IMG/VR virus record: IMGVR_UViG_2734482781_000007
Location: 1 to 24,254 of that record
Reading direction: 5' to 3' (one strand)
Length of the DNA: 24,254 nucleotides
Source of the DNA: a virus
Taxonomy: Duplodnaviria > Heunggongvirae > Uroviricota > Caudoviricetes
Shown here: one piece after another, positions 1-24,254 of the stretch
Numbering within the stretch: position 1 is the stretch's first letter
Layout: every line of letters begins with the position of its first letter
Notes under the pieces: generated by a model
Told to the model about the DNA's origin: nothing
The model's input: only the letters and a program-made list of their open reading frames with translations
Database searches by the model: none
Translations under genes and position numbers: made by a program

Positions 1-1032
1 TTATGGGCAATATCTGGACAACTCAGCCACAGGATTAAAGCGCACAGCATCCTGCAGATAATCCGGTGCAAAATGGGCATAAGTCATCGTCTGCTGAATA
101 GTGCTATGCCCAAGTATTCTCTGCAAAGTGATGATATTCCCACCATTAATCATGAAGTGAGTGGAAAAGGTATGCCGCAAAACATGTATCGACTGCCCTT
201 CAGGAAGATCGGGCCTCACCTTTCTGATAGCAGCTCTGACAGCGGCATAACTTGGATAAATTAAACGACCAGTGGCCTTTGTTTTAATCATGCACTCCAG
301 TTCTGACGATATAGGTATAACGCGACGCTTCCCATTTTTGGTTTCCATAAAAATGACTTTGCCGCTAATAACATGCTCCCCCTTGATATTTGCAACCTCA
401 CTCCATCTTCCACCTGTTGCCAGACACAACAAGACAGCTTTTAATTCATCACCAGATAACAACTCCAGTAATCGTGGAATATCCTCATGATACAAATAAG
501 CCATTTCAGGCTGTTTGATATTAAGTTTTTTCACATCATGAAACGGATTAGCCCCAGAATATTCCTCTGCGTCAATTAGTTTTGTGAAGAAACCACTCAT
601 CATTGCGCAATAACGATTAACCGTGGATTGTTTTATTCCGCGGTTAAGCAACAATAACCGATAATTAATTATGTTCTTACGAGTAAGTTGGTCGCTGCGT
701 GTAACATTAATACTTTCAAGATCACTAATGACCGCAGAAATACGCACTCGCTCCATCGCACCGTAAGGATGATTTTTCCCGTGGTATAGCCACCAACAAT
801 CCAGCAACTCCCTCAGCGAGCGCCGTTCTGTTGGCTTATCAACCCAGTCTTTGTCGTGGTAATGCTGCAATACATGACGCTCATACAAAACAGCCTCACC
901 ACGAGTATCAAATCGCCGCCTGAATCTTTTTCCTTCTGATCCAGCTGGCCGCACGTCCACACAGAATTTGCCATTAGCGAGCTTCTTAATCGACATAAGG
1001 AAGCCCTCCAATGAAAACATCATCTTGATCAC
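1..1032 (-). CDS. int: Tyrosine-type site-specific integrase (P2 Int-like)
   Basis: 343-aa ORF with C-terminal catalytic box HVLRHTFSTHFMINGGNIITLQRILGHSTIQQTMTYAHF (R..HxxR..Y); first gene of the leftward operon after the repressor; stop codon at positions 1-3. Start may be one of the internal Met codons near the N-terminus. Confidence 0.9.
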   Translation of the reverse strand: MIKMMFSLEGFLMSIKKLANGKFCVDVRPAGSEGKRFRRRFDTRGEAVLYERHVLQHYHDKDWVDKPTERRSLRELLDCWWLYHGKNHPYGAMERVRISAVISDLESINVTRSDQLTRKNIINYRLLLLNRGIKQSTVNRYCAMMSGFFTKLIDAEEYSGANPFHDVKKLNIKQPEMAYLYHEDIPRLLELLSGDELKAVLLCLATGGRWSEVANIKGEHVISGKVIFMETKNGKRRVIPISSELECMIKTKATGRLIYPSYAAVRAAIRKVRPDLPEGQSIHVLRHTFSTHFMINGGNIITLQRILGHSTIQQTMTYAHFAPDYLQDAVRFNPVAELSRYCP

Positions 1033-1062
1033 AGCTCTGGGAAATAAATGCCTGGTGAACCG

Positions 1063-1362
1063 TTAACCAGTCTTCTTGCCGGAGCGGGATGATTCCGCTT
1101 CGCCTTGCCCAATGTGTGCGAGAGCCGGTACAACCTGCCCGGCCTTGGGTTCAACTTCATCAAACAAAAACCAGTCGCGGTACTTACGGAACATGGGGGC
1201 TTTCAGAAGCTTTTTTGTTGACTCAAGGTTGGGTTCATTTCGTCCTTGCTCATATTGCCTTAATGCAGCAAGAGTAAGCCCAGTAATCTCTGCCATTTTT
1301 TCTTGTGTAAGCATTTCTGACTTCCGCATGATGCGAATTTTCATAGCTACGGTAGTTGACAT
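1063..1362 (-). CDS. C: Immunity repressor, P2 C-like
   Basis: 99-aa ORF; N-terminal HTH-like segment (MRKSEMLTQEKMAEITGLTLAALRQYEQGRNEP) and C-terminal PALAHIGQ...SGKKTG resemble P2 C as recalled; divergent from the cox-like gene, immediately upstream of int. Confidence 0.8.
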   Translation of the reverse strand: MSTTVAMKIRIMRKSEMLTQEKMAEITGLTLAALRQYEQGRNEPNLESTKKLLKAPMFRKYRDWFLFDEVEPKAGQVVPALAHIGQGEAESSRSGKKTG

Positions 1363-1470
1363 AGTAAGTTAACTCACTTAGTTTATACATCAATTAACAC
1401 ACAACGAATTGCGCTAACTAGTTCTAAATGGTGCTAGTTAGAAGAAAGCACCAATAGCGGAGGATATCAG
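1363..1470. promoter_or_regulatory. Immunity switch intergenic region (expected face-to-face early/repressor promoters and operators)
   Basis: 108-bp gap between divergent C and cox-like genes; TTGACA at 1355-1360; palindrome AACTAGTT and a second CTAGTT copy 15 bp away (1417-1438); strong GGAGGA Shine-Dalgarno at 1458-1463. Promoter positions are not resolved. Confidence 0.5.
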
Positions 1471-1896
1471 ATGCAAGAAAGCACTCAAAACGCGCCTGAG
1501 TCACTTTGCGGAACACGATGCGATCACCTGTCAGAAATGCCAGAGGGGGAGCATCAAAAAACAGGACGCAAAGCACGTGAACGTGAAGAAATTCGACTTT
1601 CAGAAAATCCCTCGCATCTCCTGTCAAAAGAAGGATTTGCGATGTATATCGGAAAGACCGTTGATGCCATCGTAAGCATGGCCAAAGCAGGAAAGCTACC
1701 TGCGGTGTATATGGCGGACCCTCTTAAACCAGGCGGAAACGCTGAACTCTACATCAACAGAAAAGCGTGGGATGAAGCATGCGATCGCCTCATCGAAAAC
1801 GCACCTCAGGAATGGCACGACTGGGAAAGCCGTCTGTTTTTGTTTAAGCCAACAAGTGGCAGACGAAACAGAAATATCAGCGGTAAAGCAGCATAA
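1471..1896 (+). CDS. cox: Cox-like excisionase/early-switch protein (start uncertain)
   Basis: First rightward gene opposite C; internal segment FAMYIGKTVDAIVSMAKAGKLPAVYMADP resembles the HTH region of P2 Cox as recalled. ORF is 141 aa from ATG 1471 (good SD), longer than P2 Cox; in-frame ATGs at 1537 and 1642 are alternative starts. Confidence 0.55.
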   Translation: MQESTQNAPESLCGTRCDHLSEMPEGEHQKTGRKAREREEIRLSENPSHLLSKEGFAMYIGKTVDAIVSMAKAGKLPAVYMADPLKPGGNAELYINRKAWDEACDRLIENAPQEWHDWESRLFLFKPTSGRRNRNISGKAA

Positions 1897-1933
1897 CTCA
1901 AACCATAATTCATTTTAGGCGGAGTATTTTGAT

Positions 1934-2284
1934 ATGAAGGAACGGCGCAATTCTTCACAGCCGCGCTTCCGCAACGGTGCGGAACGCCACGCTAACCGTT
2001 TCGCTACCAGTGCATCACGTAGCAACTCTCGCTACAGCATGAGCGAAACACACGCAACGCCGGATGGCTACCCAGTAAAACAAATCGGCGAGCATACCTG
2101 GCTGATTGAGAAAGCTGGAATTGTGGTCCACAAATGCCCACGCAATCCGTTTACCGGAAACCGCATTTTTGCATTGAGCTGCGGCGACAATCAGTTCGGA
2201 CAGGATTTTACATTGTACGAAGCGCTACGCACGGTTGACCGCTTAATTGCAGGACGTAGTTTTCAGCATCCACGGGGGAATTAA
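1934..2284 (+). CDS. Hypothetical early protein
   Basis: 116-aa ORF with GGCGGAG upstream of the ATG; basic Arg/Ser-rich N-terminus followed by a likely folded domain; position equivalent to the small P2 early ORFs. Confidence 0.5.
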   Translation: MKERRNSSQPRFRNGAERHANRFATSASRSNSRYSMSETHATPDGYPVKQIGEHTWLIEKAGIVVHKCPRNPFTGNRIFALSCGDNQFGQDFTLYEALRTVDRLIAGRSFQHPRGN

Positions 2285-2287
2285 CCA

Positions 2288-2431
2288 ATGGCAACAACGA
2301 CAAAAAACATGGTAGAGATAGCCTCGGCCTACACTCTTATCATACACCGACTCATAGATAATAATGCCCGTGATGCATTAAATACGGTGAAACCTTTATC
2401 GGAAGCAAAAAGCGATACTATCAGCGGATAA
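2288..2431 (+). CDS. Small hypothetical protein (47 aa); same frame continues past a single TAA
   Basis: ATG at 2288 with GGGGGA upstream; translation MATTTKNMVEIASAYTLIIHRLIDNNARDALNTVKPLSEAKSDTISG; 36 further sense codons follow the TAA in frame (to 2542). Confidence 0.3.
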   Translation: MATTTKNMVEIASAYTLIIHRLIDNNARDALNTVKPLSEAKSDTISG

Positions 2432-2562
2432 AAGTCACTACAGGAATGCGCACGCTATGCAGGTGATCACGCCGCATACATGGCCATTAACGATGCAATT
2501 GAGCGCATTGAATCAGGTAAACCATTAAGAGATTTTGTTTAATTGTTTTCCGGGAAAATACA

Positions 2563-2805
2563 ATGGGCAAAGAATATAAAACTCTCATTAACAAAGCACT
2601 TGAGCGTTTTTATTTTCGCTTAAGTGCATCAGGCGCTCATGCTGAACGTGCAGCCCGTGACTCATTGACCAGGGCAATCCGGAGTCTGTATGACGTGGCT
2701 TTTTACGCTGATGATCTGGATGCACTTAACGAACTTTCCGAGCTGATCTGTGCCGCAGAATGCGGGGAACATATTGAACCGTATAAGCTGGGGAATATCG
2801 CATGA
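2563..2805 (+). CDS. Hypothetical early protein
   Basis: 80-aa ORF in the rightward operon; stop overlaps the next start (ATGA at 2802-2805). Confidence 0.5.
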   Translation: MGKEYKTLINKALERFYFRLSASGAHAERAARDSLTRAIRSLYDVAFYADDLDALNELSELICAAECGEHIEPYKLGNIA

Positions 2806-2915
2806 GTATATTTATCTCGTGGCTTGTTCTGATTATTTCGGTGATCTGCGCTATTGGCATTATGCGAATTATTCATTCAGTGAAAAAGATTGAGCGTTTT
2901 TTCTCTGACGAATAA
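2802..2915 (+). CDS. Small hydrophobic peptide (37 aa, single predicted TM helix)
   Basis: ATG overlaps the upstream stop; translation MSIFISWLVLIISVICAIGIMRIIHSVKKIERFFSDE with a hydrophobic core and charged tail. Confidence 0.3.
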   Translation: MSIFISWLVLIISVICAIGIMRIIHSVKKIERFFSDE

Positions 2916-3008
2916 CAGCACAAATAAAACACCAGATTAAATAAGAAAACGTGAAAACCATCCGAATTAACGGAGGCATTCACACACGTAAATAATGGAG
3001 ATACAAAA

Positions 3009-3419
3009 ATGAACGCAAAAGAAAAAGGCATTATAACTGCGCTAAAAAATATATCGGAGACCGCAAACAGAGCCATTCAGGATGCAACAAATGCAGGAAT
3101 GATTGGGCCTGCCACCACAGCCATGATGATAGCAAGAGTAACCGCCGAAGCAGCCGAAATTATCGAAAAACAGGATGCTGAACTAACGGTTCTCAGAACA
3201 CAACCAGTCACCGAACTGGATTTGTCTAACACCGGACGCCTTATTTACACAATTGGCTCGGAGCCACAGCAATACACCATTATCGTCGGATTACAGGATA
3301 AATACCTGATCACTCCTCACCCCATAAGGGAATCAGAAATTCTGACAAATCTCCGCCTGATAGAGCGCTCTCAAGTCGCATTCATTGATGACGCACAGCG
3401 CACCGTATTTAACGCATAG
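3009..3419 (+). CDS. Hypothetical early protein
   Basis: 136-aa ORF on the operon strand with GGAG a few bases upstream of the ATG; no family recognised. Confidence 0.5.
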   Translation: MNAKEKGIITALKNISETANRAIQDATNAGMIGPATTAMMIARVTAEAAEIIEKQDAELTVLRTQPVTELDLSNTGRLIYTIGSEPQQYTIIVGLQDKYLITPHPIRESEILTNLRLIERSQVAFIDDAQRTVFNA

Positions 3420-3442
3420 GGTTACTGGACAAAGGGGGCGCA

Positions 3443-3646
3443 ATGGCAATTAAGCGTTTTTCCGTCATTCGTTTCACATCCAGAGGGCGTGAATACGAGG
3501 TTGACGAACGGCTGATTAAAACGCTCGACCGTCACCGTTCGCAACCTGACGCGCATCACATTTACCTCACTGACGACACTTACTTCTGCGCCACCAACGT
3601 GGTGCAGGTGAATCTTATCAAACAGGTACAGGAGTCACGCAGATGA
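3443..3646 (+). CDS. Hypothetical early protein
   Basis: 67-aa ORF with AAGGGGG SD-like sequence upstream; stop overlaps the next start. Confidence 0.45.
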   Translation: MAIKRFSVIRFTSRGREYEVDERLIKTLDRHRSQPDAHHIYLTDDTYFCATNVVQVNLIKQVQESRR

Positions 3647-3888
3647 CCATTCTGGACTACATCACAGCCAATCCGGGTTGTAGCGGTGGAGAAATCGCCG
3701 CCGCGCTGAATACCCCAACCACAGCCATTAATGCTGAGTTGCGCCGACTCTGGCGTGACGGCTTAGTCATCAGAGAAGAGCGCAAAACAGGCGGTCGGTT
3801 CTCTTACCAAGTAAACCCGATGCCGTTCGGGTGTGGCAACCCACTTACTCACATGTTTAACCAGCTACTGAAGGAAGCCAGAGCATGA
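3643..3888 (+). CDS. Putative winged-helix DNA-binding protein
   Basis: 81-aa ORF; GGEIAAALNTPTTAINAELRRLWRDGLVIREERKTGGRFSYQV has the helix-turn-helix plus beta-hairpin wing pattern of MarR/ArsR-like domains. Confidence 0.45.
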   Translation: MTILDYITANPGCSGGEIAAALNTPTTAINAELRRLWRDGLVIREERKTGGRFSYQVNPMPFGCGNPLTHMFNQLLKEARA

Positions 3889-4184
3889 GCACCATCAACC
3901 ACCAGGAACTACGCGAACTGGCAACTGACCTGCAACGAATGGCAACGCATCAAAAATTACTGGCGTTTCGCGCAATGCTCTCGCCGTCTGCTGTGCTGGC
4001 ACTGCTGGATGAGCTGGAGCACGCCAGAACCATAGCTCCAGCCATTCGCCTGACGCTCCATCATGAAATCGCCGATTTCTGCGCAACGCTGGGTTCACCT
4101 TGCGAACCGGAAACACCGGAAGCAATACAGCGCGAGTTATTACAACGCATCAATAACGTTTTTGATTTTTTCCTTGACCAGTAA
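3885..4184 (+). CDS. Hypothetical early protein (helical; possibly Ead/Ea22-like)
   Basis: 99-aa ORF overlapping the previous stop; helical, Leu/Ala-rich; the family suggestion is from memory only. Confidence 0.4.
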   Translation: MSTINHQELRELATDLQRMATHQKLLAFRAMLSPSAVLALLDELEHARTIAPAIRLTLHHEIADFCATLGSPCEPETPEAIQRELLQRINNVFDFFLDQ

Positions 4185-4195
4185 GGGATCGCAGC

Positions 4196-4399
4196 ATGAA
4201 CAAAAAGACCTGGTTTCGCGCATACATGTGGGCGCTGGTATGCGTCCTCGTTTCTCTCATTCTGTATGCAGGACTACTCCCCCGAATGATTTCATCAGAC
4301 AGCTCCTTCCTGGTATTGCTGGGCATTTTCATTGCCATGCTGTACCCGGCAGGCGTTGTTCGCCTTTTCAGTAAGTACATCAAGGAAATCAAACAATGA
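4196..4399 (+). CDS. Small inner-membrane protein (two predicted TM helices), partner of the SPFH gene
   Basis: 67-aa ORF with hydrophobic stretches WALVCVLVSLILYAGLL and FLVLLGIFIAMLYPAGVV; stop overlaps the SPFH start (ATGA at 4396-4399). Confidence 0.5.
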   Translation: MNKKTWFRAYMWALVCVLVSLILYAGLLPRMISSDSSFLVLLGIFIAMLYPAGVVRLFSKYIKEIKQ

Positions 4400-5226
4400 A
4401 GAAACTCAAACTCTTTCAGATTATCCCGCTTTTTGCCGCCATCCTGCTGGTTGGTTGCGATCGCGTTGAGCCAGGTAATGTGGGCATCAAAGTCAACAAA
4501 CTGGGCGACGACAAAGGCGTCGGCGAAGTGGTTGGCGTTGGCCGCTACTGGACTGGCTGGAATACCGAGGTTTACATCTTCCCGACCTTCAAACAAATGA
4601 AGACCTACGATGAGCCGTTCAGCTTCCAGATGAGTGACGGCACAACCATCGGCTATCACATCGGTGTGGCCTACAAGGTTGATCCATCCAAAGTTACTAC
4701 AGTGTTTCAGACCTACCGCAAAGGCGTGGATGACATTACCGACACTGACCTGCGCCAGAAGATCGCCGATGCACTCAACCGACTGGCCAGCAAAATGACC
4801 ACCGACAAATTTATCGACGGCGGGAAATCTGAACTACTGGATGCAGCCCTTAAAGACATTCAGGAGGAAATGACACCCATCGGTATTCAGGTAATGAGCC
4901 TCTCATATGTGGGTAAGCCGGAGTACCCGTCAACCGTTATCGACAGCATTAATGCCAAAGTCACGGCAAACCAGAAAACCCTGCAACGCGAACAGGAAGT
5001 CAAGCAACGCGAAGCAGAAGCCAACATGTTGCGCGCAGAAGCTGCCGGACAGGCTGATGCCATTCGCACAAAAGCCCAGGCTGAAGCCGACGCCATTCGT
5101 TTACGCGGTGAAGCTCTGCGCCAGAATCCCGGCGTTATGGAGCTGGAAGCAATCAACAAATGGAACGGCACGCTGCCGCAATACATGACCAGCAACACCG
5201 CTGTTCCGTTTGTTCCGGTGAAGTAA
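4396..5226 (+). CDS. SPFH/band-7 (stomatin/flotillin/HflK-C-like) lipoprotein
   Basis: 276-aa ORF; signal peptide with lipobox LLVGC; SPFH-type core; C-terminal Ala/Glu/Gln-rich coiled coil (QREQEVKQREAEANMLRAEAAGQADAIRTKAQAEADAIRLRGEALRQ). Confidence 0.75.
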   Translation: MKKLKLFQIIPLFAAILLVGCDRVEPGNVGIKVNKLGDDKGVGEVVGVGRYWTGWNTEVYIFPTFKQMKTYDEPFSFQMSDGTTIGYHIGVAYKVDPSKVTTVFQTYRKGVDDITDTDLRQKIADALNRLASKMTTDKFIDGGKSELLDAALKDIQEEMTPIGIQVMSLSYVGKPEYPSTVIDSINAKVTANQKTLQREQEVKQREAEANMLRAEAAGQADAIRTKAQAEADAIRLRGEALRQNPGVMELEAINKWNGTLPQYMTSNTAVPFVPVK

Positions 5227-5232
5227 TTAAAC

Positions 5233-5257
5233 CCGGCCAGTGAAAATCGCTGGCCGG
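5233..5257 (+). terminator. Stem-loop just after the SPFH gene (8-bp stem CCGGCCAG/CTGGCCGG, 9-nt loop); T-run lies 13 nt downstream
   Basis: Perfect inverted repeat at 5233-5240 and 5250-5257; T7 run at 5271-5277 is too distant for a canonical intrinsic terminator. Confidence 0.35.
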
Positions 5258-5394
5258 AGCAGTATCAGGATTTTTTTAGTATGCCGTTCTCACAAAAAAA
5301 CCGCTTGCCATGCCGCAATCAGTCAGGTTACATTTCCGTTGCATCTCATAAAACGGGTGCCGGGTTTCGCAGCCTGCTGATCAACAAAGCGCAC

Positions 5395-5415
5395 AACCGC
5401 GCCAGCGGTTTTTTT
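5395..5415 (+). terminator. Rho-independent terminator-like hairpin (AACCGC-GCCA-GCGGTT followed by TTTTT)
   Basis: 6-bp stem, 4-nt loop, immediate T-run, in the roughly 370-bp non-coding gap after the SPFH cassette. Confidence 0.5.
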
Positions 5416-5597
5416 GTGCGTACCGCATTGCCGCACATTTTTTCGCATCAGAATTATGGTGGGGCGTACGGGGCCGACTTCGGTCGGGCCGGGTTTTCTT
5501 TGTTGACCGGTACTGCGAACCTCGTACGTCTCGCCACCCACAGTTTCGCAGCTCTGGATGGTGAGTATTCAAAACTTACCAACAAAGAGGCCACACC

Positions 5598-5828
5598 ATG
5601 GCAAACCGCAAACAGCACCGCACTATCGCGGAGCGTCGTCACATCCAGACTGAAATCGATCGCAGACTCACCCGCGCTGCACACATCGCCTTTATCATGC
5701 AATCCAACACATTGCACAGACTCAACAACACTATTTCAGCCGACTACTGCGCCGCTGTATTCAGCTATCTGGCGGAAGACCTCCTGTCTCTTCAGGATCT
5801 CATCCAGCAGCAAAACAAACTCCATTAA
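5598..5828 (+). CDS. Hypothetical early protein
   Basis: 76-aa ORF with AAAGAGG SD upstream of the ATG; basic N-terminus (MANRKQHRTIAERRHIQTEIDRRLTR). Confidence 0.5.
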   Translation: MANRKQHRTIAERRHIQTEIDRRLTRAAHIAFIMQSNTLHRLNNTISADYCAAVFSYLAEDLLSLQDLIQQQNKLH

Positions 5829-5900
5829 TTCCTGTTCCGGGCCTTTCCTGCACCTTGCGGCGGGAGGCCTTCGCACATCTGTAACAAGAGGATTGCCGCA

Positions 5901-6266
5901 ATGATTCTCGCCAACGACTTTCTTGAATACCTGCTCAACACAGAGCGTGATCTTGCCGTTCGCGTGCGTGACCGTTATGACATGTACCTGAAATCCCTGC
6001 CTGTACCGCAGCTCGCTGACGGAAAAATTGTTATTGATGGCCGCTACATGATTGACAGCCACGAGGGAAATTACAGGCTTTACCGCATTGAAGGCGGCAC
6101 CCCGTCCGTTATTGGCATTTACCAGCGCCCATCCTCTGCGATCGTCGATGTGATTGCAGACAGCATCCGCATCACACATCACTATGCCGACACAGAAGAC
6201 ACCGTGCTGGAAATTCAGCGGCTGGCTACCGTCTGCCGCGACACCCTGAATGGCATGACGAAGTAA
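5901..6266 (+). CDS. Hypothetical early protein immediately upstream of A
   Basis: 121-aa ORF with AGAGGA SD-like sequence upstream; directly followed by the A gene. Confidence 0.5.
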   Translation: MILANDFLEYLLNTERDLAVRVRDRYDMYLKSLPVPQLADGKIVIDGRYMIDSHEGNYRLYRIEGGTPSVIGIYQRPSSAIVDVIADSIRITHHYADTEDTVLEIQRLATVCRDTLNGMTK

Positions 6267-6272
6267 ATCACT

Positions 6273-9095
6273 ATGACGGCAGAGCACATCAGGGACTGGC
6301 AACAACCGCGCCACGCAGTAGGGCGGGAAGGAACGGGGATCCCCGCACCTGAATCCGCGCTTTCTTCCTGGCTGGATGCCTACCGGGCAGAGAACGAGCA
6401 CCGCCAGGAAAAGGCTGATGCGGCGTTCTCCGCCACGCCACTGGGCAATCTGATTAATAAAAGCCTGGACGCACAGGAAAAACAGGACAAAACCATCACG
6501 CTGGCAGGAGACGCCAGAAGACAGGCACGCGGCGCGGTGGATGAAGCCATGGCCTCGCTGCGCCTGCTGCCGTCCTATCTGCGCGATCCGCTTATTCGCC
6601 ACCTCTCCTTCCTGCGCAAAAAACAGGAAGCCGATCGCCGGAAAGGAAAAAAGAACTGGCAGGCTGAACGTTACGCGCACGGAACCCTGCGCAAAATATT
6701 CGAACGTCTGGACTGCACCGACCGTCGCTGGCTGACTCCGGGTTATCGCTCCCTTGCCGGACGTGAACGCCTGGACGATTTGCTGTACCTGCCACAGCTC
6801 AACAAGCACCAGATACAGACGCTGGCCACCATGACGGCGGCGATGTTCAGCAGCACCTTCGAAAAGCTCTGCGATGGCTTTGGCGCGACCGATGGCGAGC
6901 TGACTATGGATATAACGCTGAAGGTGTATCAGATGCTGGCCCGCATGGCGTTACACCTGCACGCCATGCCTCCACATTATGACGCACTGACAACAGACAA
7001 AGACCGGAGGAACGAACCGGACACGGAGCTGCTGCCGGGCGCAATCCTTCGCCTGACCTGTGCGGAATGGTGGAAACGCAAACTGTGGCTGTTACGTTGC
7101 GAGTGGAGAGAAGAACAACTCCGCGCCGCCTGTCTGGTTTCCAGAAAAACATCACCCTATCTGAGCCAGGACGCGTTAAGCGAGTTTCGCGCACAGCGCG
7201 AGAAAACACGCGATTTCCTGAAAAGTTTCATGCTGGAAAATGAAGACGGGTTCACGATTGATCTCGAGACAGTGTATTACGCGGGAGTAAGTAACCCGGT
7301 TCACCGTAAGGCAGAAATGATGGCCACCATGAAGGGGTTGGAACTTCTGGCCGAAGCCCGTGGCGACAAAGCGGTGTTTCTGACTGTCACCTGCCCGTCA
7401 AAATACCACGCCACAACGGAGAACGGTCATCCGAATCCCAAATGGAACGGGGCCACAATGCGCGACTCCAGCGATTACCTGGTTAACACGTTTTTTGCGG
7501 CGGTCCGCAAAAAACTGAACCGCGACGGCCTGCGCTGGTATGGCATCCGCACGGTGGAGCCTCATCATGACGGCACCGTGCACTGGCATATGATGGTCTT
7601 TGCACATCCGGAAGAAATCGACACCATTGTGTCCCATACCCGCGATATTGCCATTCAGGAAGACCGCCACGAGCTGGGCAATGATATTACTCCGCGCTTT
7701 AAGGTGGAGTATGTCGACGGCTCAAAAGGCACGCCAACCAGCTACATCGCCACCTACATCGGAAAGAACCTGGACAGCCGCGCCGTGGATGGCATCGACC
7801 CGAAAACGGGCAAGCCACGCGTGGACCACGAAACCGGAAAATCAATGGCCGAGAGCGTGGAGCGCGCCATCGGCTGGGCGCGCCTTCACCGGGTCCGTCA
7901 GTTCCAGTTCTTTGGCATCCCCTCCCGTCAGGTGTGGCGTGAACTGCGCCGCCTTGCCAGCCAGATGGCACGCAATCCGGAAGGCCCGCAACGGCTGAAA
8001 GATGATGCAATGGATGCGGTACTCGCTGCCGCCGATGCCGGGTGTTTTGCCACCTACATTAAAAAACAGGGTGGCGTGCTTGTTCCACGCAAGGACTACC
8101 TGATTCGCACCGCCTACGACCTCGCAGATGAGCTGAACGATTACGGCGAACAGAGCGTACAGATTTACGGGATCTGGTCACCACTCATCGGGGAATCCTC
8201 CCGTGTGTGCACGCATCCGGATAACTGGAAGCTGGTAAGACGTAAACCGGAAGCGGAAGACAGCGCCCGCGAAAATGGTTTTGACCTTCAGGGCGGCCCT
8301 GCCGACCCTTGGACTCGTGGCAATAACTGTCCCCGTGTACAGGAAACAGACAACAACGGGACAGAACAGCCGGAAGAACGGCCAGCACTGTGGCCGCAGC
8401 TTCCTGACGGCGTTGATGTGGATGAATGGATGCGCTCACTGAAACGGCACGAACGCCGGGCGCTGATGCGTTCGCTTCGTGACAAACAGGCAAAAAACAG
8501 CAGTGATGAAATGCAGAGCTGGACACAGAGCCGCAAACAGCAGCGGCCTTTGCCTGATAACCACGAATTACTCGCTAAAGAATGGCGGGAGTCTGCTGAA
8601 TCTCTCGGCCTGCATATCGGTGAACAACAGATGCAGCACCTGTTACGGGGCGGCAGTCTGTACGTTGACGGCAGCATCATTGCACCGCAGGGATTTGAAA
8701 TTGTACGCAAACCGGATACCCGCCCGGACAGCCGAATCACGCAGCTCTGGCAGCGCCTGAGCCGTAATCACGGCGTAAGCAGCACGGAGATCCGCCATAA
8801 CCCGGTCTCCAGCTATCTGGCACAGCTCGGGGCATCAGACCCCGAAGCCGCCGCACGCCTGGCATCCACACTTCAGCAGGTCCAGAACACCATGAAAACA
8901 CCCGTTACCGTGCTTTCTGACATGCTGCGCGCCATTCGTGACGCGGAGCACGCACAGAGAATCAGAGAAACCACTGAACGCGCCCGCCGCAAAGCAAACC
9001 TGCTGAGGGCTGGCCTGACCAGTGGAAACAAAAAACAGACAGAAACGGGATTCACAAATCCCGTAAATGAGCAAAAAACGCGCCGCGATATATGA
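6273..9095 (+). CDS. A: Replication initiation endonuclease gpA (HUH rolling-circle initiator) with long C-terminal extension
   Basis: 940-aa ORF; HUH-like motif HWHMMVF and tyrosine pair in SYIATYIGKNLD, typical of P2 gpA/phiX174 A-type relaxases; last early gene before the accessory locus. Confidence 0.85.
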   Translation: MTAEHIRDWQQPRHAVGREGTGIPAPESALSSWLDAYRAENEHRQEKADAAFSATPLGNLINKSLDAQEKQDKTITLAGDARRQARGAVDEAMASLRLLPSYLRDPLIRHLSFLRKKQEADRRKGKKNWQAERYAHGTLRKIFERLDCTDRRWLTPGYRSLAGRERLDDLLYLPQLNKHQIQTLATMTAAMFSSTFEKLCDGFGATDGELTMDITLKVYQMLARMALHLHAMPPHYDALTTDKDRRNEPDTELLPGAILRLTCAEWWKRKLWLLRCEWREEQLRAACLVSRKTSPYLSQDALSEFRAQREKTRDFLKSFMLENEDGFTIDLETVYYAGVSNPVHRKAEMMATMKGLELLAEARGDKAVFLTVTCPSKYHATTENGHPNPKWNGATMRDSSDYLVNTFFAAVRKKLNRDGLRWYGIRTVEPHHDGTVHWHMMVFAHPEEIDTIVSHTRDIAIQEDRHELGNDITPRFKVEYVDGSKGTPTSYIATYIGKNLDSRAVDGIDPKTGKPRVDHETGKSMAESVERAIGWARLHRVRQFQFFGIPSRQVWRELRRLASQMARNPEGPQRLKDDAMDAVLAAADAGCFATYIKKQGGVLVPRKDYLIRTAYDLADELNDYGEQSVQIYGIWSPLIGESSRVCTHPDNWKLVRRKPEAEDSARENGFDLQGGPADPWTRGNNCPRVQETDNNGTEQPEERPALWPQLPDGVDVDEWMRSLKRHERRALMRSLRDKQAKNSSDEMQSWTQSRKQQRPLPDNHELLAKEWRESAESLGLHIGEQQMQHLLRGGSLYVDGSIIAPQGFEIVRKPDTRPDSRITQLWQRLSRNHGVSSTEIRHNPVSSYLAQLGASDPEAAARLASTLQQVQNTMKTPVTVLSDMLRAIRDAEHAQRIRETTERARRKANLLRAGLTSGNKKQTETGFTNPVNEQKTRRDI

Positions 9096-9136
9096 AGCGC
9101 GCACAAAACAGGCGAAAGCGGGATTTAAAAATCCCG
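9046..9136. repeat. Two copies of a palindrome-containing 22-bp repeat (CGGGATT-N4-AATCCCG followed by TAAA), 73 bp apart, upstream of parM
   Basis: Copy 1 at 9046-9063 (inside the 3' end of A), copy 2 at 9119-9136 (36 bp before the parM ATG); a GC-rich element GCGCGC..GCGCGC lies between. Confidence 0.6.
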
Positions 9137-9171
9137 TAAACGGTTAATTAACCAACATAAGGAAAATCGAC

Positions 9172-10131
9172 ATGAAAATTTGTATCGACGACGGCTCCAC
9201 CAACATCAAGCTGGCATGGACTGAGAATGGCGAACGCCGCAACGCCATCAGCCCGAACAGCTTCAAGTCGGAATGGTCTGCGCCGTTCGGTGGCATGCAA
9301 CCCGCGAACTACATGCTTGATGGCGTGCGCTATGGTTTTGATCCGGTCAGCGATCGCTTTGTCCAGACGACCGACACGCAATACCAGTACAGCGATGTGA
9401 ATGTAATCGCCATTCATCACGCGCTGGTCAAATCAGGCATCACGCCACAGGAGGTGGATGTGGTTGTCACCCTGCCACTGAGCGAGTATTTCGACACAAA
9501 CGCACAGCCGGACATGGCCAACATCAACCGCAAAAAAGCGAACGTTATGCGCCCGGTGGAGTACCAGAACGGTGAGGCATTCACTATCCGTAACGTGCGG
9601 GTTATGCCTGAATCCATTCCGGCAGGCTTTAAGGCACTGGCTGACATGAGTCCGTTTGAATCCCTGCTGATTGTGGATTTGGGCGGAACCACGCTGGATG
9701 TGGCAAAGGTTCAGGGGCAACTGGCAGGCATCAGCCAGGTATTTTGCGATCCACACGTAGGCGTTTCACTGATGACCGATGCCGTGCTGTCGGTGATGGC
9801 CACCAACGGTATGCGTACCAGCCACCACATCGCCAATACCATTATCGAACATCGCCACGATGAAGCCTGGCTGCGCCAGCACATCCACAATGACGCGCAT
9901 TACGCCAGCCTGGTGGCGGTTATTCGTGAAAAGGAAGAAACACTGAAACAACGCGTGATCCGCGCGCTGGCGGTTTTTTCGGGTTACGGGCGGGTGATGG
10001 TTGTCGGTGGAGGGGCGGAGATTGTGGCACCCGCTATCCGCGAAGCCTGCGGAGTTAATGCGACTTTCATCGCGGACGGGGTGCCACAGTTTGCTCTGGT
10101 TAATGGGCTGTACGCAATGGACAAGGAGTAA
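9172..10131 (+). CDS. parM: ParM/StbA-family actin-like segregation ATPase
   Basis: 319-aa ORF; N-terminus MKICIDDGSTNIKLAW closely parallels plasmid R1 ParM (MLVFIDDGSTNIKLQW as recalled); actin-fold motifs VDLGGTTLDVA and VVGGGAEIV; AAGGA SD 8 nt upstream. Confidence 0.8.
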   Translation: MKICIDDGSTNIKLAWTENGERRNAISPNSFKSEWSAPFGGMQPANYMLDGVRYGFDPVSDRFVQTTDTQYQYSDVNVIAIHHALVKSGITPQEVDVVVTLPLSEYFDTNAQPDMANINRKKANVMRPVEYQNGEAFTIRNVRVMPESIPAGFKALADMSPFESLLIVDLGGTTLDVAKVQGQLAGISQVFCDPHVGVSLMTDAVLSVMATNGMRTSHHIANTIIEHRHDEAWLRQHIHNDAHYASLVAVIREKEETLKQRVIRALAVFSGYGRVMVVGGGAEIVAPAIREACGVNATFIADGVPQFALVNGLYAMDKE

Positions 10132-10135
10132 ACCA

Positions 10136-10447
10136 ATGACGACACCAACCAGACGGATAAGTTTCTATCTGAAGCCCGCCGCCGTCAAGAACGAAGGCGA
10201 AGCATGCGCCTGGCTGGACAGCCTTACACCAGAAGCCCGCAAAAGCGGCCAACGCGTGGCTTTTCTGGCCGGGCTGGCACTTCTGAAAATGAATCCAGCA
10301 GAGGCTTACCGACTGGCTGCATGGGCTGATGATGAAGCGTTATCAGTGACACAAACCAGGACAGAACGCCCCGCATCACAGCCAGTATCAACCGCACAGA
10401 TAACCAGCCAGATGGCCGGAAATATCCGGGCGTTATTTCCCGAATAA
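10136..10447 (+). CDS. parR: ParR-like centromere-binding protein (ribbon-helix-helix type)
   Basis: 103-aa ORF from ATG 10136 (AAGGAG SD; the longer ORF-track reading from 10001 overlaps parM); RRISFYLKPAAV...LDSL...AFLAGLALL parallels R1 ParR as recalled; gene order parM-parR as in R1. Confidence 0.65.
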   Translation: MTTPTRRISFYLKPAAVKNEGEACAWLDSLTPEARKSGQRVAFLAGLALLKMNPAEAYRLAAWADDEALSVTQTRTERPASQPVSTAQITSQMAGNIRALFPE

Positions 10448-10452
10448 CACAA

Positions 10453-10476
10453 CATCAGGGCGAGTTCGCCCTGATG
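10453..10476. terminator. Perfect 10-bp-stem hairpin between convergent parR and the minus-strand cargo gene
   Basis: CATCAGGGCG-AGTT-CGCCCTGATG at 10453-10476; a U-rich tract follows only on the minus-strand transcript side. Confidence 0.5.
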
Positions 10477-10492
10477 CACAAAACATGCAAAA

Positions 10493-11089
10493 TCAGAATT
10501 TAGTATGCAATTTATCTACCAATCGCTTAGCCTCATTAAGCAGTTTTTGGTATTCCCTGCTATCGTTTTCCTGATCTTCATACGCTCGCCGAACACGCCA
10601 TCGAAGAGCAAGGCATTTTAAGTTCCGGTAAAACCTCGGATTACGCTTGCGGCACTCTTCCATATAAGGTTCAAAATGGACATCAAGAAAGATTAAGGTA
10701 GAACCATAAACACGATATAGATACCGCTCATCATACAAACCGTTATTCACGGCATTGGCACAACGCTCCCATTCATTAAAGATGAGCTTTAACGCTTTTG
10801 AACCATCTGTTTGAGAATATTCTTCTTTTCCCCAGTCTGCGATTGGGAAATTGTAGCGGTCCTTGTAGATACGCAGCACTTCAGACCACGCCTCAACTAT
10901 GTCTTTATTGCGTTTGTATGCCGCCTCAAAGTCCAACGAGTTTTTTTCGCGCGACGTCTTTCTTTGATTTCGTATACTAATCACTGCAATAAGCGCCCCT
11001 GCCACCCCCGGGTAGAAGGTAGGGCTGGAGTTCCAGATGTCTGAAAGAAACTTCCATCCACCACAAAGAATAGAAAGCACTAGATCCAT
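10493..11089 (-). CDS. Membrane-anchored hypothetical protein, AT-rich hotspot cargo (candidate phage-defence or exclusion protein)
   Basis: ORF 10493-11098; most likely start is ATG at 11089 (198 aa) because the ORF-track start is TTG. N-terminal hydrophobic segment (DLVLSILCGG...PGVAGALIAVISI), then a roughly 150-aa charged soluble domain with no recognised motif. Base composition visibly more AT-rich than flanking prophage DNA. Confidence 0.6.
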   Translation of the reverse strand: MDLVLSILCGGWKFLSDIWNSSPTFYPGVAGALIAVISIRNQRKTSREKNSLDFEAAYKRNKDIVEAWSEVLRIYKDRYNFPIADWGKEEYSQTDGSKALKLIFNEWERCANAVNNGLYDERYLYRVYGSTLIFLDVHFEPYMEECRKRNPRFYRNLKCLALRWRVRRAYEDQENDSREYQKLLNEAKRLVDKLHTKF

Positions 11090-11098
11090 TATTTTCAA

Positions 11099-11128
11099 CC
11101 ATAAAAAATGGGAGCCAAAGCCCCCATT
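11099..11128 (-). terminator. Intrinsic-terminator-like hairpin plus U-tract on the minus strand, about 10 nt upstream of the cargo gene start
   Basis: Minus-strand RNA AAUGGGGGC-UUUG-GCUCCCAUU followed by UUUUUAU (9-bp stem with one G-U pair). Confidence 0.45.
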
Positions 11129-11157
11129 CTACTGAAACTACTCTAAAAAAACAGGAG

Positions 11158-11202
11158 TTAAACGTCCCAGTTTTCTTCGCTATAGGTGCAGCGTACGGTC
11201 AT
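11158..11202 (-). other. Mini-ORF (14 codons, MTVRCTYSEENWDV) with GGAGA SD, upstream of the hairpin: possible leader peptide
   Basis: Minus-strand ATG at 11202, TAA at 11158-11160; sits 5' of the terminator-like hairpin and the cargo gene. Confidence 0.25.
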
Positions 11203-11443
11203 AGTTAGTCTCCTTTTTTCAATCATTTAAACATCACTAATTTACTTTTAACATGGAGATGGTTTTACAGTTGTCAACCACCTCCCCCAAATCTGTTGGG
11301 GTAAGCTATCACGCCTACCATACACATACAATGATGAGGCTATATCGTGTAGGCACACTGACAAGGATAAGTTCATCTTCTTCGCTGTCTTAATGTGACC
11401 AAATATAGCACATTTGAAGCGATATACATCCTGTAATGATACT

Positions 11444-11469
11444 GCACAATAGTGCACAAATTTGCACAA
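11444..11469. repeat. Three direct GCACAA repeats at exact 10-bp phasing in an AT-rich stretch
   Basis: GCACAA at 11444, 11454 and 11464, followed by a T7 run. Confidence 0.6.
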
Positions 11470-11494
11470 TTTTTTTGAACGACTTTTTGCCCTT

Positions 11495-11535
11495 CCGGCC
11501 CGCGTGGCGGCTGGATCCGTCAAGGATCCGTGCGT
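11495..11535. other. Candidate cos region (uncertain)
   Basis: GCGTGGCGG at 11501-11509 resembles the start of the 19-nt cohesive end of P2/186-type phages as recalled; tandem GGATCCGT repeats at 11513 and 11526; location between accessory locus and Q fits the P2 map. Exact cos not established. Confidence 0.25.
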
Positions 11536-11842
11536 GCACAAAAAAACGCGCTTTTTCTGCGCGCAGGTGACGGGGGAACAGCCCGCGTTTCAGGGGGTAA
11601 ATAGCATTCCCTGAACGATGTCGCAGAGATACAACAGAATGGCTGTATTTCTCACGCTGAGTGTGAAAAAGACGTGAGGGCTTTTGATTTGATGGGGTGA
11701 AAGGTAAGGCCGTCAAAATCGCACTGAGACGGCGAGAACATGCAGTCAACGCGGTGGGATTGCGTAAGAGTCTGACTGTCGATGATGGCAATCAGCAGGA
11801 AAGCATCGTGAAATTATCTGACTGATACAGGAGCTGGAGAGT

Positions 11843-11867
11843 CGGGGCATAAATTTTTTATGCCCCG
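11843..11867. repeat. Perfect inverted repeat with 11-bp arms (CGGGGCATAAA-TTT-TTTATGCCCCG) 27 bp downstream of Q
   Basis: Read directly from the sequence; no flanking U-tract on either strand. Confidence 0.6.
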
Positions 11868-11893
11868 GCGAAGCAGCAGACAAGCGAAGCGCG

Positions 11894-12940
11894 TCAGGAT
11901 GTGGGCTGGGTGTCTAACAGTGCGTAAGGGTTAAAGCGGATCACCTCTTCGCCAAGCCAGTCATTGATGTGCTTCATAGCCTCCATGACGGGCATCAGCT
12001 CGTTAATTGCGTAAACCCGCGCGGCCTTCTCCACATCACCAAACGCACTTTTTTCGCCCGGCATCGCCCCCATCAGTTGCGGCGGAACACGGTGCGCAGC
12101 CAGCACATCATCACGGGATGCCGCCTTAACATTCATGAACTCATCCTTTGCGGTGATCTGCTGGAACGGCAAAATTTGCACCCCCTCTTTGCCCCCGTTG
12201 GGCGCATGGATGAGCACGTTTTTAAACGCGCCACCACCACGTGCACCCTGTAGCGTTTCTTTCAGGGAGTCCATGCTTTCGCGGTTTACCTGCGCTGCAC
12301 CGATGTAGATGATGCACCCGGCGTGGGATCCATTGTCGTAATACAGTTTTCTGAACATGTCCGCCGAATGAGACAGGCTGGCCGAGAGTAATGCGCCAAG
12401 ATATTCCGGCATGCCGTAAATTTCCTGGTTAATATCCGGATTCATCAGGTGGCACACTTTGCCAGGGCGAAACTGGAACGCGTCCTTGCCATCCTGCACA
12501 TACCACCATGATTCAAGATCGCTTCCGCGTCGCATGTATTTCGCCAGTGCGTGCCGTAATTTAAGCGGTTCGCCGAGTATATTGCTTCTAAGCTCAAGGA
12601 ATGCGTTACCGAACACAAACCAGTCCAGCGCCAGCGCCGAGAAATCCTGCCGGGAAAGCAGCGGGTGCGGGATGTAGCAACCGAGTAATACATTGCGCTT
12701 AAAGTAAAGCGCAGACTGATGCCAGGACGTTTGCCGGGCTGCTCTTGCCAGACCGTACCAGTCCACCGGGGTTTCATACCACCGCCCGTTATCAGCACAG
12801 TACATATTGTCCAGCAGGTCATGCCCGGTCAGGCGATAAGGACCATCAAATGTGAATGCACTGAGCGATGATTCTTTCCTGAGCGCATCAGCGAGATCAA
12901 TGCGTGAACTCATGCGCACTTTTTTATTTTTTCTGCTCAT
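11894..12940 (-). CDS. Q: Portal protein gpQ
   Basis: 348-aa ORF, leftward, overlapping the P stop by one base; size and sequence consistent with P2 Q; first gene next to the cos region as in P2. Confidence 0.85.
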   Translation of the reverse strand: MSRKNKKVRMSSRIDLADALRKESSLSAFTFDGPYRLTGHDLLDNMYCADNGRWYETPVDWYGLARAARQTSWHQSALYFKRNVLLGCYIPHPLLSRQDFSALALDWFVFGNAFLELRSNILGEPLKLRHALAKYMRRGSDLESWWYVQDGKDAFQFRPGKVCHLMNPDINQEIYGMPEYLGALLSASLSHSADMFRKLYYDNGSHAGCIIYIGAAQVNRESMDSLKETLQGARGGGAFKNVLIHAPNGGKEGVQILPFQQITAKDEFMNVKAASRDDVLAAHRVPPQLMGAMPGEKSAFGDVEKAARVYAINELMPVMEAMKHINDWLGEEVIRFNPYALLDTQPTS

Positions 12941-14691
12941 CAGAACTCCATAACCGTGAAACGCTCGTTTTCTCCTTCGCCGCCAATCGGTTCGTTAATG
13001 ACAGCAAGCATGGTTGCCCACGCAAGGTCGCCGTGGCTGATCCCCCTCGCGCGGTCCGTTTCGTAAGTGATAAAGCCGCCCGGTGTTTTCACCTTACGCA
13101 CGGCGTTAAAGGCCGCGACCAGCTCGCGTTCGGCGCGATCGTATTCCCACCGTCCGGCACGCATTATTTGCAGCATTTTCAGTACCAGCGACCGTTTGGA
13201 TGACAGCGTGAAGGTGTACGGAATAGCAGCAGGGAAAAACCGCTTCACTATCTGATAAACAGCCTCCCCGTTCCCGCCCGTCACATCAATGCCGATGTGT
13301 TCCACGTTGTAGCGACGCGTGAACTCTTCAATGACTCTGGCCTGTTCTTCAAACTCCAGCCCCTGAACGCGTCGTGTCTCCACCGTTCGAAAACGGCCAC
13401 CAGGAACAGCCGGAGGAACCACCACGGACACAGCGCCGCTGTCGCCGTTGCCACTGCTGCCGTTTGCGTCATACCCAATCCATACCGGACGATTCCCCAT
13501 CGGGCGGGGAGCAAAAGGTTTCCAGTCTTTCCAGTCGTCGTATCCGTCAACACCGCAGCCAATCAGGATATTCAGGTTAAACGCCGATTCCCCTTCGCGA
13601 ACAAACTCACACATATAGAGATTGAGGAACTCGTCTTCGGTGTTTTCATCACGAATTTCATCAATATCGGTGTGTTTCCAGCCGTGATTAACCACATCTT
13701 CCAGCGTGACAATTTGCCGCCACGTCCGGTCAGGGCAGATAAGCCCGTTATGCAGCGTTTTCCAGTCCACAGAAAAACGCTGGCGTTTATGCGTGGCCTT
13801 TTTCTCGTTCCAGCGGTCGCCGTTCCAGTAGGCGTATGCCTCGTGCGTTTCGGTGGATGGCGTGGAGAAGTAGGTGCGCCGCAGTCCGCTGAGGGTTGCC
13901 ATAGCGCCAGCCACCTTGCGCAGTTCAGCAAAGCGACTGACCCAGAAGAATTCATCAAAATAAAAATTGCCCGTATAGGACTGTGCCGACGCAGCAGAAG
14001 TGCCGAGAAAATGCAGCTCTGCGCCGTTGGAGAGGATGATTTTATCGCCCCCTTTCAGCTCCACATCAACTTCAGCCGCGGCCTTCTGAATAATGCTTTT
14101 AAACTGGAACGCCTGACGACGCGACGCAGACAAAAAAATCTGGTTACGCTGGTAAGGTTGCGCCACATCGTCACGCAGCGCCATCAGCAGAGCTTCCTGT
14201 GCAAAATACCAGGTCGCCCCAATCTGTCGGGATTTCAGGATCATCCTGTTACGTATCCCTGCTTCCCTGCAAAGGGTCAGGGAGTCAAACCAGCCCCGCT
14301 GATGCCACTCCAGCCTGCTGATGATTTTTTCCCGCAGTGCGGCAATCTGTTCCGGCGTGAAATGATTTTTGAGTTTTTTCGCCCGGCCTTTCTTTCCTGC
14401 GGCCATCACATCCTGCTGGCCATCATGCAGCTTTTTAAGCTGCCGGGTCAGCAGGTCTATTTCCTTAAAGTCACCGCCTGTTTTATTCTGTTTTTCAGTA
14501 AGCTGGATGAGGCGCGCATCGATGGACTGCGTGACACGCTGCACGGGTGGCGTTTCATCCCACTGGTCACGTTTTTTCCACGCATAAATCGTGTTCGGGT
14601 TTATTCCCATCAGACGTGATATTTCTGCGGGCGGATAACCCTGCCAGTAAAGTTGCCGCGCACGCTGGCGCACAAAAGCGTCCTGAATCAT
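12940..14691 (-). CDS. P: Terminase large (ATPase) subunit gpP
   Basis: 583-aa ORF with N-terminal HTH-like segment (MIQDAFVRQRARQLYWQGYPPAEISRLMGINPNTIYAWKKRDQWDE); size, strand and position upstream of the portal match P2 P; GGGGGAG SD. Confidence 0.85.
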   Translation of the reverse strand: MIQDAFVRQRARQLYWQGYPPAEISRLMGINPNTIYAWKKRDQWDETPPVQRVTQSIDARLIQLTEKQNKTGGDFKEIDLLTRQLKKLHDGQQDVMAAGKKGRAKKLKNHFTPEQIAALREKIISRLEWHQRGWFDSLTLCREAGIRNRMILKSRQIGATWYFAQEALLMALRDDVAQPYQRNQIFLSASRRQAFQFKSIIQKAAAEVDVELKGGDKIILSNGAELHFLGTSAASAQSYTGNFYFDEFFWVSRFAELRKVAGAMATLSGLRRTYFSTPSTETHEAYAYWNGDRWNEKKATHKRQRFSVDWKTLHNGLICPDRTWRQIVTLEDVVNHGWKHTDIDEIRDENTEDEFLNLYMCEFVREGESAFNLNILIGCGVDGYDDWKDWKPFAPRPMGNRPVWIGYDANGSSGNGDSGAVSVVVPPAVPGGRFRTVETRRVQGLEFEEQARVIEEFTRRYNVEHIGIDVTGGNGEAVYQIVKRFFPAAIPYTFTLSSKRSLVLKMLQIMRAGRWEYDRAERELVAAFNAVRKVKTPGGFITYETDRARGISHGDLAWATMLAVINEPIGGEGENERFTVMEF

Positions 14692-14845
14692 TGCTCCCCC
14701 TGAGTAATTACAGGAAGATTACCCGCGCGCGAAACTGTTCTCCTTAACCCTCTGTTCTGACTGTTTTCTTACAACAAAAGCCCTTTGTATCAGCCTGTTA
14801 CGCTTTGCCATCATGACTGAAGAACCAGTCAGAGGGGCAAAAACT
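14692..14845. promoter_or_regulatory. Divergent late-promoter region between P (leftward) and O (rightward)
   Basis: 154-bp gap between divergent late operons; in P2 this holds the Ogr-activated promoters. No clear TGT-N12-ACA activator site was found by eye. Confidence 0.4.
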
Positions 14846-15682
14846 ATGGCTAATGAAAAAAAGACATCCCGCAAAAAGTTTCGCGTGGCTGTCTCCGGAT
14901 CAACTGTTGATGGCCGTGAAATCAGTCCGGTGCATCTGCGTGAAGCCGCCGAGAACTTCAACCCGGATGTTTACGCTGCCCGCGTGAACGTTGAGCACTA
15001 TCTCTCGCCATGCCCGTCAAGCGAATTTTCCGCAATGGGCGATGTCACCGCACTGAGTACGGAAGACATTACGGAAGGTCCGCTGGCCGGACGTACTGCG
15101 CTGTATGCAGAAATCGAACCGACCGAGCGCATGAAGCAGCTTGTCGCGGACGGCAAGAAAATCTATTCCAGTATCGAACTGCACCCGCAGTTCTCCGTTA
15201 ACGGGCGCGCCTATCTGGTCGGGCTGGCGATGACCGACACCCCGGCAAGCCTGGGCACTGAGCGCCTGAAATTCACGGCACAGCAACGTCAGGCGGTGAT
15301 GACGTTCAACAGTATCCAGGGTGAAGCGCCGCTTATCTCCGAAGCCATCGAGTCTGAAATCATCGAAATGGCAGAACAACGCCAGGAAGAAGGCACCCAG
15401 TGGTTTAACCGCGTAATGGGGATTATTGGCCGTGGCCGCAAAGCGGATGACGCCAGTTTTTCCCGTATTCAGGAAGCGGTGGAAGGCGTCGCAACGTCAC
15501 AGGCCGACATTATCGACCGTTTTAATGTGCTGGAAACCCGCCATCAGCAGGACCGCCAGAAAATTACGTCACTGACCACAGAGCTGGCAGCACTGAAGGA
15601 AAAACTGCGCACGCAGGACGGCGATCCGCAGAACCGGTTCACCGCAACAGGTGCAGCCTCCGACCAGCTGGCTGACTTCTGA
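14846..15682 (+). CDS. O: Capsid scaffolding protein gpO
   Basis: Start chosen at ATG 14846 (MANEKKTSRKKFRVAVSG; AGAGGGG SD), which parallels the P2 O N-terminus as recalled; ORF-track start 14813 is an upstream in-frame ATG. Confidence 0.8.
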   Translation: MANEKKTSRKKFRVAVSGSTVDGREISPVHLREAAENFNPDVYAARVNVEHYLSPCPSSEFSAMGDVTALSTEDITEGPLAGRTALYAEIEPTERMKQLVADGKKIYSSIELHPQFSVNGRAYLVGLAMTDTPASLGTERLKFTAQQRQAVMTFNSIQGEAPLISEAIESEIIEMAEQRQEEGTQWFNRVMGIIGRGRKADDASFSRIQEAVEGVATSQADIIDRFNVLETRHQQDRQKITSLTTELAALKEKLRTQDGDPQNRFTATGAASDQLADF

Positions 15683-15705
15683 TAAGACAAAGGAGCAAAT
15701 TTTTT

Positions 15706-16758
15706 ATGAATCTGGTGATGTCAGATATTACCCGCAACAAGCTGGGTTGCTATATGGCGCAGCAGGCGTCGCTTAATAATATTCCGGTTTCCGCACTGGT
15801 ATCGCGATTTACCGTGGAACCCTCGGTGCAGCAGCGTTTTGAAAACGCCTCAAAGGAAAGCACCGAATTTACAAAAAGAATTAACGTGATCGGCGTGACC
15901 GACCAGAAAGGCGAAAAAATCCTCCCGGACACCACCGGGCCAATTGCACGCACGAATACCAGTTATGACGGCACAAAACGCCGTAACCCGAATAACGTGG
16001 TTGATCTGAAAAACCGCAAATACCAGTGCGAACAGGTGAACTACGACACGTTTATTTCATATCCGCAGCTTGATGCCTGGGCGGCACATCCTGATTTTCA
16101 GTCCCGCATCAGCGCACAGATTGCCCGACAGGTGGCGCTTGACCGCATCATGATCGGTTTCAACGGCACGTCTCACGCGGATGAGTCCAACTTCAGCACC
16201 AACAAGCTGCTTCAGGACGTTAACGTGGGATGGCTGGAGCACATCAGAACCGACGCCAGCGAACGCGTTATGAATGACGTGACGCTGACCTCCCGCAACA
16301 TGGACAACACCGTGGCGCACGCGGGTAAGTATGCGAACGCTGATGCACTGGTACAGGACGCGCGTTCATCCCTGCTGGATGAATGGCACAAGGAAGCTGA
16401 CGACCTTGTGGTGATTATGGGGCGCAACCTGTTTAACTCGCTGCGTCTGCCCGTGCTGAACAGCATCAGCGGCCAGAATCCCAATGCGGAATTACTTGCC
16501 GGGCAGCTCATCCTGTCATCGCGCACCATTGGCGGGCTGGGCGTGTTCCTTGCGCCGTTCTTCCCGGATGCAACGATGCTGATCACCTCGTTCAACAACC
16601 TGTCGATTTACTGGCAGAAAGGTTCAATGCGTCGCCTGATGAAAGACGAGCCGGAATACAACCGCATCGCCACCTACCAGTCCATCAATGACGCTTATGT
16701 CGTTGAAGACTATGGCAAGTGCGCGATGGTCACTGGCCTGAAGTTCGCCGACAGCTAA
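15706..16758 (+). CDS. N: Major capsid protein gpN
   Basis: 350-aa ORF; segments FTVEPSVQQRF, GEKI, NKYQCEQVNYDTFISY, LITSFNNLSIYWQ and YVVEDY parallel P2 N as recalled. Confidence 0.85.
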   Translation: MNLVMSDITRNKLGCYMAQQASLNNIPVSALVSRFTVEPSVQQRFENASKESTEFTKRINVIGVTDQKGEKILPDTTGPIARTNTSYDGTKRRNPNNVVDLKNRKYQCEQVNYDTFISYPQLDAWAAHPDFQSRISAQIARQVALDRIMIGFNGTSHADESNFSTNKLLQDVNVGWLEHIRTDASERVMNDVTLTSRNMDNTVAHAGKYANADALVQDARSSLLDEWHKEADDLVVIMGRNLFNSLRLPVLNSISGQNPNAELLAGQLILSSRTIGGLGVFLAPFFPDATMLITSFNNLSIYWQKGSMRRLMKDEPEYNRIATYQSINDAYVVEDYGKCAMVTGLKFADS

Positions 16759-16767
16759 TCAACTCAC

Positions 16768-16786
16768 GGCGGGCATCATGCCCGCC
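16768..16786 (+). other. 9-bp-stem hairpin directly after the major capsid gene
   Basis: GGCGGGCAT-C-ATGCCCGCC; no U-tract, so more likely an mRNA stabiliser or partial terminator than a full terminator. Confidence 0.4.
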
Positions 16787-16803
16787 AGTAACGGAGAGAA
16801 CAA

Positions 16804-17604
16804 ATGATTACTCCTGCACAGCAACACTGGCAGAACGTGATGGCACAGCGCGCAGGCCGGGCGAATGAAGGCGTGGACCACGCCGCGCGTACCGCGCATG
16901 AAGAGGTGCTGTATCGTCTGCGTCTGGCACAGGCCCGGCTTAAGGGCGTACAGGCCAGAAGCGCGAAAGCCGCCATCAAAAAAGAGTTGTTGCCGGATTT
17001 TTCCGGCTGGATTGAGGGAACGCTGGAGGCTGACGGCGGGCAGCAGGATGAAGTGATTGCCACGCTGATGGTGTGGGCGATTGACTGTGGCGATCTTCCG
17101 CTTGCGCTGCGTATCGGCGCGTATGTGGTCCGTCACAACCTCATCATGCCGGATAACTTTGGCCGTACTGCTGCCACGGTACTGACCGAAGAAATCTGTA
17201 ATCCGGTACTGACGCAGGCCGGGACGGATGCCGACGCGGATTTGTCCGCCTTTATCGAACCACTGGACACCCTCCGGGAGATTGTCACCGACCAGGACAT
17301 GCCGGACGAAGTGCGCGCCAAATTATGCAAAGCGTGCGCCTTTGTCCGCCGTGGCCTGAGTGATGCGGACAGCATGGCCCTGTCACTGAAGCTGCTGCGC
17401 GAAGCAATGCACCTGAACCCGAACGCAGGTGTGAAACGCGAGATTGCAACCCTTTCCCGCGCCCTGAAAAAAGCCGATTCCGCAGCCGCACCAGAAGACG
17501 CCAGCACACAGCAGGCGCAGGACGAAAGCAGCAAAAGTAAAAAGACAACGCGGAAGCCTGCAACACGAAAAACCACCGCGACGCAGAAGGCGAAGCGCGG
17601 TTAA
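16804..17604 (+). CDS. M: Terminase small (endonuclease) subunit gpM
   Basis: 266-aa ORF at the P2 M position after N; basic Lys/Thr/Arg-rich C-terminal tail. Confidence 0.75.
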   Translation: MITPAQQHWQNVMAQRAGRANEGVDHAARTAHEEVLYRLRLAQARLKGVQARSAKAAIKKELLPDFSGWIEGTLEADGGQQDEVIATLMVWAIDCGDLPLALRIGAYVVRHNLIMPDNFGRTAATVLTEEICNPVLTQAGTDADADLSAFIEPLDTLREIVTDQDMPDEVRAKLCKACAFVRRGLSDADSMALSLKLLREAMHLNPNAGVKREIATLSRALKKADSAAAPEDASTQQAQDESSKSKKTTRKPATRKTTATQKAKRG

Positions 17605-17630
17605 CGACTGACCCCGTCAGCGGGCGGCGT

Positions 17631-17690
17631 GCGCGGTGTTCCGGTTTGACTCCGTGACCGTTTACACCGCGCACCCACCGCCCGATTTTT
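17631..17690 (+). other. Structured M-L intergenic element: 9-bp inverted repeat GCGCGGTGT / ACACCGCGC enclosing 24 nt, then a T6 run
   Basis: Arms at 17631-17639 and 17664-17672; T-run at 17685-17690. Confidence 0.35.
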
Positions 17691-17705
17691 TCAGGAGTGA
17701 ACCCC

Positions 17706-18200
17706 ATGAGTATGGTTGCCAGAACCAACCCCGGACCCGCAGAGGACGACATCACCGATACCGATGATGGTGATACCCGTATTTCAGCAGGTGCATTCTG
17801 GCCGGATATTGTGCTGCGTGAACTGCGTCTGGCGGTACGACTGCCGGGCCGTGTGACCACCTCCCGCCTGCTGCATACCGCCACCGGGGCCGTGGCACAC
17901 GTTACCCGCGAGCTGGAAGCGTGGCAGCAGGAACAGCAGGCGGCTGGCCATCAGACGCTGGCCGATGTTCCGGCACCCGTAATTAACGGAGAAAGCGTCA
18001 ATCTCTGGCACTGGCGCAATGCGGTTTACACCGCCACACGCGCCCTGATTCTGGAGCGTTACCGCGATGCGGACACAACGGACAAGGGCGACCGCCGGGC
18101 GGACGCACTGGATATACAGACATCGGATTTGTGGCGCGATGTGAGCTGGGCCATCTCTGACATTCTGTGCCGCCCGCGAATCTTTGCGGAGTTGTGCTGA
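17706..18200 (+). CDS. L: Head completion/stabilisation protein gpL
   Basis: Start taken at ATG 17706 (CAGGAG SD 8 nt upstream; ORF-track start 17697 is GTG); 164 aa; position and size match P2 L; stop overlaps the X start. Confidence 0.75.
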   Translation: MSMVARTNPGPAEDDITDTDDGDTRISAGAFWPDIVLRELRLAVRLPGRVTTSRLLHTATGAVAHVTRELEAWQQEQQAAGHQTLADVPAPVINGESVNLWHWRNAVYTATRALILERYRDADTTDKGDRRADALDIQTSDLWRDVSWAISDILCRPRIFAELC

Positions 18201-18400
18201 TGAAAGTGAAGGCACTGGAAGGCGACACCGTGGATTCGCTCTGTTTCCGGTACTACGGCACGACGCAGGGCGTCACCGAAAAGGTGCTGGATGCCAACCC
18301 CGGACTCTGTCAGCAGGTATTTCTGGACGCTGGGCAGGAAGTGGAGATGCCGGAGCCGGAGAAGAAGAAACGAGAAATGATTCAGTTGTGGGGGGAGTAG
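18200..18400 (+). CDS. X: Tail protein gpX (LysM-like)
   Basis: 66-aa product MKVKALEGDTVDSLCFRYYGTTQGVTEKVLDANPGL parallels P2 X (MKTFALQGDTLDAICVRYYGRTEGVVETVLAANPGL as recalled); ATG overlaps the L stop. Confidence 0.85.
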   Translation: MKVKALEGDTVDSLCFRYYGTTQGVTEKVLDANPGLCQQVFLDAGQEVEMPEPEKKKREMIQLWGE

Positions 18401-18402
18401 CA

Positions 18403-18726
18403 GTGAGCACCATTCAAACAGGGATCACAGAGCAGGTTATTGCGTGGCTCTTTGACCACCTGCCAACGGTGTATGCAGTAGGCGCGGCGGTCAGCATTTC
18501 CGCGCTGATGAGTCTTTATGACGGACGAACACTGGTTCAGACCGTAACGGGATCGCTGGCGTGCGGCGTTCTTGCCATGGCCGTGGCCGGGTCGTTGCGC
18601 TTCTTCGGTTTTCCTGAAGATGCCGTGACGTTTATCGGCGCATCAATCGGTTTTATGGGCGCAGAGAAAGCACGCGACAAGGTTATTGCAGCCTTTAATC
18701 GCAGGGTGAAGGAGAAGGACGAATGA
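18403..18726 (+). CDS. Putative holin (three predicted TM segments), GTG start
   Basis: 107-aa ORF from GTG 18403 with GGGGGAG SD; hydrophobic segments AVGAAVSISALMSLY, VTGSLACGVLAMAVAGSL and VTFIGASIGFMGA, charged C-terminus; sits directly before the endolysin. Not recognisably similar to P2 Y. Confidence 0.55.
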   Translation: MSTIQTGITEQVIAWLFDHLPTVYAVGAAVSISALMSLYDGRTLVQTVTGSLACGVLAMAVAGSLRFFGFPEDAVTFIGASIGFMGAEKARDKVIAAFNRRVKEKDE

Positions 18727-19115
18727 GCAACACATTTAAATTCAGCAGCCGGAGCGAAAAGAATTTGCAGGGCGTAAATCCTGATCTGGTGAAAGTGACC
18801 CGACGGGCACTGGAAATTTCGGAAGTGGATTTTGGTATCACCGAAGGGTTGCGCAGCCGTTACCGCCAGAAGCAACTTGTGGCCACAGGTAAGAGCCAGA
18901 CCATGAACAGCCGCCACCTTACGGGACATGCCGTGGATGTTGTGGCTTATATCGGCAGCCAGGTGTCATGGGAATGGCCGCTGTACGAAAAAATCGCAGC
19001 AGCATTCAGACAGGCCAGCCGGGAACTGAATATTCCGGTGGAATGGGGCGGCGACTGGAAGACCCTGAAAGACGGACCGCATTTTCAGTTACCACACGGA
19101 GCCTATCCGGCATGA
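18723..19115 (+). CDS. Endolysin, M15/VanY-type L-alanyl-D-glutamate peptidase
   Basis: 130-aa ORF with zinc-ligand pattern SRHLTGHAVDV ... DGPHFQL (H-x6-D ... H) typical of LAS/M15 peptidases; located between holin and spanins. Confidence 0.75.
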   Translation: MSNTFKFSSRSEKNLQGVNPDLVKVTRRALEISEVDFGITEGLRSRYRQKQLVATGKSQTMNSRHLTGHAVDVVAYIGSQVSWEWPLYEKIAAAFRQASRELNIPVEWGGDWKTLKDGPHFQLPHGAYPA

Positions 19116-19519
19116 AGCTCTGGCCCACGCTTGGCGTCGCTTTCCTTCTGATTGCCGGATGGGGAACATCCATGCGTCTGTCGTGGTCGCTGGGCCGGGA
19201 GAACGCCAGAAACGAAGCGCAGGCCAGCGCCCTGAAAAGCACCGTCGACACCCTGAATATCATCAGCACCGGGGTACAGGATATGCAGCAGGTGCTGGCG
19301 CAACTCCGCGTGGAAAATCAACAGAGAAATCAGGACGGAGAGGCCAGACGTGAACAGCTACGCAACGATATTGCAAAAGATGAATGCGCCCACGCTTTGC
19401 CTGACGCTCGTTTTACTGACAGGTTGCGCAGGCACGCAGAACGCGCCACTGCCAGCGCCGTCAGTCCGGCTTATACCGCAGACGCTGACCATACCGGTAA
19501 CGCCTCCCCCCTTCCCTGA
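19112..19519 (+). CDS. lysB: Inner-membrane spanin (LysB/Rz-like)
   Basis: ATG 19112 overlaps the endolysin stop; N-terminal TM (MKLWPTLGVAFLLIAGWG) then coiled-coil-like region; contains the embedded o-spanin gene. Confidence 0.7.
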   Translation: MKLWPTLGVAFLLIAGWGTSMRLSWSLGRENARNEAQASALKSTVDTLNIISTGVQDMQQVLAQLRVENQQRNQDGEARREQLRNDIAKDECAHALPDARFTDRLRRHAERATASAVSPAYTADADHTGNASPLP

Positions 19520-19670
19520 CACTCCCACATGGGGAAATCTCGGTATATGGGGCGACCGCCTTCTGGATGCACTGGAAACCTGTAACGCGGATAAACGGGC
19601 CATTGAATTACTGGAACAGCGCAGGCTGCAACGACTGAACAACGAGGACAACAACCATGCTGAAAACTGA
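19380..19670 (+). CDS. lysC: Outer-membrane lipoprotein spanin (LysC/Rz1-like), embedded in and extending past lysB
   Basis: +1-frame ORF; from ATG 19380 the product MNAPTLCLTLVLLTGCAG has a lipobox, followed by a Pro-rich segment; alternative GTG start at 19350. Confidence 0.65.
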   Translation: MNAPTLCLTLVLLTGCAGTQNAPLPAPSVRLIPQTLTIPVTPPPFPDTPTWGNLGIWGDRLLDALETCNADKRAIELLEQRRLQRLNNEDNNHAEN

Positions 19671-20124
19671 TTCCCTGCGTGAAGCCATGACCCGTTCATG
19701 CCGATGGTGTCAGGCTAACCCGGAAAAATTCACCATTTTCGTGGAGAGCGGCAACATTGAAACGACCGGAGAAACGCCCTCGTTTGTTTACCGCTATCAG
19801 ATGGTGATGTTTGTCATGGATTACGCCGGAGAGCTGGACGACCTCACGCTGCCGCTGCTGGCGTGGTTATCCGAAAATCAGCCACAGTTGTTGCTCAATC
19901 CGGAGCGTAATCAGGACATCAAATTTTCCGCCGTTATCAATGACGATGACAGCGCCGATCTCCTGTTTACGCTCCCCCTGCAGGAACGCGTTCGCATCAC
20001 GCGCAGCAGTCAGGGCACACCGCAGGCAGAACACCTGCCGGAGCCAAAACCCCGCCTGCCATCTTCCGAAGGCGACTGGTCGCATGTATTCCAGGATGTG
20101 ACGTGGGGTGAAAGCGATGGATAA
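19657..20124 (+). CDS. R: Tail completion protein gpR
   Basis: 155-aa ORF; MLKTDSLREAMT... parallels the P2 R N-terminus as recalled; same length and position as P2 R. Confidence 0.8.
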   Translation: MLKTDSLREAMTRSCRWCQANPEKFTIFVESGNIETTGETPSFVYRYQMVMFVMDYAGELDDLTLPLLAWLSENQPQLLLNPERNQDIKFSAVINDDDSADLLFTLPLQERVRITRSSQGTPQAEHLPEPKPRLPSSEGDWSHVFQDVTWGESDG

Positions 20125-20752
20125 GGCATTCACCCGCGTGGATGAAACCTTTGAGGCCATCCGCGACAGCCTGAATCAGCAGGCCATCAATAACATCGCC
20201 AGAAAGCTGGCACAGGATTTACGCCGCGCCCAGCAGGCACGTATCCGGTCACAGAAAGCGCCGGACGGGACCGCATGGACACCACGCAAACGCCGTGTAA
20301 CCCGGATACAGGAACGCATTCGCTTTATCTGGAATAACGAAGCACGCACGCTGAAAAACTGGCATCACGACACGGGGAAATACGGGCGAACCATTACCGG
20401 GTGGGATGAGGATAAAAACAATATCCGCACGTTTTACCGGGATGACATCGACCGTTTTCTGGAAATACGCACCCGGCGCATCAACCAGGACAGCACAAAG
20501 CGCGTCCCCATGTTCGTAAAACTGCGCACCGCCCGCTACCTGAAAGCCCGTGCAGATGCTTCCGGTGTGACGGTGGGTTACAGCGGCGTGGCCGCACGTA
20601 TTGCCCGCGTTCATCAGTTCGGTGAGCGCGATCAGGTTGCGCCGGGCATTTTCACCGATTACCCGGTACGTGAGCTGTTGGGCATCAGTCAGGCAGATGA
20701 ACGCCTGATTTATAACACGGTGCTGGGCCGGATTGCGGAGGCTGTACGGTGA
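20108..20752 (+). CDS. S: Tail completion protein gpS-like (start uncertain)
   Basis: 214-aa ORF between R and V, overlapping both; longer than P2 S as recalled; assignment is positional. Confidence 0.6.
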   Translation: MKAMDKAFTRVDETFEAIRDSLNQQAINNIARKLAQDLRRAQQARIRSQKAPDGTAWTPRKRRVTRIQERIRFIWNNEARTLKNWHHDTGKYGRTITGWDEDKNNIRTFYRDDIDRFLEIRTRRINQDSTKRVPMFVKLRTARYLKARADASGVTVGYSGVAARIARVHQFGERDQVAPGIFTDYPVRELLGISQADERLIYNTVLGRIAEAVR

Positions 20753-21330
20753 GCGCAGAACTCATGCGACTGCTGAGCAATATCATCCGCACCGGGATCA
20801 TCTCTGAAGTTGATGAGAAGTCCTGGCGCGTGCGCGTTCGCAGCGGCGAACTGGAAACAGGCTGGCTGCGCTGGAACACCACGCGCGCGGGAGCCTTCAA
20901 TGTGTGGCTGCCGCCATCACCAGGCGAACAGGTGGTAATTGCCTGCATTGGCGGCAACCCGGAAACCGCCATGATAATTGGCAGCCTGTGGAGTGATGCC
21001 AATCCGGCCCCCGGCAAAAGCCTGAAAGAAATCGTGATCAGCGCGCCGGACGGCGCGGTGTTCCGCTACGACGCGGACGCAGGCGCACTGAGCGCCAGCG
21101 GCATGAAAACGGCCACTTTACAGGCATCCGTCAGCGTGAAACTGGACACGCCCGTCGTGGAATGCACAAACCTTCTGAGAACGGCGACGCTTGACGTCAC
21201 AAAAGGAGGAAAGATGAGCGGCAATATCACGCACAGCGGCGGCAACTTCACCTCAAACGGCATTACCGTGCATACGCATAAACACGGTGGCGTGAAAGGC
21301 GGCAGCGATTCGACAGGAGGCCCGCAGTGA
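20749..21330 (+). CDS. V: Baseplate spike/assembly protein gpV
   Basis: 193-aa ORF with Gly-rich C-terminus (HTHKHGGVKGGSDSTGGPQ) at the P2 V position. Confidence 0.8.
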   Translation: MSAELMRLLSNIIRTGIISEVDEKSWRVRVRSGELETGWLRWNTTRAGAFNVWLPPSPGEQVVIACIGGNPETAMIIGSLWSDANPAPGKSLKEIVISAPDGAVFRYDADAGALSASGMKTATLQASVSVKLDTPVVECTNLLRTATLDVTKGGKMSGNITHSGGNFTSNGITVHTHKHGGVKGGSDSTGGPQ

Positions 21331-21677
21331 CAACCCGCTACACAGGAATGAATCCGGACGGGACGGGAAACCTGAACGATATGGAGCACCTGAAACAGTC
21401 AGTCAGGGACATCCTGATCACCCCGCTGGCAAGCCGGGTTATGCGACGGGAATATGGCAGCCTTGTGCCTGATTTGATTGACGAACCCATGAATAACACA
21501 ACTCGTCTGCAATGCATGAGTGCTGCCGTGATTGCGCTGACACGATGGGAACCCCGCATTGCCCTGGACGCCATCGACGTTGTCTGGAAGGCAGGAGGCC
21601 GCGCCGGGGTGACGCTGTCGGGCACTGTCATGCAGACCATGCAGAATGTTGAGTTAACCATCACGCTGAGGGAGTAA
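21327..21677 (+). CDS. W: Baseplate wedge protein gpW
   Basis: 116-aa ORF overlapping the V stop; size and position match P2 W. Confidence 0.8.
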   Translation: MTTRYTGMNPDGTGNLNDMEHLKQSVRDILITPLASRVMRREYGSLVPDLIDEPMNNTTRLQCMSAAVIALTRWEPRIALDAIDVVWKAGGRAGVTLSGTVMQTMQNVELTITLRE

Positions 21678-21680
21678 ATC

Positions 21681-22577
21681 ATGCCCGCCGTTGACCTTTC
21701 CCAGTTACCGGAACCCGCCATCATCGCGGAGCCTGACTTTGAAGCAATTCTGGCTGACACAAAGGCCATGATGATTGCGTCCTATCCTGCCGAACAGCGT
21801 GAAGCCGTCTCCGCCGCGCTGGAGCTGGAATCGGAACCCCTGAACGTTATCGCTCAAACCATGTCTTTTCGTGAAATGCTGTTACGCCAGCGGGTCAATG
21901 AGGGTGCACGCGCCTGCATGCTAAGCCACAGCGCCGGGACAGACCTGGACAACCTCGCGGGCAATATGAACACAAAGCGCCTGGTTATCACTCCGGCAAC
22001 GGATACCACCGACGCGGTGATGGAGAGCGACTCCTCGCTGAGACTGCGGGCGCAACGGGCGTATGACGGTCTGAGTGTTGCTGGCCCGTCAGGCGCATAC
22101 GAGTATTTTGCACGCAGCGCCAGCGGTCTGGTACGCGACGCGCGAGCCATCAGCCCGTCTCCGGCCAACGTGACGGTTTCCATCCTGTCCACTGAAGGCG
22201 ACGGCACAGCAACGGAGGCGTTGCTTAATACCGTTCGCGCCGTTCTGAATGCAGAGGATACCCGCCCGGTGGCCGACCGCCTGACGGTACAGAGCGCCAG
22301 AATCGTGACATGGCGGCTGAATGCAAAACTGTACTTTTACCCCGGCCCGGAATCCGAACCTATTCTGGCTGCGGCGGAATCGTCATTCAGGAAGTGGCTG
22401 GCTGAGCAGGGGCTTATCGGTCAGGACGTGGCGTTGTCCGCCATTGCTGCCGCACTTCATGTGCACGGCGTGCAACGCGTGGAGATAACCGAACCCACAC
22501 AGAATATGGCCATCAGCGACATACAGGCGGCGCGCTGTGAGTCATTCACCATCAGCGAAGGTGGGCGCAATGAGTAA
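21681..22577 (+). CDS. J: Baseplate assembly protein gpJ
   Basis: 298-aa ORF, size and position of P2 J; stop overlaps the I start. Confidence 0.8.
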   Translation: MPAVDLSQLPEPAIIAEPDFEAILADTKAMMIASYPAEQREAVSAALELESEPLNVIAQTMSFREMLLRQRVNEGARACMLSHSAGTDLDNLAGNMNTKRLVITPATDTTDAVMESDSSLRLRAQRAYDGLSVAGPSGAYEYFARSASGLVRDARAISPSPANVTVSILSTEGDGTATEALLNTVRAVLNAEDTRPVADRLTVQSARIVTWRLNAKLYFYPGPESEPILAAAESSFRKWLAEQGLIGQDVALSAIAAALHVHGVQRVEITEPTQNMAISDIQAARCESFTISEGGRNE

Positions 22578-23100
22578 TTCGTTGTTACCACCATCAGCCA
22601 GCAATTTCATGCGTTGTGCCGAAGCCGTCGGAACACGCATTACAGACATTCCGGTAGACCTCAACACGTTGTGGTCGCCGGACACCTGCCCGGTGCATCT
22701 GCTGCCTTATCTCGCCTGGGCATTTTCCGTTGACCGCTGGGATCGCAACTGGCCGGAAGAGACAAAGCGACAAGTGATTCGTGATGCATGGCTGATACAC
22801 CGACACAAAGGGACCATCAGCGCACTGCGCCGGGCCATTGAGCCGCTGGGATACCTCATTCGTGTGTCTGAGTGGTGGGAGTTCGGCGGAGAACCGGGAA
22901 CATTTACCGTTGAAGTCGGCACGCTGGACAGTGGTGTGACCGAGGAAATGTATCTGGAAATGGAGCGGTTGATTGCTGATGCCCGCCCGGTCAGCCGCCA
23001 CATGACAGGGCTGAATATCATTCAGGAGATTCAGGGAGATATTTTCGCGGCGGCAGCAACTTACGACGGCGAAGTCATTACCATTTATCCGGACGATTAA
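22570..23100 (+). CDS. I: Baseplate/tail protein gpI
   Basis: Start taken at ATG 22570 (176 aa, matching P2 I length as recalled); an upstream in-frame ATG at 22537 is the ORF-track start. Confidence 0.75.
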   Translation: MSNSLLPPSASNFMRCAEAVGTRITDIPVDLNTLWSPDTCPVHLLPYLAWAFSVDRWDRNWPEETKRQVIRDAWLIHRHKGTISALRRAIEPLGYLIRVSEWWEFGGEPGTFTVEVGTLDSGVTEEMYLEMERLIADARPVSRHMTGLNIIQEIQGDIFAAAATYDGEVITIYPDD

Positions 23101-23102
23101 GC

Positions 23103-24254
23103 ATGAGTACCACAACACGTAAATTTAAAACCGTTATCACCGATACGGGTGCCAAAAAATTAGCTCAGGCAGCCGCGCCAGATGGTAAGCCTGTCCGCCT
23201 GACTCATATGGCCGTGGGCGACGGTGGCGGTACATTGCCCACACCAGACAGTAAGCAGCCCCGTCTGGTGCATGAGGTGTGGCGACATACTGTTAATCGC
23301 GTCATCCTGGACGCAACACATCAGAACCGCATTATTGCGGAGCTGGTTATTCCTCCTGAAACGGGCGGATTCTGGATCCGGGAAATTGGTGTATTTGATG
23401 AGCACGGCGATTTAATCGCGGTGGGCAATACTGCCGAAAGTTACAAACCAACCGTTGCCGAAGGGTCCGGACGTGCACAAACATTCCGCACCATTCTGAC
23501 CGTATCCAGCACTGCCACCGTGGCGCTTACCGTGGATAACACCATGGTGATGGCCACAGTGGATTACGTGGATGACAAACTGAAAGAGCATGAACAGTCA
23601 CGACGTCACCCGGATGCCTCGCTGACCGCAAAAGGCTTTGTTCAACTCAGTATCGCCACTAACAGCGATTCTGAAACGCTGGCCGCAACGCCGAAAGCGG
23701 TTAAGGCCGCGTATGACCTGGCTAACGGAAAATATACCGCTCAGGACGCCACGACGGCACGAAAAGGGATAGTCCAGCTCAGCAGTGCAACCAACAGCAC
23801 GTCTGAAACGCTGGCAGCGACACCAAAAGCGGTTAAGGCGGTAATGGATGAAACGAACAAGAAAGCCCCATTAAACAGCCCGGCACTGACCGGAACGCCA
23901 ACAACACCAACTGCACGACAGGGAACGAATAATACCCAAATCGCAAGCACGGCTTTCGTTATGGCCGCGATTGCCGCACTTGTAGATTCGTCACCTGACG
24001 CACTGAACACGCTGAACGAGCTGGCGGCGGCGCTGGGCAACGACCCGAATTTTGCGACCACCATGACTAACGCGCTTGCGGGTAAGCAACCGAAAGATGC
24101 CACCCTGACGGCGCTGGCCGGGCTTGCTACTGCGGCAGACAGCTTTCCGTATTTTACGGGGAATGATGTCGCCAGCCTGGCAACCCTGACAAAAGTCGGG
24201 CGGGATATTCTTGCGAAATCGACCGTTGCCGCTGTTATCGAATACCTCGGTTTA
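23103..24254 (+). CDS. H: Tail fibre protein gpH, N-terminal part (runs off the window end)
   Basis: Open frame from ATG 23103 to the last base (384 codons, no stop); N-terminus MSTTTRKFKTVITDTGAKKLAQAAAPDGKPVRLTHMAVGDGGG is typical of P2-type tail fibres; tandem repeat ...SETLAATPKAVKA... occurs twice. Confidence 0.8.
   Translation, partial: MSTTTRKFKTVITDTGAKKLAQAAAPDGKPVRLTHMAVGDGGGTLPTPDSKQPRLVHEVWRHTVNRVILDATHQNRIIAELVIPPETGGFWIREIGVFDEHGDLIAVGNTAESYKPTVAEGSGRAQTFRTILTVSSTATVALTVDNTMVMATVDYVDDKLKEHEQSRRHPDASLTAKGFVQLSIATNSDSETLAATPKAVKAAYDLANGKYTAQDATTARKGIVQLSSATNSTSETLAATPKAVKAVMDETNKKAPLNSPALTGTPTTPTARQGTNNTQIASTAFVMAAIAALVDSSPDALNTLNELAAALGNDPNFATTMTNALAGKQPKDATLTALAGLATAADSFPYFTGNDVASLATLTKVGRDILAKSTVAAVIEYLGL

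Follow-up and report, generated by a model that had tools for sequence, protein, structure and literature searches.

A predicted SPFH lipoprotein and its two-helix membrane partner form a mobile accessory module carried by a P88-like prophage in its early operon

The gene for a 276-aa SPFH/Band 7 protein, a predicted lipoprotein, and the gene for a 67-aa two-helix membrane protein directly upstream of it constitute a separate, widespread and mobile two-gene membrane module, a conclusion that is well supported. The module is defined by two protein families, PHROG 1130 (partner) and PHROG 200 (SPFH protein); in the window (the whole stretch of viral DNA analyzed, 24,254 nucleotides, IMG/VR record IMGVR_UViG_2734482781_000007) both profiles match and the genes are adjacent and co-oriented. 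The host element is a P88-like (Xuanwuvirus, P2-family) prophage, which carries the pair as a cassette in its early operon. The best explanation overall, that of a mobile module whose products would build a dome over the inner membrane, on its periplasmic side, and insulate that membrane, is put forward with a confidence somewhat short of even.

The initial annotation had described an SPFH lipoprotein and a small membrane partner at positions 4196-5260 of the window, and both open reading frames are present there. The partner gene (4196..4399, + strand; ORF list, PHROG 1130) encodes an inner-membrane protein with a predicted N-in/C-in topology. It overlaps the SPFH gene (4396..5226, + strand; ORF list, Pfam PF01145, PHROG 200) by the four letters ATGA (4396..4399, + strand), in which, on direct reading of the sequence, the stop codon of the first and the start codon of the second coincide; the translational coupling claimed for the pair is thus borne out as a prediction, and an ATGA overlap or near abutment recurs in most homologous loci. 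Homology to Citrobacter phage Shae_phiSM ends at position 4188 and restarts at 5291, which defines the borders of an accessory cassette of 1102 bp (~1.1 kb; 4189..5290, + strand) with two genes and one hairpin, comprising a ribosome-binding site, the partner ORF, the SPFH ORF, the 3' hairpin and a U-run. Its slot lies after ead/Ea22 and before the isrK/C4 RNA region. Phage P88 carries the same cassette at the same position, with 92% nucleotide and 98.6% protein identity; its gp11 and gp12 ('membrane protein' and 'lipoprotein' in NC_026014, 'putative SPFH domain protein' in KP063541) show no substantial difference from the genes described here. In vB_EcoM-569R5 nothing fills the slot, in Shae_phiSM it contains a gene for a 183-aa HTH protein, and the cassette is carried by ~145 of the ~874 E. 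coli genomes having this phage backbone. The cassette is therefore accessory in this backbone and not universal among P2-like relatives; the early operon of P2 itself contains no counterpart of either gene, in agreement with the initial annotation.

A hairpin with an 11-bp stem (5233..5257, + strand; RNA fold dG -23.4 kcal/mol, z=-3.5) follows the SPFH stop codon inside the cassette borders, is conserved in P88 and is missing from the empty slot. It is not a canonical terminator, because the U-run begins 12-14 nt further on. The pair had been described as followed by hairpins in the plural, which holds for this one; the others are the isrK RNA (5341-5415) and the C4 antisense RNA (5452-5541), both recognized by Rfam. 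These two structures persist in relatives without the cassette and were accordingly rejected as parts of the module and assigned to the phage backbone. A CDS of 205-207 aa that has been annotated over the isrK/C4 RNAs is spurious. No promoter-like site was found within the window cassette or in the scanned P1-like region; phiP27 has only one such site on the + strand, which falls within the partner ORF, and the numbers of sites are at chance level.

Regarding the partner, the match to PHROG 1130 'membrane protein' (E=1.3e-22) shows that the ORF is a genuine gene rather than a chance reading frame. The protein has two hydrophobic segments, basic ends and a 12-residue tail, and it is from the two segments and the basic termini that the N-in/C-in topology is predicted. 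The conserved core reads Y..LLP.MISS...V..G......P. Comparison with Pfam gave no match to NfeD; the sole match was a sub-threshold one to RseC_MucC (E=0.032). Homologues were found with a custom HMM applied to fetched loci, while a word-index search returned near-identical E. coli sequences only. Partners with 22-43% identity to each other accompany SPFH proteins that are 96-98% identical, so that any specific contact with the SPFH protein must rest on very few residues.

The SPFH protein matched Pfam PF01145 (Band_7/SPFH) over residues 23-209 with E=1.8e-30 and 106.7 bits (gathering cut-off 23.6), and PHROG 200 'lipoprotein' with E=9.4e-112. The SPFH domain proper (aa 23-209, Pfam envelope; 4462..5022, + strand) appears as a beta-sheet with helices in the AF2 model. 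It is preceded by a putative lipoprotein signal peptide (4396..4458, + strand), the N-terminus reading MKKLKLFQIIPLFAAILLVG followed by CDR, with a basic n-region (MKKLK), a hydrophobic core and the lipobox L18-V19-G20-C21, Asp22 being the +2 residue; read from the sequence, this conforms to a signal peptide ending in [LVI][ASTVI][GAS]C. The C-terminal part contains a single long helix of 65 residues (aa 179-243; 4930..5124, + strand; AF2 secondary structure), which follows the alpha/beta domain as it does in cage-forming members and corresponds to the coiled coil that makes up the cage wall of SPFH oligomers; it aligned to the prohibitin-2 coiled coil in a profile search of the PDB (E=7e-4). 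Domain, signal peptide with lipobox and C-terminal coiled coil had all been named in the initial annotation and were all recovered. Close to the C-terminus the signature K-W-N-G-T-L-P (5158..5178, + strand) represents a family motif, KW[DN]GxLP, whose residues W256, G258 and P261 are conserved in 141, 138 and 132 of the 141 family representatives, respectively; this conservation is consistent with an oligomer, short of proof.

The lipobox cysteine is kept in 125 of the 141 representatives, the remainder having a plain transmembrane anchor, and is invariant in all 19 fused forms (see below). In members from SSU5-type plasmids an uncleaved anchor takes the place of the cysteine ('GY' variants). 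Of 20 cysteine-bearing close homologues from enterobacteria, 17 have Asp and three have Glu as the +2 residue; most of the non-enterobacterial members have Ser or Thr in this position. In E. coli, Asp at +2 suggests retention in the inner membrane. Asp/Glu at +2 in enterobacterial members, the uncleaved 'GY' anchors and fused forms with three transmembrane helices point to a location of the SPFH protein in the inner membrane; against it, Ser or Thr at +2 would by the E. coli rules direct those members to the outer membrane, and Arg at +3 is outside the classic strong retention contexts.

The AF2 monomer model has a mean pLDDT of 73.7, which is moderate, with values below 50 at the C-terminus. 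Its top Foldseek matches were prohibitin, HflK/C, erlin and stomatin (E ~1e-13); full-length matches comprised prohibitin (8rrh), HflK/C (7vhq/7wi3), erlin, stomatin, flotillin, MVP and QmcA. A profile search among solved structures likewise gave matches to prohibitin-2 and HflK. The best match among solved structures, in both sequence and fold, is prohibitin (PDB 8rrh), and several homologues bear the annotation 'prohibitin family protein'; both are indications that the phage protein may be related to the prokaryotic 'p-prohibitin' subfamily SPFH4 (PMC2636767). In the part of the 2009 survey that deals with the periplasm-facing SPFH subfamilies (Hinderhofer et al., PMC2636767) these are described as having no NfeD partner, and SPFH4 as facing away from the cytoplasm, an orientation that is predicted for the phage protein as well. 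The SPFH4 description in that part of the survey (PMC2636767) differs from the phage family in that it includes neither a conserved two-helix partner nor a lipoprotein anchor nor a phage reservoir.

The module occurs in 683 of 50,697 phage records (>1%) and in 716 of 5,426 complete E. coli genomes (~13%). Nucleotide identity of the window cassette is 92.5% to phiP27 and Stx lambdoid phages and 87% to P1-like phages (87-93% over lambdoid Stx/phiP27 phages and P1-like phage-plasmids together), and the module is also found in phage-plasmids of the P1 and SSU5/pHCM2/pMT1 types. The partner and SPFH pair is likewise present in N4, N4-like, Vequintavirinae, Pseudomonas and Stenotrophomonas phages. 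Strictly virulent carriers are N4, Vequintavirinae, Bruynoghevirus and Kayvirus, the homologue in the latter being only ~25% identical. Chromosomes of Dyella contain the module at a conserved site; it therefore needs no phage context. The initial view of the pair as an oddity of the P2 early region did not survive this distribution over lambdoid, P1-like and virulent phages and bacterial chromosomes. In N4 the module adjoins a P22-gp17-like gene, and the gene table of PhiSH19 shows the same adjacency.

Homologues of the partner ORF are located directly upstream of the SPFH genes of phiP27, P1-like phages, N4, MY01, pHCM2, Ostro and others. The partner adjoins the SPFH gene in all 80 viral contigs compared. 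Among 80 diverse genomic loci the HMM linked it to the SPFH gene in 62, always upstream on the same strand or fused, and inspection linked 14 more (~76 of 80 in total); the genome scan for family members used an alignment of closer relatives than the fused forms. Fusions of partner and SPFH protein occur in ~15% of the family clusters. By HMM they were found in 16 of 150 representatives, 15 of them N-terminal and one, P0148, with the partner-like domain at the C-terminus; P0001 is one such natural fusion, and N-terminal extensions of 70-119 aa are present in ~21 of the 141 representatives. No other fused domains that might serve as functional clues were found in the distant relatives examined. 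In the searchable literature no experimental work on any family member was found, only mentions at the annotation level and analogies.

We infer an arrangement in which the SPFH protein oligomerizes, is lipidated, resides at the membrane and contacts its partner, most likely as a dome of prohibitin/HflK type at the periplasmic side, with the partner as the membrane part. Because the cassette is located in the early operon and has no promoter-like site of its own, the early transcript would yield both proteins together, after infection or induction and not in the quiet lysogen. The 67-aa protein would insert into the inner membrane as an N-in/C-in hairpin, and the 276-aa protein would be exported and receive its lipid at Cys21; Asp at +2 should, in enterobacteria, retain it at the periplasmic side of the inner membrane. 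Prohibitin, HflK/C and erlin all face the non-cytoplasmic side. Oligomerization via the 65-residue helix and the KW[DN]GxLP tail might then form a dome that covers part of the inner membrane. The partner would contribute the membrane-spanning 'fence' or anchor, which in HflK/C and prohibitins belongs to the SPFH chain itself; its constant adjacency and its fusions to the SPFH protein could be accounted for in this way.

With respect to function, insulation of the membrane or exclusion early in infection is favored over control of FtsH. It is conceivable, if doubtful, that the module insulates or stabilizes the inner membrane at this stage, e.g. by impeding a second phage in bringing its DNA into the cell or by protecting the membrane, a guess that would leave no function in replication or lysogeny control. 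The broad distribution, which takes in virulent phages as well as Dyella chromosomes, speaks for a membrane function of a general kind. Exclusion in particular is a guess whose whole basis is gene position, early timing and the adjacency to a P22-gp17-like gene in N4. Small phage envelope proteins that act in exclusion are T4 Imm/Sp, P22 SieA, HK97 gp15 and the Cor/Llp lipoproteins; the genes for such proteins often occupy accessory slots and are expressed early or in the lysogen. They are functional analogues only if the favored role is right, and searches of Pfam, PADLOC and PHROG gave no sequence or family match to them. We know of no exclusion phenotype of SPFH proteins. In PADLOC-DB 2.0 the SPFH protein matched no defense family, the other accessory ORFs of the window were negative, and the partner had a marginal match of 21 residues to one candidate model (PDC-M18B, E=0.0078); a known defense system was rejected on these results. 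A more far-reaching version is rather unlikely: the pair would be a widespread, unrecognized phage 'membrane-compartment' device, in which an SPFH nanocage in the periplasm, equipped with a transmembrane fence, encloses proteins of the inner membrane (entry channels, FtsH, others) in the infected cell, as a new structural form of superinfection exclusion or membrane protection. Arms-race selection would then act on the hypervariable partner and signal peptide, the cage subunit remaining near-constant.

Several other explanations compete with membrane insulation. A mimic of HflK/C would bind the periplasmic domain of FtsH or compete with the host HflK/C and thereby alter proteolysis, the lysis-lysogeny decision or takeover; it has been proposed by analogy in several genome papers. 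The phage protein resembles HflK/HflC in the HflK/HflC-FtsH complex of E. coli (PDB 7vhp/7vhq, 7wi3, 9cz2) in the SPFH fold, where similarity is strong, the long helix and the C-terminal cap segment, shares the position on the periplasmic side of the inner membrane as far as predicted, and weakly matches the HflK and HflC models. However, its scores against the NCBIfam equivalogs TIGR01933 (HflK) and TIGR01932 (HflC) are 23.5 and 24.3 bits, respectively, with cut-offs at 159.4 and 134.4. Furthermore, HflK and HflC form a gene pair and have an N-terminal transmembrane segment in their own chain, whereas the window cassette and every related locus examined contain only one SPFH gene, with a predicted lipid anchor and a separate two-helix partner; orthology was rejected on account of the low scores and the single-gene layout. 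The virulent carriers, in which the family is common, have no lysogeny decision to control. To our knowledge, FtsH-controlled regulators are not known in P2-type phages, which also counts against mimicry. The initial annotation had proposed a role in lysis-lysogeny via FtsH; the spread to virulent phages and chromosomes argues against it, while FtsH might still be bound, and the mimic as a whole is judged unlikely. A canonical NfeD-SPFH operon with a degenerate NfeD, a likeness also pointed out initially, retains hardly any probability. The analogy stands in gene order, since in the operons QmcA-YbbJ (PDB 8z5g), YqiJK and YuaF-FloT a small membrane protein is co-translated beside an SPFH scaffold, here upstream and overlapping; QmcA is among the fold matches, and in QmcA-YbbJ the transmembrane helices of the partner sit with the cage. 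But the phage partner, with 67 aa and its short tail, has no NfeD/OB-fold domain, which refutes membership in the family, and the partner families are unrelated by sequence. In addition, NfeD-linked SPFH proteins face the cytoplasm while the phage protein is predicted to be exported and lipidated, and the absence of NfeD partners from periplasm-facing subfamilies in the cited part of the survey (PMC2636767) fits this; identity of the partner with NfeD was rejected for want of the domain and for the wrong topology.

As a helper of lysis timing or secretion, the scaffold would organize or restrain holins, spanins or Sec-dependent lytic enzymes. MbpS, the distant homologue in Staphylococcus Kayvirus, is encoded between lysK and tgl with a holin-like protein as neighbor, and the literature contains the suggestion that it assists secretion. 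The window pair, however, is part of an early operon distant from the P2-type lysis genes, no lysis genes neighbor it in N4-like, P1-like or phiP27 contexts, and the Kayvirus homologue is only ~25% identical; a helper function is quite improbable. The moron-like spread among temperate phages would suit a lysogenic-conversion or virulence lipoprotein that aids the bacterial host through envelope fitness or immune stimulation. Pasteurella multocida PM0222, prophage-encoded and described as 'HflK/C-like', has been reported to contribute to virulence and to be an agonist of TLR1/2, and is a possible precedent. Since the pair belongs to a repressor-controlled early operon without its own promoter-like site, and since the family is abundant in virulent phages, conversion has a very low probability. 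Abortive infection by a restrained toxin, with the small hydrophobic protein as a membrane-damaging effector held by the SPFH cage until triggered, appears even less credible. Two-helix small proteins can form pores, the pair occupies accessory slots of temperate phages, and the partner has the weak and very short match to PDC-M18B; yet the SPFH protein is without a PADLOC match, and stable 1:1 fusions, presence in virulent phages and the conserved chromosomal site in Dyella are more easily reconciled with a structural partner than with a toxin.

Membrane structural biology at present devotes much attention to SPFH scaffolds (prohibitin, stomatin, flotillin, HflK/C), and the periplasm-facing prokaryotic subfamilies besides HflK/C are uncharacterized. 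The module, which passes among elements of the P2-like, lambdoid/Stx, P1-like and SSU5-like types, offers through constant pairing or fusion with a specific two-helix partner a defined minimal two-component system that is tractable in E. coli. If it excludes phages or protects the membrane, it would bear on host range in phage therapy and on the cargo of Stx phages and phage-plasmids. Records of phiP27 and Stx phages label the SPFH gene 'serine protease'; this was rejected, as Pfam and NCBIfam show no protease domain, and the label probably goes back to 'membrane protease subunit', an old COG name. The analysis thus corrects this label together with the missing annotation of partner ORFs and the CDS over the isrK/C4 RNAs.

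The two genes were called as plus-strand ORFs of 67 aa (partner, 4196..4399) and 276 aa (SPFH protein, 4396..5226), which overlap in the window sequence by ATGA. The 276-aa protein matched Pfam Band_7/SPFH (E=1.8e-30, far over the gathering score) and PHROG 200 'lipoprotein' (9e-112), which settles its domain identity, and its N-terminal sequence, MKKLKLFQIIPLFAAILLVG-C, looks like a lipoprotein signal peptide, containing the lipobox LVGC followed by Asp at position +2. The partner has a basic N-terminus, a basic tail and two hydrophobic stretches, so that an N-in/C-in topology is expected; it matched PHROG 1130 'membrane protein' (1.3e-22) and represents a genuine gene family, not a chance ORF. 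The initial annotation, an SPFH lipoprotein translationally coupled to a two-helix partner, was right. In the AlphaFold2 model (mean pLDDT 73.7) the SPFH alpha/beta domain is present, residues 179 to 243 form a single unbroken helix, and the C-terminal 30 residues are unstructured in the monomer. The 'serine protease' label, a widespread annotation of the SPFH lipoprotein (phiP27 NC_003356 L05, Stx2 phage records, Erwinia phage Pastis), was rejected, as a protease domain was not detectable.

Searched against the PDB with Foldseek, the protein was matched over its full length by prohibitin, HflK/C, erlin, stomatin, flotillin, major vault protein and QmcA-YbbJ (E 1e-13 to 1e-7), which places it in the SPFH fold class; the top three families (prohibitin, HflK/C and erlin) are oriented away from the cytoplasm. 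The nearest solved proteins by sequence were prohibitin-2 and HflK, with marginal E-values. A C-terminal motif, KW[DN]GxLP, is near-invariant among cluster representatives of the family (W in 141/141). A 2009 survey of prokaryotic SPFH proteins described a diverse, unstudied 'p-prohibitin' group, SPFH4, as probably periplasm-facing, and found an NfeD partner neither for SPFH4 nor for HflK/C (PMC2636767). The family of the 276-aa protein may belong to SPFH4, and the earlier comparison of the pair with NfeD-SPFH gene pairs was too narrow.

The window is an E. coli P88-like prophage (genus Xuanwuvirus, P2 family) with integrase and C repressor encoded on the minus strand, followed by cox and an early operon reaching to the replication protein GpA. 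Phage P88 has both genes in the identical place (92% nucleotide identity), and the locus is not a new gene, being in GenBank already as P88 gp11/gp12. The P2 early operon holds nothing resembling the pair, as had been stated before. Comparison with relatives defined a cassette of 1102 bp (4189-5290): homology to Citrobacter phage Shae_phiSM stops at 4188, right behind the ead/Ea22 stop codon, and restarts at 5291. Three states of this slot are known, namely the SPFH pair (P88 and the window), a 183-aa helix-turn-helix protein (Shae_phiSM) and an empty slot (vB_EcoM-569R5 and four further records), in which the sequence found from 5281 onward in the window directly abuts the ead stop. The cassette junctions have only 'ATG' in common. 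Of 5426 complete E. coli genomes, 874 contain the backbone right flank (>=80% coverage) and 145 the full cassette, a frequency of about one in six such prophages. No promoter-like site was found inside the cassette, which, from its position, should be co-transcribed with the early operon. In P2-type phages the C repressor silences this operon in lysogens.

Downstream of the SPFH stop codon lies a hairpin with an 11-bp stem (5233-5257; dG -23.4, z=-3.5), which is not a textbook terminator because the closest U-run begins only 12-14 nt beyond it. It is the sole hairpin belonging to the cassette. The initial annotation had the pair followed by hairpins in the plural; the others are part of Rfam-recognized backbone RNAs found with and without the cassette in relatives, i.e. 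the Hfq-binding sRNA isrK (5341-5415, plus strand, 66 bits) and a C4 antisense RNA (5452-5541, plus strand, 78 bits). A promoter-like site (5305-5334) and terminator-like hairpins (5395-5410, 5479-5493) are consistent with these two RNAs, which occupy the gap ahead of a plus-strand ORF for a 76-aa 'derepression protein' (5598-5828; PHROG 3688, Pfam Derepression under cut-off). The arrangement looks like a P1-immI or Gifsy-1-type RNA-plus-antirepressor unit in a P2-family early region. A 207-aa plus-strand ORF (5281-5904) runs across isrK and C4, overlaps the derepression gene out of frame and translates into low-complexity junk; its equivalent is annotated as a CDS in vB_EcoM-569R5, in all likelihood through a false gene call.

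Over its mature part (window ~4450-5193/5226), the SPFH gene has 92.5% DNA identity to a counterpart located close to int-xis in phiP27 and many Stx2 phages, and 87% to one that lies between dmt and ban in P1-like phages. At both loci an unannotated two-helix ORF (62 and 78 aa, respectively) overlaps the SPFH start. Mature SPFH proteins are 96-98% identical among the P88-like, P1-like and phiP27 types; between the same types, identity is only 22-43% for the partners and 32-42% for the signal peptides, with a sharp breakpoint at about codon 19-20 (window 4447-4453). This mosaic could have arisen if an SPFH core recombined between old partner alleles, or if the partner has been under diversifying selection. 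In translated searches, 683 of 50,697 phage records contained the family, among them the strictly virulent N4, N4-like Schitoviridae, Vequintavirinae, Bruynoghevirus and Kolesnikvirus; remoter matches included Staphylococcus Kayvirus MbpS, jumbo phages, crAss-like phages, Lak phages and haloarchaeal viruses. It was also found in 675 plasmids (632 non-mobilizable), of which those sampled were phage-plasmids of P1 type (~93% identity) and SSU5/pHCM2/pMT1 type (~76%), and an all-against-all profile search yielded 2887 cluster representatives at E<=1e-3. The pair is thus a mobile module that has moved between phage types and no peculiarity of the P2 early region, as which it had first been presented. 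In P1-like phages such as MH422554 the SPFH pair fills the dmt-ban stretch; since reference P1 presumably has tciA/B/C and tRNA genes there, this suggests another variable cargo slot.

Linkage to the partner, determined by searching our own partner HMM against fetched DNA, is tight and ancient. In IMG/VR contigs the partner was adjacent in 80/80 cases (full-length in 78). Among 80 loci of a species-level genome collection covering many phyla, the HMM placed it immediately upstream in 56, up to 1 kb upstream in three and fused in three, and at no other position; inspection of the 18 loci missed by the HMM added nine adjacent diverged two-helix ORFs and five fusions, leaving only four loci without an evident partner. 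Among sampled phages, N4, MY01, pHCM2, Ostro and Piffle have the partner right next to the SPFH gene, Vequintavirinae have it at a distance of one gene, and U47 and FIfi106 have a weak or plausible equivalent 2-3 genes upstream. By HMM, 16 of the 150 best cluster representatives have partner and SPFH domains in one polypeptide chain, the partner domain being N-terminal in 15 and C-terminal in one (P0148). About 21 of 141 representatives have N-terminal extensions of 70-119 residues, and several of these are true fusions, since they lack an internal Met. One representative (P0001, 347 aa, 8 member sequences, from a 94-kb P1-like plasmid contig) is a natural in-frame fusion of a P1-type partner and the SPFH protein. 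The partner ORF is without annotation in phiP27 and the examined P1-like record, and in one P88-like viral contig (L020) it is frameshifted or truncated.

Of 141 representatives, 125 retain the lipobox Cys and 16 have a plain hydrophobic anchor instead; in SSU5-type plasmid versions GY replaces GC. The +2 residue of 20 Cys-bearing close enterobacterial homologues is Asp (17) or Glu (3), and mostly Ser or Thr outside the enterobacteria. In E. coli, lipoproteins are classically retained in the inner membrane by Asp at +2. The fusions agree with the predicted topology, in which two helices end in the cytoplasm, a third leads outward and the SPFH domain lies outside. The enterobacterial +2 residues and the fused forms point to a location on the outer face of the inner membrane, where the protein is probably lipidated, although its destination may differ in other hosts; as the Cys is retained in 19/19 aligned fusions, these may, speculatively, still be cut and lipidated.

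In the mechanism proposed here, SPFH lipoproteins would assemble into a dome at the periplasmic side of the inner membrane, with the partner as a transmembrane fence or anchor, probably early in the lytic cycle. The favoured role, admittedly a guess, is to insulate or stabilise the inner membrane early in infection, second-phage exclusion included, because the module would be made early and located where phage DNA must cross, and because it behaves as a dispensable, horizontally exchanged gene set in temperate phages but is retained by virulent ones too. Gene neighbourhoods hint weakly in the same direction: directly upstream of the pair, the N4 isolate PMBT57 has a gene (913-1227 of the fetched locus, PHROG 1510) matching Pfam GP17, the 'superinfection exclusion gene product 17' of P22 (E=2e-56), and the gene table of the Vi01-like phage PhiSH19 also lists a GP17-family neighbour, together with an unannotated gap of 205 nt in which a partner ORF could lie. 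Modulation of FtsH, as initially proposed by analogy with HflK/C, is possible but weakened by the wide occurrence of the family in phages that make no lysogeny decision, and by poor scores against the HflK and HflC family models (24 bits vs cut-offs of 134-159), and is too narrow a frame for the family. Help with lysis or secretion, a virulence lipoprotein and a pair in which a toxin is restrained are less likely.

Most Dyella species carry the module, in a chromosomal neighbourhood common to 7/10 other species, with a BlaR1-like protein and a BlaI-like repressor upstream and hemerythrin- and ribonucleotide reductase-like genes downstream (all read from N-terminal sequences only). This location is conserved and apparently non-phage, which argues for a cell-autonomous function repeatedly adopted by phages.

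Full-text literature searches turned up phage SPFH lipoproteins only in annotation-level mentions and HflK/C analogies; no experiment on the lipoprotein or its partner was found, nor, in the searchable literature, any recognition of the near-universal, often unannotated and sometimes fused two-helix partner. Together the two proteins define a distinct two-component SPFH module, predicted to be anchored by lipid and to face the periplasm, for which phages are a large reservoir; it is a very tractable and widespread system of a familiar kind of machine (SPFH scaffold and small membrane partner).

Elsewhere in the window, a ParM-type actin-like segregation protein (9172-10131, plus strand; Pfam StbA_N and ParM_N, E=1e-82) and a DUF4760 protein (10493-11098, minus strand), neither matching a PADLOC defence model, are encoded between gpA and the portal gene, a region in which P2 has tin and old.

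Follow-up and report, generated by a model that had tools for sequence, protein, structure and literature searches.

Two palindromic repeats in front of parM in a P88-like prophage: a probable two-site centromere of a type II partition module

The par locus and its paired repeats

The window, i.e., the whole 24,254-bp stretch of DNA analysed here, represents a P88-like (Xuanwuvirus) prophage of the P2 family from Escherichia coli. Its gene A (6273..9095, plus strand) encodes a replication endonuclease of 940 aa (Pfam Phage_GPA, 9.2e-131) and is followed by parM (9172..10131, plus strand), whose 319-aa product, an actin-like segregation ATPase, contains the Pfam StbA_N domain (2.7e-82) and the ParM C-terminal domain (6.8e-69) and matches the structure of R1 ParM (PDB 1mwk) with E = 1.1e-93. 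The Shine-Dalgarno sequence of parM, AAGGA (9159..9163, plus strand), located 8 nt 5' of the ATG, is conserved in all relatives compared. Four nucleotides past the parM stop codon starts parR (10136..10447, plus strand), a gene of the StbB family encoding a protein of 103 aa (PF10784, Plasmid_stab_B, 1.6e-24). ParR aligns to StbB/ParR of R1 across its N-terminal region, which includes the strand TRRISFYLKP, and its C-terminal tail, NIRALFPE, aligned with KKNAMKLIN of R1 and KNVQHLFPD of IncL/IncI. Residues N96, I97, F101, and P102 of ParR are invariant in 26 homologues, and the tail probably binds ParM. Both the strand and the tail are invariant across ParR alleles that are 52–97% identical; their invariance despite identity as low as 52% matches an invariant site and an invariant ParM. 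A search of PDB sequences with ParR gave no match, and an AlphaFold model of the monomer, of low confidence (mean pLDDT 55.5), has helices at the expected places.

At the right edge of the module there is a hairpin with an 11-bp stem (10453..10476), terminator-like on the minus strand, on which the neighboring DUF4760 gene (10493-11098) that it would serve is located; the megablast match to P88 stops at ~10476. The proposed parC together with parM and parR (about 9029-10476) is a mobile unit sited just 3' of the replication gene. The features of a type II locus found within it are the ParM ATPase, the ParR adaptor encoded directly 3' of parM, the ParR tail, and a repeated site upstream.

This upstream site contains two near-identical palindromes, CGGGATTCACAAATCCCG (palindrome 1, 9046-9063) and CGGGATTTAAAAATCCCG (palindrome 2, 9119-9136), each followed by TAAA and with a start-to-start distance of 73 bp; the original prediction had reported both, at these positions and this distance, and the sequence and the pattern scan bear it out. 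Palindrome 1 has the form CGGGATT-CACA-AATCCCG, with the core GGG-N10-CCC at 9047-9062. Palindrome 2, CGGGATT-TAAA-AATCCCG, in reality shows an 8+2+8 symmetry (CGGGATTT AA AAATCCCG), and 35 nt lie between its end and the parM ATG (9172). Both are proposed as ParR-binding sites, and the spacer between their cores (9063-9119) is 57 nt long. Each palindrome is embedded in a 39-nt direct repeat (unit 1, 9029..9067; unit 2, 9102..9140; identity 32/39), so that the paired elements first described are indeed present but are longer than the 22 bp ascribed to them. In unit 1, which overlaps the final codons of gene A, palindrome 1 is preceded by an A-rich tract and followed by TAAA, and unit 2 is situated between the end of A and parM; in both, the A-rich tract 5' of the palindrome is part of the conserved 39 nt. 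The inter-unit sequence (9068..9101) comprises an A6 run (9073-9078) and the stop codon of A (9093-9095), and 3' of palindrome 2 there is a perfect 12-bp palindrome, GGTTAATTAACC (9142..9153).

The pair is unique in the window. A scan of both strands of the 24,254 bp with the pattern CGGGATTNNNNAATCCCG, allowing up to 2 mismatches, returned only 2 matches, the two palindromes, and none of 100 shuffled windows reached this number. CGGGATT-N4-AATCCCG is present in 2 exact copies, 0.08 being expected from shuffles. The shorter core GGGATT-N4-AATCCC (≤2 mismatches) is found in the same two places only, a count that is not significant in itself, 19 of 100 shuffles reaching 2. REP-like dispersed palindromes were rejected as an explanation, there being 2 copies in 24 kb and 92 out of 92 IMG/VR matches at the A/parM junction. 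Tandem direct iterons of 10-20 bp were not found at 9029-9140, where there are only two palindromic elements and no iteron array, and a by-eye search of the region gave no convincing register of an R1-like 11-bp periodicity in the A-rich tracts. The heptamer AAATCCC resembles the R1 iteron core AAACCC, which is a lead only.

The paired sites in relatives and at the end of gene A

The 92 matches found by scanning IMG/VR for the paired pattern all lie at this junction, directly 5' of parM or, in a few decayed or cut loci, of what is left of it. The prophage locus is present in 1302 of 5426 complete E. coli genomes. Among the matches listed, all those in complete E. coli genomes have a replication endonuclease followed by ParM (a ParM remnant in the decayed L179), and all E. 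coli matches to 8990-9200, again among those listed, fall at the A/parM junction, the median number of places in a genome being one. ParR was also used to retrieve P88-like loci as an unbiased sample; of the 107 distinct upstream sequences obtained, 101 contain two elements, spaced by 73 bp in 95 cases, 72 bp in four, and 74 bp in two. The common variants GGGACT and AATCCT break the symmetry of one arm and are not compensated, which leaves the exact recognition sequence uncertain. Natural single-unit variants (L148, L236, and L192) and natural deletions between the 39-nt units (L148, L236, and L179) also occur.

In the Hafnia locus L008 all 24 arm bases, 12 in each palindrome, are identical to those of the window. 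Two more distant loci, both parMR modules of P2-like prophages, retain two GGG-N10-CCC elements: in Hafnia sp. L184 (ParM 63% identical) these are 73 bp apart and 55 nt 5' of the ATG, and in Plesiomonas L186 (ParM 62% identical) they are 72 bp apart and 59 nt 5' of it, with core-to-core spacers of 57 and 56 nt, respectively. Across the four lineages, the only ones from which this type is known and thus few as independent evidence, the spacer measures 57, 57, 57, and 56 nt; the identity of its sequence in distant pairs is near-random at 0.40-0.49, compared with a mean of 0.34 and a maximum of 0.47 in shuffled controls. A ParM single-protein scan with one genome per species yielded only three near-identical loci, and ParR-alignment scans of IMG/VR, one of them led by the Plesiomonas ParR, retrieved P88-like loci only and no new lineages; the contigs of ParR variants P0028 and P0031 begin inside parM and hence contain no upstream sequence.

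As judged from the sequences compared, the type of the element tracks the N-terminal strand of ParR across lineages. The GGG-N10-CCC pair is present in four out of four loci in which this strand is TRR[IV]SFYL and in none of the seven others, namely those of the NRKISFYL, plasmid, and ICE types. The NRKISFYL loci (Serratia, Enterobacter) carry 19-20-nt inverted arms, AGGAACGAAATAGAAAAAT, instead, and those of the plasmid and ICE types carry 10-11-bp direct iterons.

The A frame reads across palindrome 1 to its stop codon, TGA, at 9093-9095, in accordance with the initial observation that the first copy lies within the last codons of the 940-aa frame. It had been left as an alternative whether A truly extends over a cis element or ends earlier; the frame does cover the element, and the last ~22 codons (from about 9030), i.e., unit 1 and the sequence after it, derive from the par module. 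The A tails differ by frame shift and by lineage and are not conserved as protein. In L036, which has a different A of 773 aa and an extra ORF upstream, and in L047, with another upstream ORF, homology to the window extends only from about 9029 rightwards; since it starts at about 9029/9030, ~17 nt 5' of palindrome 1, in relatives with other backbones, unit 1 can be assigned to the par module, of which it forms the left end, rather than to gene A. DNA identity between the window and Hafnia L008 is 52% in the last 300 nt of A, 73% in parC, and 88% in parM. In L008, A terminates inside palindrome 1 in a different frame, and the run-length variants A5 and A7 shift the A tail, which indicates that the element is kept as DNA and not as codons. 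The annotation of A may be corrected accordingly: its last ~22 codons represent read-through into a cis element and not conserved protein.

Retention of the repeats in relatives lacking parMR, named at the outset as the observation that would speak against a ParR site, was not seen: in three sampled phages that have no parMR, the A homologue is devoid of the palindrome, and among the relatives sampled none natively without parMR was found to carry it. Palindromes without an intact parM are confined to the decayed loci L082, L075, L179, and L192. A site belonging to gene A or a P2-type origin was rejected both on account of these three homologues and because unit 1 follows parMR into the L036 and L047 backbones.

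No sigma-70-like promoter was detected in the region in the window, L008, L184, or L186 by a consensus scan, which a weak or non-consensus promoter could escape, and with no promoter in or near the sites the classical layout with a promoter inside parC is not seen. By eye, weak candidates only were noticed, TATATG/TATAAG in the inter-site sequence and ATTAAT 3' of site 2. The ATTAAT-like motif at the position of GGTTAATTAACC (9142..9153) is retained in 4/4 lineages in a comparison of upstream regions, a weak -10 box being one possibility; the promoter scan did not call it. Between A and parM no plus-strand terminator was found, and so parMR may be co-transcribed with A from the early promoter. 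Repression of parMR by ParR at the palindromes is possible but unsupported, since no promoter was detected. Of the original proposal of a parC-like site bound by ParR, the centromere reading is thus upheld by position, travel with parMR, and the relatives, and the operator and autoregulation part is not, there being no sigma-70-like promoter in four lineages.

The proposed centromere and alternative explanations

The travel of the site with parMR, the conservation of the spacing, and the co-variation with ParR fit a ParR-binding centromere, and the segment 9029-9140 is probably the cis-acting centromere, or parC equivalent, of a prophage type II ParM/ParR module, gripped by ParR. It would consist of two palindromic sites of 16-18 bp with the core GGG-N10-CCC, here GGGATT-N4-AATCCC, whose centers, 73 bp or about seven helical turns apart, would lie on the same face of the DNA. 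ParR, presumably a ribbon-helix-helix adaptor of the R1 StbB family, would place its dimers on the two half-sites of each palindrome, about one helical turn from each other, and the two occupied sites with the fixed 57-nt spacer would make up the ParR-DNA complex. Growing ParM filaments would next be caught at their ends by the conserved C-terminal tails of ParR and would drive the phage DNA copies apart. The upstream frame, here A, would merely continue into unit 1 up to the first stop codon. With no more than four half-sites visible, the assembly of a ParR ring or helix is hard to picture.

It is unlikely that the units instead act at the RNA level, either as tandem Rho-independent terminators on the minus strand, which would keep antisense transcripts out of gene A and the early operon, or as plus-strand mRNA hairpins governing processing or stability between A and parM. 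Each palindrome does fold into a 7-8-bp hairpin of about -11 kcal/mol (z about -4), T-rich tracts follow the minus-strand hairpins, the A-rich tract belongs to the conserved unit, and unit 1 of the window (9064 to 9045) and both units of Hafnia L008, though not unit 2 of the window, are called as terminator-like on the minus strand. The hairpin potential is nevertheless lost in L184 and L186, although the GGG-N10-CCC pair and its spacing are kept: the stem is reduced there to 3-4-bp GGG/CCC with a 10-nt loop (z 0.04 to -2.5), with no terminator-like call. The frequent arm variants also go uncompensated, GGGACT as well as GGGGTT of L290 giving an A-C mismatch, and on the plus strand the U-tract is absent. 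The nearest gene on the minus strand (10493-11098) has its own terminator-like hairpin (about 10452-10477), so little leftward transcription is expected at 9140, and independent hairpins give no obvious role to the conserved 72-73-bp spacing. Binding by a protein other than ParR, e.g., a host nucleoid protein or another phage regulator, or a role of the palindromes as recombination joints in the exchange of par modules, is improbable. Such readings would agree with the coincidence of the left unit with the start of homology to other phage backbones, and with the inter-unit deletions that arise naturally in L148, L236, and L179, but both units, and not the boundary unit alone, are conserved at a fixed spacing. 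The element is, moreover, always immediately 5' of parM and follows the ParR N-terminal strand across lineages, and by-eye reading of the sequence between and after the sites found no match to the IHF consensus WATCAANNNNTTR.

A duplicated coding sequence, with the peptide GF(T/K)NPVN encoded at the end of A and again in a 26-codon ORF (9067-9147) or a frameshifted A product, is very improbable and was rejected. Both units can indeed encode G-F-x-N-P-V-N, unit 1 in the A frame and unit 2 in the +1 frame, with the A6 run separating the frames, and the ORF is open in Hafnia, with its length unchanged, and most E. coli variants have it intact. However, the frame in which A of Hafnia enters palindrome 1 is another one and ends there, unit 1 of L036 is outside any long ORF, and L184 and L186 keep the DNA element without encoding the motif. 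The 26-codon ORF lacks a Shine-Dalgarno sequence, is interrupted in several loci by A5/A7 or nonsense variants, and differs between the window and Hafnia by 3 synonymous and 13 non-synonymous codon changes in a by-hand comparison; the dyad symmetry would be left unexplained as well.

Known partition systems and the meaning of a two-site centromere

Among the systems closest to the proposed one are those of plasmids R1 and NR1 (stbA-stbB), which share with the prophage the ParM and ParR (PF10784) families and an A-rich cis site directly 5' of parM, divided into two blocks as here. In the parC of R1 a clear promoter has five direct iterons of 11 bp on either side, ten in all (PMC5016525), whereas the prophage has two 18-bp palindromes 73 bp apart with no promoter detected, and the left block is inside the reading frame of the preceding gene; the proteins are only about 47% (ParM) and 26% (ParR) identical. 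In pSK41 parC is built of four contiguous direct 20-bp repeats, and ParR was bound to it as a dimer-of-dimers (PMC5016525). Its ribbon-helix-helix ParR occupies paired ~10-bp half-sites, and each palindrome described here could likewise take two dimers; the prophage sites differ in being split by a 57-nt spacer of fixed length, and there is no close relationship between the proteins. For ribbon-helix-helix partition proteins it makes no difference to binding whether the repeats are direct or inverted, and the small type Ib dimers omega of pSM19035 and ParG of TP228 read both equally (PMC5016525); mechanistically, an iteron centromere in palindromic form is therefore plausible. Unlike the prophage module, these type Ib systems have Walker ParA-type motors rather than ParM, and many more repeats.

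Two other systems reside on chromosomally integrated elements or prophages. The srpMRC system of the SXT/R391 ICEs is ParMRC-like and is located on an element normally integrated into the chromosome; its srpC has four short direct and inverted repeats bound pairwise, half-sites alone being unstable (PMC4489591). SrpR, however, has no recognisable similarity to ParR, the carrier is an ICE and not a phage, the repeats are of 13 bp and of another sequence, and binding and stabilisation have been shown by experiment for srpC, the prophage site being known from sequence. In the Corynebacterium prophage CGP3, the AlpAC/alpS system is described as an actin-like filament protein with a DNA-binding adaptor and specific sites, implicated in moving and replicating viral DNA and not in plasmid inheritance (PMC4446434, PMC5539076). 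The actin-like family and the adaptor are unrelated to those of P88-like phages, the host is Gram-positive, and the phage is of another type. The two-site parC is most likely an unusual form of a known kind of centromere and not a new kind of system. Literature on the par locus of P88/Xuanwuvirus was found to contain annotation-level mentions only.

ParMRC is the textbook actin-like DNA-segregation machine, and nearly all work on it has dealt with plasmids whose centromeres are made of iterons. In the present case it is found in an integrating P2-like prophage, and the putative centromere consists of no more than two palindromes a constant distance apart. If ParR binds them, these sites would define a minimal, easily engineered type II centromere and provide a handle on the fewest ParR dimers able to capture a ParM filament, and the reason for a partition system in a chromosomally integrating phage would become testable; the candidates are that it positions replicating circles, stabilises an episomal stage, or interferes with other elements. 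Taken together, the data allow a tentative and rather doubtful proposal that P2-family phages carry exchangeable ParMRC modules and that the form with a two-dyad promoterless centromere serves the positioning or separation of phage genomes and not plasmid-like inheritance. Such modules would lie between the replication and portal genes in temperate P2-family phages of at least five enterobacterial genera; the type of E. coli, Hafnia, and Plesiomonas would have two dyad sites exactly seven helical turns apart and no promoter of its own, and would be switched on with the early replication operon. Its targets would be circular phage genomes arising from lytic replication, or present after excision or before integration. 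Were this true, a phage carried by roughly one in four sequenced E. coli would possess an actin-like cytoskeleton for viral DNA.

The paired repeats and their genomic setting

Escherichia phage P88 and other members of Xuanwuvirus (P2-like Peduoviridae) match the window at 96-97% identity. On the plus strand of the window the gene for a P2-type replication endonuclease A (6273-9095; Pfam Phage_GPA, 9e-131) is followed by those for ParM (9172-10131; StbA_N and ParM C-terminal domains, E = 1e-93 to R1 ParM structures) and a ParR/StbB-family protein (10136-10447; PF10784); both are labelled as partition proteins in public records. ParR shares 26% identity with R1 StbB/ParR; the alignment takes in its N-terminal strand (R6, F10, P14) and, at the C terminus, the tail NIRALFPE opposite R1 KKNAMKLIN. 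The two genes thus encode a phage-borne R1-type ParM/ParR pair. Between parR and the leftward gene of a DUF4760 protein (10493-11098, minus strand; Pfam), a perfect 11-bp-stem hairpin at 10453-10476 (CATCAGGGCGA/TCGCCCTGATG) resembles a terminator on the minus strand and forms the right limit of P88 similarity.

Directly upstream of parM lie the two near-identical palindromes described in the original prediction, CGGGATTCACAAATCCCG at 9046-9063 and CGGGATTTAAAAATCCCG at 9119-9136, each followed by TAAA. They are the only matches to CGGGATT-N4-AATCCCG with up to two mismatches on either strand of the 24,254-bp window (0.08 expected by chance; two matches in 0 of 100 shuffles). The repeat is longer than first described, comprising 39 nt (9029-9067 and 9102-9140; 32 of 39 positions identical) in which an A-rich tract precedes the palindrome and TAAA. 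A 26-codon ORF (MSKKRAAIYEARTKQAKAGFKNPVNG) at 9067-9147 extends from directly after palindrome 1 to directly after palindrome 2. In Hafnia it is open at equal length, and most E. coli variants keep it intact; a Shine-Dalgarno sequence is lacking, its changes are mainly non-synonymous, several loci have it disrupted, and it is probably not a gene.

Association of the repeats with parMR

The 940-aa frame of A does extend over the cis element, as had been suspected, with unit 1 inside the frame and the stop at 9093-9095. In the related locus L036 (4166-7123) the same par module, with ParM 97.5% identical, stands behind a different A gene of 773 aa and an extra 159-aa ORF, so that the module must have been shuffled between P2-like backbones. 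In another locus, L047, it follows yet another upstream ORF. Similarity of both to the window starts only at about 9029/9030, some 17 nt 5' of palindrome 1, which is the exact left end of the 39-nt unit. Compared with the Hafnia prophage L008 (ParR 74% identical), DNA identity is 52% in the final 300 nt of A, 73% over 9029-9171, 88% in parM and 75% in parR, and all 24 palindrome arm bases are identical. The A gene of L008 reads palindrome 1 in a different frame and stops within it (GGGATTCA-TGA-ATCCC). Among E. coli relatives the A6 run at 9073-9078 varies (A5 in L027 and L171; A7 in L045, L057, L078, L121 and L154), altering the C-terminal tail and stop codon of A. Because of this module boundary, the jump in identity and the frame changes in the A tail, palindrome 1 is assigned to the par module and not to A; the A codons over unit 1 are incidental read-through into a cis element, with no conservation as protein. 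In phages that lack parMR, A homologues align to just the first ~260 of the last 400 residues of A, and near the end of A no such palindrome occurs in the three examined. The palindrome is also absent from the parMR loci of R1, IncL/M and IncI plasmids.

IMG/VR was scanned for pairs of GGGATT-N4-AATCCC elements separated by 45-70 nt. All 92 matches lie at the A/parM junction directly 5' of parM, which is reduced to a remnant in a few decayed or cut loci. As the scan demanded exact arms, additional samples were drawn through ParR alone, and 101 of their 107 distinct upstream sequences carry two elements, spaced by 73 (95 sequences), 72 (four) or 74 (two). The frequent variants, GGGACT in element 1 and AATCCT in element 2, change a single arm without compensation. 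The few single-unit loci are all deletions or decayed: L148 (about 1457) and L236 (about 957) have lost the 73 bp between the 39-nt direct repeats and keep one palindrome, L179 (3501-3577) shows the same 73-bp deletion and single palindrome with parM and parR reduced to fragments, parMR is decayed in L075, and in L192 parM is broken and the upstream sequence differs. Relatives keeping the palindromes while natively lacking parMR, named in the original prediction as evidence against a partition role, were looked for, and none was found among the loci compared.

The junction (8990-9200) is present in 1302 of 5426 complete E. coli genomes (24%), nearly always on the chromosome and in up to three copies per genome, so that one cell can harbour several prophages sharing this candidate centromere. 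A complete P88-like phage genome with integrase was deposited as a 34,461-bp circular 'plasmid' (NZ_CP148288.1, L178) of a feline E. coli isolate; the record may represent an episome or an excised prophage, or else induced phage DNA that was assembled. A contig labelled Vagococcus sp., a Gram-positive genus (L104, NZ_JBQPOM010000071.1), encodes a ParM with 97% identity to that of the E. coli phage, probably through contamination or a mislabelled assembly.

Co-variation with the N-terminal strand of ParR

ParM homologues of 54-63% identity are also found in P2-like prophages between A and the portal gene. Modules of Hafnia (L184), Plesiomonas (L186), Serratia (L187) and Enterobacter (L188), with parM at 3001 in each, occupy this slot, which appears to be a recurrent home of exchangeable par modules. 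The E. coli P88-like prophage of the window (ParM 100%; ParR strand TRRISFYL) carries elements GGGATTCACAAATCCC and GGGATTTAAAAATCCC, with a start-to-start spacing of 73, a core-to-core spacer of 57 and 52 from the start of element 2 to the ATG. The corresponding values are 73, 57 and 51 in the Hafnia P2-like prophage L008 (ParM 88% at the DNA level; TRRISFYL; GGGATTCATGAATCCC and GGGATTTGAAAATCCC), 73, 57 and 55 in L184 from Hafnia sp. (ParM 63%; TRRVSFYL; GGGATTGAGGAAACCC and GGGTTCATTAAATCCC), and 72, 56 and 59 in L186 (ParM 62%; TRRISFYL; GGGACAACAAAAACCC and GGGACAACACTAACCC). Spacer length is thus constant to within 1 nt in four lineages, and spacer sequence identity in distant pairs is 0.40-0.49, where shuffled spacers average 0.34 and reach 0.47 at most.

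GGG-N10-CCC is missing upstream of parM from all seven loci that lack the TRR[IV]SFYL strand. L187 (ParM 58%) and L188 (ParM 54%), both with the strand NRKISFYL, carry inverted arms 28 nt apart, of 19 nt (AGGAACGAAATAGAAAAAT; 2882-2947) and of 20 nt (AGGAACGAAATAGAAAAAT type; 2883-2950), respectively, a different candidate centromere paired with that strand. Integrated conjugative or plasmid-like elements of Dickeya and Mangrovibacter (L190, L191; ParM 50-51%) and IncL/M, IncI and IncFII (R1-type) plasmids (L106, L107, L108; ParM 47-52%) have other strands and 10-11-bp direct iterons. From this comparison of element and strand across loci, the repeat type is therefore seen to switch with the putative DNA-reading strand of ParR and to persist where the strand persists. 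Within the P88-like group, residues 1-18 and the C-terminal LFPE are invariant among ParR alleles of down to 52% identity and ParM is 98-99% identical, the constant ParR ends matching the constant site and the constant ParM. The two main ParR alleles, ~52% identical (window 10136-10447; L003/L004 4001-4315), differ only in the middle and linker, a pattern that suggests recombination or diversifying change restricted to the linker.

A candidate two-site centromere

The most serious rival explanation is that the palindromes act as RNA hairpins or minus-strand terminators. Each window palindrome can fold into a hairpin of -11 kcal/mol, T-rich tracts follow the hairpins on the minus strand, and terminator-like calls were obtained for unit 1 of the window and both units of L008. 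This reading fails, however, in the distant relatives L184 and L186, where GGG-N10-CCC and the spacing are retained while the stem is lost: only 3-4 bp remain around a 10-nt loop, the hairpin energy is mostly no better than that of shuffles, and there are no terminator-like calls. The common arm variants arise without compensating change, and a terminator-like hairpin (10452-10477) already serves the nearest leftward gene. What is conserved is the GGG/CCC triplet dyad and the distance between two dyads, the signature of a protein-binding site, and the elements are putative DNA sites for a protein rather than RNA structures. The proposal that they serve as an operator for autoregulation by ParR found no support, as a search of the sites and their surroundings in four lineages gave no sigma-70-like promoter, and we give an autoregulated operator well under an even chance. 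There is likewise no plus-strand terminator between A and parM. On the simplest reading parMR shares the transcript of A, made from the early promoter, and would thus be expressed while the phage DNA is extrachromosomal; ParR might modulate read-through. A perfect 12-bp palindrome (GGTTAATTAACC) at 9142-9153 separates palindrome 2 from the parM ribosome-binding site, and an ATTAAT-like motif at this position, just 3' of element 2, is kept in all four lineages compared; the motif could be a weak -10 box, a lead only.

That the sites form a centromere, parC, is in our judgement quite probable. The parC-like site first proposed is supported in that the repeats travel with parMR and the ParR type and, like characterised centromeres, lie directly upstream of parM; unlike these, they have no tandem-iteron architecture. 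The proteins themselves are members of the R1-type ParMRC family. By analogy with ParR of R1 and pSK41 (reviewed in PMC5016525), ParR dimers would occupy both half-sites of each palindrome. These half-sites have their centres ~10 bp apart, near the 11-bp iteron step of R1, although inverted in orientation; this arrangement is plausible because omega-like ribbon-helix-helix dimers bind direct and inverted repeats equivalently (PMC5016525). The two occupied palindromes, seven helical turns apart on the same DNA face, would be gathered into one complex whose ParR C-terminal tails cap ParM filaments, and ParR may additionally coat the A-rich DNA between the sites. The ring or helix is seen with ten iterons, whereas only four half-sites are available here. 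No published description of this site was found, mentions of the phage par genes being limited to annotations and lists of fitness factors; in its logic the nearest precedent is srpMRC, carried by the SXT/R391 integrative elements. A two-site candidate parC of this kind would be plausible and useful, and unsurprising to a specialist.

Follow-up and report, generated by a model that had tools for sequence, protein, structure and literature searches.

A plasmid-type ParM/ParR cassette in the backbone of P88-like prophages and its possible action on circular phage DNA

P88-like prophages of E. coli carry a pair of partition genes, parM and parR, directly after their replication gene A. Judged by homology and by its pattern of conservation, this cassette is a real, intact and selected plasmid-type ParM/ParR pair. 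We lean towards the view that it is a working type II (ParMRC-like) module of the P88-like backbone, which acts on the circular extrachromosomal phage genome and not on the integrated prophage. By analogy with characterised systems, it would most likely serve to move circular phage DNA, or to segregate it, during the time in which the early operon is active.

A partition pair behind gene A

The whole stretch of DNA that we analysed (the window) is 24,254 nucleotides long. The cassette lies in a P88-like peduovirus (Xuanwuvirus), and the genes around it are those expected of a P2-like prophage, with integrase, C repressor and Cox first and the portal, terminase and capsid genes later. The genes that matter for the argument are the following:

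1-1032: integrase
6273..9095, plus strand: gene A, P2-type rolling-circle replication endonuclease, 940 aa (PF05840 Phage_GPA, 9.2e-131; phrog_91, 'nicking at origin of replication')
9172..10131, plus strand: parM, actin-like segregation ATPase, 319 aa, with an ATG start and an AAGGA ribosome-binding site
10136..10447, plus strand: parR, predicted centromere-binding adaptor, 103 aa (PF10784)

Both partition genes follow gene A directly and share its orientation, with a spacer of 76 bp between A and parM. The original prediction had described a ParM-family ATPase and a ParR-like protein, in the order parM-parR, after gene A of a P2-like prophage. Gene content and domain matches bear this out in full.

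ParM matches both ParM domains of Pfam (StbA_N at 2.7e-82, the ParM C-terminal domain at 6.8e-69). ParM of plasmid R1 (1mwk) is matched across residues 2-316 (E = 1.1e-93), with an identity of about 50% over the full length, and the IDDGST, PES, DLGGTTLD and GGGA motifs of the two proteins align residue by residue; D169 is the counterpart of the catalytic D170 in R1 ParM. A non-ParM actin fold, the outcome named beforehand as fatal to the prediction, does not apply to a protein of such similarity. By these matches ParM is an intact actin-fold ATPase of the ParM/StbA family.

ParR matches PF10784 (Plasmid_stab_B) at 1.6e-24. Searching the PDB with the single ParR sequence gives no match; a profile built from prophage ParRs alone matches ParR of plasmid pB171 (2JD3) in a PDB profile search (E = 4.8e-12). 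The gene starts at ATG 10136, 4 nt past the parM stop, with AAGGAG 7 nt upstream. A mechanically called open reading frame from TTG 10001 is over-extended.

Two segments of ParR are conserved. The first is the N-terminal TRRISFYLKP segment, a putative ribbon-helix-helix strand, and the second is the NIxxLFP tail with which the protein ends. The N-terminal strand and the tail are common to ParR of an IncI plasmid and to pB171 ParR, which likewise ends in LF. Overall, prophage ParR is 16% identical to IncI ParR, the only plasmid ParR that was aligned. The linker in between is hypervariable (about residues 63-90). This pattern fits an N-terminal ribbon-helix-helix, a flexible linker and a ParM-binding tail. 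The AlphaFold monomer model is poor (pLDDT 55), with a disordered stretch at residues 63-85 and a C-terminal helix at 86-100. Hence, the ribbon-helix-helix fold rests on sequence homology only.

Both genes are maintained. The parM reading frame is intact in 85 of 85 copies and parR in 83 of 85, one copy being truncated at 79 aa. The ratio dN/dS is 0.064 for parM, 0.17 for the N-domain of ParR and 0.78 for its linker; these copies, like those behind the cargo statistics below, come from a scan of IMG/VR and are 98-99% identical, too close for deep comparison. Among more distant prophage ParMs, which share only 54-62% identity, the motifs for nucleotide binding and hydrolysis are invariant.

A survey of P2-like prophages finds the cassette in 1303 of 5426 complete E. 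coli genomes (24%) and in other genera. In the E. coli genomes there are 1443 parM places, 1441 of them chromosomal (99.9%). In E. coli about 93% of the P88-type A genes come with the cassette (1443 versus 1544 places), and parMR is a near-core module of the P88-like/Xuanwuvirus lineage. The order A-parM-parR recurs in P2-like prophages of Hafnia, Plesiomonas, Serratia and Enterobacter, a synteny across at least five genera, and the cassette co-diverges with the phage backbone across genera.

A contig search with the single ParM gave three near-identical loci; the divergent relatives came from searching proteins and looking up their contigs. All ParM relatives tested in the range of 54-63% identity share one location, behind gene A of a P2-like prophage (sources are Hafnia, Plesiomonas, Serratia, Enterobacter and one metagenome). 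Relatives at 52% identity or below are on plasmids. In a neighbour-joining tree the prophage ParMs stand apart from the plasmid ParMs, which are the closest relatives outside phages.

To call the cassette unexpected in such a phage, as was done at the outset, is an overstatement given its frequency in the lineage and in E. coli. RefSeq and PHROGs already carry it under the annotation ParM, and the module received a passing remark in print, for roughly one in four P2-like prophages of E. coli, from Rousset et al. 2022 (PMC9122126). That P2-like prophages have the cassette is already public knowledge. A literature search found no published experiment on the P88-like parMR cassette.

Could the pair be a decaying relic of a plasmid or phage-plasmid ancestor, with no current function? 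The plasmid ParMs are its nearest kin outside phages, parM is fragmented in one isolate (phage 503458), and one parR of 85 is truncated. The selection data already contradict this part of the original prediction: the reading frames are intact under strong purifying selection, the catalytic motifs do not vary, and the synteny and the near-constant company of P88-type A genes are not those of a decaying locus. We see next to no chance that the cassette is such a relic.

A candidate centromere around the end of gene A

Two conserved palindromes, 16-20 bp long, lie just upstream of parM. Each is part of a longer repeat unit:

9029..9067, no strand assigned: repeat unit 1, direct and inverted repeat, 39 nt, holding palindrome 1, ACGGGATTCACAAATCCCGT, at 9045-9064
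9102..9140, no strand assigned: repeat unit 2, 39 nt, 82% identical to unit 1, holding palindrome 2, GCGGGATTTAAAAATCCCGT, at 9118-9137

Palindrome 1 is inside the 3' end of gene A, within its last 50 bp. Palindrome 2 is in the spacer between A and parM, 73 bp from palindrome 1 and 52 bp before the parM ATG. Exact CGGGATT-N4-AATCCCG sites occur only at these two places in the window. A palindrome site is found at the same position in nearly all P88-like loci, with arms that vary somewhat between alleles.

In three lineages whose flanks can no longer be aligned there are two palindromes, spaced 72-73 bp apart and 52-59 bp before parM; the prophages of Plesiomonas and Hafnia have this two-site layout. 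In the Hafnia prophage an extra open reading frame intervenes between A and parM, and the palindromes stay with parM, not with A. They are absent from a P2-like phage without parMR, whose A is 52% identical.

From this conservation and placement, the two palindromes are likely a centromere, the candidate site for ParR. Their number counts against this reading. The centromere of plasmid R1 has ten iterons, and two sites make a very small centromere in comparison.

Alternatively, ParR might mainly be a transcriptional regulator that stops read-through of the early operon into the cargo genes, or the palindromes might be part of an A-dependent origin. ParR of R1 represses its own operon, and plasmid ParRs also act as repressors. 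One palindrome is within gene A and the other just before parM, and palindrome 1 is terminator-like on the minus strand. However, such a function leaves a conserved, catalytically intact ParM under strong selection unexplained, and it does not agree with the Hafnia arrangement or with the phage that has a related A and neither parMR nor palindromes. We set aside an identity of the palindromes as origin or terminator elements, since their position goes with parM and not with A, and no T-run is present on the plus strand. A mainly regulatory or origin function is quite unlikely.

Expression of the cassette and state of the phage

We propose that parM and parR are the last two genes of the early (Cox ... 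A) operon and are read by co-transcription with A. Being read within the early operon, they would be made only after infection or induction, alongside A. In neither the window nor four divergent prophages does a crude consensus scan find a sigma-70-like promoter ahead of parM, and the same scan finds TTCAGA-16-TATAAT (10/12 match) before one plasmid parM; a weak or activator-dependent promoter could escape a test of this kind. Promoter-like matches at the Serratia and Enterobacter loci overlap the start codon of parM and thus cannot drive it. Going by these sequences, parMR is probably silent in lysogens.

The conserved module ends just 3' of parR at a hairpin:

10452..10477, no strand assigned: hairpin with a perfect 11-bp stem, inverted repeat, terminator-like site on the minus strand

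This hairpin is the probable terminator of the convergent DUF4760 gene and possibly that of the early operon too. Beyond it related prophages diverge into variable cargo. Homology breakpoints in most loci fall at query positions 1453-1486, and the cargo after the cassette comes in at least 21 different arrangements in 55 loci.

The P2 defence hotspot lies between A and Q (PMC9122126). The cassette sits at the edge of this hotspot, with the many cargo arrangements right behind it. It could be accessory defence or exclusion cargo, in which ParR or ParM interferes with incoming plasmids or phages, a role that the original prediction had also offered. We find no support for it. With E values up to 1 admitted, neither ParM nor ParR matches any PADLOC family. 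The cassette forms the conserved left border of the hotspot and is not one of its variable members, homology breaks only past the parR hairpin, and the pair diverges together with the phage backbone across genera. It is also probably silent in lysogens. Cross-binding of ParR to plasmid centromeres is unlikely because of the low identity to IncI ParR. Altogether a defence role is very improbable.

A facultative plasmid lifestyle is another explanation, suggested in passing by Rousset et al. 2022 (PMC9122126). In this scenario the prophage persists as a low-copy phage-plasmid, for example in hosts without a free attachment site. PLSDB lists one complete P88-like phage among its plasmids (NZ_CP148288.1, 34,461 bp, circular), the Plesiomonas element is on a phage-sized 32-kb contig that ends beside int, and the prophage ParM is 48% identical to that of phage-plasmid D6.

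However, the phage of NZ_CP148288.1 is integrated in another strain at 100% identity, and the circular record has its cut precisely at the att boundary, which is what an assembler would give on resolving an excised form. A query for episomal forms through the attP junction meets the same cut in this record, and integrase types differ among the prophages. Integrase, C repressor and Cox are all kept. Moreover, A is needed for replication and sits in the lytic operon, and we found no promoter from which parMR could be read during repression of the early operon. With 1441 of 1443 copies in the chromosome and no promoter of its own found for the cassette, the data argue against plasmid-state lysogeny. 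A facultative plasmid lifestyle is unlikely.

Proposed mechanism and comparison with known systems

Our preferred reading, a module that acts on the extrachromosomal phage circle, implies the following sequence of events. ParR dimers would bind both palindromes, which are in phase and lie on either side of the end of A (9045-9064, 9118-9137). The conserved C-terminal tail of ParR would capture the ends of ATP-dependent filaments, which ParM is predicted to form. As they grow, the filaments would push sister phage circles apart. The likely payoff would be the spacing or positioning of monomeric circles that arise from A-dependent replication, similar to what AlpAC does for prophage CGP3. Alternatively, or in addition, as long as the phage is episomal in a cell that still divides, both daughters could retain a copy, as with SrpMRC and excised SXT/R391. 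One argument counts against the proposed role: a cell that is bound to lyse has no obvious need for segregation to daughter cells. Of the roles first put forward, stabilising an excised or replicating episome and positioning phage DNA are the live options.

The closest counterparts are the ParMR systems of plasmids: ParMRC of R1 (StbA/StbB/parC), pB171 and the IncF/IncI plasmids. They have the same gene order as the prophage cassette. R1 ParM carries the same ATPase motifs at about half identical residues, ParR of pB171 is homologous and of the same Pfam family, and both kinds of locus have repeats just upstream of parM. The hosts differ, an autonomous low-copy plasmid for the R1 type and an integrating phage for the cassette. 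So does the upstream DNA. Before parM of a plasmid relative there are about 400 bp of AT-rich DNA with multiple repeats and a clear promoter, whereas the prophage cassette has 76 bp with two palindromes, one of them within coding sequence, and no detected promoter of its own. Type II systems have their own promoter in parC, autoregulated by ParR; by our crude scan, the prophage cassette departs from them in this respect.

SrpMRC of the SXT/R391 elements is likewise a type II-like partition module on a normally chromosomal element. It is expressed only upon induction, from an induction-dependent promoter, and stabilises the excised, replicating ICE, and its centromere consists of four 13-bp repeats (Carraro et al. 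2015, PMC4489591). The same paper describes SrpM as a merely distant relative of R1 ParM and recognises no ParR domain in SrpR; in contrast, both proteins of the prophage cassette are clear members of the ParM and ParR families. The host of SrpMRC is a conjugative element and not a phage, and SrpMRC was tested experimentally.

Prophage CGP3 of Corynebacterium glutamicum requires AlpAC for efficient replication, and AlpC/AlpA/alpS are induced early after excision and tie circular phage DNA to filaments (Donovan et al. 2015, PMC4446434). As in our cassette, an actin-like ATPase and a DNA-binding adaptor, co-transcribed in AlpAC, are encoded by an integrated prophage. The AlpAC-like trait that we see in the cassette is its position at the end of the early operon, beside the replication gene. 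AlpAC belongs to another host phylum and another phage type and has experimental support; its gene order is alpA-alpC going by the operon name, and we compare it as a functional analogue.

The P1-like phage D6 is also a temperate E. coli phage with an StbA-type ParM. D6-type phages lysogenise as plasmids and need partition. P88-like phages carry an integrase and att and are almost always chromosomal, and so they do not belong with the phage-plasmids of the P1/D6/N15 type, whose prophages are extrachromosomal and mostly lack an integration module.

A more far-reaching claim can be made, which we put forward as tentative and rather doubtful. An integrating temperate coliphage lineage of about 35 kb may rely on an actin spindle of plasmid origin as a standard component of its programme of infection or induction. 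ParMR would be driven by the early operon and would act on a minimal centromere of two palindromes that overlaps the replication gene. It would be required for the efficient replication or packaging of monomeric circles, or would sustain a short-lived carrier state in which cells divide before integration or lysis follows.

Roughly one sequenced E. coli strain in four has the cassette, and the strength of selection on it is what would be expected for an essential phage gene. If an integrating phage needs an actin-like segregation machine, the precedents of AlpAC and SrpMRC would extend to the classic P2 family. The need could be for replication, for the packaging of circles or for a short plasmid-like phase. 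The compact two-site candidate centromere could serve synthetic biology as a minimal ParMRC part. If our proposal is true, P88-like phages would provide an easy E. coli model for phage DNA positioning, and a quarter of E. coli strains would harbour a phage cytoskeleton function.

The ParM/ParR pair and its place in the prophage

Gene content and domain matches identify the window as part of a P2-type prophage, in which capsid and tail genes are present alongside the features listed here.

Features of the prophage (coordinates, strand, description)
1-1032, minus, integrase
1063-1362, minus, C-type repressor
1471-1896, plus, Cox, first gene of a long early block
6273-9095, plus, replication endonuclease A, last gene of the early block (PF05840, 9e-131)
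9172-10131, plus, ParM, 319 aa, directly 3' of A (Pfam domains)
10136-10447, plus, ParR, 103 aa (PF10784)
10452-10477, perfect hairpin just after parR
10493-11098, minus, DUF4760 cargo protein, 201 aa (PF15956, 3.7e-24)
11448-11473, AT-rich palindrome
11546-11564, terminator-like site
11843-11867, perfect 11-bp hairpin
11894-12940, minus, portal
12940-14691, minus, terminase

The 319-aa protein carries both Pfam ParM domains end to end (StbA_N, 2.7e-82; ParM C-terminal, 6.8e-69). It aligns with R1 ParM (PDB 1mwk) over residues 2-316 (E = 1.1e-93), and in this alignment the phosphate-1 (IDDGSTNIK), PESIPAG, phosphate-2 (DLGGTTLD) and GGGAE motifs are conserved. The 103-aa protein scores 1.6e-24 against PF10784 (Plasmid_stab_B, the StbB/ParR family). 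A profile built exclusively from five prophage ParRs finds pB171 ParR (2JD3, "StbB protein") over nearly its full length (E = 4.8e-12). Hence, the original prediction of a ParM and a ParR-like protein after A is correct. Its alternative, a different actin-fold family, was looked for in domain searches: sugar-kinase and Hsp70-like matches to the 319-aa protein were absent or negligible.

The most likely start of parR is the ATG at 10136, 4 nt past the parM stop and preceded by AAGGAG, which yields 103 aa. A longer, TTG-initiated ORF from a mechanical list overlaps parM and is not needed.

The product of gene A has 940 aa, with the GPA domain restricted to residues 179-503. The sole match of its C-terminal ~440 aa is phrog_6857, a PHROG of unknown function. 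In related prophages the A products range from 785 to 917 aa.

The early region has further features of its own. Midway, a gene for a 276-aa SPFH/Band-7 protein (4396-5226, plus; PF01145, 1.8e-30; phrog_200, "lipoprotein") is an unusual passenger for a replication and regulation block. Rfam places an isrK Hfq-binding RNA at 5341-5415 (66 bits) and a C4 antisense RNA at 5452-5541 (78 bits), both overlapping the 5' part of a 207-aa regulator-like ORF (5281-5904). A promoter-like site lies upstream of them (5305-5334) and is followed by terminator-like hairpins at 5395-5410 and 5479-5493. The stretch 5305-5541 looks like a P1-type immI/antirepressor control module in a P2-type phage.

Spread, relatives and selection

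The cassette DNA is 94-97% identical to that of P88, P884B11 (genus Xuanwuvirus), phiSM from Citrobacter rodentium, 520873, Chuche and others. P88-like phage records already label it ParM or partition protein, and PHROGs places both proteins in "partition protein" families. The authors of the phiSM paper counted the gene as a "fitness" factor (PMC6456863), and Rousset et al. (2022; PMC9122126) mentioned the cassette in passing. Thus its presence is already public: the family is known, and the setting, though unusual, has been reported before. We found no functional study of it in the literature.

A search of 5426 complete E. coli genomes located parM at 1443 places (1303 genomes) and the P88-type A gene at 1544; the cassette therefore accompanies about 93% of P88-type A genes. 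The chromosome of E. coli RM8082 carries the window at 100% identity. Among 382 deposited GPA-type phage records, only 14, all P88-like, have a ParM of this kind; P2, 186-type, PSP3, HP1 and Klebsiella P2-like records lack it.

Two records stand apart. A 226-kb contig labelled Vagococcus sp. WN89Y (L003, NZ_JBQPOM010000071.1) bears this enterobacterial prophage cassette with a ParM 97% identical; its label probably reflects contamination or a mislabelled assembly. The parM of Escherichia phage 503458 (NC_049341.1 / CP025874.1) aligns in four pieces, with several annotated "partition protein" fragments, and is apparently disrupted. The A gene of this phage is just 74% identical to the one in the window.

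A protein search with ParM returned a tight cluster at 92-99% identity and, after a gap, relatives at 54-63%. All five of these that were looked up (Hafnia, Plesiomonas, Serratia, a metagenome and Enterobacter) occupy the same slot: gene A, ParM, a PF10784 gene, cargo, then portal and terminase. Both relatives looked up at 52% are on plasmids, beside Rep3, ParA or Tra genes, and PLSDB holds thousands of plasmids with ParMs at ~52% identity. Prophage ParMs fall apart from plasmid ParMs in a neighbour-joining tree drawn without bootstrap. From these comparisons we infer that the cassette is an old companion of P2-type phages.

The comparison took in 85 loci, of which 80 are IMG/VR contigs; the window and other fetched loci make up the rest. 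parM is intact at 319 codons in every one, and parR in 83 (one is cut by a contig end, one truncated at 79 aa). Pairwise Nei-Gojobori dN/dS is 0.064 for parM, 0.17 for ParR residues 1-62 and 0.78 for the ParR linker (63-90). The intact, constrained parM contradicts the suggested remnant of phage-plasmid ancestry. Judged by sequence, the cassette is not a relic, and we regard the loss of all current function as hardly credible.

ParR alleles are mosaic. Their first 17-18 residues (MTTPTRRISFYLKPAAV) and last residues (NI[RQ]xxFPE) are common, and the rest is only ~56% identical. The helical domain forms at least two families at this identity, next to a hypervariable linker (window 10136-10447; related loci L011 and L013-L092). 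Since ParM is 98-99% identical throughout the same loci, the mosaic suggests recombination within parR. Such conservation would be expected of a ParR, in which a strand that reads DNA is followed by a helical dimerisation domain, a disordered spacer and a short tail that binds the motor. An IncI plasmid ParR and pB171 ParR have the N-terminal strand of the prophage proteins too, and likewise end in LF or MF. A low-confidence AlphaFold monomer (pLDDT 55; helices 20-61, disorder 63-85, helix 86-100) agrees with this architecture only in outline.

Expression and a candidate centromere

A consensus scan found no promoter-like site between 8700 and 11950. In four divergent prophages it found no promoter able to drive parM; two matches overlap the start codon. 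In contrast, on a plasmid parM the same scan found TTCAGA-16-TATAAT ~70 nt upstream, in a leader of 400 bp that is rich in repeats. From cox to parR all genes share one orientation, and the plus strand has no T-tailed terminator between A and parM. Thus the cassette is most simply read as the tail of the early operon. On that reading, a lysogen would not express parMR, and infection or induction would switch it on along with A.

Just one strong repeat is present near the cassette: two direct copies of 39 nt (9029-9067 and 9102-9140) that are 82% identical. Each copy holds an 18-20 bp palindrome, ACGGGATTCACAAATCCCGT and GCGGGATTTAAAAATCCCGT, the two being 73 bp, or about seven helical turns, apart. 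Palindrome 1 falls in the final codons of A; palindrome 2 is in the 76-bp spacer, 52 bp upstream of the parM ATG. The window has no other exact match to CGGGATT-N4-AATCCCG. In a set of 51 distinct upstream sequences, the outer GGGAT/ATCCC arms are largely, though not invariably, preserved, and variation is concentrated in the central spacer (TTTAAAAA versus TTTCAGAA). Most P88-like loci match the looser pattern GGGAY-N6-RTCCC at these two positions, with hardly any matches elsewhere in the locus. Some related loci have a third site ~2.5 kb downstream of palindrome 2 (L002, 8444-8459; L014, L051 and L082, 6444-6459), where it belongs to the cargo of a single variant; this site may be fortuitous or a further ParR site.

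The pairing recurs in distant prophages. In Plesiomonas two GCGGGACAAC...CCC sites are 72 bp apart, and in Hafnia two GGGATT/GGGTT...CCC sites are 73 bp apart. Site 2 precedes parM by 55-59 bp in both, even though the flanking sequences cannot be aligned. Hafnia has a 167-aa ORF between A and parM, and there the sites remain with parM. In the Serratia and Enterobacter group, a single long inverted repeat with GGGAAC ends takes the place of the pair. A Klebsiella P2-like phage without parMR (A 52% identical) has no such palindromic sites. On this evidence, we take the palindromes as likely ParR sites. It is distinctly unlikely that ParR and the palindromes act chiefly in regulation or as an origin. 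Two sites (four half-sites) are few compared with R1; the experimentally tested srpC of SXT/R391 has just four 13-bp repeats. A compact centromere at the cassette is plausible.

Possible uses to an integrating phage

Homology among P88-like genomes stops just after parR, at or within the hairpin at 10452-10477. From there to the portal, 55 loci show at least 21 different cargo arrangements; Rousset et al. (PMC9122126) describe this interval as the A-Q defence hotspot. The window's cargo is the minus-strand DUF4760 gene, whose product has no PADLOC match. Between it and the portal, ~800 bp (11100-11893) contain no convincing ORF. By analogy with P2, this is presumably where the cos packaging site lies. 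A defence role for parMR itself is very improbable: the pair forms the conserved left border of the hotspot rather than a variable member, and has no PADLOC match.

The published guess is that the partition pair maintains the prophage in plasmid form during lysogeny (PMC9122126). In its favour, PLSDB files a complete P88-like phage of 34,461 bp as a "plasmid" (L001, NZ_CP148288.1, 1-34461), with integrase, Cox, A, parMR and structural genes. However, this record is linearised exactly at the attachment-site boundary and an identical phage is integrated in strain Z1323HEC0067 of the same project, as from an excised form in a mixed culture. Moreover, 1441 of the 1443 parM copies in complete E. 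coli genomes are chromosomal, and the scan found no promoter upstream of parM. These data speak against plasmid-state lysogeny, which we consider improbable; a short episomal phase may be compatible with them.

P2-type phages replicate by A-dependent rolling-circle synthesis. Its products are monomeric double-stranded circles, and the same circles serve as the substrate for packaging. We propose that ParR on the two in-phase palindromes would link these circles to ParM filaments, which would part sister circles whenever the early operon is on. The mechanism is plausible because there are experimental precedents. In prophage CGP3, the early-induced AlpC and AlpA attach circular phage DNA to actin-like filaments, and efficient replication requires them (PMC4446434). 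In SXT/R391, SrpMRC is produced solely upon induction, and it makes loss of the excised, replicating element less frequent (PMC4489591). Overall we lean, by a modest degree, towards a functional segrosome.

In sum, the ParM/ParR pair of this P88-like integrating phage is genuine, intact and under selection. The testable question is of what use such a pair is to a phage that integrates.

Follow-up and report, generated by a model that had tools for sequence, protein, structure and literature searches.

Between gpA and gpQ, phage P2 has a hotspot that Rousset et al. (2022, PMC9122126) identified as a reservoir of anti-phage systems. Elsewhere, two described arrangements come close to what we report from this site. 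In type III toxin-antitoxin loci such as ToxIN, a single promoter serves an abundant upstream neutralizer and a scarce downstream protein, and a terminator sets the ratio of the two (PMC3401426, PMC5086642). In the microcin C operon, mccA is an open reading frame (ORF) of only 7 codons, ribosome binding there controls the terminator that follows, and the order mccA-terminator-mccB yields an abundant short transcript along with rare read-through into the downstream gene (PMC4231749).

The DNA that we analyzed, hereafter the window, is a stretch of 24,254 nucleotides (IMG/VR record IMGVR_UViG_2734482781_000007) representing a P88-like, P2-family prophage of E. coli. Its gene order is gpA (6273-9095), parM, parR, cargo, cos (about 11488), and portal gene (11894-12940). 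The cargo is a 964-bp AT-rich insert (10478-11441) between parMR and cos/portal, that is, in the interval from gpA, which encodes the replication endonuclease, to the portal gene; that cos adjoins the slot is seen from the genome record of Xuanwuvirus P884B11, which begins at window position 11488. The insert resembles the cargo of the P2 "old/tin" hotspot in its gpA-gpQ position beside cos and in a content that varies among relatives (PMC9122126), but it differs in that it matches no validated system in PADLOC. The locus carries the following features:

10452-10477, no strand assigned: GC-rich hairpin, a terminator-like site in the scan, just past the parR stop (10447)
10478-11441, minus strand: AT-rich cassette, acquired horizontally; homology with other P88-like prophages stops at about 10477 and returns at 11442
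10493-11089, minus strand: DUF4760 gene, 198 aa, ATG start, poor Shine-Dalgarno sequence (ORF; Pfam PF15956)
11099-11130, minus strand: predicted canonical intrinsic terminator in the gap between micro-ORF and DUF4760 gene (terminator scan; folding)
11158-11202, minus strand: micro-ORF MTVRCTYSEENWDV, 14 codons plus stop (sequence; homologous micro-ORFs; pN/pS)
11210-11214, minus strand: Shine-Dalgarno sequence AGGAG, 7 nt 5' of the micro-ORF ATG (sequence)
11255-11285, minus strand: 10-bp hairpin of the presumed 5' untranslated region (UTR), arms GGAGGUGGUU and AACCAUCUCC (read from the sequence and the upstream alignment)
11303-11331, minus strand: candidate promoter, -35 TTGTAT (11326-11331), 17-nt spacer, TG-extended -10 TAGCTT (11303-11308) (conservation)
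11442-11475, no strand assigned: start of the right flank with three direct TTGTGCA repeats (alignment); cos region from about 11488

Several properties that the initial annotation had ascribed to this locus were upheld. The minus-strand gene for a protein of about 198 residues is present as an ORF with an ATG start, and its orientation makes it convergent with parR. Its foreign composition is equally clear: GC content is 0.415 in the insert versus 0.54-0.57 in the flanks (0.565 in A/parM/parR and 0.539 in Q/P), and GC3 is 0.44 in the DUF4760 gene versus 0.61-0.66 in phage genes. Along the window, GC content is 0.42-0.45 over 10400-11600 and 0.55-0.60 on both sides. The limits of the cargo, which had been drawn at 10448-11250, are shifted by the alignments to 10478-11441. 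In addition, the gene had been credited with its own 3' hairpin. The hairpin at 10452-10477 does sit 16 nt past the DUF4760 stop, but it is kept in P88 and in E. coli 2011C-4251 despite different cargo, and by alignment it is conserved flank, not cargo. It may serve as a terminator for both transcription directions.

The slot itself turns over, as had been proposed. This cargo is found in 15 of the 1154 E. coli records that have both flanks, and other genes take its place in the otherwise syntenic P88, Shae_phiSM, 2011C-4251, and 2015C-3121. The last of these, a STEC, still carries the degraded remains of a different DUF4760 cassette. The distribution is patchy, with three cassette types present in 15, 3, and 0 of 5426 complete E. 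coli genomes; a genome-collection scan gave 3 loci. In the P88-like lineage, parMR belongs to the conserved core and variation is confined to the 964 bp beyond it. A functional tie between DUF4760 and ParMR was considered and rejected, because parMR is core whereas DUF4760 varies, and because homologs occur in lambdoid phages that have no parMR. Beyond this slot, homologs of DUF4760 were found at a lambdoid prophage end, in the gap between the Q antiterminator and holin genes, beside cI, and beside ssrA, while others reside in islands rich in toxin-antitoxin and defense genes, where the neighbors include HipA, Imm11, a DprA-like gene, PIN-TPR, and Xre-MbcA. Copies in Colwellia and Pseudoalteromonas lie in chromosomal islets flanked by housekeeping genes, not in prophages. 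In most cases, the setting is a prophage moron site or a mobile island.

The protein had been described as belonging to no recognized family, and this part of the description does not stand. It matches Pfam PF15956 (DUF4760) with 86 bits (gathering cutoff, 25 bits; E=3.6e-24) over model positions 5-141 of 141, it matches phrog_2284 in PHROGs, and RefSeq already labels it DUF4760. The family also appears in Table S5 of PMC9122126, where the arrangement "DUF4760 + StbA + Plasmid_stab_B" has at least 197 occurrences; DUF4760 is absent from Table S2 of that study, which covers the tested systems. Among 60 diverse relatives that we scanned, DUF4760 was the only strong Pfam match in all 60, with no second family, and searches of Pfam and PHROGs gave nothing beyond the two matches named. 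No defense family was retrieved from PADLOC-DB v2 even at E<=10, NCBIfam had no match, a sequence-profile search of the PDB found nothing meaningful, and Foldseek placed no PDB structure significantly against the model and matched one BFVD protein at E 4.6e-3. We found no functional study of DUF4760/PF15956 or its micropeptide in the literature.

The architecture that had been described, an N-terminal membrane anchor followed by a charged C-terminal domain, is consistent with our analysis. Residues 23-40 form a hydrophobic segment (Kyte-Doolittle 1.6, barely at the usual transmembrane threshold) followed by RNQRKTSREK, and this segment is a probable transmembrane anchor. The charged C-terminal domain is basic, with a pI of 9.1. 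In the AlphaFold2 model (pLDDT 89, nine helices), the part after the anchor is predicted to be an all-alpha cytoplasmic domain of about 160 residues, with the motifs SREKNSLDFE, FNEWERCANA, and YGST. Judging by invariant alignment columns, hydropathy, and the same motifs in distant representatives, the family as a whole has an N-terminal anchor and then (R/K)EKN(S/T)LDFE, NxWE(R)xAN, YDxx(F/Y)LY, and WLxxW. Invariant polar residues in the alignment include E48, K49, N50, N105, E106, E108, R109, D120, and Y125. If translation began instead at the in-frame TTG at 11098, the protein would have 201 residues.

These features invite comparison with prophage exclusion and abortive-infection proteins of the SieB, RexB, Imm, and AbiZ type, which are likewise small membrane-anchored proteins encoded at moron sites (cI, lysis genes, prophage ends), and DUF4760 is probably expressed from the lysogen as they are. 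They have no sequence kinship with DUF4760, however, which differs from them in having one probable transmembrane segment, a 160-residue helical domain, and an upstream micropeptide. Prophages commonly carry single-gene membrane exclusion proteins (SieB, Imm, Cor, and others). With its hotspot site, foreign composition, and membrane-anchored architecture, DUF4760 alone might be another one, a constitutive superinfection-exclusion or abortive-infection protein to which the micro-ORF and terminator are incidental. The lineage L051b/L052, where DUF4760 has a good ribosome-binding site and no recognizable micro-ORF, would fit such a scheme. Nevertheless, we consider it very improbable: DUF4760 matches no known Abi, Sie, or defense model, and the micro-ORF accompanies it across orders of Gammaproteobacteria and in unrelated phage types under purifying selection. 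It is this co-travel and selection that excludes an incidental micro-ORF. In short, candidacy for abortive infection or exclusion retains its hotspot position and membrane architecture and loses its premises of a lone gene and an undescribed family.

The cassette is not a single gene, as the initial annotation had it, but has two parts, with a conserved micro-ORF (11158-11202) and a terminator (11099-11130) preceding DUF4760. Nearly every DUF4760 gene that we examined is preceded by a micro-ORF of 11-21 codons with a strong ribosome-binding site; the sources comprise Escherichia, Klebsiella, Vibrio and Pseudomonas phages, and marine bacteria. Micro-ORF and terminator occur together in the window and in Klebsiella, E. 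coli, Siccibacter, Colwellia, and Pseudoalteromonas, in Vibrio phage E8498, Pseudomonas phage D14E, and Citrobacter phage Shae_phiSM, and in IMG/VR prophages and metagenomes. We counted 31 distinct micropeptides, which share the motif [Y/F]xEE[N/D]W[G/D]Φ near the peptide end. L051b/L052 was the only lineage examined that lacked a homologous micro-ORF, and in L051a the micro-ORF abuts the DUF4760 gene directly, without a terminator. The pN/pS ratio was 0.275 in frame, whereas the two other frames gave 0.97 and 0.84, a signature indicating that the micropeptide is translated and under frame-specific purifying selection. Furthermore, cassettes whose proteins share only 34-39% identity have exactly the same core, Y[R/Q]EEDWG, and on this comparison the micropeptide core is conserved more than the DUF4760 protein. 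Two further ideas about this region were dismissed. A second mini-ORF starting inside the terminator (AUGG) is not conserved, and mimicry of the C-terminal tail of SSB does not hold because several lineages continue past the motif.

The signals around the two genes are strongly asymmetric. The duplex with the anti-Shine-Dalgarno sequence is predicted at -8.7 kcal/mol for the micro-ORF versus -2.2 kcal/mol for DUF4760 in the window, the corresponding means over 25 loci are -7.7 and -2.2 kcal/mol, and the micro-ORF has the stronger duplex in 24 of the 25. The terminator in the window has a stem at 11105-11130, the loop UUUG, and a U-run at 11099-11104 (hairpin dG, -15.5 kcal/mol), and an equivalent hairpin and U-run, at -13 to -20 kcal/mol, was found in the other 21 loci folded. 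These terminators begin 16-35 nt past the micro-ORF stop. In Rfam, the only match was a sub-threshold one to the L20 leader, due to the terminator. Upstream, the candidate promoter is a weak sigma-70 consensus match recognized by its conservation, as the block ATTGTATGT-N10-GCGTGATAGCTTAC recurs in six cassette lineages in the upstream alignment; a consensus promoter scan found no promoter-like site in this region. A presumed structured 5' UTR of about 90 nt lies ahead of the micro-ORF. Stems like that at 11255-11285 were seen in related cassettes when judged by eye.

With the micro-ORF and terminator included, what had looked like a solitary membrane protein becomes a module of two parts under tight throttling. 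From the conserved layout, the selection on the micropeptide, the asymmetric expression signals, the hotspot and island contexts, and the ToxIN and mccA-mccB precedents, we tentatively read the mobile cassette as a prophage conflict module in which a potentially harmful DUF4760 membrane effector is paired with a trans-acting micropeptide, an interpretation that we judge somewhat more apt to fail than to hold. The insert would be a self-contained moron transcription unit, dispensable for phage growth, that runs on the minus strand from a weak candidate promoter through the 5' UTR, the strong ribosome-binding site and micro-ORF, and the terminator to a DUF4760 gene with almost no Shine-Dalgarno sequence. 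Most transcripts would stop after the micro-ORF, leaving the micropeptide in large excess, and DUF4760 would be made from rare read-through transcripts only. DUF4760 would most likely be a potentially harmful membrane effector that excludes competing phages or aborts their infections. Most simply, the micropeptide would be a labile inhibitor in a toxin-antitoxin-like pair, and the terminator would fix the ratio of the two, like that of ToxIN. When an infecting phage shuts off host gene expression, the peptide would be depleted and the effector freed. The toxicity of DUF4760 and the interaction between peptide and protein are purely what we infer. We count several observations against the conflict-module reading, namely, the homologs in chromosomal islets, the absence of a micro-ORF from L051b/L052, the borderline transmembrane hydropathy, the lack of PADLOC matches, and the absence of DUF4760 from Table S2 of PMC9122126.

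The layout does agree with that of a toxin-antitoxin locus, in that a putative neutralizing product is encoded upstream and the asymmetry of Shine-Dalgarno sequences and terminator would favor its excess. ToxIN and other type III loci share with the cassette the order of upstream product, terminator, and downstream protein as well as carriage on mobile elements (PMC3401426, PMC5086642). The upstream product of ToxIN is a repeated RNA, in contrast to the translated 14-residue peptide found here, and its downstream product is an endoribonuclease, in contrast to a protein modeled as membrane anchored and helical. Since the core is better conserved than DUF4760, contact with a universal machine such as the ribosome would be more natural than contact with a protein partner. 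We know of no precedent for a hydrophilic antitoxin of 12-16 residues.

An alternative is that the micro-ORF encodes a cis-acting leader peptide, a nascent-chain arrest or translation sensor that gates read-through into DUF4760. The state of the ribosome on EE[N/D]WG would decide whether transcription continues, and DUF4760 would come on only in response to disturbed translation, for which phage infection, a metabolite, or ion stress might be responsible. Like trpL, TnaC, SecM, and MifM, the cassette has a short translated upstream ORF with a C-proximal Trp/acidic motif and an intrinsic terminator in the 5' leader, and then the gene, an order that is the hallmark of an attenuator. Acidic clusters and Trp near the peptidyl-transferase center recur in the arrest peptides MifM (DEED), SecM, and TnaC, which the micropeptide motif resembles. 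Conservation of the peptide core far beyond that of the protein is as expected with ribosome contact, a hairpin over the motif or the stop codons is predicted in most lineages, and mccA offers a precedent for ribosome binding that controls the following terminator (PMC4231749).

Several RNA results count against this alternative. In equilibrium folding, no competing ribosome-dependent antiterminator pairing emerged: shuffled versions of the terminator's 5' arm pair at least as well with upstream RNA as the native arm does (mean z of +0.48 and +0.10 for 30 nt and 110 nt of upstream context, respectively), in a crude equilibrium test whose reach stops short of a kinetic or protein-assisted switch. 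When truncated transcripts were folded, the partner of the 5' arm was inconsistent between lineages, and masking of the ribosome footprint codon by codon had no consistent effect. Against dinucleotide shuffles, the motif hairpin had a mean z of only -0.97, and therefore we make no claim for it. Instead of a regulatory codon run, the micro-ORF has only EE and a single W, and what is conserved is a motif of 8 residues. Between the stop codon and the stem there are 16-35 nt, more than steric blocking would allow, and the motif is separated from the terminator by anywhere between 26 and 59 nt. With z values near those of shuffles, inconsistent partners, and no consistent effect of masking, classical attenuation by an antiterminator was rejected as unsupported. 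The cassette departs from trpL, TnaC, SecM, and MifM not only in the absence of an antiterminator and regulatory codon run and in its variable spacing, but also in that its downstream gene is prophage cargo rather than a biosynthetic or secretion gene. Taken together, the lack of a detectable RNA switch, the variable distance, and the terminator-free L051a favor a trans-acting product over a geometry-dependent attenuator. A leader peptide is thus possible but rather doubtful.

A reading outside defense draws in part on the microcin C operon, in which an ORF of a few codons, again with a strong ribosome-binding site, also precedes an intrinsic terminator (PMC4231749). Here, DUF4760 would be a membrane factor for lysogenic conversion or housekeeping (in envelope stress, as a transport accessory, or as an aid to prophage maintenance), or else the micropeptide would be a signal or RiPP-like substrate that DUF4760 processes or exports. 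The order of precursor peptide gene, terminator, and processing enzyme is that of microcin C (PMC4231749), housekeeping genes flank the copies in Colwellia and Pseudoalteromonas, and the many invariant polar residues could form an active or binding site. Yet, DUF4760 bears no likeness to enzyme, transporter, or RiPP-maturation families, and the cassette holds no known maturation enzyme (MccB-like), exporter, or immunity gene. The peptide is without leader/core organization or an export signal, and DUF4760 cassettes differ from microcin C in that no upstream antiterminating sequence was detectable. Moreover, the contexts are mostly moron sites or mobile islands, with the patchy and rare distribution that is typical of conflict genes. 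For these reasons, we view a role outside defense as improbable.

Finally, DUF4760 could be a membrane-tethered receptor for small molecules, akin to the EP domain of the plant immune proteins EDS1, PAD4, and SAG101, that senses a nucleotide-derived immune signal and acts on it at the membrane. SAG101 did surface in the Foldseek search, but as the third hit and without significance (E 3.4, probability 0.11), and all-alpha bundles often match by analogy. Sequence profiles provide no link, with only DUF4760 retrieved in Pfam and PDB profile searches. In further contrast to those proteins, DUF4760 has no lipase-like domain, its N terminus being the membrane anchor, and the cassette includes no TIR or cyclase partner. 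We give this idea hardly any credence. The boldest reading joins several threads, proposing that the [Y/F]xEE[N/D]WG micropeptide and DUF4760 form a new two-part immune module of temperate phages of Gammaproteobacteria. In it, the peptide would be a micro-antitoxin, the first of this type, or a new ribosome-arrest sensor for the disturbance of translation by a phage, and the effector would be a membrane-tethered helical domain, which may be a prokaryotic counterpart of the EP domain; as a whole, we hold this to be unlikely.

Our study indicates that DUF4760, a conserved micropeptide, and a terminator make up a fixed cassette, which gives the family a testable logic that pits an abundant peptide against a membrane protein whose expression is throttled. 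The micro-ORF is a small gene of the kind overlooked by annotation pipelines. Even if no anti-phage phenotype were to emerge, the cassette would still be a clean case of a conserved, translated micro-ORF in prophage cargo. If the resemblance to the EP domain is real, it would lengthen the list of plant immune domains that have prokaryotic relatives. And should the peptide turn out to act as an antitoxin or as a sensor of the arrest type, phage-defense modules would gain a new regulatory principle.

A P88/Xuanwuvirus-type prophage of the P2 family makes up the window, and E. coli RM8082 has an annotated copy of it at 98% identity. According to that annotation, integrase, repressor, Cox, early genes, a 940-aa gpA, ParM, and ParR precede the cargo, beyond which lie the portal (Q) and terminase (P) genes on the minus strand, then O, N, M, L, and the tail genes. 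The gpA replication endonuclease (6273-9095) is far longer than that of P2, which has about 761 aa. Because parM and parR directly follow gpA, the arrangement suggests that this integrated phage lineage may also persist as a plasmid.

This slot is the hotspot between gpA and gpQ described by Rousset et al. 2022 (PMC9122126). Its flanks occur in 1153 of 5426 complete E. coli genomes, and this cargo in only 15. The initial annotation had proposed a variable A-to-cos slot, and P88-like relatives indeed have the same flanks around differing cargo: a ClpX-zinc-finger protein in P88, an Ea22-like pseudogene with a hypothetical gene, a hypothetical gene with an ASCH-domain gene in E. coli 2015C-3121, and a distant DUF4760 gene ("memP") in Citrobacter phage Shae_phiSM. 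The P88 gene (locus L040, 1712-2044) was deposited as "carboxylate--amine ligase," a name that looks wrong given its Pfam match to the ClpX C4-type zinc finger (8.2e-18). A second small variable spot lies between cos and Q, where RM8082 (L001, 13602-14207) and 2015C-3121 (L053, 3290-3814) carry, just past the portal 3' end, an extra 174-aa ORF that has no Pfam match and is absent from the window (corresponding position ~11894).

We delimited the insert by aligning the window with three relatives bearing other cargo (P88, Shae_phiSM, and E. coli 2011C-4251). Homology extends through the hairpin at 10452-10477, is lost at ~10478, and returns at 11442, which makes the insert 964 bp long and assigns the hairpin, previously taken for the cargo's own 3' hairpin, to the conserved flank. 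The right flank opens with three TTGTGCA direct repeats at ~10-11 bp spacing (11442-11475; ctgcacaatagtgcacaaatttgcacaa on the plus strand), followed by the cos region. Invariant in 4/4 aligned P88-like genomes, these repeats at the flank's edge may serve to bind a protein such as terminase (as cosB) or ParR (as its centromere). The genome record of Xuanwuvirus P884B11 begins at window position 11488. As had been proposed, the cargo is clearly foreign in composition, with a GC of 0.415 versus 0.565 in the A/parM/parR flank (GC3 0.64 for A, 0.66 for parM) and 0.539 in the Q/P flank (GC3 0.61 for both); the DUF4760 gene has a GC of 0.436 and a GC3 of 0.44. It is not single-gene cargo, since a conserved micro-ORF and a terminator precede that gene.

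Features of the cargo (10478-11441), in order of transcription
11303-11331, minus strand: candidate promoter (TTGTAT, 17 nt, TG-n-TAGCTT) in a conserved upstream block
11210-11214, minus strand: strong Shine-Dalgarno sequence, AGGAG, serving the micro-ORF
11158-11202, minus strand: micro-ORF of 14 codons, MTVRCTYSEENWDV*, then a 27-nt spacer
11105-11130 (stem) and 11099-11104 (U-run), minus strand: canonical intrinsic terminator, -15.5 kcal/mol, with the DUF4760 start ~10 nt later
10493-11089, minus strand: DUF4760 gene, 198 aa counted from ATG

The 198-aa ORF is present as originally called, with an in-frame TTG upstream at 11098. Its product had seemed to lack a recognisable family; it matches Pfam DUF4760 (PF15956; 86 bits), which is already named and catalogued, and belongs to phrog_2284, a function-unknown PHROG, with no match in PADLOC or NCBIfam. 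Searching 1.84 billion cluster representatives with a profile returned 604 clusters at E<=1e-3, and the members inspected have in common a hydrophobic segment at the N terminus as well as the motifs (R/K)EKN(S/T)LDFE, NxWE(R)xAN, YDxx(F/Y)LY, and WLxxW. Residues 23-40 likely form a transmembrane segment, in keeping with the membrane anchor first suggested, and the cluster of basic residues directly after it predicts a cytoplasmic C-terminal domain. Duplications also occur: one island (L051) has two copies (1548-2048 and 3001-3480) flanked by HipA, Imm11, a DprA-like gene, and a 415-aa gene, and one relative of 425 aa, P0061, joins two complete units in tandem, each with its own hydrophobic anchor. 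That the protein is a receptor resembling the EP domain of plant EDS1/PAD4/SAG101 would be compatible with other readings, and we consider it highly improbable.

This order of Shine-Dalgarno sequence, micro-ORF, and terminator recurs ahead of DUF4760 genes in the sources listed below, and we found 31 distinct micropeptides in all.

Micropeptides by source
Klebsiella: MKNRFNEENWDV; second, MTKFVKIFNEENWGF
E. coli: MKKIYREEDWGVFISK
Siccibacter: MKTFREEDWGLS
Colwellia: MKQFKKILNEELWD
Pseudoalteromonas: MLISKHNPEEEKWT
Vibrio phage E8498: MMKKTYQEEDWGFDIKS
Pseudomonas phage D14E: ...VVREEYEGI
Shae_phiSM: MKKVFDEFDGF
IMG/VR prophages: many variants
Metagenomic island: MNNIAYREEDWGLF
Metagenomic contig: MMLKTYREEDWGLIK
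Metagenomic P2-like contig: MMKEIYREEDWLF
Further metagenomic island: ...AKEIDLGFM

Across 21 distinct 8-codon motif blocks, pN/pS was 0.275 in the micro-ORF frame (pS 0.78, pN 0.21) versus 0.97 and 0.84 in the other two frames, and third positions vary freely (GAA/GAG, GAT/GAC, GGT/GGC, CGT/CGC) around fixed amino acids. These substitution patterns indicate that the micropeptide is translated and selected. Its core, Y[R/Q]EEDWG, is better conserved than the protein, being identical across cassettes whose DUF4760 proteins share just 34-39% identity. The motif (e.g., FNEENW in the Klebsiella type) also resembles the invariant DUF4760 helix FNEWERCANA, which could be coincidence or self-mimicry.

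Such extreme conservation, along with the Trp and acidic residues that arrest peptides typically have, would suit a cis-acting leader or arrest sensor operating by a kinetic or arrest-based mechanism. The micro-ORF stop is too far from the terminator stem for steric interference, and searches for an antiterminator were negative by three approaches: the terminator 5' arm pairs with differing upstream segments in each lineage, masking ribosome footprints codon by codon had no consistent effect, and the native arm gained no pairing energy over shuffled arms (mean z +0.48 with 30 nt of 5' RNA, +0.10 with 110 nt). Hairpins over the motif or stop codons are frequent yet weak (mean z -0.97). Together with a motif-to-terminator distance that varies from 26 to 59 nt, these results leave a classical RNA-switch attenuator unsupported. 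A cis-acting role by the kinetic or arrest-based route stays attractive but is the less likely of the two leading readings. An Rfam L20-leader match (11094-11221, minus strand) scored 21.5 bits where the gathering score is 58.7 (E 0.23); the terminator hairpin and U/A-rich spacer drive it, and it was judged to be chance.

Alternatively, the terminator may simply set a high peptide-to-protein ratio within the operon. Both the type III toxin-antitoxin/abortive-infection loci (PMC3401426) and mccA-mccB (PMC4231749) offer precedents for such terminator-set ratios. Terminators of the cassettes are strong (-13 to -20 kcal/mol, with U-runs) and lie 16-35 nt past the micro-ORF stop. The Shine-Dalgarno sequence is good at the micro-ORF and nearly lacking at DUF4760 (mean anti-SD energy, -7.7 versus -2.2 kcal/mol), and is the stronger of the two at the micro-ORF in 24/25 loci. 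The short transcript and micropeptide would thus be abundant, while read-through would be rare and DUF4760 poorly translated from it. A fixed ratio fits both the lack of a switch and the L051a lineage, which has a micro-ORF without a terminator; the L051b/L052 lineage has neither ahead of DUF4760. The candidate promoter is proposed from conservation alone, and a consensus scan of the region found no promoter-like site. The presumed 5'UTR contains a perfect 10-bp hairpin (11255-11285, minus strand; GGAGGUGGUU/AACCAUCUCC) with a -35-like TTGACA in its loop, and analogous stems seem present in related cassettes. We tentatively favor a conflict module of two parts, its micropeptide acting in trans, ahead of the cis-acting leader; a non-defence or peptide-centred function seems improbable, and DUF4760 acting as a lone exclusion protein is more doubtful still, on a par with the EP-like receptor.

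The cassette is rare and patchy. Besides the P2 hotspot, homologues occur at a lambdoid prophage end adjoining focA, in the interval from antiterminator Q to holin, at the end of a P2/HP1-like prophage that faces ssrA, beside cI in D14E, beside Ogr/gpA in a further P2-like contig, and in islands with integrases and AlpA, with PIN-TPR and Xre-MbcA, or with HipA, Imm11, and a DprA-like gene. In three independent assemblies of the integrase/AlpA island (L044-L046), a 281-aa DUF6387 gene (2757-3605) lies directly upstream of the micro-ORF/DUF4760 cassette on the same strand and may be a partner. In Colwellia and Pseudoalteromonas the copies form small islets on the chromosome, which counts against a purely phage-borne role. 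Cargo replacement is directly evident in STEC 2015C-3121, where a decayed memP-type cassette (L053, 2480-2720) with its 5'UTR kept, micro-ORF ATG>ATA, a degraded terminator, and ~10 gene codons left sits beside the newer hypothetical and ASCH-domain genes. The available part of Table S5 of Rousset et al. 2022 (PMC9122126) holds at least 197 entries of "DUF4760 + StbA + Plasmid_stab_B," and their Table S2 of tested systems is without DUF4760. The accessible literature reports no DUF4760 phenotype and mentions the family once, in a Serratia genomic-island study. The case for a conflict role is wholly one of genomic context; to read DUF4760 as a candidate exclusion or abortive-infection gene is reasonable but unproven. 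We found no prior description of its cassette, and what our analysis adds to the catalogued family is this conserved micropeptide-terminator-DUF4760 unit, which the sequence-only reading had passed over.
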